Part shown: one piece after another, positions 1 through 64,000 of the stretch
How the letters are laid out: each line of letters starts with the position of its first letter
Position numbering within the stretch: the first letter of the stretch is position 1
Assembly: GCA_965238075.1 (NCBI GenBank)
Contig: OZ250173.1
Coordinates: forward strand, 1,664,001-1,728,000
Length of the DNA stretch: 64,000 nucleotides
Direction of reading: 5' to 3'
DNA from: Candidatus Entotheonellaceae bacterium
GTDB taxonomy: Bacteria > Tectomicrobia > Entotheonellia > Entotheonellales > Entotheonellaceae
Program-made: the position numbers and the translations under genes
The notes under the pieces: model-generated
What the model saw: the letters and a program-made list of their open reading frames with translations, nothing else
Told to the model about the DNA's origin: nothing
Database searches by the model: none

Positions 1-1
1 T

Positions 2-1024
2 GACACGCACCCAACTCGGCACCATCTCGGTCTTCACGACGCCACCGTCGGCGTTCAACTCCAAGCCGAACGACAGCGCCGGCGATATCTCCTGCAGTCC
101 CAGCCCCAGCGTGTGGGTGGCCGCGGGCGGCAACATCGGAATGGTGCCCTCCGGCAGGTAGAGATTACAGCCGCGGGCGCGTGCTTCCAGATCCACGTCG
201 CTGTCCGGCGGCGCCAGAGCAGCCACGTCGGCGACGTGCACCCACAGGCGGTTGTCGTGCCAGCTCAGGGCGTCGTCGGGGTCCTTGCTGCCCTCGTCGT
301 CGATGGCGAAAGCGTCGAGATGGGTGAGATCAAGCCGCGTCTCATCCGGCAAATCCGGCAGGGCGGCCTGGGGAACGCGGGTGTCCACCTCCAGGCGTTG
401 CGGATAGGGATTGACAGTAACGTCCCAGTGGCCCAACTCGCACAGTAGGGCGTGGGCGCGCTCGGGGCTCTGCGTCCGGCCCAACTCACGCAGCGCGCGG
501 CTGCTGGTGCGCTTGTCCAGGGCCAAGGCCTCGACCTCGCCGAGATGTCGGCGGTCTTTGGCCACCAGTTTCCCGGCTCGCAGCCGTCCCATGAAATCGG
601 ACCAGGCGTGTTCCGCGGCGGCCTTGGCCTCGCGTGCGGCGCGTTTCCGAGCCACTTCCTCTGCCGTGTGCGCAATGATCTCCACCACGGTGCCGCCAAA
701 GTACAGACCCTCGGCGACGAGCTGCCAGGCCCGCCACGCCGTTGGCGGCGTGTAGGCGCCATAAACCAGCTCGGCCAATTCGGCCAGCGTCGTATTGCCA
801 CCTGCCAATAGCTCCCATGCCGTCTCCACTTCGCCGTCCTCGGCCCGCAGATCTGCCAGAGCGTGCAGCGGGCCGGGGTGCAGCAGCGCGACGTCCTTGG
901 GCCGCACTTTCAGCATCTTGCCGTTTTCGAGCTCGATTTCTAAGCTGTCGCCGGCCTGCAGCACGCGGGCCGGACGGTTCTTGAACAGTACCAGACTGTC
1001 GGGCTGAAGGGCGGCGGTGTTCAT
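2..1024 (-). CDS. RNB-domain exoribonuclease (RNase II/R family), 3' end runs off the window
   Basis: Manual translation from ATG at 1024 gives MNTAALQPDSLVLFKNRPARV...KVRPKDVALLHPGP. The RNB catalytic motif FAIDDEGSKDPDDALS lies at about 265-312. It is absent from the ORF track because no stop falls in the window. Confidence 0.88.
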   Translation of the reverse strand, partial: MNTAALQPDSLVLFKNRPARVLQAGDSLEIELENGKMLKVRPKDVALLHPGPLHALADLRAEDGEVETAWELLAGGNTTLAELAELVYGAYTPPTAWRAWQLVAEGLYFGGTVVEIIAHTAEEVARKRAAREAKAAAEHAWSDFMGRLRAGKLVAKDRRHLGEVEALALDKRTSSRALRELGRTQSPERAHALLCELGHWDVTVNPYPQRLEVDTRVPQAALPDLPDETRLDLTHLDAFAIDDEGSKDPDDALSWHDNRLWVHVADVAALAPPDSDVDLEARARGCNLYLPEGTIPMLPPAATHTLGLGLQEISPALSFGLELNADGGVVKTEMVPSWVRV

Positions 1025-1065
1025 GGGGGAATTCCTGTGAAAGCGGCGTAACGTGCCGCACCTGT

Positions 1066-2079
1066 TCAGATGAAGCGGTGCAACGTGATGTTCAGGTGGC
1101 GCACGCCGTTCGGGGCCGGGTGGTATTGGACCAGAATCGGACTTTGGTAGGTGCCGTGGAGAATGTGGTTGGACCCGGCCTCCGCACTGTCGGAGACCAG
1201 TAATCGGATGTGGCGCTTGAGGCGCAGGATGCGCTTGGCCGGTGTCGAGAGGGCCGCAAAAATGCGGTCGATCATCGAGCGCCCCACCGGAACTTGATCC
1301 ATCAGGTAGTTGTAGAGCTGCACAACGTCATTGCCGCGCTGGAGCGCGAAGCGCAACGGGTCGATAAGGGCCTGGGGCAAATCGTTGCGCATCAACAGGG
1401 TCTCGTACTCGTTGACGGTCATGCCGACGTGCTTTTCTTCGGGTGCCAGGCGGATGTCGATATAGCCCTTTTCGACGCCGTGTTGCCGTGACCAATCCGC
1501 GACCTGTGAGAAAAGGCCGTAGCGGGGGTCCTTAAGATTAAAGGCCTCGATCGCCCGGCCTTCGCTGACCGGAATCTCCACCCGGCCGCGATGCACCACT
1601 TCCGTGTCGGAATACGCCATGACCGTGGTGCGGCGCTGGCGCAGGTGGTGCTTGTAGATGCCGTCGAGCTCGATGAAATAAACCGGCTCATCGGGGTGAT
1701 GGAGATAAATGACGCAGTTGTTGAGACCGGCGCTGATAAAGGTCAGGTGCGAATCGCCGTTGATCGGCTCCTTTTCCTTTTGGCTCTCGCTGAGCTCGTC
1801 GCGCAGTTGCATGCGGTCGTGAAAATAGCCGGCGTTGTGGGGGAAGATTTTCTGCACGGCGCGGATAAGGGGGGCAAGCTGTTTGGGACTATAGCCCAGG
1901 CGCGCACAGACAGCCTGCTCCAGGTAGCCGGCCGTGGTGTGAAACGAGCAGTATACTGCCTTGCGGTACTGGTTCAGCTCCTCGCCGACTTGGACGCGAA
2001 TCAGGGACGCAACGTCGACGATCTCAAAGCGTCCCTTGGGGCGGATGGCCAAATTAAACTCTACGGGTTGAACGGCCAT
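1066..2079 (-). CDS. Tandem YjbQ-like (UPF0047) domain protein
   Basis: 337 aa. The N-half has HTTAG, YFHD, NGDSH and YFIELDG; the C-half has GVEKG, GMTVNEYE and HGTYQ. All are YjbQ-type motifs. Confidence 0.65.
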   Translation of the reverse strand: MAVQPVEFNLAIRPKGRFEIVDVASLIRVQVGEELNQYRKAVYCSFHTTAGYLEQAVCARLGYSPKQLAPLIRAVQKIFPHNAGYFHDRMQLRDELSESQKEKEPINGDSHLTFISAGLNNCVIYLHHPDEPVYFIELDGIYKHHLRQRRTTVMAYSDTEVVHRGRVEIPVSEGRAIEAFNLKDPRYGLFSQVADWSRQHGVEKGYIDIRLAPEEKHVGMTVNEYETLLMRNDLPQALIDPLRFALQRGNDVVQLYNYLMDQVPVGRSMIDRIFAALSTPAKRILRLKRHIRLLVSDSAEAGSNHILHGTYQSPILVQYHPAPNGVRHLNITLHRFI

Positions 2080-2287
2080 GGGATGACTCCTGTCCTGAGG
2101 TAGGACGCTGGGCTCCAGACACCGCTAAAATACACCAGTATCCACCAATTACAAGAAGGAAAGGAAGGCTTGTATTCCCGTCTCTGCTGTGATGGCAGGC
2201 GCGTTAAGGATGTCTCAATAAGCGGTGGAAGGTCAGGTTGGCAAAGTGTAATTTGACATTCCACTAAAGCTTGCGAAAGGTGCCGCC

Positions 2288-3797
2288 ATGGAGCGCACAA
2301 CCTCGAGCAATTTGCGCGGGCCAGATTCGGGGCGGGACAGCCACTTGGCGCGTTTGCTCTTTGAACGCTATGAAACCGATACCCGTTTTTTCGATGAGAC
2401 CTTTGAATCCGCAGAGCAGCCGCGCGCCCACTATCGGATGCTCATCAACGAAATGTGCGGGATGCCGCAGGAAGAGGTAGAGCGGCTGCAGGACCGCGTA
2501 ACCCGTTCATTTCTCCACGAGGGCATTACCTTCACCGTCTATGGCGACGAGGCGTCCATCGAACGGGCTTTCCCCATCGACTTGCGTTCCCCGCCTTTTA
2601 CTCGCCCGGGAATGGGCGCACATTGAGCGTGGCCTTATCCAGCGCGTCCAGGCACTGAACCTCTTTTTGTCGGATGTTTACGATAAGGGACACCTTCTGC
2701 GCGACGGCTCGGTACCGCGCGATCTCGTGTACGGCTGTCCAAACTACCGCCCCGAAATGGAGGGCGTGAACGTTCCGCTCGGGGCCTACGTGTCGGTATG
2801 TGGCAGCGACATCGTGCGGACCGGGGACGGCTTCATGGTGCTGGAGGACAATCTCCGGGTGCCGTCGGGGGTCTCATACATGCTGGCGTGCCGGGATGCG
2901 ATCCGCCGCGCCTTTCCCCAGATCTTCCGGCGCTATCGCGTGCGACCGGTTGAGCACTACGGACAGGAACTCCTGCGGGTGCTTCGCGCCTTGGCGCCCC
3001 GGCAGGGGGAAGAACCGACGATTGCCTTGCTGACGCCCGGCGTTTATAACTCGGCCTACTACGAACACGCCTTCCTCGCCCGGGAAATGGGCATTGAACT
3101 CGTCAAGGGCGACGACCAGCTCGTGCACGGCGGACGGTTGTGCATGCGCACGGTGCTCGGGTTGCATCCTGTGGACGTCCTTTACCGGCGCATCGACGAC
3201 GATTTCATCGACCCGCAAGCCTTCCGTCCCGATTCCCGCCTCGGGGTGCCCGGCCTATTCGAGGTCTATCGTTCCGGTCATGTCGCACTCGCCAACGCGC
3301 CCGGCACCGGCGTGGCAGACGACAAGGCGGTATACGCCTATGTGCCTCGCATGATCCGCTATTACCTCGACCAGGACCCTATCCTCGACAACGTGGAAAC
3401 ACACCTGTGCCGGGAACCCGAAGGGCTGGCCTACACGCTCGAAAACCTCGAGCATCTGGCCGTGAAAGCGGTGGGTGAATCGGGCGGTTACGGCATGCTG
3501 GTGGGCCCCCACGCGAGCCGCGAGGAGCGGGAGGCATTTGCGGACAAACTCTGCGCCAAGCCCGAGAACTACATTTCCCAGCCTACGCTCGCCTTATCGC
3601 GCGCGCCCTGTCTCGTCGAGGGTCGGCTCGAGGCGCGCCACGTGGACCTCAGACCGTTCGTGCTGCACGGGGAAGACACCCGGGTGGTGCCAGGCGGGCT
3701 TTGCCGCGTGGCTCTGCGCAAGGGCAGCCTCGTGGTAATCTCGAGCCAAGGCGGCGGCGCCAAGGACGCCTGGATCCTCGAAGGGGATAAGCCATGA
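2288..3797 (+). CDS. Circularly permuted type 2 ATP-grasp protein, interrupted by a 1-nt frameshift at ~2582
   Basis: ORF 2288-2626 (EGITFTVYG...RAFPID) continues in ORF 2541-3797 (CVPR, LEDNLRVPSGVSY, YRRIDDDF, ESGGYGM, RHVDLRPF, SQGGG.KD). Removing one T from gacttgc restores PIDCVPR. Confidence 0.88.
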
Positions 3798-4777
3798 TGC
3801 TTGCGCGGGTGGCTGATTCGTTTTACTGGATGAACCGCTACCTGGAGCGCGTCGAATACATTGCCCGCCTCATCGGGTTGCAGTTGGAGCGCCTCCCTGC
3901 GAGCCCGGCCCGGGACATTGCGGAAGGCTGGCGGCGGCTTTTCCGCAGTCTCGGCACCCAGCCCCCGGGTGCGGATACCTACAGCGGCGCGGCAGACGAG
4001 GACGACTTTCTGTTCGCTGATGGCTATACCTTGACAGACTATCTCACCTTCGAGGCGGCCAATCCCAACTCCATCATGTTCTGCCTGACCGCGGCTCGGG
4101 AAAACGCCCGGCAAGTACGCGACGCCATCAGCAGTGCGATCTGGTCGAGCCTCAACCGCGAGTACCTGCGCTTGCAGGAAATCGCGCTCGTCGACGTCTG
4201 GAGGCGCGACCCCGCCATGCTGTATCGGGACGTCATCCAAGCCGTGCAACTCTTCGACGGCATTTGCGCAGGCTCTATGCGTCAGGACACAGGATGGCAC
4301 TTCATGCGCCTCGGGCGTTTCATCGAGCGCGTCCAGCTCGTTGGCTCTCTTCTCGAAGCGCATTGTGCCGCTACTAAAGATCCTTCCGAGGGAAAAGGCG
4401 ACTGGGTTGGCCTTCTGTGGGCCTGCGATGCTTTTGAAGCCTATTGTCAATTGCACGGTGCCCAGATCAGGGAAGAAAAGGTGTTGGACTTTCTGGTATA
4501 TGATGCCGGGCTGCCCCATGCGTTGTGTTTTGCAGTAAACGGAATTCGGGGCAGTTTGGAAGCAATCGACCCGCCGGCTGCGGGGCGAATTTCCGCGGCG
4601 CCCCATGAGATGGCCGGTCGTCTGGCCTCGATTCTCTCCCGTCAGACAACGAGCCTGGCGGTTGGTGAGAAAGGGAGGAATACCCTCAATGATCTGGTCA
4701 CTTTGTGTCGGGTATGTCATGAGACCCTGGAACGAACTTACATGTCCTGCCCGACGGAATTCGCGTCCGTTCCTTAA
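3794..4777 (+). CDS. Alpha-E domain protein (DUF403)
   Basis: MLARVADSFYWMNRYLER, ARENARQVRD and FMRLGRFIER (ER motifs). ATGA overlap with the ATP-grasp gene. Confidence 0.92.
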   Translation: MMLARVADSFYWMNRYLERVEYIARLIGLQLERLPASPARDIAEGWRRLFRSLGTQPPGADTYSGAADEDDFLFADGYTLTDYLTFEAANPNSIMFCLTAARENARQVRDAISSAIWSSLNREYLRLQEIALVDVWRRDPAMLYRDVIQAVQLFDGICAGSMRQDTGWHFMRLGRFIERVQLVGSLLEAHCAATKDPSEGKGDWVGLLWACDAFEAYCQLHGAQIREEKVLDFLVYDAGLPHALCFAVNGIRGSLEAIDPPAAGRISAAPHEMAGRLASILSRQTTSLAVGEKGRNTLNDLVTLCRVCHETLERTYMSCPTEFASVP

Positions 4778-4806
4778 GCATTGACGAACGCCCACGGGAG
4801 AGACTG

Positions 4807-5259
4807 ATGCAGCCTTGCGAACCTTCACCGGACAGCAAAACGGTCGAGATTGCCCTTGCCCCGGACCTTTCCGCCCTTGCGGCGCTCGCGGGCATCATCC
4901 AGGAATTCGGGGCCGCCCACGCGTTGAGCGACGCGGTCCAGAGCCACCTGAACCTCATGCTGGACGAACTCATTACAAATAGCATAACCTATGGTTTACC
5001 TAAAGTTCCTGAACCCGAGCTTCGGTTGCGTCTCCTTGTTGACAAAGGCGCCGTGGTGGCTCAACTCGAGGATAACGCCGATGCGTTCAACCCTTTCGAG
5101 GAGGCCCCGGAGCCGGACCCGACCCTAGGGCTTGAAGAGCGGCCCATCGGAGGGCTCGGGGTTTTCCTGGTCAAGCAATTCGCCAACAGCACAGCCTACG
5201 AACGCGTCGATGGGCGCAATCGCATCACAGTGAGACATTTGATTGAAGGAGAAAGCTAG
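4807..5259 (+). CDS. Anti-sigma factor / Ser-Thr kinase (RsbW/SpoIIAB-like, HATPase_c_2)
   Basis: LDELITNSITYG, AFNPF and ERPIGGLGVFLV motifs. Confidence 0.9.
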   Translation: MQPCEPSPDSKTVEIALAPDLSALAALAGIIQEFGAAHALSDAVQSHLNLMLDELITNSITYGLPKVPEPELRLRLLVDKGAVVAQLEDNADAFNPFEEAPEPDPTLGLEERPIGGLGVFLVKQFANSTAYERVDGRNRITVRHLIEGES

Positions 5260-5609
5260 TGGCGGACGAGAGCACACTGTCGATTCAAACCGAGCGCGTT
5301 GAAAAAGCCGTTGTCGTCTCTCCGCAGGGGCGGGTGGACGGAAGCAACGCGGCTGTCCTGGAAAGTGCCATCCGGGAGCAGCTTGAGGCGGGCGAAAAGG
5401 TCCTGGTCTTCAATTTCAAGGACCTGAACTACATCAGCAGCGCCGGCCTGCGGGTGTTCCTGATGACGGCTCGCCGCCTGCAGGGAGAAGGGGGGAAGAC
5501 GCTGTTTTTTGGGCTCAGCGACCCCATCGCCCACATCTTCGAGATTAGCGGTTTCAGTGCCATTCTCTCGATTTACGACAGTCGCGACGACACCCTAGCG
5601 GCGCTGTGA
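5259..5609 (+). CDS. STAS anti-sigma-factor antagonist (RsbV/SpoIIAA-like)
   Basis: GRVDGSNA, LNYISSAGLRVFL (phosphorylatable Ser) and IFEISGF. Confidence 0.92.
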   Translation: MADESTLSIQTERVEKAVVVSPQGRVDGSNAAVLESAIREQLEAGEKVLVFNFKDLNYISSAGLRVFLMTARRLQGEGGKTLFFGLSDPIAHIFEISGFSAILSIYDSRDDTLAAL

Positions 5610-5637
5610 AGACGGCACTGGAAGGAGGACTTGGGCC

Positions 5638-6810
5638 TTGAGTAAATCACCCACCCGACTTCTCGTGGTAGATGACGAGGAAGATCTGGAACTACTTATC
5701 CGCCAGAGATTCCGTCGGCTCATTCGACAAGGCGAGATCGATTTCGTTTTCGCACACAACGGCAAGGAAGCCCTCGAAAAACTTGCCGAACACCCTGAAA
5801 TCCGCCTCGTGCTGTCGGATATCAACATGCCGGTCATGGACGGCCTCACGCTGTTGAGCCAACTCGAGGACATCTGCCCTGAAATACGTGCTGTCATCGT
5901 CTCTGCCTATGGCGACATGGAAAACATCCGCACTGCCATGAACCGGGGTGCGTTCGACTTCGTCACCAAACCCATCGACTTCAATGATCTCGAAATCACG
6001 ATCCGAAAGACCCTCAAACATATCGAAACGATGCAAAATGCGCTTGAATCGAGGGACCGGTTGGTTGCCATCACGCGCGAACTCGAAGTGGCAACCCAGG
6101 TTCAGATGTCAATCCTGCCGCACGATCGCTCACACAGCGAAACCCACGAAATCCAGGCCATGATGATCCCGGCCCGGGAAATCGGCGGGGACTTCTACAA
6201 CTATTTCAGCCTCGACGATGCGCTGATTGGATTGATCATCGCCGACGTCTCCGGCAAGGGTATTCCCGCTGCCCTGTTCACCATGGTGACGCAGACGCTC
6301 CTCAAGGGCGCGGTGAGAAATTTCGCGTCTCCCGCTCGTTGCCTGAGCGAAGTGAACGAGTTGCTGGCCGAGGACAACGAGTCCTGCGTGTTCGTCACCG
6401 TTTTCTATGGCATTCTCGACCTGCGAGACGGCAGCTTCCGCTATTGCAACGGCGGGCACAATCCGCCTCGCTTGGTCCGCGGCGATTCCGGGGTCGAAAT
6501 GCTTCCGACGACCGGGAACGTCGTGTTGGGCGTGTTTCCCGGTCACGGCTATGTCGATGGCGAAGTCCAGCTCAACCCTGGCGACACGCTCTTCCTCTAC
6601 ACCGACGGCATCAGCGAAGCCCAGAACGCCCGTAACGAGGAGTTCGGAGAAGAGCGCCTCGACGAGAAATTGACGAGTCTCAAGCAGGCGACCGCCCGCG
6701 ATGTCGTGAATGAGGTGGTCGATGCCGTGCATCTCTTTGTCGAAGACACGCCGCAATCGGACGATATTACCTGCATCGCGTTGCGCTTCAACGCCATACT
6801 TTCTGCTTAG
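5638..6810 (+). CDS. Response regulator with SpoIIE/PP2C phosphatase output (RsbU-like)
   Basis: Receiver domain: LVVDDE, LSDINMPVMDG, TKP. PP2C domain: IGGDFY, IADVSGKG, LYTDG, SDDIT. Confidence 0.93.
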   Translation: MSKSPTRLLVVDDEEDLELLIRQRFRRLIRQGEIDFVFAHNGKEALEKLAEHPEIRLVLSDINMPVMDGLTLLSQLEDICPEIRAVIVSAYGDMENIRTAMNRGAFDFVTKPIDFNDLEITIRKTLKHIETMQNALESRDRLVAITRELEVATQVQMSILPHDRSHSETHEIQAMMIPAREIGGDFYNYFSLDDALIGLIIADVSGKGIPAALFTMVTQTLLKGAVRNFASPARCLSEVNELLAEDNESCVFVTVFYGILDLRDGSFRYCNGGHNPPRLVRGDSGVEMLPTTGNVVLGVFPGHGYVDGEVQLNPGDTLFLYTDGISEAQNARNEEFGEERLDEKLTSLKQATARDVVNEVVDAVHLFVEDTPQSDDITCIALRFNAILSA

Positions 6811-6854
6811 CCGCTATCGGACAATCCTACCTAACTCAGTGAGGAAACAAGGAA

Positions 6855-8039
6855 GTGTGGAAGGCGGGTTACAATCCGTGCCTTGTTTCTCGGGTGCTCT
6901 TGTTCCTTGTGGTCCTGGCCGGCACAGCGCCAGATGACAGCTTGGCGAAGATGCTTTCCGCCAAACAGATCGTCTTCGGCCAATCCGCCGCCCTGACAGG
7001 ACCGGCGCGCCTATTGGGCCAAGGCATGCGTCTCGGCCTGTTTTCGGCCTTCAGGGAGGCTAACCGAACGGGTGGCGTGCACAATTATCGCCTCATCCTC
7101 GAATCCCTCGACGATGCCTATGAGCCCGAGGCGGCAATCACCAACGCCCGCGAGTTCATTGACCAGCGCAACGTTTTTGCGCTGATCGGCGCTGTGGGTA
7201 CCCCCGCGTCCGCGGCGGCCCAGCCTATCGCCACCGAGCGCGGTGTTCCCTACATCGCGCCCCTCACCGGGGCCGAGTTCCTGCGCGTCGCGCAGTTGCG
7301 CTCCAACGTCGTCAACGTGCGGGCGTCGTACTACCAGGAAACGGAAGAGATGGTGGTTCGCCTCACTGAGGACTTGGGCGTCCAGCGCCTCGGTGTCCTC
7401 TACCAAAACGATTCTTTCGGACGCGCCGGACTCAGCGGATTGCGCCGCGCCGTCGCCCGCCACGGGCTTTCACTTGTCGGCGAGGCGGACTATCCACGCA
7501 ACACCGAGGCGATCAAAATCGCCCTGCTCGACCTGCGGCGCTCCCGTCCCGAGGCCATTGTCATCATCGGCACCTACAAGCCTGCGGCCGCTCTGATCCG
7601 CTGGTCGCGGCGGCTCAACTTCAATCCCTACTTCGTCAACATTTCCGTCGTGGGGAGTTCCGCCCTTGCCAAGGAACTCGGTGCCGATGGCGCCGGGGTG
7701 TACATTACCCAGGTCGTACCTTTCCCCCTGGACAGCAGCATCCCGGTGGTCGATCAGTATCGGCACGCCCTGGCTATGGTGGACCCTGAGAGCGAGCCGG
7801 ACTTTGTGTCGCTGGAAGGCTACCTCGCCGGCCGACTGGTGCTGGAGGGTCTGCGTCTGGCCGGTCCGAGACCGACCCGACAGGGCTTTTTGCAAGCCCT
7901 GCAGGCGGCTGAAACCATTGACCTTGGCGGTTTCCTGCTGCGATACGGTGATGCTGACAATCAGGGTTCCGACCGTGTCTACCTGACGGTCATTGACGAG
8001 CAGGGACATGTCCAGCCCGTCTCCAGAATGGTGCCGTGA
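6855..8039 (+). CDS. Periplasmic binding protein, type 1 (LivJ/branched-chain-like)
   Basis: Signal-like N-terminus; FGQSAALTGP, LDDAYEP, GAVGTP, NVRASY, YQNDSFG. No permease or ATPase nearby. Confidence 0.88.
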   Translation: MWKAGYNPCLVSRVLLFLVVLAGTAPDDSLAKMLSAKQIVFGQSAALTGPARLLGQGMRLGLFSAFREANRTGGVHNYRLILESLDDAYEPEAAITNAREFIDQRNVFALIGAVGTPASAAAQPIATERGVPYIAPLTGAEFLRVAQLRSNVVNVRASYYQETEEMVVRLTEDLGVQRLGVLYQNDSFGRAGLSGLRRAVARHGLSLVGEADYPRNTEAIKIALLDLRRSRPEAIVIIGTYKPAAALIRWSRRLNFNPYFVNISVVGSSALAKELGADGAGVYITQVVPFPLDSSIPVVDQYRHALAMVDPESEPDFVSLEGYLAGRLVLEGLRLAGPRPTRQGFLQALQAAETIDLGGFLLRYGDADNQGSDRVYLTVIDEQGHVQPVSRMVP

Positions 8040-10356
8040 TGAATAACCATCCCGCCCCTGATCCTGTCGGAACGCTCACCCCGCAATCTTCTGCGGCCAC
8101 GAATGGAGCGAAGCCGAACAGACGCAGTTGGCTGCACCTCAGGATTGGGCAGCAGTTCTTTTTGTGCCTTCTGGTCAGCGTTCTCCTGACGTTGAGCGCC
8201 AGCCTTGTGGCTTACTATTCCTTCCATGAGATCCTCCAACACGGCTCCCGACTTGCGGAATCCGGCATCCCCAATCTGAGCAGTGCCGTGGGTGTAACGC
8301 GCCAAAGCGGCATTGTGGTCAACGGAGCGCTCCATCTCATCGCGGCGGCGTCTCTGGAGGAGCACCGGACGGTGACCGAAGAGCTGGCCGAGGAGCGGTC
8401 CCTGCTTGGCGACCTGATCTATGAGCTTGAATCCCGTGCGTACGAGCTCGAAACCCGCGAGTTTGAATCCCGTTCCATCTCCATCCTCGGCGGGCAGACT
8501 CGGATGGACGATAGCGTGCACCTCGCCGATATCGGGCTGCACCTTGCCGATATCGAGGGGCAGCTTGCCGATATTGATCTCTACCTGGGAGAGATACAGG
8601 AATCGGCCGCCCAGCGTCTTGCCATCGCCAGCGCCCTGGAACGGCTCAAGGAAGAACTCGCCGAGACGAATCGACTCATTGAGCGCCACCTCGTTGTCGC
8701 CACCGACGACCAGGGCTTTTATCTGGTAGAAGGGTTACGCCGCTTGGAAGACCAGCCAAGCCCGATTGAGGAGCGGGCCTCCGAAGCCGAGCTTGCGTAT
8801 TACCAAGACTTGGTGACCGTGAATCACCAGGCCAATCTCGCGGCGCTGCTGCTGGGGGACGCGTTGTTTCTTTCCGACCCAGCCATCTGCCGATCCTGCA
8901 GGGTCGTTTCCGCAGCGCCGTGCAGAACTTTCAACGGGCCTATGCGAGGCTGTCGGCCCGGGTGCCGGACAGCGTCCTCGGTGAAAATCTGAAGCGCCTG
9001 GCGCAATTGGGAGAATCCGGCGAGGGAATCATCACGCTGCGTCGGGAAGTCCTGCGTCGGCTCGAACAGGAGCAGGAAGCGCTCGCGAGAGGGCGCGAGG
9101 CCTCCGTCTTGCTTCTCGCCGCGGTGAACAGCCTGGTGACGGATGTTAACGACGAGGCCGTGAGTGTAAGCAACGCCTCGCAAGCCGCTGTTCGGACCGG
9201 GCGGCTGCTCCTCACCCTGGTCAACATTCTGAGCATCTCTGCTGCTCTCCTCATCGGCTGGTTGTTCGTGGGACGTTACCTGATCCGTCGCCTCGTCGGG
9301 CTCGCAACGGCGATGCGCTCCATGGCGGGTGGCGACCTGGAGGTGCCTGTCGAGGTGCGGGGCCATGATGAGGTGGCCGACATGGCCAACGCCCTGGAGG
9401 TGTTCCGGCGCCACGCCCTTGAAGTGCAGCGGCTGAATCTGGTCGAGAAGCTGGCCCACGAGTTGGACGCGAAGAACCGCACGCTGGAAGAGGCGCTGGA
9501 AAATCTCCAGAAGATGCAGGAGCAGATGGTCGCTGAGCAAAAGCTCGCATCGCTCGGTCAACTCGCGGCCGGCGTCGCCCATGAAATCAAGAACCCGCTC
9601 AACTTTGTAATCAACTTTTCCGATGTCTCCGTCGAGCTGATTGATGAGATTGGCGAGGTGATGACGGAAATCAAGGACCGGGAGGAAGGCGATCTTGCCA
9701 GCGAGATCGAGCCCATTCTTTCGGACCTCCGGCTGAATCTTCAGAAGGTCAAGGAACATGGCGAACACGCCGATGGCATCGTACGCAGCATGCTCGAACA
9801 TTCCCGCTCCGCGCCGGGGGACTGGCGAGAGACGGACTTGAATGCCTTGTTGAAGCAATACGTTGATCTCGCCTATCACTCGATGCGTGCCCATGGCCAG
9901 GGGTTCAACGCGACGCTCAGCCAGGACCTCGACCCGGAAATCGGCATGGTTGAAGTGGTCCCCCAGGAGATCAGCCGGGCATTCCTCAACCTCATCACAA
10001 ACGCCTACCAGGCCCTTGATGAAAAACGCCGCACGTCGAACGACCCGGACTATGAGCCGGAATTGCGTGTCACCACCCGCCGATTGGAGGAGCAAGCGGA
10101 GATCTGCATTCGCGACAACGGCCCCGGCATTTCACAGGCGCTGCGCGAACGGATTTTCGAGCCCTTCGTCACCACAAAGGCCCCAGGTGAAGGAACGGGG
10201 CTCGGCCTTTCGCTCACCATGGACATCCTCACCCGCCACGGAGGCACCATCCACCTCGACACCGAGGAGGGCGCCTTCACCGAGATGCGAATCGTCCTTC
10301 CTCTCAAGCGCCCTCTGGAAGCAGCCGAAGCAGTAACCCAGGGGGAAGAGAAGTGA
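8036..10356 (+). CDS. Membrane sensor histidine kinase (TorS-like periplasmic domain, HAMP, HisKA, HATPase), 1-nt frameshift at ~8880
   Basis: ORF 8036-8992 encodes TM1 and a helical sensor. ORF 8920-10356 encodes TM2, HAMP, AGVAHEIKNPLN, DNGPG and GTGLGL. Adding one C to the CCC run at 8878-8880 joins the frames (SDPSHLPILQGRFRSAVQN). Confidence 0.88.
8420..8602 (+). repeat. In-frame 21-nt (heptad) tandem repeats inside the kinase sensor domain
   Basis: tatgagcttgaatcccgtgcg/tacgagctcgaaacccgcgag (YELESRA/YELETRE) and cacctcgccgatatcgggctg/caccttgccgatatcgagggg/cagcttgccgatattgatctc (HLADIGL/HLADIEG/QLADIDL). Confidence 0.7.
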
Positions 10357-10367
10357 CTTTTTCCTCA

Positions 10368-10430
10368 GGCTCAGGACTCATAACCAGAAGATGACTGCGG
10401 CGGCGATGCAGATGGCACTGTAGAAGGTTA
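10368..10430 (-). mobile_element. IS5-family right-end remnant
   Basis: The minus strand encodes TFYSAICIAAAVIFWL*, which resembles IS5-family transposase C-termini, followed by the end-like sequence tgagtcctgagcc. Confidence 0.55.
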
Positions 10431-10433
10431 AGA

Positions 10434-10622
10434 GGTTCCTCACACGAATGTATGCACGGTCTGAGGTAGAGGCAGGTTGCCCAGACAGTGGTAGAGATTA
10501 CGGATGTAGTTCTTGGCGGTGCGGAATCCGTACGCCTTGTGAATGACGAGCTTCGCCTTGTTGTTGAGCCCTTCGACCGTACCGTTGTCGATCTGCACGC
10601 CATGAAAAAGGCCACTGAACAA
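10434..10622 (-). mobile_element. ISL3-family transposase C-terminal fragment with IS end
   Basis: NGTVEGLNNKAKLVIHKAYGFRT is a typical ISL3 C-terminus. GGTTCC end motif at 10434. Confidence 0.8.
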
Positions 10623-10701
10623 GCCGCTTCAGCCAAGTTGCGCTCTTGATAACTCAGATGCCATTGCGCCTATCCAGGTTGCTAACGAGGCACCGCTGGC
10701 A

Positions 10702-11346
10702 TTGAACGCACCAAACCGGACGGGCACGATTAAAGCCAGACGCTATGAACCGGGGATGCCGGACACGCCAGCCACGTTGCAGCGTTGCTTTGATACCGCA
10801 CGCACGCCTGCGGTTGCCGTGCAGGGTGACCTCGCCTTACTTGACGGCGTCCTGACCGGCTTCTTCTGCTCGGTGCGTTGTCCGGGCGACATCATTCTGA
10901 AGACCTACGACCTCGCCAAGACCCTTCGGGGAGTGGAGATAACGCTCATCGGCGGGTTTCAGTCCCCGATGGAGAAGGAGTTTCTGGACGTGCTGCTATG
11001 GGGGCGGGTCCGCCTTGCTATCTGTCCGGCGCGGGGCCTCGGCAATATGCGCGTTCCGAAAAACTGGCGTGCTCCTTTGGCGGATGGGCGTTTGCTGCTC
11101 CTCTCCTTTGTCGACGACAACATTCGTCGTCCGACCGCGGCTATCGTGGCTAGACGAAACCCTTATGTTGCTGCCGTTTCCAACCGCATCCTCGCGGCCC
11201 ACGCCCAACAAAACAGCAAGACTGAGGCATTGTGCAAGTATGCCCTGACAAGCCGCAAGCTGGTTCTCACCCTGGACTCGCCGCACAATGCCCATCTCAT
11301 GGCGCTCGGCGCTTCGCGCTTTTCGGCGGGCAGCCTGCCTCTCTGA
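10702..11346 (+). CDS. DprA/Smf-like (SLOG) nucleotide-binding protein
   Basis: GFFCSVRCPG, IGGFQSPMEKE, ICPARG and RRN motifs. Start codon uncertain. Confidence 0.7.
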   Translation: MNAPNRTGTIKARRYEPGMPDTPATLQRCFDTARTPAVAVQGDLALLDGVLTGFFCSVRCPGDIILKTYDLAKTLRGVEITLIGGFQSPMEKEFLDVLLWGRVRLAICPARGLGNMRVPKNWRAPLADGRLLLLSFVDDNIRRPTAAIVARRNPYVAAVSNRILAAHAQQNSKTEALCKYALTSRKLVLTLDSPHNAHLMALGASRFSAGSLPL

Positions 11347-11378
11347 ACGTGCAGACATGATCCCACGTACGAATTGGA

Positions 11379-11393
11379 TATGGGTTTACCATA
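11379..11393 (+). promoter_or_regulatory. Putative operator inverted repeat upstream of the antitoxin
   Basis: TATGG-gttta-CCATA, with a TAGCAT -10-like hexamer just before ATG 11420 (probably leaderless). Confidence 0.35.
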
Positions 11394-11419
11394 CAGGACA
11401 GGATTGCTAGCATGGCGCC

Positions 11420-11689
11420 ATGAAAACAACCATCGACATCCATGACGAGCTACTTGGACGTGCGAAACAACACGCCCAGGACACAGGCCAACCGCTTCAT
11501 GCCGTGATAGAGGAGGGGCTTCGTCAGGTCCTCGCCGGCGCATTGTCCCGTCGTCCTTACAAGCTTCCCGATTTACGGGTTGGCAATCCCGCAGCGTACG
11601 ATCCGCTGGAGTGGTTCCCCTGGCCCGAATTGCGCGAAGCGATATACAAGGACACGACCGGCATAGTCAATTCCAGGATACGAACATAG
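11420..11689 (+). CDS. VapB-like ribbon-helix-helix antitoxin (orphan)
   Basis: MKTTIDIHDELLGRAK...VIEEGLR is a VapB/DUF2191-type N-terminus. No PIN toxin follows. Confidence 0.75.
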   Translation: MKTTIDIHDELLGRAKQHAQDTGQPLHAVIEEGLRQVLAGALSRRPYKLPDLRVGNPAAYDPLEWFPWPELREAIYKDTTGIVNSRIRT

Positions 11690-11710
11690 CGGGTGAACAG
11701 CGGAGGAGCC

Positions 11711-13621
11711 ATGTCAGACAGCCAGCAGAAACGATCGATGCAGTACGGCCTGTGGCCAAGCCCTGTTGCGCCGCAGAGTCTGGCGGAAGGGTTGCGGCTG
11801 TCGGATGTGGCGTGGGACAGCGACGGGGAGACCGTGGTGTGGCTGGAAGGGCGCTCGGACCGCGGGGTGCTGGTGTGCTTGCCGGCGGGAGAGGATGCGC
11901 CGCGGGATTTGACGACGACGCTGTCGGTGCGGGCGCGGGTCGGCTACGGGGGCGCGGATTTTGGCGTAGCGAGTGGCTGGGTCTATTTCAGTGAAGCCGG
12001 TGGACGGCTGTACCGGCAAGCCCTGGCCGGCGGACCTACCGAGCCGTTGACGCCAGCATTCGGTTACGCCGCGGCGCCCGCAGTGTCGCCGGACCGGCGC
12101 TGGATGGTCTTCGTGCATACGTATGAGGACGTGGATTGTCTGGCGATTGTGGATACCGGCGGGCAGGCATGGCCGCAGAAATTGGCGACCGGCGCGGATT
12201 TCTACATGCAGCCGTGCTGGCACCCGCAGGGAGACCGAATCGCCTGGGTGGAGTGGAACCATCCGCGGATGCCGTGGGACGGCTCGCTGCTGAAGATGGG
12301 CACGGTGCAATCCGGCAGCGACGGCGTTCCCCGTCTGGCTGACGTGCGAACACTGGCCGGGGACGAAACGACGGCTGTCTTTCAACCCACGTTTTCGCCG
12401 GATGGCCGCAATCTGGCCTATGTGTCCAATGCGACGGGCTGGAGCAATCTCTACCTGTACGACCTGCAGGATGACCGTCACCGCATGCTGACAGCCGATG
12501 GCGCCGACGTGGGGCAACCGGCCTGGCAACAGGGCACCCGCACGTACGGCTTTGCGCCCGACAGCAGCGCCCTGTACTACGTGCGCAACGAGGCGGGCTT
12601 CCGGCGGCTTTGGCGCTACGACCTGCAACGCGACACGGCTGCCGACCATCATGCCGGCCTGGAGACCTACACGTATCTCGAACAACCGGCCTTGTCTCCG
12701 ACCCGAGATATGCTGGCGTGTATCGCCTCGTCCAGTACGCTACCGGCGCGGATCATTACCCTGCCCCTCGACAATCCCCAAGCCGCCCGCGTACGCAAAC
12801 GCAGTGCCTCGGAAAGCGTGCCTGAACAGGAATTCTCGCGACCACAGGCGGTGTCGTGGCCGACGACCGGCGGCACAACGGTTCACGGCCTCTTCTACCC
12901 GCCGAGCAGCACCCGCTTTCAGGGCATCGGCCTGCCACCCGCGATTGTCTCTATTCACGGCGGCCCCACCTCGCAAGCCGTGGCAAGCTTTCACCCGGCA
13001 ACGCAGTTTTTCACCACGCGGGGCTATGCCGTGCTACAGGTCAATTACCGCGGCAGCACGGGCTATGGCCGGGATTACACCGACGCGCTGCGCGGCACCT
13101 GGGGCGTTTACGACATCGAAGACGCGGTTAGCGGGGCAGGCTATCTCGTCGAGCAGGGATGGGTGGACGACGGCAAGCTGGTCATCATGGGCAGCAGCGC
13201 CGGGGGTTATACGGTTTTGCAGGCGTTGGTGAGCCGTGCCGGTTTCTTCAAAGCCGGCATCAGCATGTACGGCATCTCAGACCTGTTTGCCCTGGCGGCC
13301 ACCACCCATAAATTCGAGGCGTATTACCTCGACCAGTTGATCGGCCCGCTGCCGCAAGCAGCCAGCCTGTACCGCGAACGCTCGCCCTTGTTCGCCACCG
13401 ACGCCATTTGTGACCCCGTGGCGGTGTTTCAGGGCGAGATCGACCAAGTGGTGCCCAAGGCGCAAGCCGACGCCATCGTCGCCTCCCTGGTGAGCCGCGG
13501 CGTGCCGCACGTTTACCATGTCTACGCCGGCGAGGGGCACGGCTGGCGCAAGACCGAGACCATCGCGCATTTCTACGGGGCGGTGGATGCCTTTCTCCGC
13601 CAGCACGTTCTGTTCACATGA
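11711..13621 (+). CDS. S9 family (prolyl oligopeptidase/acyl-peptide hydrolase) serine peptidase
   Basis: YGLWPSP N-terminus, HGGPT, NYRGSTGYG, GSSAGG nucleophile, D..V and EGHG. RBS GGAGG. Confidence 0.93.
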   Translation: MSDSQQKRSMQYGLWPSPVAPQSLAEGLRLSDVAWDSDGETVVWLEGRSDRGVLVCLPAGEDAPRDLTTTLSVRARVGYGGADFGVASGWVYFSEAGGRLYRQALAGGPTEPLTPAFGYAAAPAVSPDRRWMVFVHTYEDVDCLAIVDTGGQAWPQKLATGADFYMQPCWHPQGDRIAWVEWNHPRMPWDGSLLKMGTVQSGSDGVPRLADVRTLAGDETTAVFQPTFSPDGRNLAYVSNATGWSNLYLYDLQDDRHRMLTADGADVGQPAWQQGTRTYGFAPDSSALYYVRNEAGFRRLWRYDLQRDTAADHHAGLETYTYLEQPALSPTRDMLACIASSSTLPARIITLPLDNPQAARVRKRSASESVPEQEFSRPQAVSWPTTGGTTVHGLFYPPSSTRFQGIGLPPAIVSIHGGPTSQAVASFHPATQFFTTRGYAVLQVNYRGSTGYGRDYTDALRGTWGVYDIEDAVSGAGYLVEQGWVDDGKLVIMGSSAGGYTVLQALVSRAGFFKAGISMYGISDLFALAATTHKFEAYYLDQLIGPLPQAASLYRERSPLFATDAICDPVAVFQGEIDQVVPKAQADAIVASLVSRGVPHVYHVYAGEGHGWRKTETIAHFYGAVDAFLRQHVLFT

Positions 13622-13691
13622 GTCGCAGCGCGGCCGGGAACTCCCCCTTATGCACGGCAACATCCATCATTCCCAAGAAGATTCGGTAACC

Positions 13692-14459
13692 ATGCCCCTG
13701 CAGGGCAAACGCATCTTGGTGACGCGGGCGCAGGCGCAGGCGCACGATCTTGAAGCGCGCCTCCAGGCATTGGGGGCGGTGCCGCTGGCGTTTCCAACCA
13801 TTCACATCATCCCACCGAAAGACGGCTATGCGGCGTTGGACGCAGCCCTGCGCGAGTTGGCGACATTCGACTGGGTGGTGTTCACCAGCGTCAACGGCGT
13901 CGACCACGTCTGGAAGCGCCTGGCCGTGCTTGGGTTGGACGGTCGCGTTTTCACACGTCTGCAGCTGGCCGCCATCGGTCCTGCAACCGCTGCCGAACTG
14001 GCCGCACGAGATTTGAAAAGCGTTGTGGTGCCAAAGCGGTTCGTTGCTGAGGCACTGCTGGAAGTGATTCCAAAACCGGCCGGCAAGCGCTTCTTGCTGC
14101 CGCGCGCGGCCCTGGCCCGAGAAACGCTGCGCACCGGCTTGCAACACGCCGGCGCCCAGGTGGTCGAGGTGCCCGCGTACGATACCGTCCTGCCCGAACC
14201 TTCCTCCGAAACCCTCGCCGAAATTGAGGCCGGCGTCGACGTTCTCACCTTCACGGCGAGTAGTACGGTACGCAACTTCGTTGCCCAACTGGGCCAAGCC
14301 CGCGCCCGTTCGCTGGCAGATCGGGCACAGGTTGCCGTCATCGGCCCGATAACGGCTGAGACCGCCCGCAATTTGGGGCTACGCGTCGATGTGGTGGCTT
14401 CCGAATACACGATTGGCGGCTTGGTCGCGGCACTAGTCGACGCTTACGGGCCGCGTTAG
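13692..14459 (+). CDS. hemD: Uroporphyrinogen-III synthase
   Basis: ILVTRA, WVVFTSVNGV, AIGPATA, FTASSTV and IGPIT. Confidence 0.9.
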   Translation: MPLQGKRILVTRAQAQAHDLEARLQALGAVPLAFPTIHIIPPKDGYAALDAALRELATFDWVVFTSVNGVDHVWKRLAVLGLDGRVFTRLQLAAIGPATAAELAARDLKSVVVPKRFVAEALLEVIPKPAGKRFLLPRAALARETLRTGLQHAGAQVVEVPAYDTVLPEPSSETLAEIEAGVDVLTFTASSTVRNFVAQLGQARARSLADRAQVAVIGPITAETARNLGLRVDVVASEYTIGGLVAALVDAYGPR

Positions 14460-14542
14460 GAACGGCTGTGGTGGGCGAAGCGGCCCTCGCATGAGAACCG
14501 CTTCTGGAAGGGGATGAATGGGTGCCGGTCGTCAGGCCCGCC

Positions 14543-15637
14543 TTAATCGTCGGGCAGATGGACGACCGAGCGCAGCGTCTCGCCCCGCTCCATGGCCTCA
14601 AAGGCGGGCTCCGTCTCGTCGAGCGTGATGACCCGCGTGACGACCCGGTCGAGGTCGAGGTCGCCGCGCCGGTACCAATCCGCCAGCATGGGGAAATCGC
14701 GCGACGGTAGGCAATCGCCGTACCAACTCACCCGCAGGGCGCCACCCAAGCCGAAGAACTGCTGGATCGGCAGGTCCAGGCGCATCGTTGGGTCCGGCAC
14801 GCCGATGAGCACACACGTGCCGGCAAGGTCGCGTGCCCACAGGGCCTGCAGCAAGGTTTCGGGTCGGCCAATCGCCTCGAATGAAAAATCGACACCGTTA
14901 CCGCCCGTCAGTTCCTTGATAGCCGCCACCGGATCACCATCGCGGGCGTTTACCAAGTCTGTGGCGCCAAACTCGCGGGCCCAATTGAGCTTGTTCTCGG
15001 CGATGTCAACGGCGATGATCTTAGAAGCGTGGGCAATCCTGGCGCCCTGAATGACGCTGGCGCCAACGCCGCCGCAGCCGAAAACGGCAACGGTGCTGCC
15101 GCGCCGCACGGATGCTGTGTAGAGCACAGCGCCGATGCCGGTCATGACGCCGCAACCAATCAGACAGGCTTGCACTGGCGGGCATTCGGTCGACACGGGC
15201 ACGGCCTGCCGAGCGGCCACGACGGTGTGCGTGCAGAACGTCCCGATGCCCAGCGCCGGGCTGAGGGTGGTGCCGTCTGCCGTCCGCATGCGCGGCTCGG
15301 CGTTGAGGCTGGCGGCGCAGAGATGCGGCTGGCCGATGGCGCAGAAGCGGCAATTGCCGCATGGCGCACGCCAAGCCAGGATGACGTAATCGCCCACTGC
15401 CGGGGCGGTGACGCCCTCACCCACGGCCTCGACGATGCCGGCGCCCTCGTGGCCGAGCAGGTACGGAAAATCGTTGCCGACGCTGCCCAGCTTGTAATGC
15501 AAATCGGTGTGGCACACGCCGCTGGCCTGCACGCGAACCAACACTTCGCCCGGACCCGGCGGATCAATGAGAATTTCTTCCACGTGTGCCGGTTCTCCGG
15601 CGCGACGCGCCACGACGCCTCGTCCTGTGATGGTCAT
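14543..15637 (-). CDS. Zn-dependent alcohol dehydrogenase, S-(hydroxymethyl)mycothiol dehydrogenase-like
   Basis: GVCHTD, GHEGAG, LAWRAPCGNCRFC, GCGGVG and SWYGDCLPSRDFP (typical of the mycothiol-dependent formaldehyde dehydrogenase clade). Confidence 0.85.
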   Translation of the reverse strand: MTITGRGVVARRAGEPAHVEEILIDPPGPGEVLVRVQASGVCHTDLHYKLGSVGNDFPYLLGHEGAGIVEAVGEGVTAPAVGDYVILAWRAPCGNCRFCAIGQPHLCAASLNAEPRMRTADGTTLSPALGIGTFCTHTVVAARQAVPVSTECPPVQACLIGCGVMTGIGAVLYTASVRRGSTVAVFGCGGVGASVIQGARIAHASKIIAVDIAENKLNWAREFGATDLVNARDGDPVAAIKELTGGNGVDFSFEAIGRPETLLQALWARDLAGTCVLIGVPDPTMRLDLPIQQFFGLGGALRVSWYGDCLPSRDFPMLADWYRRGDLDLDRVVTRVITLDETEPAFEAMERGETLRSVVHLPDD

Positions 15638-15788
15638 CCCTGATTCCCTCTCGCTGTTCACTCCCGAAGCGCGGCTAGTGTGGGTTGCCGAGGCGTTCGA
15701 TGGAGCAAGGGTTACTGACTGCGACTCACGTTGTTGGGGCGCGTAGAATATCACACGGCGCACGGGCCGATGAAGCGCAAAAACGCCG

Positions 15789-15818
15789 TTGACAGGTTCC
15801 GGCGTGTCTGATTAAAGT
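15789..15818 (+). promoter_or_regulatory. Putative sigma70 promoter
   Basis: TTGACA-18 nt-TAAAGT upstream of the 15917 gene. Confidence 0.45.
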
Positions 15819-15916
15819 CTGGCACTCAATGCCGAGCATCGAGAGATTTGAACAGCTAAATGAGGCGCCTGAACGACCCTGGCGGAGTCGCGCGAGCCGG
15901 CGCCGAGGAGACGATC

Positions 15917-16471
15917 ATGTCCGCCGAGAAGTATGCCCTGTTAGAGGCAAGGATTCGCCAGACAGCAAGCCTGGTGGCGCGGCTGCGGGAGGAGAATCAG
16001 CTGTTGGTGCAGGAGAATGAACAGTTGTGCGCGCGCATCGCAGAGCTTGAAGAGGAACTCCAGCGTGCGCGGCGCCCTGGGGCAGAGTCGACGCCCGATC
16101 TCGATCATTTGCTTGAACAGCTCGATACGTTGCACCAGGCGGACTCGCCCCCGACAGTTGAGAAGGTGGAAGCGTACGAGCCGGAACCGGCGGCGGACGA
16201 CGTGCCTGCCGAAGAGCCAGAAGCCGAGGAACCGCGAACGGAAGAGGATTACTTTCAGCTCGGCACGACGTATGAGCGGCGCGGGCAGTTCGAGTCGGCC
16301 ATTCAGATCTACCAGCAACTGTTGGAGGCGGATGACAACAATCTGGAAGTGGCGCAGCGCCTCGCGTTCCTGCTCGAAAAGCTCAACCGCGACGAGGAGG
16401 CCGCTCCGTTATGGGACAGGATCTGGACCATGCGAGCAGGCCGGTCCAACCGGCAGCGCCGGTCCCGCTGA
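15917..16471 (+). CDS. Coiled-coil (ZapB-like N-terminus) plus TPR protein
   Basis: LEARIRQTASLVARLREENQLL coiled coil, acidic linker, then TPR YFQLGTTYERRGQFESAIQIYQQLL. RBS GAGGAG. Confidence 0.65.
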   Translation: MSAEKYALLEARIRQTASLVARLREENQLLVQENEQLCARIAELEEELQRARRPGAESTPDLDHLLEQLDTLHQADSPPTVEKVEAYEPEPAADDVPAEEPEAEEPRTEEDYFQLGTTYERRGQFESAIQIYQQLLEADDNNLEVAQRLAFLLEKLNRDEEAAPLWDRIWTMRAGRSNRQRRSR

Positions 16472-16608
16472 CCGCTGCCCCGTCCTTGCTTTTGCCACAC
16501 TAATTCATTTGTTTTCCAGCACGATACCATCCCAAGCACAGCCTTCAAGCGGTGCCGCCTCGAGGCCCCATCCCTTGTAAATCCACTGCACGACTATGGG
16601 AGAACACG

Positions 16609-17346
16609 ATGTCAGTATGCGTACGTCTTGTGTTGAGCGTTATTGTGTCGGTCTGGGTGTTGTCCGATTCAGCCCCTGCAGCACTGGCCGGAATGATCGG
16701 GTACCCCGCCGCCCGCCAGGAACGGCTGCTGCAGGTGCGTCTTGAATTGGCTGGCGACAGTTTCAGGGAAGGCGTGGAATCGAAAGGCCCCATTTCGGCG
16801 GGTGAGGAATTCAAGGCTGGAACTGGACGCGGACTGGTGACTGTCGTCGCGGGGCTGACCGACTGGAGTGAGATATACGCCCGCTTTGGCGGCGGTGAAT
16901 TCGATGTCGTCGGGACAGGATTCAATGGTTCATTCGGCTCGGCCTATGGCGCCGGTCTGCGGTTGCGTCTGTTGCGATTTGGTTGGGGTGTTGTCGGGGT
17001 TACGGGGCAGTATCTGCGTTTTTCGAGTGATGACGATGATGCAGGGGGTGCCGAGGTTGAAGGCTTATGGGAGGAATTCGACGCCGCCTTGGGCATCGGC
17101 ACACGGCGGTTTGAGACGTTTCAGTTATACGGCGGTGTGGCCTATCACCAGTCAACAATAACATTGTCGGGCGGTGAAGGCGTGCTGGAGTCGGATTTTG
17201 AATCGGCCGTTCCGGTGCGGGGGTTTGCCGGGGTGAACTTCTATCCCTTGGTCGATTTCCCGGCCGGGCATTTTGTGGTCAACGTGGAAGCCCGCTTCAT
17301 CGGCGAGACCCCGCAATTCACCTTGGGGCTGCAATACTCGTTTTAG
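16609..17346 (+). CDS. Putative outer-membrane beta-barrel protein
   Basis: Signal peptide, alternating amphipathic strands and C-terminal LGLQYSF beta-signal. Confidence 0.7.
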   Translation: MSVCVRLVLSVIVSVWVLSDSAPAALAGMIGYPAARQERLLQVRLELAGDSFREGVESKGPISAGEEFKAGTGRGLVTVVAGLTDWSEIYARFGGGEFDVVGTGFNGSFGSAYGAGLRLRLLRFGWGVVGVTGQYLRFSSDDDDAGGAEVEGLWEEFDAALGIGTRRFETFQLYGGVAYHQSTITLSGGEGVLESDFESAVPVRGFAGVNFYPLVDFPAGHFVVNVEARFIGETPQFTLGLQYSF

Positions 17347-18320
17347 ATATTGTGGCAGGCGACGTAATGCTCACTGCCGCGGTCGACCAATTCCGGCGAC
17401 ACCTCGCCGCAGATGTCGGTGGCGATGGGACATCTGCCGTACAGACGGCAGCCCGGCGGCGGATCGACGGGGGTGGCCAGTTCGCCCTGCAGCGTCAGGC
17501 GGGGCGGCGGCTTGAGCGGATCGGCATGGGGCACGGCCATGAGCAGGGCGTGCGTGTAGGGGTGCTTGGGGTTCTCAAAGATAGTTTCCACCGTACCGGT
17601 TTCGACGATCTTGCCAACGTACATGACCGCGACCCGGTCGCTGATGTGACGGATGACACTGAGGTCATGGGCGATGAACAGATAAGTCAGGTTGAACTCC
17701 TGCTGCAACTCCCGGAACAAATTGAGAATCTGCGCCTGAATGGAGACGTCCAGGGCTGAGACAGGTTCGTCGCCGATGATCAACTGAGGGCTTACGGCCA
17801 AGGCTCTGGCGATGGCGATGCGCTGACGCTGGCCGCCGCTGAATTCGTGCGGATAGCGGTCGGCGTGTTCGACGCCCAGGCCTACCAGGCGCAACAAATG
17901 CAGCACGTGGCGGCGCTTGGCCGTCCAACCCTTGGCGAGATTGTGGACTTCCAGGGGGCGGCTGAGTATCTGCATGATGGTTTTGCGCGGGTTCAGGGAA
18001 CCGTACGGGTCCTGAAAGACCAGTTGAACGGTCTTCCTCACGTCCAGCATGCGTTCGGGTGGAAGCGACAGCAGATCGTCGTCTTTCAGGTAGATGGAGC
18101 CGCTACTCGGCTCAATCAAGCGAGTAATCAGGCGCGCCGTGGTAGATTTGCCGCAACCGCTTTCCCCCACCAATCCAAGCGTTTCACCGGGCTTGATGAA
18201 GAAGCTGATATCATCCACGGCCTTCAGGGTGCGGGTCTTACCGCCGAGGCGGGAGATCAGGTCGTTATTCAACGGGAAATGCTTGGTGAGATTCTTGACT
18301 TCCAGAAAATAGTCACTCAT
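17343..18320 (-). CDS. Oligopeptide/dipeptide ABC transporter ATP-binding protein (OppF/DppF-like)
   Basis: GESGCGKST, FSGGQRQR, DEPVSALD, HPYT and C-terminal ACH. Confidence 0.93.
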   Translation of the reverse strand: MSDYFLEVKNLTKHFPLNNDLISRLGGKTRTLKAVDDISFFIKPGETLGLVGESGCGKSTTARLITRLIEPSSGSIYLKDDDLLSLPPERMLDVRKTVQLVFQDPYGSLNPRKTIMQILSRPLEVHNLAKGWTAKRRHVLHLLRLVGLGVEHADRYPHEFSGGQRQRIAIARALAVSPQLIIGDEPVSALDVSIQAQILNLFRELQQEFNLTYLFIAHDLSVIRHISDRVAVMYVGKIVETGTVETIFENPKHPYTHALLMAVPHADPLKPPPRLTLQGELATPVDPPPGCRLYGRCPIATDICGEVSPELVDRGSEHYVACHNI

Positions 18321-18344
18321 TGGCGTCCCGTTTCCCATGCCGGC

Positions 18345-19313
18345 TCATGGATGCAGATGACAGGCTACGAAGTGCCCGGGAGCAACCTCTTTGAGCGGCG
18401 GCACTTCCTGGCTGCAAATGTCCATGGCGTGCTCACAACGCGGGTTGAATTTGCAGCCCTGCGGCGGTTCCAGCATGTTGCACACCAAACCCTTGATCGG
18501 CGTCAGGAATTTCGTCTGCGTGTCGAGGCGCGGAATGGAGTTCAGCAGACCCTGCGTGTAGGGGTGCAGCGGATTGGCGAAAATCTCGTTCTTGGTGCCG
18601 ATCTCGACGAGGTGCGAGGCGTACATGACGCCGATGGTGTCGCAGGTGTGGGCGACGACGCCCAGGTTGTGCGTGATGAAAATCAGCGACATGTGAAAGC
18701 GTTCGGTCATGCTCCGGATGAGCTCGAGGATGGTGGCCTGAATGGTCACGTCGAGGGCGGTGGTGGGTTCGTCGGCAATCAAGAAAGAAGGATTGCAACT
18801 GAGGGCCATGGCCAGCATGACGCGCTGTCGCATGCCGCCGCTGAATTCGTGTACGTAATTGCCGTGGCGCGATTCGGGCGACGGGATGCCAACCAGGTTC
18901 AGGAGTTCGATGACGCGCTCCCTGGCTTCCTTCCTGCTCATACCGAGGTTGGTTCGCAGGGCGTCGGAAATCTGGTTGCCAACGGTGAAGACGGGGTTCA
19001 GGGCGCTCATCGGCTCCTGAAAGACCATGGCGATTTTCCTGCCGCGCAGCTCACGCATTTCGGCTTTCGACTTGTCCAGCACGTTCTCGCCGTCGAACAG
19101 GATGCGGCCCTGAGAAATCTCGCCGGGGGGGATGGGAACGAGACGCATGACGGCGCGTGCCGTGACCGTCTTGCCGGAGCCGGATTCGCCGACCAGTCCG
19201 AAGGTCTCGCTGCGGTTCACCGTCAAGGAGACACGGTCGACAGCCGTCAGCCTGCCGCGCTTGAGGTGAAAGCGAACGCTGAGGTCTTCGATCTGCAGGA
19301 CGGGATCAGCCAT
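18345..19313 (-). CDS. Oligopeptide/dipeptide ABC transporter ATP-binding protein (OppD/DppD-like)
   Basis: [25 protein letters not shown] and HPYT. Confidence 0.93.
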
Positions 19314-19545
19314 GCTGTTGCTATCCGGATGCGGTAGGTTTGGCGCTATGATGGGTCACGAGCGAAGCGTCCACCACGGCAAAGGGAGGCGACCTTATGC
19401 GCAATAGGTGTGGGTGTCAAGCACAAAGGACGCCGCGAAAAGCTTGTTTGCCTGTCCCGTAACGGCAATTGAGAATTGCCCCTCCCTGGTCTACAATGCG
19501 TGCCGATTTCGGGCCATAAACCATGTGACGGAACGGGGGAGCGCC

Positions 19546-20364
19546 ATGCAAGGGCGGTGGCCGTCAGGCAAGCGGTGCGCGGTGGGATTGAGCTTCGATT
19601 TCGACGCCGAGACGATCTGGTTCCGGACCCTCCGTCAGCCCTTTCTCGGCCAGATGTCGCGCGGCGAGTACGGTGCCCGGGAGGGTGTGCCCCGCATTCT
19701 GGAATTGCTGCGCAGATACGACCTGAAGGCCACGTTCTTCGTGCCAGGGTGGACGGCTGACAAGTATCCGCATTTGGTCGAGCAAATGTACGCCGCAGGC
19801 CACGAAATCGGTCATCACGGTTACGAACACGAATACGTGATCAACAAGGGCCACGAGGTCGAGCTGGAGGTGTTGAGCAAGGGCATCGAGAGCCTGCAAC
19901 GCATTACCGGCGCTGTTCCGAAAGGCTACCGCGCTCCGGCGGGCAACGCCGGTCCCCATACCCTGGAGCTATTGTTGGATCACGGCTTCACGTATGACAG
20001 CAGTCTAGTCGGCGGCGATGAACCCTACTGGATCCAGACACCCGAGACCGGCCGGCCCCTCCTGGAAGTGCCATTCAGTTGGGAAATGACCGATACCTCA
20101 CACTTTCTCTTCAACTACCATCCCTATTACACCGGGATGTCGAGTCAGAACAAGGTCTACGAAATCTGGCAAGCCGAGTGTGACGGTGCCTTTGATGACG
20201 GCGGCTTTCTCAGCATCGTCATGCACCCGCAAGTGATTGGGCGACGTTCCCGCATGGCGATGTTGGAGCGGCTTATCCGCCATTTGCGAGGGCGCGAGGA
20301 GGTGTGGTTCGCCACGCATCTTGAGGTGGCGGAGGCGTGGCTGGCGCAGGAGTCTGTCTCGTGA
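19546..20364 (+). CDS. Polysaccharide deacetylase family (CE4, PuuE/HpPgdA-like)
   Basis: SFDFD, ATFFVPG, HEIGHHGYEH, GYRAP, YDSS and MHPQVIG. Confidence 0.88.
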   Translation: MQGRWPSGKRCAVGLSFDFDAETIWFRTLRQPFLGQMSRGEYGAREGVPRILELLRRYDLKATFFVPGWTADKYPHLVEQMYAAGHEIGHHGYEHEYVINKGHEVELEVLSKGIESLQRITGAVPKGYRAPAGNAGPHTLELLLDHGFTYDSSLVGGDEPYWIQTPETGRPLLEVPFSWEMTDTSHFLFNYHPYYTGMSSQNKVYEIWQAECDGAFDDGGFLSIVMHPQVIGRRSRMAMLERLIRHLRGREEVWFATHLEVAEAWLAQESVS

Positions 20365-20373
20365 GGGGAATCC

Positions 20374-21165
20374 ATGGATGCACAAACGATTGAAACGCTC
20401 GCCGACCGGTTGATCGCCGCGGAAGAAAGCCGCGAGCCGGTTGAGGTACTGACGATTGACCATCCGGACCTGACGGTTGAAGACGGCTATCGGGTGCAAT
20501 TCGCCATTGCCAACAAAAAAGTAGCGCGCGGAGACCGGGTGGTCGGCAAGAAGATCGGCCTCACCAGTCGGGCGAATCAGGAAGTCTTTGGCGTACACGA
20601 ACCGGTTTGCGGGCAGCTCATGGGCCAAGGCGTTTACCTGGAAGCGACGCCGGTCGACACGGCGTCGCTGATTCAACCGATTATTGAATGCGAAATCACC
20701 TTTGTGATGAACCGGCGTATTGAAGGGCCCGGGGCTACGGTGCCGCAGGTGCTGCGCAGCACGGAGGGCATCATGCCGTCGCTGGAACTCGGGGATTCGC
20801 GCATGCGTGACTGGATCGGCCGCGCCAAGGTGGCTGACATTCTGGCCGATAGCTGCGGCACCGCCGGTATCATCGTAGGCGGCGAGCTTCATTCGGTCAG
20901 GAATTTCGACATGCGCTACACGGGGATGGTGGTCGAGAAGAACGGCGACATCATTGCGACCGGCGCAGCGGGGGCAGTGATGGGCAATCCCGCGCAAGCG
21001 GTCGCCTGGCTGGCCAACAAACTCGCCGAGTTTGATTTGGCGATCGAGGAGGGCGACATGGTGCTCGCCGGCGCCCTGACCGGGGCGGTGCGCATGGCGT
21101 CCGGCGATGTGCTGAAGGCAACGTTCGGCGGCGGCTTGGGACCGGTCGGCGTGAGTTTTGCGTAG
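20374..21165 (+). CDS. 2-keto-4-pentenoate hydratase family (FAH superfamily)
   Basis: GKKIGLTS, ECEI, LELGDSR, VMGNPAQAVAWLAN and VLAGAL. Confidence 0.88.
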   Translation: MDAQTIETLADRLIAAEESREPVEVLTIDHPDLTVEDGYRVQFAIANKKVARGDRVVGKKIGLTSRANQEVFGVHEPVCGQLMGQGVYLEATPVDTASLIQPIIECEITFVMNRRIEGPGATVPQVLRSTEGIMPSLELGDSRMRDWIGRAKVADILADSCGTAGIIVGGELHSVRNFDMRYTGMVVEKNGDIIATGAAGAVMGNPAQAVAWLANKLAEFDLAIEEGDMVLAGALTGAVRMASGDVLKATFGGGLGPVGVSFA

Positions 21166-21195
21166 GCGGTTTCGGTCGGAACAGGGAAACGCGTC

Positions 21196-21660
21196 ATGGC
21201 GGCATCAAGCAATCTTGTCGCATTGCTGAAAACGCACCGCTTCGGCCACCTGGCGACGGCCGACAAGCTCGGTGCCCCGCACATGGTGCCGATATGCTTC
21301 GCCTATGACGGACAGGCCGTTTATTCCGCCATCGACCACAAACCCAAGCGCCGTGCCGGTTACAGTATGAAACGCATACGCAACATTGTTGAGAATCCGC
21401 GCGTGGCGTTTCTAGTGCACCATTATGAGGAAGACTGGCAACAGCTTTATTACGTGATGATGCGCGGCCCGGCGACGATATTGGAGGAGGGAACCGAGCG
21501 CGCTCACGCGTTCACGCTTCTTGAGAAAAAATACGCCCAGTATCGCGATCGCCACCTGAGTAACAGTGACGGGTTGGTGATCAAAATCGCGCCGGACCGC
21601 ATCACCCAATGGGGCGAATCCCTGGCACAGTCCGCGGGCGGCAGCCCTGAAAATTCATGA
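21196..21660 (+). CDS. PPOX-class, putative F420-dependent oxidoreductase (Rv0121-like)
   Basis: HLATAD, PHMVPICFA, SAIDHKPK, RIRNIVENPRV, YEEDW and KYAQY. Confidence 0.85.
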   Translation: MAASSNLVALLKTHRFGHLATADKLGAPHMVPICFAYDGQAVYSAIDHKPKRRAGYSMKRIRNIVENPRVAFLVHHYEEDWQQLYYVMMRGPATILEEGTERAHAFTLLEKKYAQYRDRHLSNSDGLVIKIAPDRITQWGESLAQSAGGSPENS

Positions 21661-21678
21661 CACGGAAGGTTATAGCGG

Positions 21679-22845
21679 ATGGATTTCGAGCTATCGGAGC
21701 AGCAGCAACTGATTCGCACCGAAGTGCGGAACTTAGCGCGGAAATTTGACTGGGGCTACTGGCGCGACCTGGATCGCACCGCGGAATACCCGCACGCATT
21801 CTTCAACGAATTTGCCGCCAATGGGTGGCTGGGCACGGTCATTCCCACCGAATACGGCGGCAGCGGTCTGGGCGTGACCGAGGCCGCCATCGTCCTGCTG
21901 GAAATCTGCGCGTCGGGTGCAGGGACATCCGGCGCCTCGCCCATTCACTTCTCGATGTTCCCGCCCATGCCGATCATTCTGCATGGCAGCGACGAGATGA
22001 AGCGGCGGTATCTGCCCCCCATCGCGCGGGGCGAGATGAAGCTGGCGTTTTCGGTGACCGAGCCCAACGTGGGCAGCGACACCACACAATTGCAGACGAC
22101 GGCGGTGCGGGACGGCGACGAGTGGGCCATCAATGGACGCAAGATCTGGTGTACGAACGCCCAAAACGCAGACCGCGTTCTCATCTTGACACGCACGACA
22201 CCGGCGGATCAGGTGGCGAAAAGGTCCAAAGGCATGTCCCTGTTCTTCGCCGAGATGGACCGTTCCGCTATTTCGGTGCGGCTGATCGAGAAAATGGGCC
22301 GCCATGCGGTCGATTCCAACGAATTGTTCATCGACGATCTGCGGGTGCCGCATGCTGATCTCGTGGGCGAGGAAGGCGAGGGCTTCTCCCATATCATGAC
22401 CGGCCTGAACCCGGAACGCATCGTGATCGCGGCGGAAGCGGTGGGCATCGGCAGAGCCGCGCTCGACAAGGCCGTGGACTATGCCAAGGATCGGGTTGTC
22501 TTTGGCCGCCCCATTGGCAGAAATCAGGGTGTGCAGTTCCCTCTGGCGGAGGCCTATGCCCACCTGGAGGCAGCCGAGTTGATGACGCTCAAGGCGGCGT
22601 GGCTTTACGACAACGGGTTGCCTTGCGGCAAGGAGGCAAATATCGCGAAGTTGTTAGCGGCCGAGGCGGGGTGTGACGCAGTTGATCACGCTGTGCAGAC
22701 ACATGGCGGGTTTGGTTACGCGCGAGAGTTTGATGTCGAGCGGCTTTATCGTGAAATCCGTCTTTACAAAATTGCGCCGATTTCTCAGCAGATGGTATTG
22801 AATTACCTAGGTGAGCACGTACTGGGCATGCCGCGGTCGTATTGA
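21679..22845 (+). CDS. Acyl-CoA dehydrogenase
   Basis: MDFELSEQQ, FSVTEPNVGSD, INGRKIW, RVVFGRPIG and QTHGGFGY. Confidence 0.93.
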   Translation: MDFELSEQQQLIRTEVRNLARKFDWGYWRDLDRTAEYPHAFFNEFAANGWLGTVIPTEYGGSGLGVTEAAIVLLEICASGAGTSGASPIHFSMFPPMPIILHGSDEMKRRYLPPIARGEMKLAFSVTEPNVGSDTTQLQTTAVRDGDEWAINGRKIWCTNAQNADRVLILTRTTPADQVAKRSKGMSLFFAEMDRSAISVRLIEKMGRHAVDSNELFIDDLRVPHADLVGEEGEGFSHIMTGLNPERIVIAAEAVGIGRAALDKAVDYAKDRVVFGRPIGRNQGVQFPLAEAYAHLEAAELMTLKAAWLYDNGLPCGKEANIAKLLAAEAGCDAVDHAVQTHGGFGYAREFDVERLYREIRLYKIAPISQQMVLNYLGEHVLGMPRSY

Positions 22846-22897
22846 GGACTAAGGCTTAACAAAGAGCATGCCCAGACGTTTCGGCCTGCAAACAATC

Positions 22898-23089
22898 TCA
22901 CCCACAATTGAGGCAGCGGATTTCGGCGAAGATGTCCTCTTGTGCCGTCTCCACCTCGCGGGCGTAGTTGACCATACAGCGCATTGTTTTTGAAACGTCC
23001 GGCAAGTTATACTTCGCCGTCATTTCTTCGATAAACACCATCATGTCTTTCTCAAGCTCAAACGAATAGAGAGCTTTATCCTTCGGCAT
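22898..23089 (-). CDS. Small hypothetical protein, RHH-like with C-terminal CxxC
   Basis: 63 aa, strong RBS (AGGAG), ends IRCLNCG. Confidence 0.65.
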   Translation of the reverse strand: MPKDKALYSFELEKDMMVFIEEMTAKYNLPDVSKTMRCMVNYAREVETAQEDIFAEIRCLNCG

Positions 23090-23186
23090 CTTTCACTCCT
23101 CATTGAAACATAGTGGACAGCGTGTCACAGCTTGCTTGGAAGTGCGCCATTATAGCCATAACCCATAGGCGAGGGAAGGGTGCTGA

Positions 23187-23972
23187 ATGAGGCTCTACCG
23201 GCACTGGATAAGCCTTTTGGGCTTCGGTCTGATCCTGGTTTTGAGTGGTGGGAACGTCTCTTCTACCTGGGCACAGAGGTCTGTTGCCGCGGACCCAGCG
23301 GCTCCCCGCCGAGTAGCGGGTGTTGTCTTCGCACAAGGCGGCCTGTCGGTGGACGTGCAAGATGAGGACTTCGGTGCGATTTTCCGGGACATCGCCTCGC
23401 AATCACAGATCGAAGTCAGTAACCTGGGTGGGCTACCTAATCGCCGCATTTCAACACAGTTCACCGACTTGTCTCTCATAGAAGGGCTCAAACGTCTGCT
23501 GCGTGTCGCCGGCGTGCCAGGGTATGCGCTCATTACTGCCCAGACGGAAGACGGCGTGAAGGTCGAACGCATTCTGTTTCTGGATACCAATGCGAGCACA
23601 GGTGCCCAACCGCGTGCTGCTGCCTCATCGCAAATGGCCACGCGCCGGGCCCGTCGGGAGCCCGCTCGGTCGAAACGCGCTCGTTCGCGTGTGGCGGCAC
23701 GTAGTCCGGGGGAAAAAGATAGCGCTTCCAAGTCGGTTTTTGAGGACCTGAAAGCGAACCCGGAAACCGAGCGACTGCTTAACCAGGTTGTGCATCCGAA
23801 CGAACAGGTGCGTGAGCGGGCAATCGAGGGTCTCATGCGGCTGGCAAGCGATACGGACAGGCAGCGGGACCTGATCGAAGCTCTTGAACCCTATATGGAT
23901 GACCTGAGACAAGGGGACGAAGAAGCCCGCGAGGAAGCGCGGGAAGACATTCGTTCCATGCTGAGACGCTGA
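23187..23972 (+). CDS. Exported hypothetical protein (secretin-N-like domain plus HEAT-like C-terminus)
   Basis: Signal peptide; LSVDVQDEDFGAIFRDIA...ISTQFTDLSLIEGLKRLL; HPNEQVRERAIEGL. Confidence 0.55.
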   Translation: MRLYRHWISLLGFGLILVLSGGNVSSTWAQRSVAADPAAPRRVAGVVFAQGGLSVDVQDEDFGAIFRDIASQSQIEVSNLGGLPNRRISTQFTDLSLIEGLKRLLRVAGVPGYALITAQTEDGVKVERILFLDTNASTGAQPRAAASSQMATRRARREPARSKRARSRVAARSPGEKDSASKSVFEDLKANPETERLLNQVVHPNEQVRERAIEGLMRLASDTDRQRDLIEALEPYMDDLRQGDEEAREEAREDIRSMLRR

Positions 23973-24006
23973 TTCCAATAGTCACGTTGGGCAGGAAGGC
24001 GATGCC

Positions 24007-24294
24007 ATGCCGCCAGGTATTGAGGAAAACACCGAGGGTTCCGTGGGAATAGAAGCTACCTCGGGTCTCCCAAGGAGATTTTACCGCATATCCCGCATTG
24101 CCTTGGGCATTGCGCTATTGATCGTCGGGTTGGCGGGGCTGGTATTGCCCGTTCTGCAAGGCGTGATACTGATCGTGGCCGCGCTGGCCATCCTCCGCAA
24201 GGATATTCCTTTTGTGGCGACGAATTGGGATCGCTTCGTTGTTCCCATGCAGCAACGGTATCGGCGTTGGCGCGACGCCCGGCGCTACCGTTAG
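24007..24294 (+). CDS. Small membrane protein (PGPGW/DUF454-like)
   Basis: GLAGLVLPVLQGVILIVAALAIL hairpin. Confidence 0.6.
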   Translation: MPPGIEENTEGSVGIEATSGLPRRFYRISRIALGIALLIVGLAGLVLPVLQGVILIVAALAILRKDIPFVATNWDRFVVPMQQRYRRWRDARRYR

Positions 24295-24335
24295 GTAAAG
24301 CGGCGGCAAGCCTGGCCCCCAAACTCCGGGAGTGC

Positions 24336-25100
24336 ATGGTGCAAGCAACACCCTCTTTCATCCAGGTATCGGATACCCATCTCGTCGCCGACACCAGCTT
24401 GGAATCATACGGAGTTAACCCCTACAAAAACCTCGAACGTATCATCGCCCATATTTCTCACCTTGGTCCACCGCCTGCCTTTGTCATATTTACCGGTGAT
24501 CTGATTAGTGACGACGACCCGCAATCCTACCGCCATCTTAAGCTGCTGACCGATCGTTTGCCGAGCCCGGTGTATTTCACTATGGGCAACCATGACCTGC
24601 GACGGGTATTCCGTCACGTCGTCCTGGGGGAGGAATCACCCGGTTCCGAGCCGTATTACTATGCGTTTGACGCTGTCGGGCATCGTTTCGTCGTTCTCGA
24701 TTCCCTAGTCGAAGGGGAGGTGGCGGGAGCGTTGGACACGGCTCAGCTGGCTTGGCTGGATGACATGCTGACGGACGGTTCACAGCAACCAACGGTGGTA
24801 TTTATGCACCATCCACCCGTTGCCACGGGGGTGGATTGGTTGGACGCCTATGCATTTGGAAACGGGGACGATCTTGTGGACATCCTGGCCAAGCACCGGC
24901 AGGTGCAACGGGTGTTCTTCGGACACGTTCACATGCCGATACAGATCACCGAGCGAGGTGTGCAGTTTACCAGCGTGCCATCCAGTGCCTATCAGTTTGG
25001 GGATACGGTCACCGCCCCAAAGGTTTGGCCCGGCTCCCCTGGCTACGGGATCGTGCACCTCTTTGAGGGGCAGTTGAGCAGCCGTGTGATTTATCTGTAG
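24336..25100 (+). CDS. Metallophosphoesterase, cAMP phosphodiesterase CpdA/Icc-like
   Basis: SDTH, TGDL, GNHD, MHHPP and GHVH motifs. Confidence 0.88.
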   Translation: MVQATPSFIQVSDTHLVADTSLESYGVNPYKNLERIIAHISHLGPPPAFVIFTGDLISDDDPQSYRHLKLLTDRLPSPVYFTMGNHDLRRVFRHVVLGEESPGSEPYYYAFDAVGHRFVVLDSLVEGEVAGALDTAQLAWLDDMLTDGSQQPTVVFMHHPPVATGVDWLDAYAFGNGDDLVDILAKHRQVQRVFFGHVHMPIQITERGVQFTSVPSSAYQFGDTVTAPKVWPGSPGYGIVHLFEGQLSSRVIYL

Positions 25101-25857
25101 ACCCCAATCCTTCCCCGCAATTCCCATCAAGCAGCGTCCGGGCGGTGGCAAATACTTGGTGAAACATGACGCGCGTCAGGCGTCCCGTTTGCGTGTTCTG
25201 CTGGCTTGGGTGATACGAGGGCAAAAAAGCATGGCCAGTTGGCAAGCGCGTGAGTGTTCCATGCTCGAAGCGCGGGCGCGGCTTTGGCAGGGTATTACCG
25301 ATCTGTTGGTAGGCGCGCAGATATGCGTCGAAAGCAAGCCGTCCCAGCGGGATAACCGCCTGTACGTTTTTTAGCAACCGCAACTCGTCCAGAAAATAGG
25401 ACTGGCAGTTTGCGATTTCCTGACGATCAGGCCTATTGCCGGGCGGAGCGCAGCGGATCACCTGCATGATGAAGCAATCGTGAAGAGTGAGACCGTCTTG
25501 ACGATGGAAAGAATCCGGTTGGTTTGCGAAGCCGAAGCAGTGTAATGCCTCATACAACCAATCACCACTGCGGTCGCCTGTGAAGGCGCGCCCCGTGCGG
25601 TTGGCGCCATGGGCTGCCGGGGCCAGCCCGACAATCAAGAGTCGAGCAAGCGGGTCGCCGAAGCTGGGAACGGGCTTGCCCCAATAAGATTCGCTCCGAA
25701 ACCGGCGCACCTTTTGGTCTGCCGTGTGCTGGCGGTGCGCCACGAGCCGGGCACAGCAGACGCAGTTGATAATGCGTTCCTGAATCTCCGACAGTGTGAA
25801 TACATCTGCAGTTTGAACAACCGCCCGTTCACTGCCGATTCGTTGCTGCCCCATCAC
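25009..25857 (-). CDS. Uracil-DNA glycosylase family 5 (UdgB, Fe-S)
   Basis: CVCCARL, GLAPAAHGANRTG, RCAPPGNRP and YHPSQQNT. The C-terminus overlaps the convergent cpdA-like gene. Confidence 0.9.
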   Translation of the reverse strand: MMGQQRIGSERAVVQTADVFTLSEIQERIINCVCCARLVAHRQHTADQKVRRFRSESYWGKPVPSFGDPLARLLIVGLAPAAHGANRTGRAFTGDRSGDWLYEALHCFGFANQPDSFHRQDGLTLHDCFIMQVIRCAPPGNRPDRQEIANCQSYFLDELRLLKNVQAVIPLGRLAFDAYLRAYQQIGNTLPKPRPRFEHGTLTRLPTGHAFLPSYHPSQQNTQTGRLTRVMFHQVFATARTLLDGNCGEGLGSTDKSHGCSTAPQRGARSRSQGSRAKPLGR

Positions 25858-25863
25858 AGACTC

Positions 25864-26604
25864 TCAAAGTGACATCCCACCATCGACGACATAGACCGCC
25901 CCTGTTACATAAGCGGCCTGCGAGGCCAGAAATGTGACGACCTCCGCCACCTCTTCAGGTTGGCCGGCACGGCTCAAGGGTATCCGTGACACCATCAACT
26001 CCTTACTGCGAGGTGTTAATGCGGACGTCATATCCGTGTCGATATACCCAGGCATGACGACGTTCGCCGTGATGCCGTGTGGTGCGACTTCTTTGGCCAG
26101 CGAACGGGTAAAGCCAACGAGACCGGCTTTGGCGGTCCCGTAGGCTGTATCGCCAGGCCAGCCAATGCGACCCATGATGGAAGAAATATTAATGATGCGG
26201 CCACTTTGCCGAGCCGTCATGTGCGGGACAACCAGCTGACAGCAATGGAAAGCCCCTCTCAGACAGGAATCCATCACGCTCTCCCAATCGCTTTCCGGCA
26301 GGCGATGCACCTTACCTCCTCTGTACAACGTAGCGTTATTCACTAGGATATCGATCCGCCCGAAATGCTCGAAGACGTGCGAAATCATCCGCTCTACGTC
26401 TTGTTTGGCTGCCACATCGGCCCGCACCAGCAAGCTCTCCTGCCCCAGCACTTGGATTTCCTTTTTGACCGCCATTGCGGCATCACGGCGGTTCACGAAA
26501 TTGACGGCCACTTGAGCGCCGGTTGCGGCGAGGGCAAGGGCCACCGCGCGTCCGATACCGCGTGACGCGCCAGTGACCAAAGCAACTTTACCTTTCAGTG
26601 ACAT
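25864..26604 (-). CDS. fabG: 3-oxoacyl-ACP reductase-like SDR
   Basis: TGASRGIG, NNA, YGTAK, PGYIDTDM and VDGG. Confidence 0.75.
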   Translation of the reverse strand: MSLKGKVALVTGASRGIGRAVALALAATGAQVAVNFVNRRDAAMAVKKEIQVLGQESLLVRADVAAKQDVERMISHVFEHFGRIDILVNNATLYRGGKVHRLPESDWESVMDSCLRGAFHCCQLVVPHMTARQSGRIINISSIMGRIGWPGDTAYGTAKAGLVGFTRSLAKEVAPHGITANVVMPGYIDTDMTSALTPRSKELMVSRIPLSRAGQPEEVAEVVTFLASQAAYVTGAVYVVDGGMSL

Positions 26605-26692
26605 GGGGCTTCCTTCGTTGTGTGAGGGTCCGGGTGACCGCATAATAGGCACTCACATCCAACCGGAGCAAGAGAGGACTGGCGGAATCGTT

Positions 26693-27559
26693 ATGAACGA
26701 CAACACGCCAACATACAGATTGCTCGATAGTGGCCACGGCAGGAAGCTGGAGCAAGTCGGCCCCTATCGTCTAGTGCGTCCGGCCTCACAAGCCCTGTGG
26801 CCTCCTTCGCATCCCGCTGGATTTTGGGAAACGGCGGAAGCGCATTACCAACGCGGACCATCCGGGTCAGGTAACTGGCACCGCAAGAAACACGACTTGC
26901 CCGCCATGTGGACATTGACCTATTGCGGACTGCCTTTGCGCGTCAAATTGACCGATTTTGGCCACTTGGGTTTCTTCCCCGAGCACGGACCACACTGGCA
27001 ATGGTTGCGGGAGCAGATCGCCGTTGCTAGGCGGCCAGTGAGGGTTCTCAATGCCTTCGCGTACACAGGAAGCAGTACGCTCGCTGCCGCTGCCGGAGGT
27101 GCTCAGGTGGTGCATTTGGATGCTGCCGAGGGCATTGTGGCGTGGGCGCGGGAGAATGCCCAGCTCGCCGGGCTGGCCGATGCGCGTATCCGTTGGATCG
27201 TCGAGGACGTCACCAAATTTCTCAGTCGTGAAGTGCGCCGCGGCAATCGGTACGATGCAATCATACTCGATCCGCCCTCATTTGGGAGAGGCCCCAAGGG
27301 AGAGGTATGGAAACTCACCCACGACCTGCCACCGCTGCTCGACTTATGTCGGCAGATACTCAGTGACTCACCGCTGGCGGTCGTGCTGAGCACCCACACC
27401 CCCGGCATTACGCCGTTAGTCTTGGAAAACATGCTGGCCGCCGTAGTAGGTTTGGAGCAAAGTCAACTGTGCAGCATGGAGATGTTCATTCCACAGTGTG
27501 ACAGCCCTCATGGATTACCCAGTGGGGCTTTGGTGCGATGGCGCAACGACACATACTGA
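26693..27559 (+). CDS. Class I SAM-dependent (RlmI/RlmK-like) methyltransferase
   Basis: HLGFFPE, VLNAFAYTG and ILDPPSFGRGP. Confidence 0.85.
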   Translation: MNDNTPTYRLLDSGHGRKLEQVGPYRLVRPASQALWPPSHPAGFWETAEAHYQRGPSGSGNWHRKKHDLPAMWTLTYCGLPLRVKLTDFGHLGFFPEHGPHWQWLREQIAVARRPVRVLNAFAYTGSSTLAAAAGGAQVVHLDAAEGIVAWARENAQLAGLADARIRWIVEDVTKFLSREVRRGNRYDAIILDPPSFGRGPKGEVWKLTHDLPPLLDLCRQILSDSPLAVVLSTHTPGITPLVLENMLAAVVGLEQSQLCSMEMFIPQCDSPHGLPSGALVRWRNDTY

Positions 27560-28371
27560 TGAAAGCTCCGATTACAAGTTTAAGCAATCCTACCGTTAAG
27601 AACCTGGTGAAACTGCGTCAGCACAGAGAACGCGCGAAGCAGGGAATGCTACTCATCGACGGTGCCCGTGCGCTGCTCATGGCTCTCCGCAATGACTTTT
27701 CCGTTTCGGCGGTCTATTTCTCACAAGCCGTGGCTGATAAACAGGCCGATCTCCTCCGGAATGTTCAAGACGCTGGTGGACATTTGCAACCGGTCACCCC
27801 TATGGTGTTCAGAAAAATAGGCTACGGCGAGCACCCAGATGGGCTGCTCGGCGTCGCTTCCTGCCCGTACGTCACCCTTGCCGACCTTCCCATAACCAGC
27901 AAACCCTTATACCTTGTGGCTGAGGGACTGGAAAAGCCCGGCAACCTGGGCGCCATGATGCGGTCTGCTGATGCTGCGGGCGCCACGGCACTCGTGCTTT
28001 GCGACGGCCGCACGGATCTCTGGAACCCCAATGTCATTCGCGCCAGTCAAGGGGCGTGTTTTTCGGTACCCGTTGCGGTGGCAACCACTAAGGACGTTTT
28101 GCTATGGTTACGCCGTGGCGCGGTCCAGATCATTGCCGCTGCGCCGCTGGTGCCTCGGTCGTACTATGAGATTGATCTGCGACTACCAAGCGCACTGGTG
28201 TTGGGAGCCGAACATGACGGGCTGACATCCGCGTGGCGCGGCGAAACCCGCGTGTGTATCCCGATGGCAGGGCAATTGGACTCCTTGAACGTTGCGCAGA
28301 CGGCTTCCATTTTGTTGTTTGAGGCGGTGAGACAACGAGTTAACAGTGACCCAGATCGCCTAGCGCCTTGA
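27559..28371 (+). CDS. TrmH/SpoU family RNA methyltransferase
   Basis: KPGNLGAMMRSADA, LGAEHDGL and IPMAGQLDSLNVA. Confidence 0.92.
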   Translation: MKAPITSLSNPTVKNLVKLRQHRERAKQGMLLIDGARALLMALRNDFSVSAVYFSQAVADKQADLLRNVQDAGGHLQPVTPMVFRKIGYGEHPDGLLGVASCPYVTLADLPITSKPLYLVAEGLEKPGNLGAMMRSADAAGATALVLCDGRTDLWNPNVIRASQGACFSVPVAVATTKDVLLWLRRGAVQIIAAAPLVPRSYYEIDLRLPSALVLGAEHDGLTSAWRGETRVCIPMAGQLDSLNVAQTASILLFEAVRQRVNSDPDRLAP

Positions 28372-28457
28372 GCGTGGCGAACAGACCGAACACAACGGAG
28401 ATTTCGCAACAGGGGAATCGACCCTCCTCCGCATACCAGAATTTTTCATGGCAGGGG

Positions 28458-28522
28458 TTGACAGAGCTAAGGAAAGGCGGTATTTTTACCGTCACCTTCA
28501 ATACGAAGGCTGTTCTTTGAAA
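28458..28522 (+). promoter_or_regulatory. rrn sigma70 promoter and boxA antiterminator
   Basis: TTGACA(28458)-17 nt-TATTTT(28481); boxA TGTTCTTTGAAA at 28511. Confidence 0.75.
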
Positions 28523-28616
28523 TCGTACGATGATTCGCGTTTGTGAGTAAGAGGCCAGAACTAAATATGATCCAGAAGCCCCTCCTAGGGGCATAAACTG
28601 GACCATATACTCGTTT

Positions 28617-30180
<1,564 letters not shown>

Positions 30181-30266
30181 TAAGGAGTCTTAGCTTTCCT
30201 GTACATGCAGAAAGCGAAGGCTGAAAGTTTGTCTTACTCTCGAATGCGAATCTCGTACGATTTCTA

Positions 30267-30278
30267 TGCTCTTTGACA
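30267..30278 (+). promoter_or_regulatory. Spacer boxA in a short tRNA-less ITS
   Basis: TGCTCTTTGACA in the ~140-nt ITS, followed by the 23S processing-stem arm. Confidence 0.7.
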
Positions 30279-30319
30279 ATGACATGATGCGACATCAAGT
30301 CTGTTTGTAGTGTTATAAG

Positions 30320-33319
<3,000 letters not shown>

Positions 33320-33435
33320 TCTTGTTTTATACTACGCTGGCTTGACGCATCATGTCATTGTTAAACCATGATTCACCCAAACCAACTGCGGCAGAGATCT
33401 ACCTTAACTTGTTGGCCTGTAACCCTGGAGGCACG

Positions 33436-33984
33436 ATGAGCTATGCGAAGTCTGTAAGTCTGCCACTCGTTGTCCTGGCTCTATTGGCGACAAGCTCCAT
33501 TGCCCAAACCGACAAATTGCCGGACATCACGAATACACGAGTCCACTCACCTATCGTTGCGTCATCCGGACAGCCGTCCAAGGGGCAGTTTGAGGACATT
33601 TCGAGATCTGGCGTGAAGGTCGTGATAAACCTCGCTCCGAAATATTTGCCAGACTCCATAAGGAACGAAAGGAAGCTGGTTCGCTCTGAGGGCATGGAGT
33701 ACTTCTTCATTCCGGTAGATTGGGACAGACCCTCGCAGAATAATGTCGACAAATTCTTGACGGCAATGGATAAAGTACGCGGCAAGCGCGTGCTAGTACA
33801 TTGTTGGTTAAATTACCGGGCGTCGGCGTTCGTATATCTCTATCGAGTCTTACGTGAGGGTGCTTCCCAGGATGAAGAATACAAAATTCTCGAAGAGATC
33901 TGGGATTACGACAAGGACTACGCGTTGAAAAAGGTCCCCCACTGGAGAAAGCTCCTAACAGTGGCCTTGGAGAGGCACCAGTAG
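33436..33984 (+). CDS. Exported protein-tyrosine-phosphatase-fold (DUF442/BLH-like) protein located in the 23S-5S spacer
   Basis: RBS GGAGG at 33427, signal peptide, SSGQP, VINLA, YFFIPVDW and VLVHCWLNYRASAF (CX4R loop). Confidence 0.82.
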   Translation: MSYAKSVSLPLVVLALLATSSIAQTDKLPDITNTRVHSPIVASSGQPSKGQFEDISRSGVKVVINLAPKYLPDSIRNERKLVRSEGMEYFFIPVDWDRPSQNNVDKFLTAMDKVRGKRVLVHCWLNYRASAFVYLYRVLREGASQDEEYKILEEIWDYDKDYALKKVPHWRKLLTVALERHQ

Positions 33985-34003
33985 CGAAGTGAAGCGACCA
34001 AAA

Positions 34004-34090
34004 GCAATCGCCCGGTCAAAGTTCTAGCCCGATGCGCTTAGTGTCGCTACGCTCCTGCGCCCGCGGCTCAAAACAGAAGCGTTCGATAGC
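34004..34090 (+). repeat. Degenerate attC-like imperfect palindrome
   Basis: Outer arms gcaatcg/cgatagc around GTTCGAT at 34081. Inner arms ttctagcccgatgcgc/gcgcccgcggctcaaaa. Loop gtcgctacgctcc. Begins ~20 nt after the stop codon. The AAC of R'' is not intact. Confidence 0.35.
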
Positions 34091-34120
34091 TACGTCACCG
34101 ATTGATACTTGTTCTGAATT

Positions 34121-34237
34121 TTCGGCAGCTATAGCGAAGGGGCAACACCCGTTCCCATCCCGAACACGGAAGTAAAGTCCTTCAGCGCCGATGGTACTGC
34201 ACGGGTCACTGTGTGGGAGAGTAGGTCGCTGCCGAAA
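34121..34237 (+). rRNA. rrf: 5S ribosomal RNA
   Basis: TTCGGCAGC...CCCGTTCCCATCCCGAACACGG...GATGGTACT...GGGAGAGTAGG...GCTGCCGAA. Confidence 0.97.
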
Positions 34238-34457
34238 TTCTCCCCTCCCATAATTCCTTCACCGCACACCGCAGTCTCTGCATGTTCTTGTAAGCCTTCC
34301 TCCTCGCCTTGTCTGATCGAAGAGTCCGCAGACCACGAATGCCGGGATTGTTTGGGTCGCATTGCGGGTGTTAGACTTTCGGATACCAATCCTTTCCCCT
34401 ATAGCATCGGTCGATTTCCACGTGCAATCGGAGCATGGATGCCACGTTGACGGCTAC

Positions 34458-35885
34458 ATGCCTGACGCAAAGATGGCAGAAACGGTCTCCCTTCCAACCT
34501 GGGTAGTGGTAGTTGCCGGCGCGCTTTCACTTTGGGTAATTCTTGACCGCCTGATTGTTCCAAGCACCCGCTGGCTTTTCGGGCGGCGTGTCAGTCGTGT
34601 GATTAATGAACTCAATACTCGCCTGCAACTGCAAATACCTCCTTTCCAACAGACGAAACGACAGGTCCTTATCGATCGCCTCACGCACGATCCCAGGGTA
34701 ATGGAGTCGGTCGAGGCCGAGGCGCACAAGTCCGCTGTGGCGCGAGAAGTTCTGATCCGCGAAGCCGGACGCCATGCGCGTGAGATTGTCCCGTCGTTCA
34801 ACGCCTACGTCTATTTTCGCATTGGATATTACCTAGCGCGGCGCATTCTGCAATTTCTCTATCGTGTCCGCCTAGGCTATGCCGACGACGAAGCGCTGGC
34901 CAGAATAGAGCCCAACGCAAGTGTCGTGTTTCTCTGATGAATCACCGCAGCCATACGGACTACATCATCGTCGCCTATATGGCCACGAACCGCGCCACCT
35001 TGAGCTATACGGTGGGCGAATGGGTACGCACCTGGCCGCTGCTTCAGTCGTTGATCAAATCTCTCGACGGTTCTTCGTGCGTCGAGAATCCGACAATCCT
35101 CTCTACCGCCGAGTACTGGCTCCCTACGTTCAGATGGCGACGGCCGGTGGTGTCGTGCAGGCGTTCTACCCCGAGGATCAGTTTACCCGCGACGGGTATC
35201 TCCAAAAGCCAAGGTTCTGTCTCATCAACTACATGCTCTCGACGTTCGACCCCAAGGGCGAACGGGATCTCGTGTTCATCCCGGCGAGTATCAATTACGA
35301 TCGAGCGCTGGAAGATCGCACCCTGGTCGGCAAACTCGACCCGCGGGCCATTCCACGTAGCGGGACGTATACTGTCGCCCTTTCTCAGGTTCCTCGGCCA
35401 CAATGTCAGACTCCTGCTGGAACAACGCTGGTATCGCTTGGTTATGTCTGTGTCGATTTTGGAACGCCGATTGCCATGCGGTCATACACCGAACGCACCA
35501 AGATCGATTTTCGCCTTTTGGACTTAGAAGATCGTTTTGAAGCCGCAGAGCGGCTTGGCAGTGAGCTGTTCGGCGCCATCGCCATAACCATTCCGGTATT
35601 GCCGGTGCCACTCATCGCCACCGTGTTCTTGCGCCATCCTCACATGGCCATGAGCGAATTTGAGATTAAGGCACATGCTCATGCGCTCATCAACGACCTT
35701 GAGCAGCGCGGGGCGTACGTCCATATCCCCAGGTCAGACCACACGCAACCACAATGGGGCTTTGGATGGTGGCACTGCGGCACTTGGTGCAGGAAACGGA
35801 CGGTCTCTACCGGGCGAGCGATACCGAACACAATATGCTGCGCTACTACGCCAACTCGATAGCTCACTTCCTGCCCAAGCCGTGA
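34458..35885 (+). pseudogene. Glycerol-3-phosphate acyltransferase (PlsB/PlsC-like), multiply frameshifted
   Basis: Motifs EIVPSFNAY, MNHRSHTDY (HX4D), FFVRR, FYPE, INYDR and YYANSIAH lie in different frames, implying several indels (~34935, ~35070, ~35370-35440, ~35740). Confidence 0.8.
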
Positions 35886-36008
35886 CAGTTCTCTGCGCCG
35901 ACGCCACCCAGGAATCCTGACGCAACCGTCTCTCGACTGGCTGCGTAGTGAACTTATCTGCCCTTTTGCATACCGGAATTCAGGACCAGTGAACAAGGAA
36001 GGACGGAT

Positions 36009-37547
36009 ATGTCGAGAGAGTTCCCGACGCCGGAGGACCGGCAGGTCATAATTTCCCGAGGAATCACGGAGGAAACTATCGCGGCGCAACTGGCTCTTTT
36101 CCAGAAAGGAACGCCATGGATCAAGCTGCATCGACCTTGCACGGTCGGCGACGGCATTGTCGTACTTCGTACGGATGAGATAGAGGTCTTATCACGCAAA
36201 TATGCAGAGGCTGCTGCTGCTGGTCGGGTCATGAAATTTGTGCCGGCGTCCGGAGCGGCCTCGCGGATGTTTCAGGGACTCTTGCAGCAGTATGAAACAG
36301 TCCCCATACCTCCGAACAACGAGGCTTCGATTGCCAGTCAGTTTTTGACGGAGCTACGCCGCTTTGCGTTTTATGATGATCTGGAAATAGCATTACGCGT
36401 TGAAGGACTGGATATCCAGACATGCATTGCCCAACGCCAGATTCACAAAATCTGGGAACATCTCTTAACCTCGCGTGGACTCAATTACGCCAATTTGCCC
36501 AAGGCGTTAATCAAATTCCATCGATACGCTACTGGCTATTGTCGAATGCCTTTGGAAGAACATGTGGTGGACGCCGCAGCGCATACACTCGACCGGGATA
36601 ATGTCGTTCGAGTGCACTTTACAGTCAGCCCAGGATGTGAGGCTGAGGTTAACAGTGCTATTGAGGAGATGCAGGAGCGTTACCAAGAAAAAGGCATTCA
36701 GTACCGCATCACGTTGTCGCACCAACACGCCTCCACCGACACGATTGCAGTTGATACTGACAATCGTCCTTTCCGCGACCGACATCATCGTTTGCTATTC
36801 AGGCCGGGGGGGCATGGCGCGTTACTTGAGAACCTACAGGCAATCCAGGCCGATATGGTTCACTTGAACAATATCGACAACGTGGTTCATGGACGCCTCA
36901 AGGAGGATACGCATACCTATAAGAGAGCCCTAGGGGGTTATCTTGTGACATTGCAAGATCAAGTATTCACCCATTTGAGACTTTTGGCAGATGGACAGGT
37001 GAGTTCGTCGCAGTTAGAGCAAATTTTCACATATGCCAAACAATATTTATCATTAAGCGTTCCAGAATATCTGCTTGATCGATCAATCGCCGAGCAGTCG
37101 CACTTTCTATTTACGAAACTCAACAGACCCTTGCGCGTCTGCGGCGTAGTGAAGAACCTTGGGGAGCCGGGCGGCGGACCCTTTTGGACGGAAAGCGCTG
37201 GGGACAACCTATCATTGCAAATCGTGGAGAAGTCACAAATCGACACCTCGGTGGAGGGACAACAAGCCATTCTGAACGCCTCGACCCACTTTAATCCGGT
37301 GGATATCGTCTGCGGAATGCGTGATTACCAAGGTCGGCCTTTCAGGCTTGAGACGTTTAGGGACCCGGACGCTTATTTCATCGCCTACAAGACCCATGAA
37401 GGGCGTCCTTTGAAAGCCCTCGAGCTTCCGGGCTTGTGGAACGGCACCATGGCTCACTGGAACACGATGTTCGTGGAAGTACCTCTCAGCACCTTTAATC
37501 CAGTCAAAACCGTGTTCGACCTCCTGCGTCCCGAACACCAGCCGTAG
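36009..37547 (+). CDS. DUF4301 family protein
   Basis: KFVPASGAASRMF, FRPGGHGALLENL, NIDNV, GEPGGGPFW, THFNPVD, KALELPGLWNG and TFNPVKTV. Confidence 0.9.
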   Translation: MSREFPTPEDRQVIISRGITEETIAAQLALFQKGTPWIKLHRPCTVGDGIVVLRTDEIEVLSRKYAEAAAAGRVMKFVPASGAASRMFQGLLQQYETVPIPPNNEASIASQFLTELRRFAFYDDLEIALRVEGLDIQTCIAQRQIHKIWEHLLTSRGLNYANLPKALIKFHRYATGYCRMPLEEHVVDAAAHTLDRDNVVRVHFTVSPGCEAEVNSAIEEMQERYQEKGIQYRITLSHQHASTDTIAVDTDNRPFRDRHHRLLFRPGGHGALLENLQAIQADMVHLNNIDNVVHGRLKEDTHTYKRALGGYLVTLQDQVFTHLRLLADGQVSSSQLEQIFTYAKQYLSLSVPEYLLDRSIAEQSHFLFTKLNRPLRVCGVVKNLGEPGGGPFWTESAGDNLSLQIVEKSQIDTSVEGQQAILNASTHFNPVDIVCGMRDYQGRPFRLETFRDPDAYFIAYKTHEGRPLKALELPGLWNGTMAHWNTMFVEVPLSTFNPVKTVFDLLRPEHQP

Positions 37548-37594
37548 AACACATCCAGGCGCGTCTGAGCGCTACGGAAAATCTTCTGGCAGAT

Positions 37595-38528
37595 CAGGGT
37601 AAGCGCATATGAGGATTGCCATGGGTTCTGATTCAGGTTATCCAGAGTCATCGCGTGTAAGGACACTCAGCCTGGAGAAGAGCTGGGCATGGAAAAACCC
37701 GCGTCGTCTCGATTGTTGAATCACTTTGCCTCGGTCAGTGATCCTCGAGACCCCAACATCCGACACCCTTTTGACATCTTCGTGATTGCCTTGTTCGCCG
37801 TCATCAGTGGCGCAGAGGGCTGGGAAGACCCTGAATCAGGTTCAGGGCCGATGACAAGTTCAATGAAATCATCGCCATTCCCCACTTGCTCGGGCTGTTG
37901 GCCCTCGACGGGGCGACGGTGACGACCGACGCCATGGGATGTGAAAAGGAGATCGCCCATAGCACCGTCGAGCAAGGGGTTGATTATGTCTTGGCTCTCA
38001 AAGACAACCACGCGACGCTCCACAACGCGGTCACAACGACTGCGTTGCGGGATGTGAGATGCGATGATTACCGCAGTATGTATACCGATCATGGTCGTAT
38101 CGAGACGCGCCACTATTGGCTCACGCCTGACATTGAGTGTTTGGGGGTGAAGGGCTCGTGGGCGGGTATTGCCGGCGTTGGCACGGTCGAGTCGCAGGTG
38201 GAGTTGGCGATGGGGTGTCTTGTGAGCGGCGTTATTTTCTGGCCTCACTGTCGTGTGATGCGGCGCGTTTTGCGCAGGCGGTGAGTCGGCATTGGGGCAT
38301 CGAGAATTCACTTCATTGGGTGCTTGACGTGAGTTTTCAGGAAGACGACCGTCGGATTCGTCAAGACGCCAGCGCTCAAACGATGTCGGTGTTGCGTCAC
38401 ACCGCCCTGAACCTGATACGACGAGAATTGAGTCACAAGCGCGGCATGAAGGCCAGACGCAAACGGGCTAGGTGGACCGACGCTATCTGTTGCAGGTCTT
38501 AACCGGATAACGTCATATGCGCTTACCC
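37595..38528 (+). mobile_element. ISAs1-family element, internally deleted and frameshifted
   Basis: Perfect terminal IRs GGGTAAGCGCATATG/CATATGCGCTTACCC. Transposase pieces DPR, DAMGC, LALKDN, HGRIETR and HWGIENSLHWVLDV in different frames. Confidence 0.88.
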
Positions 38529-39443
38529 ACTGTACAGGACAAAATTATATTGGGTAGAGTGGATGAACAAGTGCTTTTGGCGGGCCTTTGATGCGTCTTG
38601 AGTTGAATCGGCTTGACGACATGCCGCCAGGCACCCCCACATGTAGGCCCAGCAAAAAGCTATCGCCAACACACCACATAACGTCTCCAAGCGCTTGGCA
38701 TCTCTCAAGCGTGTCTCTTCAAGGCTGAACCCTCTTGATTTAAGAGCCTCGAAGAGCACTTCTATCTGCCACCTCTGCTTGTACCTCTCCAGGGCGTCAT
38801 CACACGGACTCGACACAACGATCAGGTAAGTCCCAGAGGGCAAGCGCATACCGGTTGCCCAAAGCCAGTGAAACGAGACGCGGCCCGATCTAAGGAACAC
38901 GAGGTCGAACGGGGAAGACGTCTGAAAAAGTTCCGTGCCGGTGAAGGAGGAGGACGTCAAGGCTGCTTCGGGATAGCCACCCGGGTTGAAGTCCCTTAAC
39001 GTGCAGAAAATGGGACTTCTCTCCGTGCCGTTGACATCGATGCGCTCATGGGTATTGGAGTTACACTTTTTCGCGCCAAGGTGTAGGGGGGGTCACGAGT
39101 AGAAAAGAGAGCACGAATGGCGCCATCCGAGCGGGTTGGAGCCGAACGTGTTTGAAAAAATGTTGCAGGCGGTCGATCTCGGCAGGACCAGGAAAGCCCG
39201 CGGGCAGCTGGGTCAGATTAACGGTTTCGACCTTGAACAGGGCGATGACGAGAGCCGTCAGGCAGGTGATGCGCGCGGTGTAAGCCAAAGGTCAATTGGA
39301 GTAAGTCGGTGAGCCGCCTAGTAGAGTGATTCACGGTGTAATTTCCTGAGACGTCAGTCGGTGTAGAGAGGCTTGGTTGGCCTTCCACCGTAGGTGGTTA
39401 CACCTTTTCTTTCAACTACTCAATGACTTTTGTCGTGTATAGT
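38529..39443 (-). mobile_element. IS4-family element remnant
   Basis: IRs ACTGTACAGGACAAAA/TTTTGTCGTGTATAGT (14/16). Fragments ARITCLTALVIALFKVETVNLTQL and YKQRWQIEVLFEALKSRGF. Confidence 0.8.
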
Positions 39444-39564
39444 TCAGTGGCGCTTCCCTGCCTGGCAGCTAAAAGCAATTGCTATTTACAAATGACTTAT
39501 ATGTGGTGGGATCTTATGTCGGAATAACATGAAAACATTTTGAATTCCTTGCATTAGGTATATG

Positions 39565-40864
39565 CAATACTTCGGACAGAATTTAGGCAGCCCTGTCGGT
39601 GATCGTGCCATCGTTGCAAAGGGTTTGGTAATCGGGGCTGGATTTTTCCAGGCTATGCCCCTGGGCTAGATGCTGAGAAATTCGCTCCAGCAGATATTGG
39701 TTGAAGGCACGCCGTTTGAGACTCGCCATCGAAAACCCTGCCTGAGCACCAACGCTTTGTTGTCGCGCTTCCAGTTTGCCCAAAGTGAGAGCACTCATAC
39801 TGGCATTGAAGTGAAAATGCAGCTTCGCTTGCGAGCGCGCTTGACAGGCACTCAGAGACGCAAACTGCTTGGCGTCTCTGAAGAGAAACTCGATTTGGAA
39901 GCGCGCTTTGTACCCACGATAAAGCGTCTGCGCATCCACGTCGGTATCGGTGCGGAACAGGACCACCCGCCGTTGGGTGCGGGTATCCACCACGAGCACG
40001 ACTCGCAGATTGCGCCGAAGATGAACGTGGTTGAGGACTTGATGATAGAGCAAGGTGGCGTCGTCTTCGCTGTACACCCGCTCAAAGCGTGACAGGTCGT
40101 CCCAATGGACCTTGCCGCCGTAGGTCTTGGGCGCCCCGGTCCCTGGTAGAGATAGCGCAGATTGGCGTCGCGGCGCAGTTTGCCAATCTGGTCCAGCCCG
40201 AGGGCGCGAACCCCGTCAAAGAATTTGCGTTTTGTAATAGCCATCCGTTATCACATAGCATAGATGACCCAGGTGATGGCCGCAGAGCACGCCTCTCAAT
40301 TGCTCCAGATAGGCATCGATGCGTGTGCCTTGCGGCTCAGCGCTCTTGTCGCTCGGCGGCGTCTGCTCGACACTGAGGCCATAGGCGCAGTTGTCGGTAA
40401 TGTCGAGCCACGCCACGGCAGAGACTTCCAGACCTTTTTCACTGCGCAGGTGGCGGCTGTTCCAGAAGCGCTCAAGGCCATAGGTGTGGGTACCATTTTG
40501 GGGATGAAGCTGGTATCAATGAGCAAGGCCTGCTGATGTCCGGGCGGGATAACCTGGGTAATCGCCGCCTTGTTGAGTGAGACAAAGTCAAACGGGGGGT
40601 CGTACCAAGGCACGAAGGTGCGCTCGTGATACGAACTGTAGCGGCTGAGATTGCGAAACGTGGCATGGCCAGGAAGCATCAGCAGAAGTCCCAGCAGATG
40701 GGCGATGAATTTGCGTTGCGGTCTCTTGGTTTTGGACAACGTCGTAAGTATACTCTGAAGCAGTCGCACGAGGCACCTCCATTCTTCGGTTGCGTTGGCT
40801 AACACAACTATAGAATTGGAGAACTCGTGCGGCTACCTGGCTGTCAAAACTGTCCAAAGTATTG
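39565..40864 (-). mobile_element. DDE-transposase IS (IS4/IS701-like), frameshifted
   Basis: IRs CAATACTTCGGACAG/CTGTCCAAAGTATTG (14/15) flanked by a 3-bp ATG direct repeat. Fragments IDTSFIPK, ITDGYY and YKARFQIEFLFRDAKQ in different frames. Confidence 0.85.
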
Positions 40865-40885
40865 ATGTGGGGACATGCAGTTATT

Positions 40886-42634
40886 ATGAGCATACAAAGC
40901 CAACCGTATATACCAAGGATTAAAGACCGCGGCGCTGATTTGTTCGTCGCTTTGCTGCAGGCTCAGGGTGTGAAGCAAGTTATGGCTTTGACGGGCGGTG
41001 CCATTATGGAAGGGATGGATGCCTTGCAGGAGGCAGAACACCTGGAAATGTCTATCTTCCAAACTGAACCGGGCGCAGCGTGGGCTGCGATGGGGTATGC
41101 GCGGGCTACGGGCAAAGTTGGGGTATGTGTGGTGACGTCGGGACCGGCCGCAACCAATACCATTACGGCCATTGCGGACGCTTACCGTGACAACGTGCCG
41201 TTGGTGGTTGTAACGGGCCAAGTGCCAACGTTTGCCCGTAACACCGATGCCTTTCAAGAAACGGACATCACCAGAATTGCCGCGCCAACGGCAAAGAAGG
41301 TGTACTACGTGAGCCGGCCCGAGGAGATGCCTGACGTGGTCCGCGAGGCATTTCATCTTGCCAGGGAGGGTCGCCCGGGGCCGGTGCTGATCGATCTCAC
41401 AAAAGATGCCCAACAGTCTCTGGTAGATCTTGGTGCTTATCGCGCCGACCTGGAACCGATCGATTCAGCCATCTCAAATGAAACGTTTAATGAAACCCTA
41501 AGCGCCGAATTGGACGAGGTGACAGCCCATCTCAACACCGCGGAACGGCCTGTCATCATCGTGGGTTACGGCTTGGTGCTGGCTGGGGCTGAGCGCGAAC
41601 TGGAGCAATTCCTAGAGGTCGTGCCAAGTCCAGTGGTCTACACCATTCCTGGCAAGCCCGCGCTTGCCACCTCGCATCCATGCAACTACGGATTGCTTGG
41701 CATGCACGGATTCTATGTCGCCAACTGGATCGTGCATCATGCCGACCTGGTGATTTCACTGGGTTCGCGCTATGACGACCGCATCACGGGGGACACAGCC
41801 CGGTTTGCGCCACAGGCCAAGCGCCTGATCCATTTTGACATCGACCCGGGACAAATTCATAAAGTGCTGCCCGAACGGAAGCTTGGAATCGTTGGTGACC
41901 TGAAGGAAACTTTGGGCGCGTTGAGGTGTCGGCTTACGGGCGTATTCGATTATCCCGATTGGCGTCAGGCTATTGCGGAGGTTGAGAAGGAATACCCCTC
42001 AACCTACACTCGCCGCCCGAAACAGCTGCAAGCGCAGCACGTCTTGCAGTTGCTCAATGAGGTTGTGGGCCAACGCGTCGCGGTTGACCCTTGTCGGGTC
42101 ATCTACACCACGGAGGTCGGCGACCACCAGATGTGGGCCGGACAATACCTGGCCATGGAGCAAGGTTGGCAATTCATGACTTCCGGCGGTCAGGGTGCGA
42201 TGGGCTCCGGTCTACCCATGGCCATTGGGGCGCAAATGGCCGAACCTGACGCCCTTGTCATTTGTCTGGCTGGCGACGGTAGCTTGCGCTTCTCCGAGGC
42301 TGAGTTGGAGACCATTTGGGACGAGAATCTGGCCGTAAAGGTCCTGGTGCTCAATAACGACGGCTACGGCATTGTGCGAATGTGGAATCACCGTTTCTAT
42401 CAAGGTCGAGAGACGGGTGTCGTCAAACGGGGCAAAAATTGGACCTTGCTCGCCCAGGGAAATGGCTTTAAAGCCGACTTCGTAGACCGCGTCTGCAAAC
42501 CGGAAGACGTGAAGCCCGCTCTGCAACGCGCGCTATCCCACCGCGGTCCGCATTTTATCGAGTTTGTAACGCCCTACGAGGAATGCCTGCCTTTGATGCC
42601 GCCGGGACAATCGTTCCAAGAGGTGATTGTCTGA
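40886..42634 (+). CDS. ThDP-dependent acetolactate synthase large subunit-like enzyme
   Basis: TSGPAATN, TGQV, AFQE, GRPGPVLID, LGMHG, RYDDRITG and GDGS...NN ThDP motif. Confidence 0.85.
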   Translation: MSIQSQPYIPRIKDRGADLFVALLQAQGVKQVMALTGGAIMEGMDALQEAEHLEMSIFQTEPGAAWAAMGYARATGKVGVCVVTSGPAATNTITAIADAYRDNVPLVVVTGQVPTFARNTDAFQETDITRIAAPTAKKVYYVSRPEEMPDVVREAFHLAREGRPGPVLIDLTKDAQQSLVDLGAYRADLEPIDSAISNETFNETLSAELDEVTAHLNTAERPVIIVGYGLVLAGAERELEQFLEVVPSPVVYTIPGKPALATSHPCNYGLLGMHGFYVANWIVHHADLVISLGSRYDDRITGDTARFAPQAKRLIHFDIDPGQIHKVLPERKLGIVGDLKETLGALRCRLTGVFDYPDWRQAIAEVEKEYPSTYTRRPKQLQAQHVLQLLNEVVGQRVAVDPCRVIYTTEVGDHQMWAGQYLAMEQGWQFMTSGGQGAMGSGLPMAIGAQMAEPDALVICLAGDGSLRFSEAELETIWDENLAVKVLVLNNDGYGIVRMWNHRFYQGRETGVVKRGKNWTLLAQGNGFKADFVDRVCKPEDVKPALQRALSHRGPHFIEFVTPYEECLPLMPPGQSFQEVIV

Positions 42635-42687
42635 TTCGCACCGAGAGCCGGTACAGCATGCCTTGAGCGTCTGCATCGAACAGCAAG

Positions 42688-43098
42688 TTATGGCAGGGGT
42701 CGAAACTTCGGCAAGGTAATTTCTGGCGTTACGTCGTCGAAAACAACTTCTACGGGCAGCCCCAAGCGCAACCGGTCGGCGGGCAAATCAAGCACGTGGG
42801 AGACCATCCGAACGCCCTCCTCCAATTCCACCACAACAGCGGCATACGGCAATTCCTCCGCAAAGCCAGGGTGCAAAGCGCGGTGAATCACAGTCCAACT
42901 GAAGACTTGCCCCTTGCCGCCGGCGCGCTCCCAGGTCCAGTTGAACGAGCCACAGGTCTGACAACTCTCACGGGGCATGTGTCGCCATGTTCCACAATCC
43001 CGACAGCGCTGGAAGCGCAATTCATGCTGCTTACAGAACTGGTAGAACTCGCCGTTGAAGTCCTCGCCACGAGGTAACGGCTTGCCATAGGCTTCCAT
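42688..43098 (-). CDS. Zn-ribbon/OB-fold protein (DUF35, ChsH2-like)
   Basis: QRCRDCG...CQTCGS and PYAAVVVELEEG. Confidence 0.9.
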   Translation of the reverse strand: MEAYGKPLPRGEDFNGEFYQFCKQHELRFQRCRDCGTWRHMPRESCQTCGSFNWTWERAGGKGQVFSWTVIHRALHPGFAEELPYAAVVVELEEGVRMVSHVLDLPADRLRLGLPVEVVFDDVTPEITLPKFRPLP

Positions 43099-43101
43099 TG
43101 G

Positions 43102-44268
43102 TTACCTCCTGAGAATAACCAGGCTGCCGTCGCCGAAATCACCCCATCCAGTCACCAAGCCCAACTCGCAATTCTCCACCTGCAAACCGGCTTCATGCCG
43201 CAATTGCCGGGTCGCCTCCACAACATGATTGAGGCCCCAAACGTGCGCCTCGGAATGCAGACCGCCGTGCGTGTTACAGGGCAAGTCGCCATCAACGCGC
43301 AATGTGCCGCCTTTAACAAACTCACGCGACTCGCCTACCCCGCAAAATCCAAGCGCCTCCAGTTGCAACATTACAACGTACGTAAAGCAATCGTAAATCT
43401 GGGCAAAATCCATATCCTGAGGCGTCACACCAGCCATTCCGAAGGCGTGCGGTGCGGCGAAGCTGAGGCCAATCCTGAAGAAATCGGGGCGATTCGGGAT
43501 GTCATCAGCAGGATAGGGGTGCCCTTCCGCAATGCCCATGATGTACACGGGGTCATGTTGCAGGTCGAGAGCGCGTTCCGCCGACGTCACGACTACCGCA
43601 CAAGCGCCGTCTGTTTCCAGACAGCAGTCAAGGACACGGAAGGGAGAAGCAATCATGGGGGATTGGAGGTACTGTTCCATGGTCAACATACGGCCATACA
43701 TGTAGGCGCGGGGGTTGTGCTGGGCGTGGAAACGGCTGGCGAGGGCAACTTCGCCCATTTCTTCGTCAGTCGTGCCATGAAGTTCTCGATGCCGCGTGGC
43801 CAGCCAGGCGTAGTGCTGAACCGGGGCCAGCGCGCCATAAGGGGCATAGTAGTTGCGCAGGGCCTGGCTCAGGGCATTATCGGGTCGCGGCGGCGCGTCG
43901 GGCCGCTCGCGACGGCTGATACGTGCCTCCGAGTAGCCGTTCCAGCCAAAAGGGACCAGCACGTTGCGGGCGACGCCCAGAGTGACGGCCATAGCGGCGC
44001 TTTGTAAGGCCGTTACTGGGCTGGCACCACCCATTTGCACCGTCGTGGAGTACCGCAGATCGCTCACCCCCAGATTGGCGGCCAAGGCTTCCTGATAGAT
44101 GTAGGACGAAGACAAGACGAAGCCGTCAATGTCCTGCACCGTCAACCCGGCGTCGCGGATGGCATGCCGGGAAGCTTCCAGTACCAGACGCAGAACGGTC
44201 TTCTGCGACCCTCTGGTGTAGGCACTTTCTCCAACCCCGACGATGCAGGCTTGGTCTTTCAAGGTCAT
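43102..44268 (-). CDS. Thiolase-fold lipid-transfer protein (Ltp2/SCP-x-like)
   Basis: [31 protein letters not shown] and EATRQLR. Confidence 0.88.
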
Positions 44269-44396
44269 GGATGCGTTCCTCTCGGTATGTTGTACCGGTC
44301 ACCGCATGTGCTCCATGCAGACAAATCATGCTACCATACGCTGTTCTTAGAGCAAGAAACTCCCAAGAGCAGTCCTTTGAGAGGGAGCAGCGACCC

Positions 44397-45683
44397 ATGT
44401 ACGCCGAACTTTTCCAATTTTCCGTCGGCCGCGATGGTTATTACGGGCAGTTTGGCGGAGCATTCATCCCGGAAATCCTGCACGAAACCATTCAGGAATT
44501 GACGGCAGCCTTCAACGACGCCCAGTCCGACCCTGCCTTCTGGGATGCGTATGTTGCCTTGATGTCGAGTTACTCCTGCCGCCCCACGCCGCTGACCCAC
44601 TTGGAAAATTTGAGCAAGGACCTTGGCGGCGCGCAGATTTACGCCAAACGGGAAGATCTGAACCACACCGGTGCGCACAAGGTCAACAACGTGATGGGGC
44701 AGGGATTGTTGGTGCAGCGCATGGGCAAACAACGGGTTATCGCGGAAACGGGGGCCGGCCAGCACGGCGTGGCCACGGCAACCATGGCGGCGCGCATGGG
44801 ATTTGAGTGCACGATTTACATGGGATCGGTGGACGTGGAGCGACAGCGGCCGAATGTGTTCTGGATGGAGCAACTGGGTGCGCGCGTGGTGTCCGTGGAC
44901 GACGGCACCAAAACTCTGAAAGACGCCATTAACGCCACGCTGCGCGATTGGGCCGACTCGATGCACACGACGCACTACGTCATGGGCACGGTATGCGGTC
45001 CGCATCCCTTTCCGCAAATGGTCACCTACTTCCAATCGCTCATTGGCCGGGAGGCCCGTTCGCAGACGTTGGAGCAGACCGGCAAGCTACCGAAAAGGGT
45101 TTATGCGTGTGTCGGCGGCGGATCGAATGCCTCGGGCATCTTTGCCGGCTTTCTGGATGACGCAGAGGTGGAGCTAGTGGGCGTCGAAGCGGGCGGCCTG
45201 GGCTTGGACAGCGGCCAACATGCAGCTCGGCTGGCGCGCAATGTGGGGTCCACTGGGGTCGCGCAGGGTTACAAAACGCGCTTTCTGCAAAATGCCGAAG
45301 GGCAGATGCGGCCAACGCATTCAGTCTCAGCAGGTTTGGATTATGTTGGCGTAGGTCCCGTCTTGGCACACCTGCATGACATCGGCCGCATCCGCGTTGA
45401 AGCCGCCACGGACACCGACGTTCTGGCTACCTTGCAACAGGTGATGCGGCGCGAGGGCATCATTCCCGCCCTGGAGAGCACCCACGCCTTTGTCACCGCG
45501 CTGAAGGAAGCCCCGCATTTGTCATCGCAGGACAGCATTTTGATCAATCAGTCGGGGCGCGGTGACAAGGACATTTTTACGATTGCTGAAGCGCTCGGCG
45601 ACGACCCCTGGCGGGCATTCTTGCGGCAAAAGGTGGGGGAATGGAATGCAGGGACAACCGCAAACGACGGGATGCCGGCATGA
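44397..45683 (+). CDS. trpB: Tryptophan synthase beta chain
   Basis: KREDLNHTGAHK, AETGAGQHG, ACVGGGSN, SAGLDY, IIPALES and SGRGDKD. Confidence 0.95.
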   Translation: MYAELFQFSVGRDGYYGQFGGAFIPEILHETIQELTAAFNDAQSDPAFWDAYVALMSSYSCRPTPLTHLENLSKDLGGAQIYAKREDLNHTGAHKVNNVMGQGLLVQRMGKQRVIAETGAGQHGVATATMAARMGFECTIYMGSVDVERQRPNVFWMEQLGARVVSVDDGTKTLKDAINATLRDWADSMHTTHYVMGTVCGPHPFPQMVTYFQSLIGREARSQTLEQTGKLPKRVYACVGGGSNASGIFAGFLDDAEVELVGVEAGGLGLDSGQHAARLARNVGSTGVAQGYKTRFLQNAEGQMRPTHSVSAGLDYVGVGPVLAHLHDIGRIRVEAATDTDVLATLQQVMRREGIIPALESTHAFVTALKEAPHLSSQDSILINQSGRGDKDIFTIAEALGDDPWRAFLRQKVGEWNAGTTANDGMPA

Positions 45684-46486
45684 CACGCTTGGAAGACTAT
45701 ATTCGCCAGCGTTTGCAGCGGAAACGACTCCTGGTGATGACCCATGCCATCGTCGGATACCCTTCCTTCGAGGCCAACATGACCATGCTGGAAGCCATGC
45801 AGCGGGCGGATGTCGATCTCGTGGAACTCCAACTCCCCTTCAGTGAGCCAATCGCCGACGGTCCGGTGTTCGTGCGCGCCAACCAGTGCGCGCTCGAAGC
45901 CGGCGTCGCCTGGGAAAACTACTTCGCGTTCATGCAGCGGGCCACCACCGCGTTTGACTTCAAAGTCCTGATGATGGGTTATTACAATAGCATTCTTCAG
46001 ATGGGCCATGAACAGTTTTGCGCTTGTCTGGCGGAGCACGGCGGTGGCGGGTTCATCGTGGCCGACCTGCCCCCGGAAGAGGCTGACGACCTGCATCAAT
46101 ACGCTGCCGCCTACCAGCAATCGCCCATTGTCATGATGACGCCGGTCAACTCCGAGCCGCGACTTCGGGAGATTGCCTCCAAAGCCAGCGGCTTCGTGTA
46201 TTGTGTCGCACGTCGGGGTGTTACCGGCCGCCATACGCAGGTCGATGAGGGTCTGGAAGCCTTCATCGCGCGTTGTCGTTCAGCTACATCTTTGCCGTTG
46301 GCGCTTGGCTTTGGCCTCCGCACACACCAGGATTTGCAGCGCGTCAAAGGGCTCGTTGACATCGGCATCATTGGCACCGCATTGTTGACGGCCTGGGAGC
46401 AAGGCGGGGCCGAACGTTACGGTGCCCTGTTGCAAGAGTTGACGTCGGCGGTGACGCGACCGGATGGGACGCCTCCCCGAACATAG
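45680..46486 (+). CDS. trpA: Tryptophan synthase alpha chain
   Basis: ELQLPFSEPIADGP, DLPPEE, GVTG and GFG. ATGA overlap with trpB. Confidence 0.93.
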   Translation: MTRLEDYIRQRLQRKRLLVMTHAIVGYPSFEANMTMLEAMQRADVDLVELQLPFSEPIADGPVFVRANQCALEAGVAWENYFAFMQRATTAFDFKVLMMGYYNSILQMGHEQFCACLAEHGGGGFIVADLPPEEADDLHQYAAAYQQSPIVMMTPVNSEPRLREIASKASGFVYCVARRGVTGRHTQVDEGLEAFIARCRSATSLPLALGFGLRTHQDLQRVKGLVDIGIIGTALLTAWEQGGAERYGALLQELTSAVTRPDGTPPRT

Positions 46487-46566
46487 CCCTGTTATCAGGT
46501 CCTGAACATGACAAGGTTCACCAGTCTGCAAGCATATAATGTCATTTGGCCAAGGAGGACAAAAAT

Positions 46567-46785
46567 ATGGCTATCGTTCTGATGGAAGAAGTGCTCATGG
46601 GGTTGGAAGATGCCAAGGATTCGTTGGAACAGGCCGTTCTCACGCTGGAAGGCATGACCGAAGACATGCATCCTGACATGGCGGATTTGAGGGAGGTCAT
46701 TGAGCAGACGCTATTGCTGCCCCTGCAGTCTCGCGCCGCCGTGTTGGAGACCTTGCTGGAGGAGGTCGCCGATACCATTCCATGA
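46567..46785 (+). CDS. Small acidic helical hypothetical protein
   Basis: Strong RBS AAGGAGG, CATATAAT upstream, 72 aa, Leu/Glu-rich. Confidence 0.6.
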   Translation: MAIVLMEEVLMGLEDAKDSLEQAVLTLEGMTEDMHPDMADLREVIEQTLLLPLQSRAAVLETLLEEVADTIP

Positions 46786-46795
46786 ATGGCCGGGT

Positions 46796-47710
46796 TCAAT
46801 CCGTATGATATCGGGGCACGACGAGCTTGGCCAACCGAGCCAGCTGATTGTAGAACGCCGCGCCGGAAACCATCGGGCGCAGGACGAATTTGCTGACACC
46901 CACTTCCACATATTCGTCGATTCGGCGCAGAATGGCATCCGGTTTACGCCAAGCGGCATAGGATTCGAACGGCGTGTTCGGGTCGATACGCTTCATCAAC
47001 GTCTGGATCTCAGCGCTTAGGTCCCCATCTCCGAAGTGAAACGGAACGATCGTTCCGTAATGATCCTCCGGCACCTCCCGTCCATACGCCTCAGCCGCGC
47101 TGCGGATTGCGCCCACGGCCTTCCCTGCCTCAGAAGGCGGTTGGTACGATCCCAAGAAGCCGTCCCCCAAACGGGCCACCCGCTTATAAGCCGCTTGGGA
47201 GCGACCCCCGAACCAGACCGGCAAGGGTTGCTGACAAGGCTTGGGCTGAATCGTCAACTCGTGGGTGCTGTAGAATTCGCCCGCATGCGAAACCGCCTCC
47301 TCGCTCCACAAACGGCGCATCAGCGGCACGGCCTCGTCGGTCATAGCGCCCCGGCGCTGCGGCGTCCTGCCCACCGCCAGCCACTCTGCTTCCTGGGCTA
47401 CCCCCAGCCCGAAAGCCGGCAGCATGCGGCCGTTGCTAAGGAAGTCGATGGTGGCGATTTCCTTGGCCAGGATCAGCGGGTCGCGCACCGGCAGCACCGC
47501 CACACTCATGCCGAATTTGATGCGCTGCGTTCGTCCTGCAATCATAGCCAATGCCGTGATGGGTTCGAGCGCCGGAGCAGGGTTGCGGATGCGATCATTC
47601 AGCCAGATTGAATCCAGCCCGCTTTCTTCCACGAGATCCACCATATCCCAGAAATCGTCGACGCACTCGAATGGCCAGCCGGAAAATCCAACCCCGATCC
47701 GTATTTTCAT
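46796..47710 (-). CDS. LLM-class flavin/F420-dependent oxidoreductase
   Basis: AMIAGRTQRIKFG, LAKEIATIDFLSNGR, PKPCQ and PVWFGG. Confidence 0.88.
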   Translation of the reverse strand: MKIRIGVGFSGWPFECVDDFWDMVDLVEESGLDSIWLNDRIRNPAPALEPITALAMIAGRTQRIKFGMSVAVLPVRDPLILAKEIATIDFLSNGRMLPAFGLGVAQEAEWLAVGRTPQRRGAMTDEAVPLMRRLWSEEAVSHAGEFYSTHELTIQPKPCQQPLPVWFGGRSQAAYKRVARLGDGFLGSYQPPSEAGKAVGAIRSAAEAYGREVPEDHYGTIVPFHFGDGDLSAEIQTLMKRIDPNTPFESYAAWRKPDAILRRIDEYVEVGVSKFVLRPMVSGAAFYNQLARLAKLVVPRYHTD

Positions 47711-47744
47711 GCCCACCCTTCTCCCCGCCTGACAGTTGAAGCCA

Positions 47745-49562
47745 TCACGCCGTCGTCGTACAGGCGTCCCGCAGCCAAGCGCGGTGTTCCGGCACCAGCA
47801 GCGGTTCCATCGTTTGTAGGACACGCTCATGATACTCGTCGAGCCAAGCGGCCTCGGCGGCAGAAAGCTGTTCCCGGTCGATCAGGCGCTGATCGAAGGG
47901 GATCAGCGTCAGCGGCTCGAATCGCAGCCAGCCCTTGCCGGACGGATGCGGCGGCATGTCGTCATCGGGTACCACAACGTACAGGTTTTCCAGGCGGATG
48001 CCGCCCCAACCCTCCTCGTAATAGCCGGGTTCGTTCGAGACCACCATGCCGCGCTTCAGCGGCTCGCCGCTGCCGTGCGGCGACAGGCGCTGCGGACCCT
48101 CATGGACATTGAGAAACGCGCCCACGCCGTGCCCGGTGCCGTGTCCGTAATCCAGACCGGCATTCCACATCAGGGAGCGCGCCACCGCGTCTAGCGCCTC
48201 ACCGCTGGTGCCCTCGGGAAATTTCTGCCGCGCCAACTGGATATGGCAGCGCAGCACGAGAGTATACAGTCGGCGCTGGCGGTCCGTGCACGAGCCGACA
48301 ACGACGGTGCGCGTGTCGTCCGTCGTCCCTCCCATGACTTGCGCCCCGGAATCCACCAGAAACAGGTCTCCGTCGGTGAGCAAAACGTCATCACTGGCTT
48401 GGCTATAGTGCACAATCGCGCCGTTCGCCCCGGCCGCGGCGATGGTGGTGAAGCTCAAGTCACTAAACCCCTCCTCGCTGGAATACTCCTCATGCAGCAT
48501 TTCCGAGTACGCCCGTTCGCTCACACCCTGGCCCGCGTCAAGAAGTTGCTCAAGGCGAGCCAGGCTGCGAATCTTCGCCGCCGCGGCGTGCAGATGCGCT
48601 CGCTGCATGCTGGCGACCTCGGCGTCGTTCTTCTCCGCCTTCATCGCCACCACGGGGTTGCGGTGCTCACGAATGCAGGCCGTCTCCGGCAGCAGCAAGC
48701 GCGTGCCCATCGTCGTGCCGTCGGGGTCGAGCCACACCGCCTGCCCGGCGGGTATCTCCAACTGCCGCACCGCCTGGGGGTATGCCTCATAAGCCTGGAA
48801 AACGATGTCGGGTGCGACCTCCTGACGAAGAGTCGCGGAGGGCGTAGCGTGGGTGAAGCAGATGGCGCGCTCGCTCTCGACGATCAAGTAGGACTCGAAC
48901 ACCGGATTGTAGTCGATGTCACTACCCCGCAGATTGGTTATCCAGGCGATCTCGTCCAGCTTTGTGACGATCAGCGCCCCGGCTCCGGCCTCGGTCATCT
49001 TCTGGCGAATGGCCGCCAGCTTGTCGCCGACCGATCGGCCCGTCACCTCATCAGGCAGAGCATAGATCGGCTGCGCCGGCGCCGCCGGGCGGTCGTCCCA
49101 CACCTCGTCAATCAGATTGATGTCGATCGGCACCAAGGCCGAGCCGGACGCCGACAGGGCCGCTGCGTAGGACGCATGGGACGCCATGGCGTGCAGAAAC
49201 GGATCGAAGCCGACCCGCAATGTCCCGTGCTGCTTTTCCATTTCGGCGAGCCAGCCCTTCAGGGTATATGCGTCGGCCAACCCAACCTTGTGAACACGAA
49301 ACTGACCGGGATCGACTTCCTGTTCAGCCTGCAGGTGGTAGCGCGAGTCCACGAACAGGTGGTTCCCGTAAGGCGACAGCAGCACGTCGCCCGCCGACCC
49401 GGTAAAACCGCTGATGGCGGCGCGGCGGCACTGGTAGGTTGGCACGTATTCGTTCAGGTGGGCGTCGGAAGAGGGAACCAGATAGGCGTCGACCTGATAC
49501 TCGGTCAGCCGCTGTTGAACCCGCTCAAGCCGTTGGACGAGACGATCGGAGGCATCGGACAT
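47745..49562 (-). CDS. Xaa-Pro aminopeptidase (aminopeptidase P, M24B)
   Basis: DAHLNEY, GFTGSAG, DSGAQ, GTTD, HGTGHGVG, HEGP, NEPGYY and GIRLEN. Confidence 0.93.
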   Translation of the reverse strand: MSDASDRLVQRLERVQQRLTEYQVDAYLVPSSDAHLNEYVPTYQCRRAAISGFTGSAGDVLLSPYGNHLFVDSRYHLQAEQEVDPGQFRVHKVGLADAYTLKGWLAEMEKQHGTLRVGFDPFLHAMASHASYAAALSASGSALVPIDINLIDEVWDDRPAAPAQPIYALPDEVTGRSVGDKLAAIRQKMTEAGAGALIVTKLDEIAWITNLRGSDIDYNPVFESYLIVESERAICFTHATPSATLRQEVAPDIVFQAYEAYPQAVRQLEIPAGQAVWLDPDGTTMGTRLLLPETACIREHRNPVVAMKAEKNDAEVASMQRAHLHAAAAKIRSLARLEQLLDAGQGVSERAYSEMLHEEYSSEEGFSDLSFTTIAAAGANGAIVHYSQASDDVLLTDGDLFLVDSGAQVMGGTTDDTRTVVVGSCTDRQRRLYTLVLRCHIQLARQKFPEGTSGEALDAVARSLMWNAGLDYGHGTGHGVGAFLNVHEGPQRLSPHGSGEPLKRGMVVSNEPGYYEEGWGGIRLENLYVVVPDDDMPPHPSGKGWLRFEPLTLIPFDQRLIDREQLSAAEAAWLDEYHERVLQTMEPLLVPEHRAWLRDACTTTA

Positions 49563-49886
49563 GATCGCACCTGCTCCTTATGGGTTGCTGCACACATGGG
49601 CTCTACGAGAATATGCCAGAATGACTCGTTACACGCTGCATGTCATGGAATCGAATGGTTGCCAATTCTACAGGGCTCTGCTCCCGGTTGCACCGGCAAA
49701 GCATCGCACCGTGTCTGCTGGCGCGGAATTGACCGGTACGCCGCGATGCAGTATAAACGGCGCACAGTAAACGGAATCCCTTCAGCCGATCCCGCCGGCA
49801 CGGTCTCCGGCAAGCGTTCCGATACGACATCTTTCCCTATTCTTTAGAGTATGCCTATGGCGTGCGGCGCAACAGGAGGCGTCACC

Positions 49887-50711
49887 ATGACCCGCTCGGA
49901 GGCACCCGAAACACTGGAAGGCTGGTACATCCAGCACGACATGTACACGGTAAAGTGGCCCGAGTGGCGCGCCATGGCACCAGCGGAGCGTGACGCCGTC
50001 ATCGCCGAAAGCGCCGACTGGCTGGCGACGCAGGCCACCCCGGAGCAGGGCATGAGCGCCTTCTTCAGCGTCCTGGGCCACAAGGCGGACATCCTGGCGG
50101 TGCATTTCCGGCCCACGCTGGAAGCCCTCAACGGCGTTGAGCTCGGGCTGCGCCAGACCGCGCTGTTCCCGTATCTGCAGCCCGCCTACAGCTATCTATC
50201 CGTCGTCGAACTAGGCTTGTACGAGGTGCTGGGAGTCGTCAACCGGAAGCTCGCCGCCGAGGGTCTGGAACCCGGCGTCGAGGGCTTCGAGGCCGCCCGC
50301 GAACGCGAGTTGGCGGCCCAGAAGGAGGCGCTGCGTCCCCGCCTGTATCCCGCCGTTCCGGCTGGCCGCTACGTGTGCTTCTATCCCATGGACAAGAAAC
50401 GCGGCGAGACCTACAACTGGTACGCCCTTCCGATGGAAGAGCGCCGGCAGTTGATGCGCGGCCACGGCATGGTGGGGCGCAAGTACGCCGGCAAGGTCAC
50501 GCAGATCATCAGCGGCTCGGTGGGGTTCGACGACTGGGAATGGGGCGTGACGCTGTTCGCCGACGACCCGCTGGTGTTCAAAAAGCTGATCTACGAGATG
50601 CGCTTCGACCCTGCCAGTTCACACTACGCCCTGTTCGGCGGCTTCTACGTCGGCATCCGCTTCGAGCCGTCCGAAATCGGGGCGCTGCTGTCCGGCAAGC
50701 CGCCGGCATAA
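49887..50711 (+). CDS. chdC: Coproheme decarboxylase (ChdC/HemQ)
   Basis: EGWY, SVVELGLY, FYPMDK (Tyr/Met/Lys), proximal HG, distal Gln (QIISGS) rather than the Arg of chlorite dismutase, and DDWEWGV. Confidence 0.85.
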   Translation: MTRSEAPETLEGWYIQHDMYTVKWPEWRAMAPAERDAVIAESADWLATQATPEQGMSAFFSVLGHKADILAVHFRPTLEALNGVELGLRQTALFPYLQPAYSYLSVVELGLYEVLGVVNRKLAAEGLEPGVEGFEAARERELAAQKEALRPRLYPAVPAGRYVCFYPMDKKRGETYNWYALPMEERRQLMRGHGMVGRKYAGKVTQIISGSVGFDDWEWGVTLFADDPLVFKKLIYEMRFDPASSHYALFGGFYVGIRFEPSEIGALLSGKPPA

Positions 50712-50721
50712 AGGAGACGCG

Positions 50722-51666
50722 ATGACGGCTTACATCCCGCGCGGCGTGATTCCCGCCAACCTGCTGCCATTCACGCCGGATTGGAAAATCGATGCCCCGG
50801 CGTATCGCCAACACCTGCGCGACCTGGCCGCGGTGGAGGGCATCACGGCAATCACCACCAACGGCCACGCTGCCGAGGTGCACGCGCTGTCGGCGGACGA
50901 GCAGCGAGAGGTGCTGGACATTACCCTGGACGAATTGGGCGACAAGTTGCCCATTATCTCCGGCATCTATGCGGACGACTCTCTGCAAGGCGCCCGTTTG
51001 GCCCGCTTGGCCCAAAGCGCGGGAGCCTGGTGCTTGCTGATTTTCCCGCCGCAGCCCTTCATCATGGGCGCCCAACGTCGCCCCGAAATGGTCCTGAAAC
51101 ATTTCGCCACCATTGCTTCCGCAACCGATTTGCCGCTCATCGCCTTCAATTACCCGCTGGCCGGCGGTCAAGGCTATACGACGGACACCCTCGTCCGCCT
51201 CGCCGAAACGGTGCCTTCTGTCGTCGCCATGAAGGACTGGTGCAACGACGGGTTACAACACACCAACAATATCAACGCCCTGCACAACCTCGGGCGCCCC
51301 TTCTCGGTACTCAGCACGCACAGCGCCTGGCTGCTCTCCTCGCTGGTATTGGGCTGCGATGGTCTGTTGTCCGGCATGGGCAGCGTTGTGGCCGATCTGC
51401 AAGTGGCGCTTTGGCAGGCGGTGCAGCGTTGCGATCTGGCCGAGAGCCAGCGCCTGCACGAGCTTCTGTGCCCCTTGGTGCAGGTTTTCTATGCTGCCCC
51501 AGCCGTGGACATGCACAACCGCATGAAGGAAGCCCTGGTTCTCTTGGGAAGACAACCGCGCGCGGTCGTGCGCCCGCCTCTGATTCCAATCACCCCGGCT
51601 GAGCGAGAAGAACTGCGCCGCGCGCTGGTTGAAGCACAGCTTTTGACGCTTTCCGCGGCGGACTGA
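50722..51666 (+). CDS. DapA/NanA-family (dihydrodipicolinate synthase-like) lyase
   Basis: GVIPANLLPF, NGHAAE, FNYP, Schiff-base MKD and VRPPL. Confidence 0.8.
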   Translation: MTAYIPRGVIPANLLPFTPDWKIDAPAYRQHLRDLAAVEGITAITTNGHAAEVHALSADEQREVLDITLDELGDKLPIISGIYADDSLQGARLARLAQSAGAWCLLIFPPQPFIMGAQRRPEMVLKHFATIASATDLPLIAFNYPLAGGQGYTTDTLVRLAETVPSVVAMKDWCNDGLQHTNNINALHNLGRPFSVLSTHSAWLLSSLVLGCDGLLSGMGSVVADLQVALWQAVQRCDLAESQRLHELLCPLVQVFYAAPAVDMHNRMKEALVLLGRQPRAVVRPPLIPITPAEREELRRALVEAQLLTLSAAD

Positions 51667-51670
51667 CGAC

Positions 51671-52252
51671 GTGGATACCATGCAAAGCAAAATAGCCGAC
51701 ATCCTGCAGGACGCCATCCGCACCAAACAGCGGCTGGCCGGCCATGCCGAAAACATCGAACGGTCCGTGCGCCTGCTCATCGACGCGCTTGCCAAGGGCC
51801 ACAAGGTCCTGGTCTGCGGCAATGGCGGTTCCGCCGCCGACGCCCAGCACATGGCCGGCGAGCTGGTCGGCCGGTTCCAAAAGGACCGGCGCGGCCTGCC
51901 GTGCGTGGCGCTGACGACCGACACCTCCATCCTGACCGCGTGCGCCAACGATTTCGGCTATGAAGAGGTGTTCGCCAGACAGGTAGAGGCCATCGGCGCT
52001 GCCGATGATGTTCTCGTCGGCATCTCGACGTCGGGCAACTCGGCGAACGTCATCAAGGCTTTCGAGGCCGCCGCGAGTGCAGGCATGAAGCGGGTGGCCC
52101 TGACGGGGAACGACGGCGGCCACATTGGAAAGATGGATGGTGTCCTGAGTATTGTTGTGCCGTCGTGTTCGACACAGCGCATCCAGGAGGGTCACATCAC
52201 CATCATTCACATCTTGTGCGAGCTGGTGGAAGACGCCCTGTTCGGAGACTGA
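51671..52252 (+). CDS. gmhA: Phosphoheptose isomerase
   Basis: CGNGGSAADAQH, ANDFGY, ISTSGNS and RIQEGH. Confidence 0.95.
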   Translation: MDTMQSKIADILQDAIRTKQRLAGHAENIERSVRLLIDALAKGHKVLVCGNGGSAADAQHMAGELVGRFQKDRRGLPCVALTTDTSILTACANDFGYEEVFARQVEAIGAADDVLVGISTSGNSANVIKAFEAAASAGMKRVALTGNDGGHIGKMDGVLSIVVPSCSTQRIQEGHITIIHILCELVEDALFGD

Positions 52253-52267
52253 CACCCTATACCCCCC

Positions 52268-53728
52268 ATGAACACACTGCCGCACAAATCCTGGCCTCGA
52301 AATCCGATAGCGGTCCTCGTTATCGGCGACGTCATGTGCGACACGTACCTGTCGGGACACGTCTCCCGCATCTCCCCCGAGGCCCCGGTACCTGTCTTCG
52401 AAAGCACCGAAAAACGGCACGTCCTGGGCGGCGCTGCCAACGTGGCGGCCAACCTTCGCGCGCTGGGTTGTGAGGTGCGCCTGGTGGGAGCGGTTGGCGA
52501 CGACATCACAGGGCGGTACGTACGGGAACAGGTACGGGCGCAAGGCATTAACGATGACTTGCTGGTGCAGGATGCCGGGCGCCCGACTACCGAGAAGACT
52601 CGCCTCATCGCCCGGCACCAGCAGTTGGTGCGCTTGGATCAGGAAAGCCGCCTTCCTCTGCCGGCTGAGCTGATTGCTCAAACGTTGGCCGGGGCCGAAT
52701 CCATCCTGGCTAAAGTGGATGGTCTCATCTGTTCCGATTACAACAAAGGCGTCTGCGTGCCCGACCTGCTTGTACCCCTCTTTGCCAAGGCAAAGGCCGC
52801 TAACCTACCCATTTTCGTCGATCCCAAGGCGCGGGACTTCACCCACTACCGAGGCGCCACCGTGCTGACCCCTAACCTAGCCGAGGTCAGGCACGCGACG
52901 GGTGACCCTCTAGAGGACGAGATGTCCCTGACCGCTGCCGCCGAATCGTTGTTGCGACAAAGCGAGGCGCAGGCCCTTCTGGTGACGCGCGGCGAAGCGG
53001 GCATGAGCCTGTTTCATCCCCCGGAAGCCCCGCAGCATTTGCCCGCACACACCCGCGACGTTTACGACGTGACCGGAGCCGGCGACACCGTAATCGCCGC
53101 CTTTGCGGCAGCGGCCATCGGCGGCCTGCCATACGCCGAGGCTGCGCGGCTGGCCAACGTGGCGGCGGGCATCGTCGTCGGCAAGACGGGCACGGCAGTT
53201 GTGTACCCGGAAGAATTGGAGGCCCATATACGGGCGCGCAACGCCCCTTGGCGGAGCAAATTGTGCACCTGCGACGAGCTGTCGAGGGCGCTTCAGCAGC
53301 ACCGGCAGCGAGGCGAGCGAATCGTCTTCACGAATGGCTGCTTCGATCTGCTACATGGCGGGCACATTCATTACCTCCAGCAAGCGCGGGCGCTTGGCGA
53401 CTGCCTGGTCGTGGCGCTGAACGACGACGAGTCGGTCCGCAGGCTGAAGGGCGAAAAACGGCCGCTGCGCCCGCAGGACGAACGGGCGCGCATGCTCGCC
53501 GCTCTCGCCTGTGTGGACTACGTGGTTCTTTTCGGCGAAGCCACCCCGTTGGCGTTGATTAAATCCCTCAGGCCGGATGTGCTCGTCAAGGGCGGCGACT
53601 ACGCGCTTGAGATGGTGGTGGGAAGAGAAGAAGTGGAGGCATACGGCGGCTCGGTGCACCTCGTACCCTACGTAGAGGGCGCTTCAACGACTGAACTCAT
53701 CAACGGGTTGCTGCAGCGCTATCGTTAA
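52268..53728 (+). CDS. hldE: Bifunctional heptose 7-phosphate kinase / heptose 1-phosphate adenylyltransferase
   Basis: [37 protein letters not shown] and KGGDY. Confidence 0.95.
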
Positions 53729-53793
53729 GGCGCATTTGCCGCCTCTGGGGATACCGAGATTCGGCCCCAGCACATTTGAACAGGAGTCATGCC

Positions 53794-54636
53794 ATGATCA
53801 GGAGCAACATTACCGATACTCTGCAGGTTGGCGACGAGTGTAAGCTCGCGCTGATCGGCGGCCCGTGCGTGATCGAGTCCGAGGATTTCACGCTCCGGAT
53901 GGCCGATGGCATCCGCGAGATCTGCGATCGTCTGGGCATCCCGATGATCTTCAAGTCCTCTTTCGACAAGGCCAACCGGACGTCCATCGATGCCTTCCGG
54001 GGCCACCCGATGGATGTCGGCCTCAAGATTCTGCAGCGCGTCAAGGACGAGGTCGGGGTGCCGGTGTTGACGGACGTGCACGAAAGCGCCCAGGCGGCGA
54101 CTGTGGCGGAGGTCGTGGACGTGCTGCAAATCCCGGCCTTTCTCTGCCGACAGACCGATTTGCTGCTGGCCGCCGCTGCTACGGGGCGGACCGTCAACGT
54201 GAAGAAAGGCCAGTTTCTCGCCCCGTGGGACATGCGGCACGTGGTGGGCAAGCTGGAATCCGGCGGCGCGCGGGACATTCTCCTGACCGAGCGCGGCACC
54301 TGCTTTGGCTACAATGCCCTGGTGGTCGATTTTCGCGGCCTACCGCAAATGCGCGAGCTTGGCTACCCTGTCGTTTTCGACGCCACGCACAGCGTGCAGA
54401 TGCCGGGAGGACAGGGGAGCCGGTCGGGCGGCCAGCGGCAGTTCGTGCCCCATTTGGCGCGCGCCGCCGCGGCGCTCGGCATTGATGTGCTGTTCATGGA
54501 AATCCACGAAGACCCCGATAACGCCCCGAGCGACGGACCGAACATGGTTCCGCTGCACCAGCTCGAAGGGCTCCTGCGACAAGTGCTGCAGATACGCGAA
54601 GCCCTGCAGGCGTCGCCGCCGGTCGTCTTGCAATAA
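53794..54636 (+). CDS. kdsA: KDO8P synthase
   Basis: [34 protein letters not shown] and DATHSVQ. Confidence 0.96.
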
Positions 54637-54672
54637 CGCCAACGAGTCCCATTGGGAAACCCGGGAGGCCAC

Positions 54673-55671
54673 GTGAAAGCCGATCGGATACGCGACAACA
54701 TGACGGCCAGCTTCCTCAACGTGCTGCGTCACGAGCAGGAGGCCTTGGCGCGTGTCGTGCATCGTTTCAGCAGCGATGACGGAACCATTGCCGAGGCGTG
54801 TGAGACCCTGCTGCACGACGAGGAACGGTGCGGCCGCAACCGCATCATCGTGAGTGGCGTGGGCAAGGCCGGCATCGTGGCCATGAAGGTCGCCTCAACC
54901 CTGTCGTCCACCGGCAGCGCCGCCGTCTTCATGCACCCCGTCGAAGCCCTGCACGGCGACCTGGGATTTGTGGGCGAACACGACTGCGCCCTGCTGTTCT
55001 CGTATTCCGGTGAGAGCGTCGAGGTGATTCGCCTGGCGAGGGAGTTACGGCGCATCAACTGCGCCGTGGTGGTGATCACCAGCCGCCGCGCCAGCACCCT
55101 GGGGCGGATGGCGGCAGTTTGCGTCGAAACGGGTGAGGTTCGGGAGGCGTGCTATCTCGGCTTGGCACCGTCATCAAGCACGACGGTGATGCTCGCCATC
55201 GGCGACGCACTGGCCCTGGCGATGGCCGAGGCGCAAGGGTTTGGCGAGGCGGACTTCGGGCTGAACCACCCGGCCGGCAGCCTCGGACAGCGGTTTCGCT
55301 ATGTGCAGGACTTCATGCGGACCGGCGACAAGATCGTGTGCGTCGAACCGACTGCACAACTCAAGCACGTGATTCAATTGATCAGCGACGCCAAAACCGG
55401 CTCGGCCACCCTGATCGACCCCGATGGCGCCCTGGTAGGCATTTTCACCGACGGCGACCTGCGTCGGGCGCTCCTGCAAGGCAGCGCCGTGCTGGAGGAC
55501 GCGACCGAACAGTTTGCCAGCATCCCCTGCCATTTCGTCCTGTACGATACCTCGATCGCCGACGCCCTCAAGCTCTTCCAGAACACGCAGACCGAGGACC
55601 TGCCGGTGCTCGACCCGGAAACGCGACGGGTTCTGGGAACCTTGTGCCTCAAGGACATTACGGCCTTCTGA
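54673..55671 (+). CDS. kdsD: Arabinose 5-phosphate isomerase (KpsF/GutQ family, SIS+CBS)
   Basis: GVGKAG, HPVEALHGDLG, APSSST, HPAGSLG and GIFTDGDLRR. Confidence 0.88.
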   Translation: MKADRIRDNMTASFLNVLRHEQEALARVVHRFSSDDGTIAEACETLLHDEERCGRNRIIVSGVGKAGIVAMKVASTLSSTGSAAVFMHPVEALHGDLGFVGEHDCALLFSYSGESVEVIRLARELRRINCAVVVITSRRASTLGRMAAVCVETGEVREACYLGLAPSSSTTVMLAIGDALALAMAEAQGFGEADFGLNHPAGSLGQRFRYVQDFMRTGDKIVCVEPTAQLKHVIQLISDAKTGSATLIDPDGALVGIFTDGDLRRALLQGSAVLEDATEQFASIPCHFVLYDTSIADALKLFQNTQTEDLPVLDPETRRVLGTLCLKDITAF

Positions 55672-55681
55672 ACCCCGCCCC

Positions 55682-56092
55682 TCAGGCGTTCGGTGCGCCG
55701 TCCCGTTCGAGCAGTTGCAACAGCACCCCGTGCGTCGATTTCGGACTAACGAAGGCCAGGCGGTGTCCCGTCGAGCCCTCGGCAACCCTGACCCGCGCAC
55801 CCGTGTCTTGTAGGCGCGCCACGGCCTCGTCCAAGTCCTCGACTTCCAGCGACAAGAGATACATCCCCTCGCCACGCTGCTCGAGAAATTCCGCCACGGG
55901 GCCTGTCGCTGACGCTGGCGTCATCAACTCGATGCGGGCGCCGCCAATCTGCAAAAAGGCATTGTGGATGCCGAGCGACGACACCTCCCCGCCACCCGCT
56001 TTTTCAAGTTCGAAATTGTGCTGATAGGTCGCTACGGCGGCCTCCAAATCCTTCACCACCACCGCCACGTGATCGATGCGCGTCGCTTTCAT
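55682..56092 (-). CDS. mce: Methylmalonyl-CoA epimerase / VOC family
   Basis: IDHVAVVV, IELMTP, RGEG and AFVSPKSTHGVLLQL. Confidence 0.7.
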   Translation of the reverse strand: MKATRIDHVAVVVKDLEAAVATYQHNFELEKAGGGEVSSLGIHNAFLQIGGARIELMTPASATGPVAEFLEQRGEGMYLLSLEVEDLDEAVARLQDTGARVRVAEGSTGHRLAFVSPKSTHGVLLQLLERDGAPNA

Positions 56093-56260
56093 TGCCTCAC
56101 TTTCTCATGCTAAGATGCCCAACCGTTTTGGATATTGCTCACATAGGTTGCGAGGTTGACTTGCCGACGCCTCCGAACGTCCGAGGCACGCCACAAGCCA
56201 TAGTAAATCAATGTTCCATACGGCAAAAGAGCCAACCGCCTTTGCCCGCGGAGACACAGC

Positions 56261-57493
56261 ATGCAGAAAAGCTACCTACAGGAGTTGTTCGCCGAGCGCA
56301 TCGGCGGTAGGAACTACGGCAAAGACACGGCGGTGTACAAGTTTGAAAAAATCCGCCGTGCCCGTGATGCCGCCGTCGAGGCGCGTCCCGACCTGGCGTT
56401 GATCGACATGGGCGTTGGCGAGCCGGACGGCATGGCCTATCCGGGCGTCGTGAACGCGCTGAGCGAGCAGGCAGCGATGCCCGAAAACCGCGGCTATTCC
56501 GACAACGGCCTGCCGGAGTTCAAGGAGGCCGTCGCGCAGTACATGGCGCGCGTGTACGGCGTGGACCTTGACCCGGCTAGCGAGATCACCCACGCCGTCG
56601 GCGCCAAGAACGCCCTGGCTTTTCTGCCAACGTGCTTCATTAACCCGGGCGACGCCGTCATCACGACCGTTCCGGGCTATCCGGTCCTCGGCACCCACTG
56701 CCGCTGGTACGGCGGCGACGTCTATACCCTGCCGCTGTTGGAAGAGAACGCCTACCTGCCCGACCTCAGCAGCCTCACCGACGAGCAATTGGCAAAGGCC
56801 AAAATCCTGCTGTTCAACTACCCGAACAACCCGACCGGCGCCGTGGCCACACCCGAGTTCTTCGAAGAAGTCGTGGCCTTCGCCAAGCAGCACAAGCTGC
56901 TGGTGGTGCAAGACGCCGCCTACGCCGCCTTGGTGTTCGAGGGCCAGCCCCTGAGTTTTCTTTCCATCCCGGGCGCGAAGGAGGTCGGGGTGGAAATCCA
57001 CAGCATGTCCAAGGCATTCAACATGACGGGATGGCGTCTGGCTTGGATTTGCGGCAACGAATTGGCGGTGCGCGCGTTCGCCGATACCAAGGACAATTTC
57101 GACTCCGGCCAGTTCAAGGCCATTCAGATGGCGTCCACGTACGCCTTGCAGCATCCCGAAATCACCGAGGAAATCGCCAACAAGTACAACCGCCGCCTGG
57201 CGATGCTGGCAGATGCCCTCAGCACTATGGGCTTCGAGGCGAAAAAGCCGGCAGCCTCTTTCTTCCTATACGTGCGGGCGCCTCGGGGCGTCGCGGGCGG
57301 CCAGCGGTTCGACACCGGGGAGGATTTCTCGCAGTTTCTCATCCGCGAGAAGCTGATCTGTGCCGTGCCGTGGGACGACGCCGGGCCGTATATTCGGTTC
57401 TCGGTGACATTCCAGGCCGCTTCGCTGGAGGAAGAGAAGGACATCGTGCGTGAGATCGGGGCGCGCCTGTCGGACGTGCCGTTCGAGTTTTAG
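56261..57493 (+). CDS. dapL: LL-diaminopimelate aminotransferase
   Basis: YKFEKI, DMGVGEPD, NYPNNPTG, DAAY and HSMSKAFNMTGWR. Confidence 0.85.
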   Translation: MQKSYLQELFAERIGGRNYGKDTAVYKFEKIRRARDAAVEARPDLALIDMGVGEPDGMAYPGVVNALSEQAAMPENRGYSDNGLPEFKEAVAQYMARVYGVDLDPASEITHAVGAKNALAFLPTCFINPGDAVITTVPGYPVLGTHCRWYGGDVYTLPLLEENAYLPDLSSLTDEQLAKAKILLFNYPNNPTGAVATPEFFEEVVAFAKQHKLLVVQDAAYAALVFEGQPLSFLSIPGAKEVGVEIHSMSKAFNMTGWRLAWICGNELAVRAFADTKDNFDSGQFKAIQMASTYALQHPEITEEIANKYNRRLAMLADALSTMGFEAKKPAASFFLYVRAPRGVAGGQRFDTGEDFSQFLIREKLICAVPWDDAGPYIRFSVTFQAASLEEEKDIVREIGARLSDVPFEF

Positions 57494-57494
57494 C

Positions 57495-58094
57495 ATGGAA
57501 ACCATTCAGCGCGTCATGCTGGGCTCGCGGAACAATGCCAAAATCCGCGGCGTACAAGCCGCCTTCAACGGCTTGCAGGCGGCGGTTCAAGGCCCCGACC
57601 TGCGATCGTCAGAGACCTGGACCTGCCAGGTTGAAACCGGTGTCAATGAGGAACCTTGGGGGTTCCCCGCCACCATACAAGGCTCCCAAAACCGGGCACG
57701 CGCCGCGTTTGAACACCTCGAAACGGAAGACGTGCAGGCCGGACACGTCGCGCTCGGCATCGGCGTCGAGAGCGGATTCATCGAGGTAACCCCCACCGCC
57801 TTCACGCTATATAATTTTGACGTCTGCTGCCTGTTTGACGGCAGCTACGACTACTTCGGCATCTCACCCGGCTTTGAATACCCCCGCCGCCTGGTGCGAG
57901 ACATCTTCTTGCACCGGCAACCCTTCCAAGCCGCCCGCCAGTACATCACCACCAGCCCCGACATCGAGCAGCAAGGCGGTATCGTCGGCGTCCTGGCCGC
58001 CGGCCATATCGACCGCCCGGAAATGGCACGCCTAGCATCCCACATGGCGCTCATCCGCTACCTGCAGCGCCACGATTACGAGAGGTGGGGTTAG
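57495..58094 (+). CDS. Inosine/xanthosine triphosphatase (DUF84/YjjX-like)
   Basis: GSRNNAK, TGVNEEP, NRA, GIGVESG and GIVGVL. Confidence 0.75.
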   Translation: METIQRVMLGSRNNAKIRGVQAAFNGLQAAVQGPDLRSSETWTCQVETGVNEEPWGFPATIQGSQNRARAAFEHLETEDVQAGHVALGIGVESGFIEVTPTAFTLYNFDVCCLFDGSYDYFGISPGFEYPRRLVRDIFLHRQPFQAARQYITTSPDIEQQGGIVGVLAAGHIDRPEMARLASHMALIRYLQRHDYERWG

Positions 58095-58225
58095 AACACG
58101 GGTTGGCAATCATGGCCGCTTGCGCCGCGGCCAAGTCCAAGGGCGAAAAGATTCGGAGCCACACAGGGGTGAAAAGGACAAATTCGTTTTCGATAATTTG
58201 CATTTCAGATGCATAATTTCTACTT

Positions 58226-59448
58226 ATGGATTCACAATATATCAGTCGCTCACTGGAGCCGGTACTAAGAAAGGCGGCCTCGGAGTTTCCGGCCGTGGTC
58301 CTGACCGGGCCGCGTCAGTCGGGCAAGACGACCCTGCTACGGCGTCTCTTCGAAAGGCACTGCCGGCACGTATCGCTGGAGCCGCCGGACGTTCGCGCGG
58401 CCGCCGCGGAAGACCCGCGCGGCTTTCTGGAGCTATACCCCGCACCGGTCATCTTCGATGAGGTGCACTACGCCCCCGATCTACTTGCCTATGTCAAGGA
58501 GAAGATCGACGCGAACCGCGCCAGGAACGGCCAGTATCTGCTGACTAGTTCGCAGAATTTGTTACTCGCCGAGAAGGTGACCGAGTCATTGGTGAACCGG
58601 GCGGCCATGCTACGCGTGTTGCCGCTGTCGAGGCGGGAAGCGGAAGGACGGCCTCGACTTGACCTTGCGCGGGAGCGCAAGCGCCCATCGTCTTGGCGAT
58701 CGCCGCAGGCCTTTGGCGGCCTGTGGGAAAGCTTCCTGAGAGGGGGTATCCCGAACTCGCGGTACAACCCCAGCGAGATGCCTCCCTTTGGCATGCCAGC
58801 TACATCCAAACCTATCTTGAACGGGACGTACGCGCGCTGCGGCAAGTCGGGGACCTGACACAGTATCAGAATTTCCTCCGCGTGTTGGCGGCCCGAAGCG
58901 CGCAGTTCGTGAACCTGACCGACGTCGCCCGGGACCTTGGCGTAGCGGTCAACACGGTCAAGGCTTGGCTCTCCGTGCTTGAGGCCACCTATCAGGTGAT
59001 CGTGCTGCGTCCCTACTTCGCCAACGTCGGCAAACGACTCGTCAAGACCCCAGAGGTGTATTTCACCGATGTCGGCACGCTCTGCTATCTGGCGGGTCTC
59101 AAGGACCCCGAACATGCCGCGTCAGGCCCGATGGGCGGCGCCATCATGGAAACAGCGGTGCTCTCGGAAATCGTCAAGACGTTGACCCATCGGGGGATCG
59201 ACCCGCACCTCTATTTCTGGCGAACCCAGGCCGGAACGAAGGTGGACTTCGTAGTCGATACCGGCGCAGGGCTCGTTCCCATCGAGGTCAAGCTGTCGGC
59301 CACCCCGCGACCCGCCATGGCCGCCGCCATCAGGACATTCCAGCGCGACCTGGGAAGGACCGCGATGCCCGGTTACGTCGTTCATCCTGGCGATATACGG
59401 CTGCCCTTAGGCCCTGGCGTTACCGCGCTGCCTTTCTCCGAGCTTTAA
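58226..59448 (+). pseudogene. AAA_14 + DUF4143 ATPase, frameshifted
   Basis: GPRQSGKTT, FDE, YLERD and IEVK. The frame breaks at the G5 run at 58742 (GGYPE), and several conserved residues are degraded (LTSS, SLVNR). Confidence 0.8.
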
Positions 59449-59655
59449 ACCGCGCTCCCAATGGGATAGGTACTGAATGCGTTGTAACGGGGTCGATTGA
59501 TTCCCACTGCGCGATGGATACAGGCGTCGAGGAGACAAATCGCGCCCGTATTCGGTGGCGAAGACAACGACCTTTGGGACCATGACACAGAAGGTCGTAG
59601 TAGAGGCGGTTTCATAACTATCTGATAGCTGTCGCAAGTAAATGAGTTAGTGATG

Positions 59656-60150
59656 TTACGCACTGTTTGAGTCATTGGGTCAAGAAGTGGATGAGAGACT
59701 ATGAACAGAGAATTCGTAGACCTCTTCAGCGATTACCTCTTGAGTTCCCCCGTTCAAGCCGGGGGCAGGCTCTTTGGCGCAACCACCGCAACGGGTCTCT
59801 CAGACCTGCTCGAAGGTTCCCTCAGCCATGACCCGATAACCCGCTTCCTATCCCAACAACGCTTTGGCTCCAAAACCCTCTGGCAACTCGTCAAACCCAT
59901 GGTGCGCGCCATCGAAGACGACGCGGGCGTCCTTATCTTCGACGACACCATTGAGGAAAAGCCCTATACGGACGAAAACGAACTCATCTCCTGGCACTTC
60001 GACCACAGCAAGAACCGCACCGTCTAAGGCATCAATCTGCCTAACTGTGTCTATCACGCCCAAGGCACCACCCTGCCCGTGGCCTACGAACTCATCGGTA
60101 AACCCATCGTCTACCGCGATGCGAAAACGGGCCGCTTGAAGCGCGAGAGC
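59656..60150 (+). mobile_element. IS701-like transposase 5' remnant
   Basis: TTATGLS, SHDPITRFL, FDDTIEEKPYTDEN and WHFDHSKNR. In-frame TAA at 60025, then truncated. Confidence 0.75.
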
Positions 60151-60161
60151 ACCTGTTCCAA

Positions 60162-60365
60162 GGCCGTTGGCGCAGTTACAGCTGCGAAGAACTGACGGCC
60201 CGCGACAAGACCAGCCTCGACATATTCTGGCTCAAGGACAAGAGCCTGACGGACCTGGACAACCTGCCCGGGCCCGACGACCTTGCCGAAGAGATCATCG
60301 AAAACTTGGAAGCTGGCCTCAACAGCTTCCGCGAAGTGCTCGCCGATTTGCAGCAGGCAGGGTAG
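60162..60365 (+). pseudogene. C-terminal fragment of type I restriction-modification methyltransferase HsdM
   Basis: Manual translation: GRWRSYSCEELTARDKTSLDIFWLKDKSLTDLDNLPGPDDLAEEIIENLEAGLNSFREVL...*. Confidence 0.8.
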
Positions 60366-60989
60366 TTGAACGAGCGGTCGGAGCAGGGCAAGGCAGCCAT
60401 CTGAAAATACAATTTCCGCCCCCCTGCTATTGTCCTTAAGCGGGTATGGCACCAGAACGGGGAGCCGCCCGCTGTAAAGGGAAAAATCATCGCGATGGCG
60501 TCTCCGTAGTCCGGCTGAAAAACGCTATGTTGCCGCATTTAGCCCGGCAGCAGCATTCGCTCGAAACCCACGAATATATGTACCCGCTCAGAATTCAAAA
60601 GAACCCAATGAGGGAGGCTTCGTGCATATGATCCCGTTACGATTGTTGCTGTGCTTCCTTGCCCTGGTCTTACTGACCTCGGCTCGCCATGACGAACCGG
60701 GGCCGAGGCACTGCTGGTACCGGGCTCGGTCTACGAATGGCCCCGGCCAGGCGAGCACCCCGACCATTGCGCCGTATCGGCGGATTTCCTGTTGTTGGGA
60801 AGGTGATCGTCTGGGCATGTGCGGGAGCCTCCCTCTTCCTGGCCCTGCCCCGCCAGGGGGGAGGACAAGGTCCTGGCGGGACTTGAAGCAGCTACCAAGA
60901 GTGTCTATCATGGCTGCTGTTTGTATCACGAAAAAGGGGACGGAAATCAGGGGCTTGGGTTCTGGAACCACATTCGGGAAACGCGCACG

Positions 60990-62018
60990 ATGAACAGCCA
61001 AATGCACAAGCCGACCGGGGGCGACATCAGCGGCAGGCTGCGGATTCTTCTGGCCGCGGCCGTTTGCGCGATGATGCTTCTGGGCTCGCCGGCTGGTTGG
61101 GCGCAGGAGGCGCAGACGCTGGACGGCATCGCGGCGGTGGTGAACGAGGAAATCATCACCATCGGCGAAGTGCGCGAGGCGATGGCCTTCGAGGTGACGC
61201 AACTGGCCCGGACCTATCGCGGCGAGCGGTTGCAGAAGCAGCTTTCCGCCACGTACAAGCAGACGCTGAACAACCTCATGGACATCCAATTGCAGCTTGC
61301 CCGGGCGCGGCAGTTGCAAATGAGCGTCAGTGACGGCGAGATTGACCGGCAAGTCGATGCGCTGAAGGAACAGAACCAGATTTCCGACGACCAGTTGGTG
61401 CAGATGTTGAAAAGCCGCGGCATGACCCTGGAGACCTACCGGCAGCAGATCCGCGAGGGTCTGCTGGTCACCAAGGTCGTCAACGCCGAGGTGCGGTCGC
61501 GCCTCATCATCCTCGACAGCGAGTTGCAGGAAGCTTACGAGGCGCGGCAGGAAAGCTACCGCATCGCCGGCACCCAGACGGTGAGTCACGTCCTATTTCT
61601 ACTGCCGGAGCGCGCCTCGGATGACGACGTGGCGCAGCGGCGCGCCGAAGCCGAGCGCGTGTTGCAGGAAATCCGAGACGGTGGCGATTTTGCGGCTCTG
61701 GCGCGTCAGCACTCCGAAGGGCCGTCGGCGGAACGCGGCGGCTTGCTGGGTACCTTCCAGGCCAACGAACTGCTGCCGGGCTTCGATGAGGCAACGGCCG
61801 GCCTGCTGCCCGGCGAAGTCAGCGACGTGGTACGCACCCGGGTGGGCCTGCACGTCATTCGCCTCGAAGACCGGCAGGCCGATAGCTTCAAGTCATTCGA
61901 CGACGTCAAAGAGGAACTCAAGAACCAACTGCGGCGCGAGAAGACCGAGGCCAAATACCAGGAATGGCTTGAGGCCCTGCGGCTACAGGCGTACGTCAAG
62001 ATCCTGTATGAGGATTAG
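60990..62018 (+). CDS. SurA-like periplasmic chaperone / parvulin PPIase
   Basis: Signal peptide, IAAVVNEEIIT, SHVL, FAALARQHSEG, GGLLG and GEVSDVVRTRVGLH. Confidence 0.88.
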   Translation: MNSQMHKPTGGDISGRLRILLAAAVCAMMLLGSPAGWAQEAQTLDGIAAVVNEEIITIGEVREAMAFEVTQLARTYRGERLQKQLSATYKQTLNNLMDIQLQLARARQLQMSVSDGEIDRQVDALKEQNQISDDQLVQMLKSRGMTLETYRQQIREGLLVTKVVNAEVRSRLIILDSELQEAYEARQESYRIAGTQTVSHVLFLLPERASDDDVAQRRAEAERVLQEIRDGGDFAALARQHSEGPSAERGGLLGTFQANELLPGFDEATAGLLPGEVSDVVRTRVGLHVIRLEDRQADSFKSFDDVKEELKNQLRREKTEAKYQEWLEALRLQAYVKILYED

Positions 62019-62023
62019 CGCCC

Positions 62024-62048
62024 GTGCCCCTTGAGGGCTCTTTTTTTT
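62024..62048 (+). terminator. Intrinsic terminator / possible attenuator before pyrR
   Basis: gccc-cttga-gggc hairpin followed by TC and T8. Confidence 0.6.
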
Positions 62049-62079
62049 GCCCGCTGCCCAACACTGACGGAGGTTGCAG

Positions 62080-62631
62080 GTGGGAAGACGTACAAAGCTT
62101 GCTGGCAACAGGCAGGTGCTGGACGCCGCGAGCATCGAGCAGGCGCTGTGGCGCATCGGCCGCGAGATCGGCGCGCGTAACACCCCGGCGACACGCCTCG
62201 TGCTCATCGGCATTCGCACCCGCGGCGTGCCGCTGGCCATTCGGCTGGGCACCCTCATCAAGAACGATACCGGCACGGACATACCCGTCGGGACCATCGA
62301 CATCACGCTTTACCGTGACGACCTCAAGGCTCGCCAAGGCCGACCGGTGCAGGCGACACACATTCCCTGCCCGCTCGACGCCCGGCACGTGGTGCTGGTG
62401 GATGACGTGCTGTACACCGGGCGCACCATTCGGGCGGCCATGGACGCACTCACCGATTTCGGGCGCCCGTTGTCGATCCAATTGGCGGTGCTGGTCGACC
62501 GCGGCCACCGCGAGTTCCCCATTCAGGCCGATTACGTCGGCGCCAGCCTGGAAACCGCGCACGATGAGCAGGTGCGCGTGCAGGTAAGTGAAATCGACGG
62601 CCAGGACGCCGTTAGCCTCAAAGCTTGCTAG
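62080..62631 (+). CDS. pyrR: Bifunctional pyr operon regulator / uracil phosphoribosyltransferase
   Basis: GIRTRG, DITLYRDD, LVDDVLYTGRTIRAA and DRGHREFPI. RBS GGAGG. Confidence 0.95.
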   Translation: MGRRTKLAGNRQVLDAASIEQALWRIGREIGARNTPATRLVLIGIRTRGVPLAIRLGTLIKNDTGTDIPVGTIDITLYRDDLKARQGRPVQATHIPCPLDARHVVLVDDVLYTGRTIRAAMDALTDFGRPLSIQLAVLVDRGHREFPIQADYVGASLETAHDEQVRVQVSEIDGQDAVSLKAC

Positions 62632-62737
62632 CCAGAGGCGGCCCCGCCACAGCGAGCGCAGCCGAGCGTATAGACTAAACCCAAGCGAGCGCAGCGAGTC
62701 CTGGCTTGATGCAACCGTTCAGGAAAGACGCAACGTC

Positions 62738-63667
62738 ATGAGTTCGATCAGCTTCCGTGGCCGCGACCTCCTGGACGTTGAAACCCTCTCCGCCGAGGAC
62801 ATTCAACACATTCTGGACGCCGTTCCCTCCTTCAAGGAAGTTTCCGCGCGCGACATCAAGAAAGTCCCGACCCTGCGCGGCAAGACTGTCATCAACCTGT
62901 TCTTCGAACCCAGCACGCGGACGCGCACCTCGTTTGAAATCGCCGGCAAGCGCCTCAGCGCCGACGTGGTGAACATCTCCGTGGCGACCAGCAGCTTCAG
63001 CAAGGGCGAAAGCCTGCGAGACATGGCCGACAACCTTGCGGCGATGCAGGCCGACGTGCTGATCGTGCGCCACCACGTCGCCGGGGTGCCGCATTTCCTG
63101 GCGCGCTCCGTGCCGCAGCCGGTCATCAATGCCGGCGACGGCGCCCACGAGCACCCCACCCAGGCACTGCTGGACGTCTTTACGCTGCAGGAAAAATGGG
63201 GTTCGCTGCAGGGCCGAAGCGCCTTGATCGTCGGGGATATCGCCAGCAGCCGCGTGGCACGCTCGAACGTGCTGGCCATGCGGAAACTCGGCATGCAGGT
63301 CTGCGTCTGCGGCCCGCCTACCATGTTGCCGGTGGGTCTCGATCAGCTCGGCGTCGAGTCCACCAGCGACTTCGACGCGGCCATCCAGTCCACCGACGCC
63401 GTCATGATGCTGCGCATGCAGCGTGAGCGCCACAAGGACGTGCTGTTCCCGTCGCTGGCGGAATACGCCGAGCGCTACTGCCTCACCGGCGAGCGCCTGC
63501 GGCGCGCCAGGGCGGGCGTGGTGGTGATGCACCCGGGCCCCATCAACCGGGGCGTGGAGATCGCCCCCGAGGTGGCAGACGGCTTGGCGTCGGTAATTTT
63601 GCAACAAGTCACCAACGGCGTCGCGGTGCGCATGGCCCTGCTCTACCTGATTCTGGGAGGCGGCTAG
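62738..63667 (+). CDS. pyrB: Aspartate carbamoyltransferase catalytic subunit
   Basis: FFEPSTRT, KGES, NAGDG.HEHPTQ, RMQRER and HPGPINRG. Confidence 0.96.
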   Translation: MSSISFRGRDLLDVETLSAEDIQHILDAVPSFKEVSARDIKKVPTLRGKTVINLFFEPSTRTRTSFEIAGKRLSADVVNISVATSSFSKGESLRDMADNLAAMQADVLIVRHHVAGVPHFLARSVPQPVINAGDGAHEHPTQALLDVFTLQEKWGSLQGRSALIVGDIASSRVARSNVLAMRKLGMQVCVCGPPTMLPVGLDQLGVESTSDFDAAIQSTDAVMMLRMQRERHKDVLFPSLAEYAERYCLTGERLRRARAGVVVMHPGPINRGVEIAPEVADGLASVILQQVTNGVAVRMALLYLILGGG

Positions 63668-64000
63668 TGGACTTGCTGATTCGCGGCGGGCGGGTCGTCG
63701 ACCCGGATCAGGGGCTGGATGCCCACCTGGACGTGCGCGTCGCCGAAGGCCGCATTGCCGAGATCGGGCGCGAACTACCGTTCCCCGCCCTCAAGGGGAG
63801 GGGGATGTCGCCTGCAGGCGGGCCGCCGTCCGCGACGCCGCGGGTTGTGGAAGCCGCCGGCTGGATTGTGGCGCCGGGTTTTATCGACATGCACACCCAC
63901 TTCGGCGAGCCGGGCTACGAACACCGCGAAACGATTGCCAGCGGGCTTGCCGCCGCTGCTGCCGGGGGCTTCACCGCGGTGGCAATGATGCCGGATACTC
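63667..64000 (+). CDS. pyrC: Dihydroorotase (type I), partial, with atypical substrate-binding residues
   Basis: GTG start overlapping the pyrB stop. MDLLIRGGRVVDP...APGFIDMHTHFGEPG...AAAAGGFTAVAMMPDT. Confidence 0.85.
   Translation, partial: MDLLIRGGRVVDPDQGLDAHLDVRVAEGRIAEIGRELPFPALKGRGMSPAGGPPSATPRVVEAAGWIVAPGFIDMHTHFGEPGYEHRETIASGLAAAAAGGFTAVAMMPDT

Follow-up and report, generated by a model that had tools for sequence, protein, structure and literature searches.

A foreign-looking gene for a predicted exported DUF442-type enzyme between the 23S and 5S rRNA genes of the sole rRNA operon of a Candidatus Entotheonellaceae bacterium

How did a protein-coding gene come to lie between the 23S and 5S rRNA genes of a bacterium with a single rRNA operon, what does it encode and is it expressed together with the rRNA? 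These questions are raised by a locus in a 64,000-nt stretch of Candidatus Entotheonellaceae DNA, hereafter the window (assembly GCA_965238075.1, contig OZ250173.1, positions 1,664,001 to 1,728,000 of the forward strand; coordinates below are those of the window). Few transcription units are as strong or as tightly regulated as the rRNA operons, whose spacers are commonly regarded as set aside for processing signals and tRNAs. We consider it rather probable that the sole rRNA operon of this genome has received a foreign insert of about 720 bp that is not of integron origin, and that its gene, for which an exported DUF442 enzyme is predicted, is read through as part of the pre-rRNA.

The rRNA operon, as located by Rfam, is complete and lies on the + strand, with the 16S gene at 28617-30179, the 23S gene at 30320-33321 and the 5S gene at 34121-34237. 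The genome is assembled as one contig of 3.35 Mb, in which the 16S, 23S and 5S genes and the 23S-5S spacer each occur once. The features of the operon are as follows.

28458..28486, + strand: promoter-like site of the rrn operon, TTGACA-17-TATTTT, 5′ of the 16S gene, assigned by consensus match alone
28617..30179, + strand: 16S rRNA, 1558.5 bits, one copy in the genome
30258..30314, + strand: 5′ arm of the 23S processing stem, with a perfect core at 30276-30291
30268..30279, + strand: boxA-like GCTCTTTGACAA, at the 5′ foot of the 23S stem
30320..33321, + strand: 23S rRNA, 2863.5 bits, one copy in the genome
33328..33375, + strand: 3′ arm of the 23S processing stem, with a perfect core at 33346-33361
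34121..34237, + strand: 5S rRNA, sole copy in the genome

Since the 23S gene ends at 33321 and the 5S gene starts at 34121, the spacer spans 33322-34120 and measures 799 nt, in line with the roughly 800 nt given by an earlier reading of the letters alone (the sequence-only reading), as opposed to about 43-77 nt in the six relatives across the class that carry both genes on one contig (G001, G004, G005, G006, G012 and G013). The 23S processing stem is intact despite the extra length: the perfect pairing claimed in that reading was recovered, 30276-30291 being exactly complementary to 33346-33361, and the best computed duplex of the 23S flanks joins 30258-30314 with 33328-33375 at -48.3 kcal/mol. 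The boxA antitermination signal invoked there fared less evenly. With the boxA consensus, a boxA-like match was indeed found at the stem foot, the one match in the window, but at least one match also occurred in 28 of 100 shuffles; as the number of matches is no better than chance, only the position at the foot of the 23S stem counts. The 16S-23S spacer in which the motif lies (30180-30319, motif at 30268-30279) is just 140 nt long, and the Rfam scan found no tRNA gene in it.

Comparison with related genomes supports an insertion in the 23S-5S spacer, immediately beyond the 23S stem, as the source of the additional sequence. Five congeners were compared, of which one, a 290-contig draft (G003), gave no rrn match; the other four all lack 33378-34099 from their assembled operons, and in these the 23S trailer and the pre-5S stretch adjoin or nearly so. 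In the alignment with G001, G004 and G005 the 722-nt segment 33378-34099 is without counterpart, and the empty sites hold a single TCGCC/TCACC-like or CACC-like copy of the pentanucleotide that occurs twice in the present operon.

33373..33377, + strand: TCACC direct repeat, left copy, on the target side, placed by alignment to empty sites in G001, G004 and G005
33378..34099, + strand: insert of 722 nt, the right TCACC counted in, with a GC content of 51.7%
33985..34094, + strand: non-coding 3′ tail of the insert, without attC features
34095..34099, + strand: TCACC direct repeat, right copy, from the alignment with the empty sites

The insert is separated by 2 nt from the outermost pair of the 23S stem, which agrees with the position just outside the processing stem that had been proposed from the letters. 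It occurs once in the genome, is without terminal inverted repeats (the best inverted repeats, in the 3′ tail, are 72-75% complementary) and without a transposase, its sole ORF being the enzyme, so that the marks of an IS element or a MITE are absent. An IS200/IS605-like insertion, placed 3′ of a pentanucleotide and carrying subterminal hairpins, was also considered and rejected, as neither end folds into a hairpin. The 5-nt TCACC repeat fits either a circular piece that entered by a single crossover at a short common site or a small target duplication, and is weak evidence for any single mechanism of insertion. An Rfam scan of 33300-34300 at E up to 10 matched only the 5S gene.

The same point of the spacer carries an unrelated 232-nt insert in the congener G002 (L011:1965-2195), which has 11-nt terminal inverted repeats and 42 matches in the G002 genome and is therefore a MITE; its presence there indicates that the spacer site tolerates inserts. 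The two ends of this MITE-like element are often found about 800 nt apart in the G002 genome, a spacing that points to an IS-like parent element some 850 nt long.

Misassembly is common at rRNA operons, and a chimeric join of the rRNA genes with an unrelated gene would produce a similar picture. The junctions recur, however, in other data. At least part of the stretch is contained in nine studies, and four runs from four of them were compared (X2, X4, X9 and X18), the matches being contigs rather than single molecules and X9 and X18 being RNA libraries. Both junctions are spanned, with 0 differences, by contigs of X2, a run that may be near the source sample and hence may not be independent; the left one is also spanned, with 2 differences, by an X4 contig. 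The X9 contigs extend over 33299-33777 and 33809-34143, and the X18 contig, which covers 33368-34143, has a 12-nt in-frame insertion after 33913 that corresponds to four extra residues of the protein P0001. Next, the N-terminal 28 residues of P0003, a JGI protein, are the same as the read-through of 33352-33435, so this variant has the same left junction. One or both junctions are thus bridged in contigs of four studies and in at least three sequence variants. The sequence-only reading had named an absence of reads across the junctions as the mark of a misassembly, and contigs of all four runs do bridge them; taken together with P0003, this leaves an assembly artefact scarcely credible.

A second contig of X4 joins 33362 to 34095 via GAAATCTGCT, which is the empty site as found in G005, so both the filled and the empty form co-occur in one sample. 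The RNA contigs have no cover beyond about 34270 in X9 and beyond 34143 in X18, where the DNA runs continue; since the two stop at different places, nothing is drawn from their 3′ stops.

The coding features of the insert are listed below.

33427..33431, + strand: Shine-Dalgarno sequence GGAGG, 4 nt before the ATG, read directly
33436..33984, + strand: gene for a 182-aa protein of the DUF442/PTP fold, assigned from the ORF, homology and the model
33436..33504, + strand: signal-peptide-like N-terminus, residues 1-23, judged by eye
33799..33819, + strand: HCWLNYR active-site loop (C123, R128), residues 122-128, aligned to HCLANYR of 3gxg

An intact ORF in the orientation of the rRNA genes and with its own ribosome-binding site had been described at this place, and the ATG at 33436, the end at 33984 and the GGAGG at 33427-33431 are all as described. 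An alternative ATG at 33352, which would open a 210-aa frame, was rejected: its position is within the 23S stem, and the extension is missing from the homologues at the 46-64% level, for which reasons 33436 is taken as the start. The GC content of the ORF is 50.3% as against 62.3% for the genome, below that of 99.8% of the 2,719 stop-to-stop frames of at least 300 aa, which bears out the AT-richness noticed earlier.

The protein is absent from all five congeners, and three relatives within the family have homologues of 36-41% identity that are of a shorter kind and without a signal peptide. Among species representatives, an alphaproteobacterial MAG (61%) and a Parasphingorhabdus (53%) come closest, with gamma- and betaproteobacteria next; a single-protein scan of genome and metagenome contigs gave no relatives, the matches having come from an alignment-based scan. 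The low GC content and the proteobacterial nearest relatives together make the gene look foreign. An rRNA gene within 4 kb was found at none of the 17 homologue loci scanned (41 were found), so the rrn location is peculiar to this lineage. The insert matches the homologue loci inside the coding region alone, with no similarity in the flanks, so that none of them stands out as the donor locus. At about 2.3 kb from the homologue of the alphaproteobacterial MAG (L024:6779-8413, - strand) there is a D5_N/DUF5906/Toprim primase-like gene, a type of neighbour that suggests a mobile island.

A PDB search with the protein sequence retrieved 3gxg, a DUF442 protein of Shewanella putrefaciens, with an E-value of 1.2e-29 over residues 25-176. 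The AlphaFold model has a pLDDT of 86.1, with residues 1-25 below 50 and a helix at 9-20, and it superimposes best on 3gxh (target-normalised TM-score 0.88) and then on small PTP/DUSP enzymes including TpbA. The phosphatase- or sulfurtransferase-type fold that had been anticipated is accordingly specified as DUF442/PTP, from the sequence match to 3gxg and the fold match to 3gxh, and the predicted protein shares with these the H-C-X4-R loop; the CX4R motif had likewise been read correctly as HCWLNYR, at residues 122-128. All five Pfam matches fall under the gathering scores, PF04273 with 15.7 versus 26.1 and PF22741 with 25.3 versus 27; some homologues carry hits to PF04273/PF22741, and DUF442 is the JGI name for the homologues P0003, P0010, P0037 and P0039. 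Among close variants of the protein, C123 and R128 are conserved in ten of the ten intact ones. The signal peptide seen earlier also appears to be present, as a Sec-like N-terminus judged by eye alone (K5, a hydrophobic run at 9-18 and SIA before Q24, M1-A23), and 19 of its 23 residues are invariant in the same ten variants.

The favoured assignment from these comparisons is an exported sulfur transferase or phosphatase, with neither preferred. For the first activity, the DUF442 domain of Blh performs sulfane sulfur transfer in vitro (PMC5823870). Blh is a cytoplasmic protein with DUF442 fused to a dioxygenase, whereas the present protein is stand-alone and has a signal-peptide-like N-terminus. 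For the second, TpbA is a PTP-fold phosphatase of the periplasm (PMC4409338). The TpbA of Pseudomonas aeruginosa resembles the present protein as an exported small enzyme of the PTP fold, with a model-based fold match at E 3.7e-07, but the identity between the two is about 16%. Its loop is presumably the canonical one, longer than HCWLNYR. Beside the homologue of Parasphingorhabdus (L025:4668-7820) lie HPPD and two genes, one with a rhodanese domain and one for a dioxygenase of the TauD family, and these two may be taken as a weak hint at a sulfur-related role.

The origin put forward in the sequence-only reading was that of an integron cassette captured at a secondary GTT site. The insert does resemble cassettes in being one short ORF of cassette size that has no evident promoter and would be driven from a promoter upstream, and the GTTAAAC at 33360-33366, 12 nt before the junction, fits GTTRRRY, which we take to be the attC core consensus. 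The insert differs from them in lacking an attC and a GTT junction, and the genome in lacking IntI. First, the attC-like palindrome of about 85 nt that had been described after the stop codon was not confirmed: the single-stranded DNA fold of 33980-34105 has z values of 0.34 and 0.22 on the two strands, being equalled or bettered by 117 and by 115 of 200 shuffles, and the inverted repeats are no better than the 72-75% complementarity given above. No R″(RYYYAAC)...R′(GTTRRRY) pair occurs on either strand of 33322-34120. Next, the two core-like sites exist, GTTGGCC at 33411-33417 and GTTCGAT at 34081-34087, but the former lies 33 nt inside the insert and not at a junction, and the latter lies 7-12 nt inside and does not fit GTTRRRY; the actual junctions are the TCACC copies (33373-33377 and 34095-34099), with the GTT sites 7-33 nt away. 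Finally, none of the eight matches to the integron integrase model TIGR02249 in the genome is above the cut-off of 265 bits, the best having 87.6 bits. As to homologues in integron arrays, for which a search had been recommended, the neighbours of the two closest homologue loci (of 41) are ordinary or primase-type rather than array-like, and none of the 17 loci scanned is near rRNA genes. The cassette origin has thus been abandoned, and we regard it as very improbable. Outside the window, at G000:C1:872945-873309 (L017 and L021), the genome contains integrase-like fragments with an in-frame TGA, possibly the remains of a broken tyrosine recombinase gene.

With the non-integron insertion retained, the next point is whether the gene is kept for its product. 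The insert may be a tolerated passenger that sits in a harmless spot, is transcribed merely through lying 5′ of the 5S gene and encodes a useless protein in slow decay; the unrelated MITE at the same spot in G002 (42 genome matches) is in keeping with such tolerance. A cluster look-up returned 12 close variants, of which ten are intact and distinct, 182-186 aa long and 90-99% identical, which speaks against decay. The other two (P0003 and P0008) are frameshifted, as decay would predict, although these frameshifts may be errors of assembly as well as real, and in P0002 the His122 that precedes the catalytic Cys is replaced by Tyr. Indels within the ORF are in frame (+12 and +3 nt), whereas the flanks have indels of 1, 1, 1, 4 and 1 nt. 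The listing of differences, which leaves 32 out, holds 31 within the ORF; 13 of these are synonymous and the other 18 nonsynonymous, which is more synonymous change than a uniform mutation model would give (P 0.013) and corresponds to a crude dN/dS of about 0.4 for the differences listed. On the side of the passenger, the within-clade changes do not significantly avoid the family-conserved columns (9/55 vary versus 23/93, P 0.30), and in the X18 variant the ORF has diverged about as much as the non-coding flanks. Overall, we read the variant sequences as a sign of moderate purifying selection on the ORF, and a mere passenger seems unlikely, though it retains some weight.

The relation of the gene to rRNA transcription follows from the layout of the operon. 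The scan of the + strand over 33320-34120, which covered sigma-70-type sites, found neither a promoter-like nor a terminator-like site, and the earlier statement that no promoter is obvious is borne out by 0 sigma-70-like matches on that strand of the spacer. The gene shares its strand with the rRNA genes, the interval from the 23S to the 5S gene has neither a promoter nor a terminator motif, and the sole 5S gene is downstream. Since 5S rRNA is indispensable and its only copy lies 3′ of the insert, a polymerase that starts at the rrn promoter would have to transcribe the gene on its way, and by such read-through the message of the gene would become part of the pre-rRNA. Contigs from the RNA libraries link the ORF to both neighbours, the 23S trailer in X9 and the 5S gene in X9 and X18, with the proviso that DNA carry-over is possible in these libraries and that contigs cannot show one molecule. 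Taken together, the gene is probably copied into RNA together with the rRNA. In a computed fold of the spacer with 5S, the region of the Shine-Dalgarno sequence and ATG has a mean unpaired probability of 0.25 versus an average of 0.41, so that it is paired more than the rest, a point against the proposed translation.

Alternatively, the gene and the 5S could be independent units, the insert having brought its own promoter or the 5S gene having gained one, so that the gene and the rRNA would be on separate transcripts. The insert has 58 nt of its own sequence upstream of the gene, and the promoter scan was confined to sites of the sigma-70 type, which leave room for such an arrangement; against it stand the 0 promoter-like or terminator-like matches in the spacer and the RNA-library contigs that span from the 23S end to the ORF (X9) and from the ORF to the 5S gene (X9 and X18). 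The stretch before the 5S gene is also conserved in the insert-free congeners and hence is not new. We hold independent transcription to be improbable. This conserved stretch, TTGATACTTGTTCTGAATTTT at 34102-34120, probably belongs to the signals of the 5S precursor, and no promoter-like -10 element was found at a usable distance after it. A co-oriented 191-aa ORF with a hydrophobic segment (34362-34937, + strand) follows 125 nt 3′ of the 5S gene, and no terminator-like site was found between the two.

Returning to read-through from the rrn promoter, a model can be proposed in which about 720 bp of foreign DNA with a single gene entered at the base of the 23S stem in the sole rRNA operon of one sponge-associated lineage, probably through a one-off non-integron recombination at the 5-nt TCACC site, and would have been inherited by the lineage since. 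A polymerase starting at the rrn promoter (site 28458-28486) would read through the gene to reach the 5S gene; the cut of RNase III at the 23S stem and the maturation of 5S might then free a fragment bearing the ORF, which could be translated from its own GGAGG and ATG. The protein would be exported by the Sec route to the periplasm or beyond and may act there as a sulfur transferase or phosphatase. That the rRNA operon serves the gene as an expression platform, as suggested in the sequence-only reading, is plausible in view of the single 5S gene, the lack of a promoter or terminator motif and the bridging RNA-library contigs. A stronger version holds that the sole rRNA operon is a selected platform on which the gene of an exported enzyme, gained by horizontal transfer, is transcribed as fast as the rRNA and under growth-rate control, its mRNA being carved from the pre-rRNA by RNase III at the 23S stem and by the cut at the 5S 5′ end, with 5S maybe stabilising the 3′ end; this version is offered tentatively, as a possibility toward which we lean less than halfway.

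Protein genes in rRNA operons are known as homing-endonuclease ORFs in rRNA introns and as ORFs in 23S intervening sequences, and expanded or unlinked rrn loci are known as well. The present locus shares with the intron and intervening-sequence ORFs a protein-coding sequence within an rRNA transcription unit, but here the gene is that of an ordinary exported enzyme, as predicted, lies outside the mature rRNAs and is without a mobility gene. Mixed operons of stable RNA and mRNA are represented by tufB behind tRNA genes in E. coli, to which the proposed cutting of an mRNA from a stable-RNA precursor would be similar; the mRNA of such operons is, however, distal to the stable RNAs, whereas the present gene stands between two rRNAs and 5S synthesis needs read-through. 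No ordinary enzyme gene described between 23S and 5S was found in the literature searched.

What appears to be an ordinary enzyme gene has been kept by a natural lineage in the 23S-5S spacer of its sole operon, which shows that this spacer can hold 0.7 kb of coding DNA with the supply of 5S not lost. The locus provides a natural case for the questions of whether translation is possible for an mRNA that comes from the rRNA polymerase in its antitermination-modified state and how such an mRNA is freed from the pre-rRNA. It also bears on long-read amplicon work that follows sponge symbionts by the length of the rRNA operon or ITS, since filled and empty sites co-occur in one sample.
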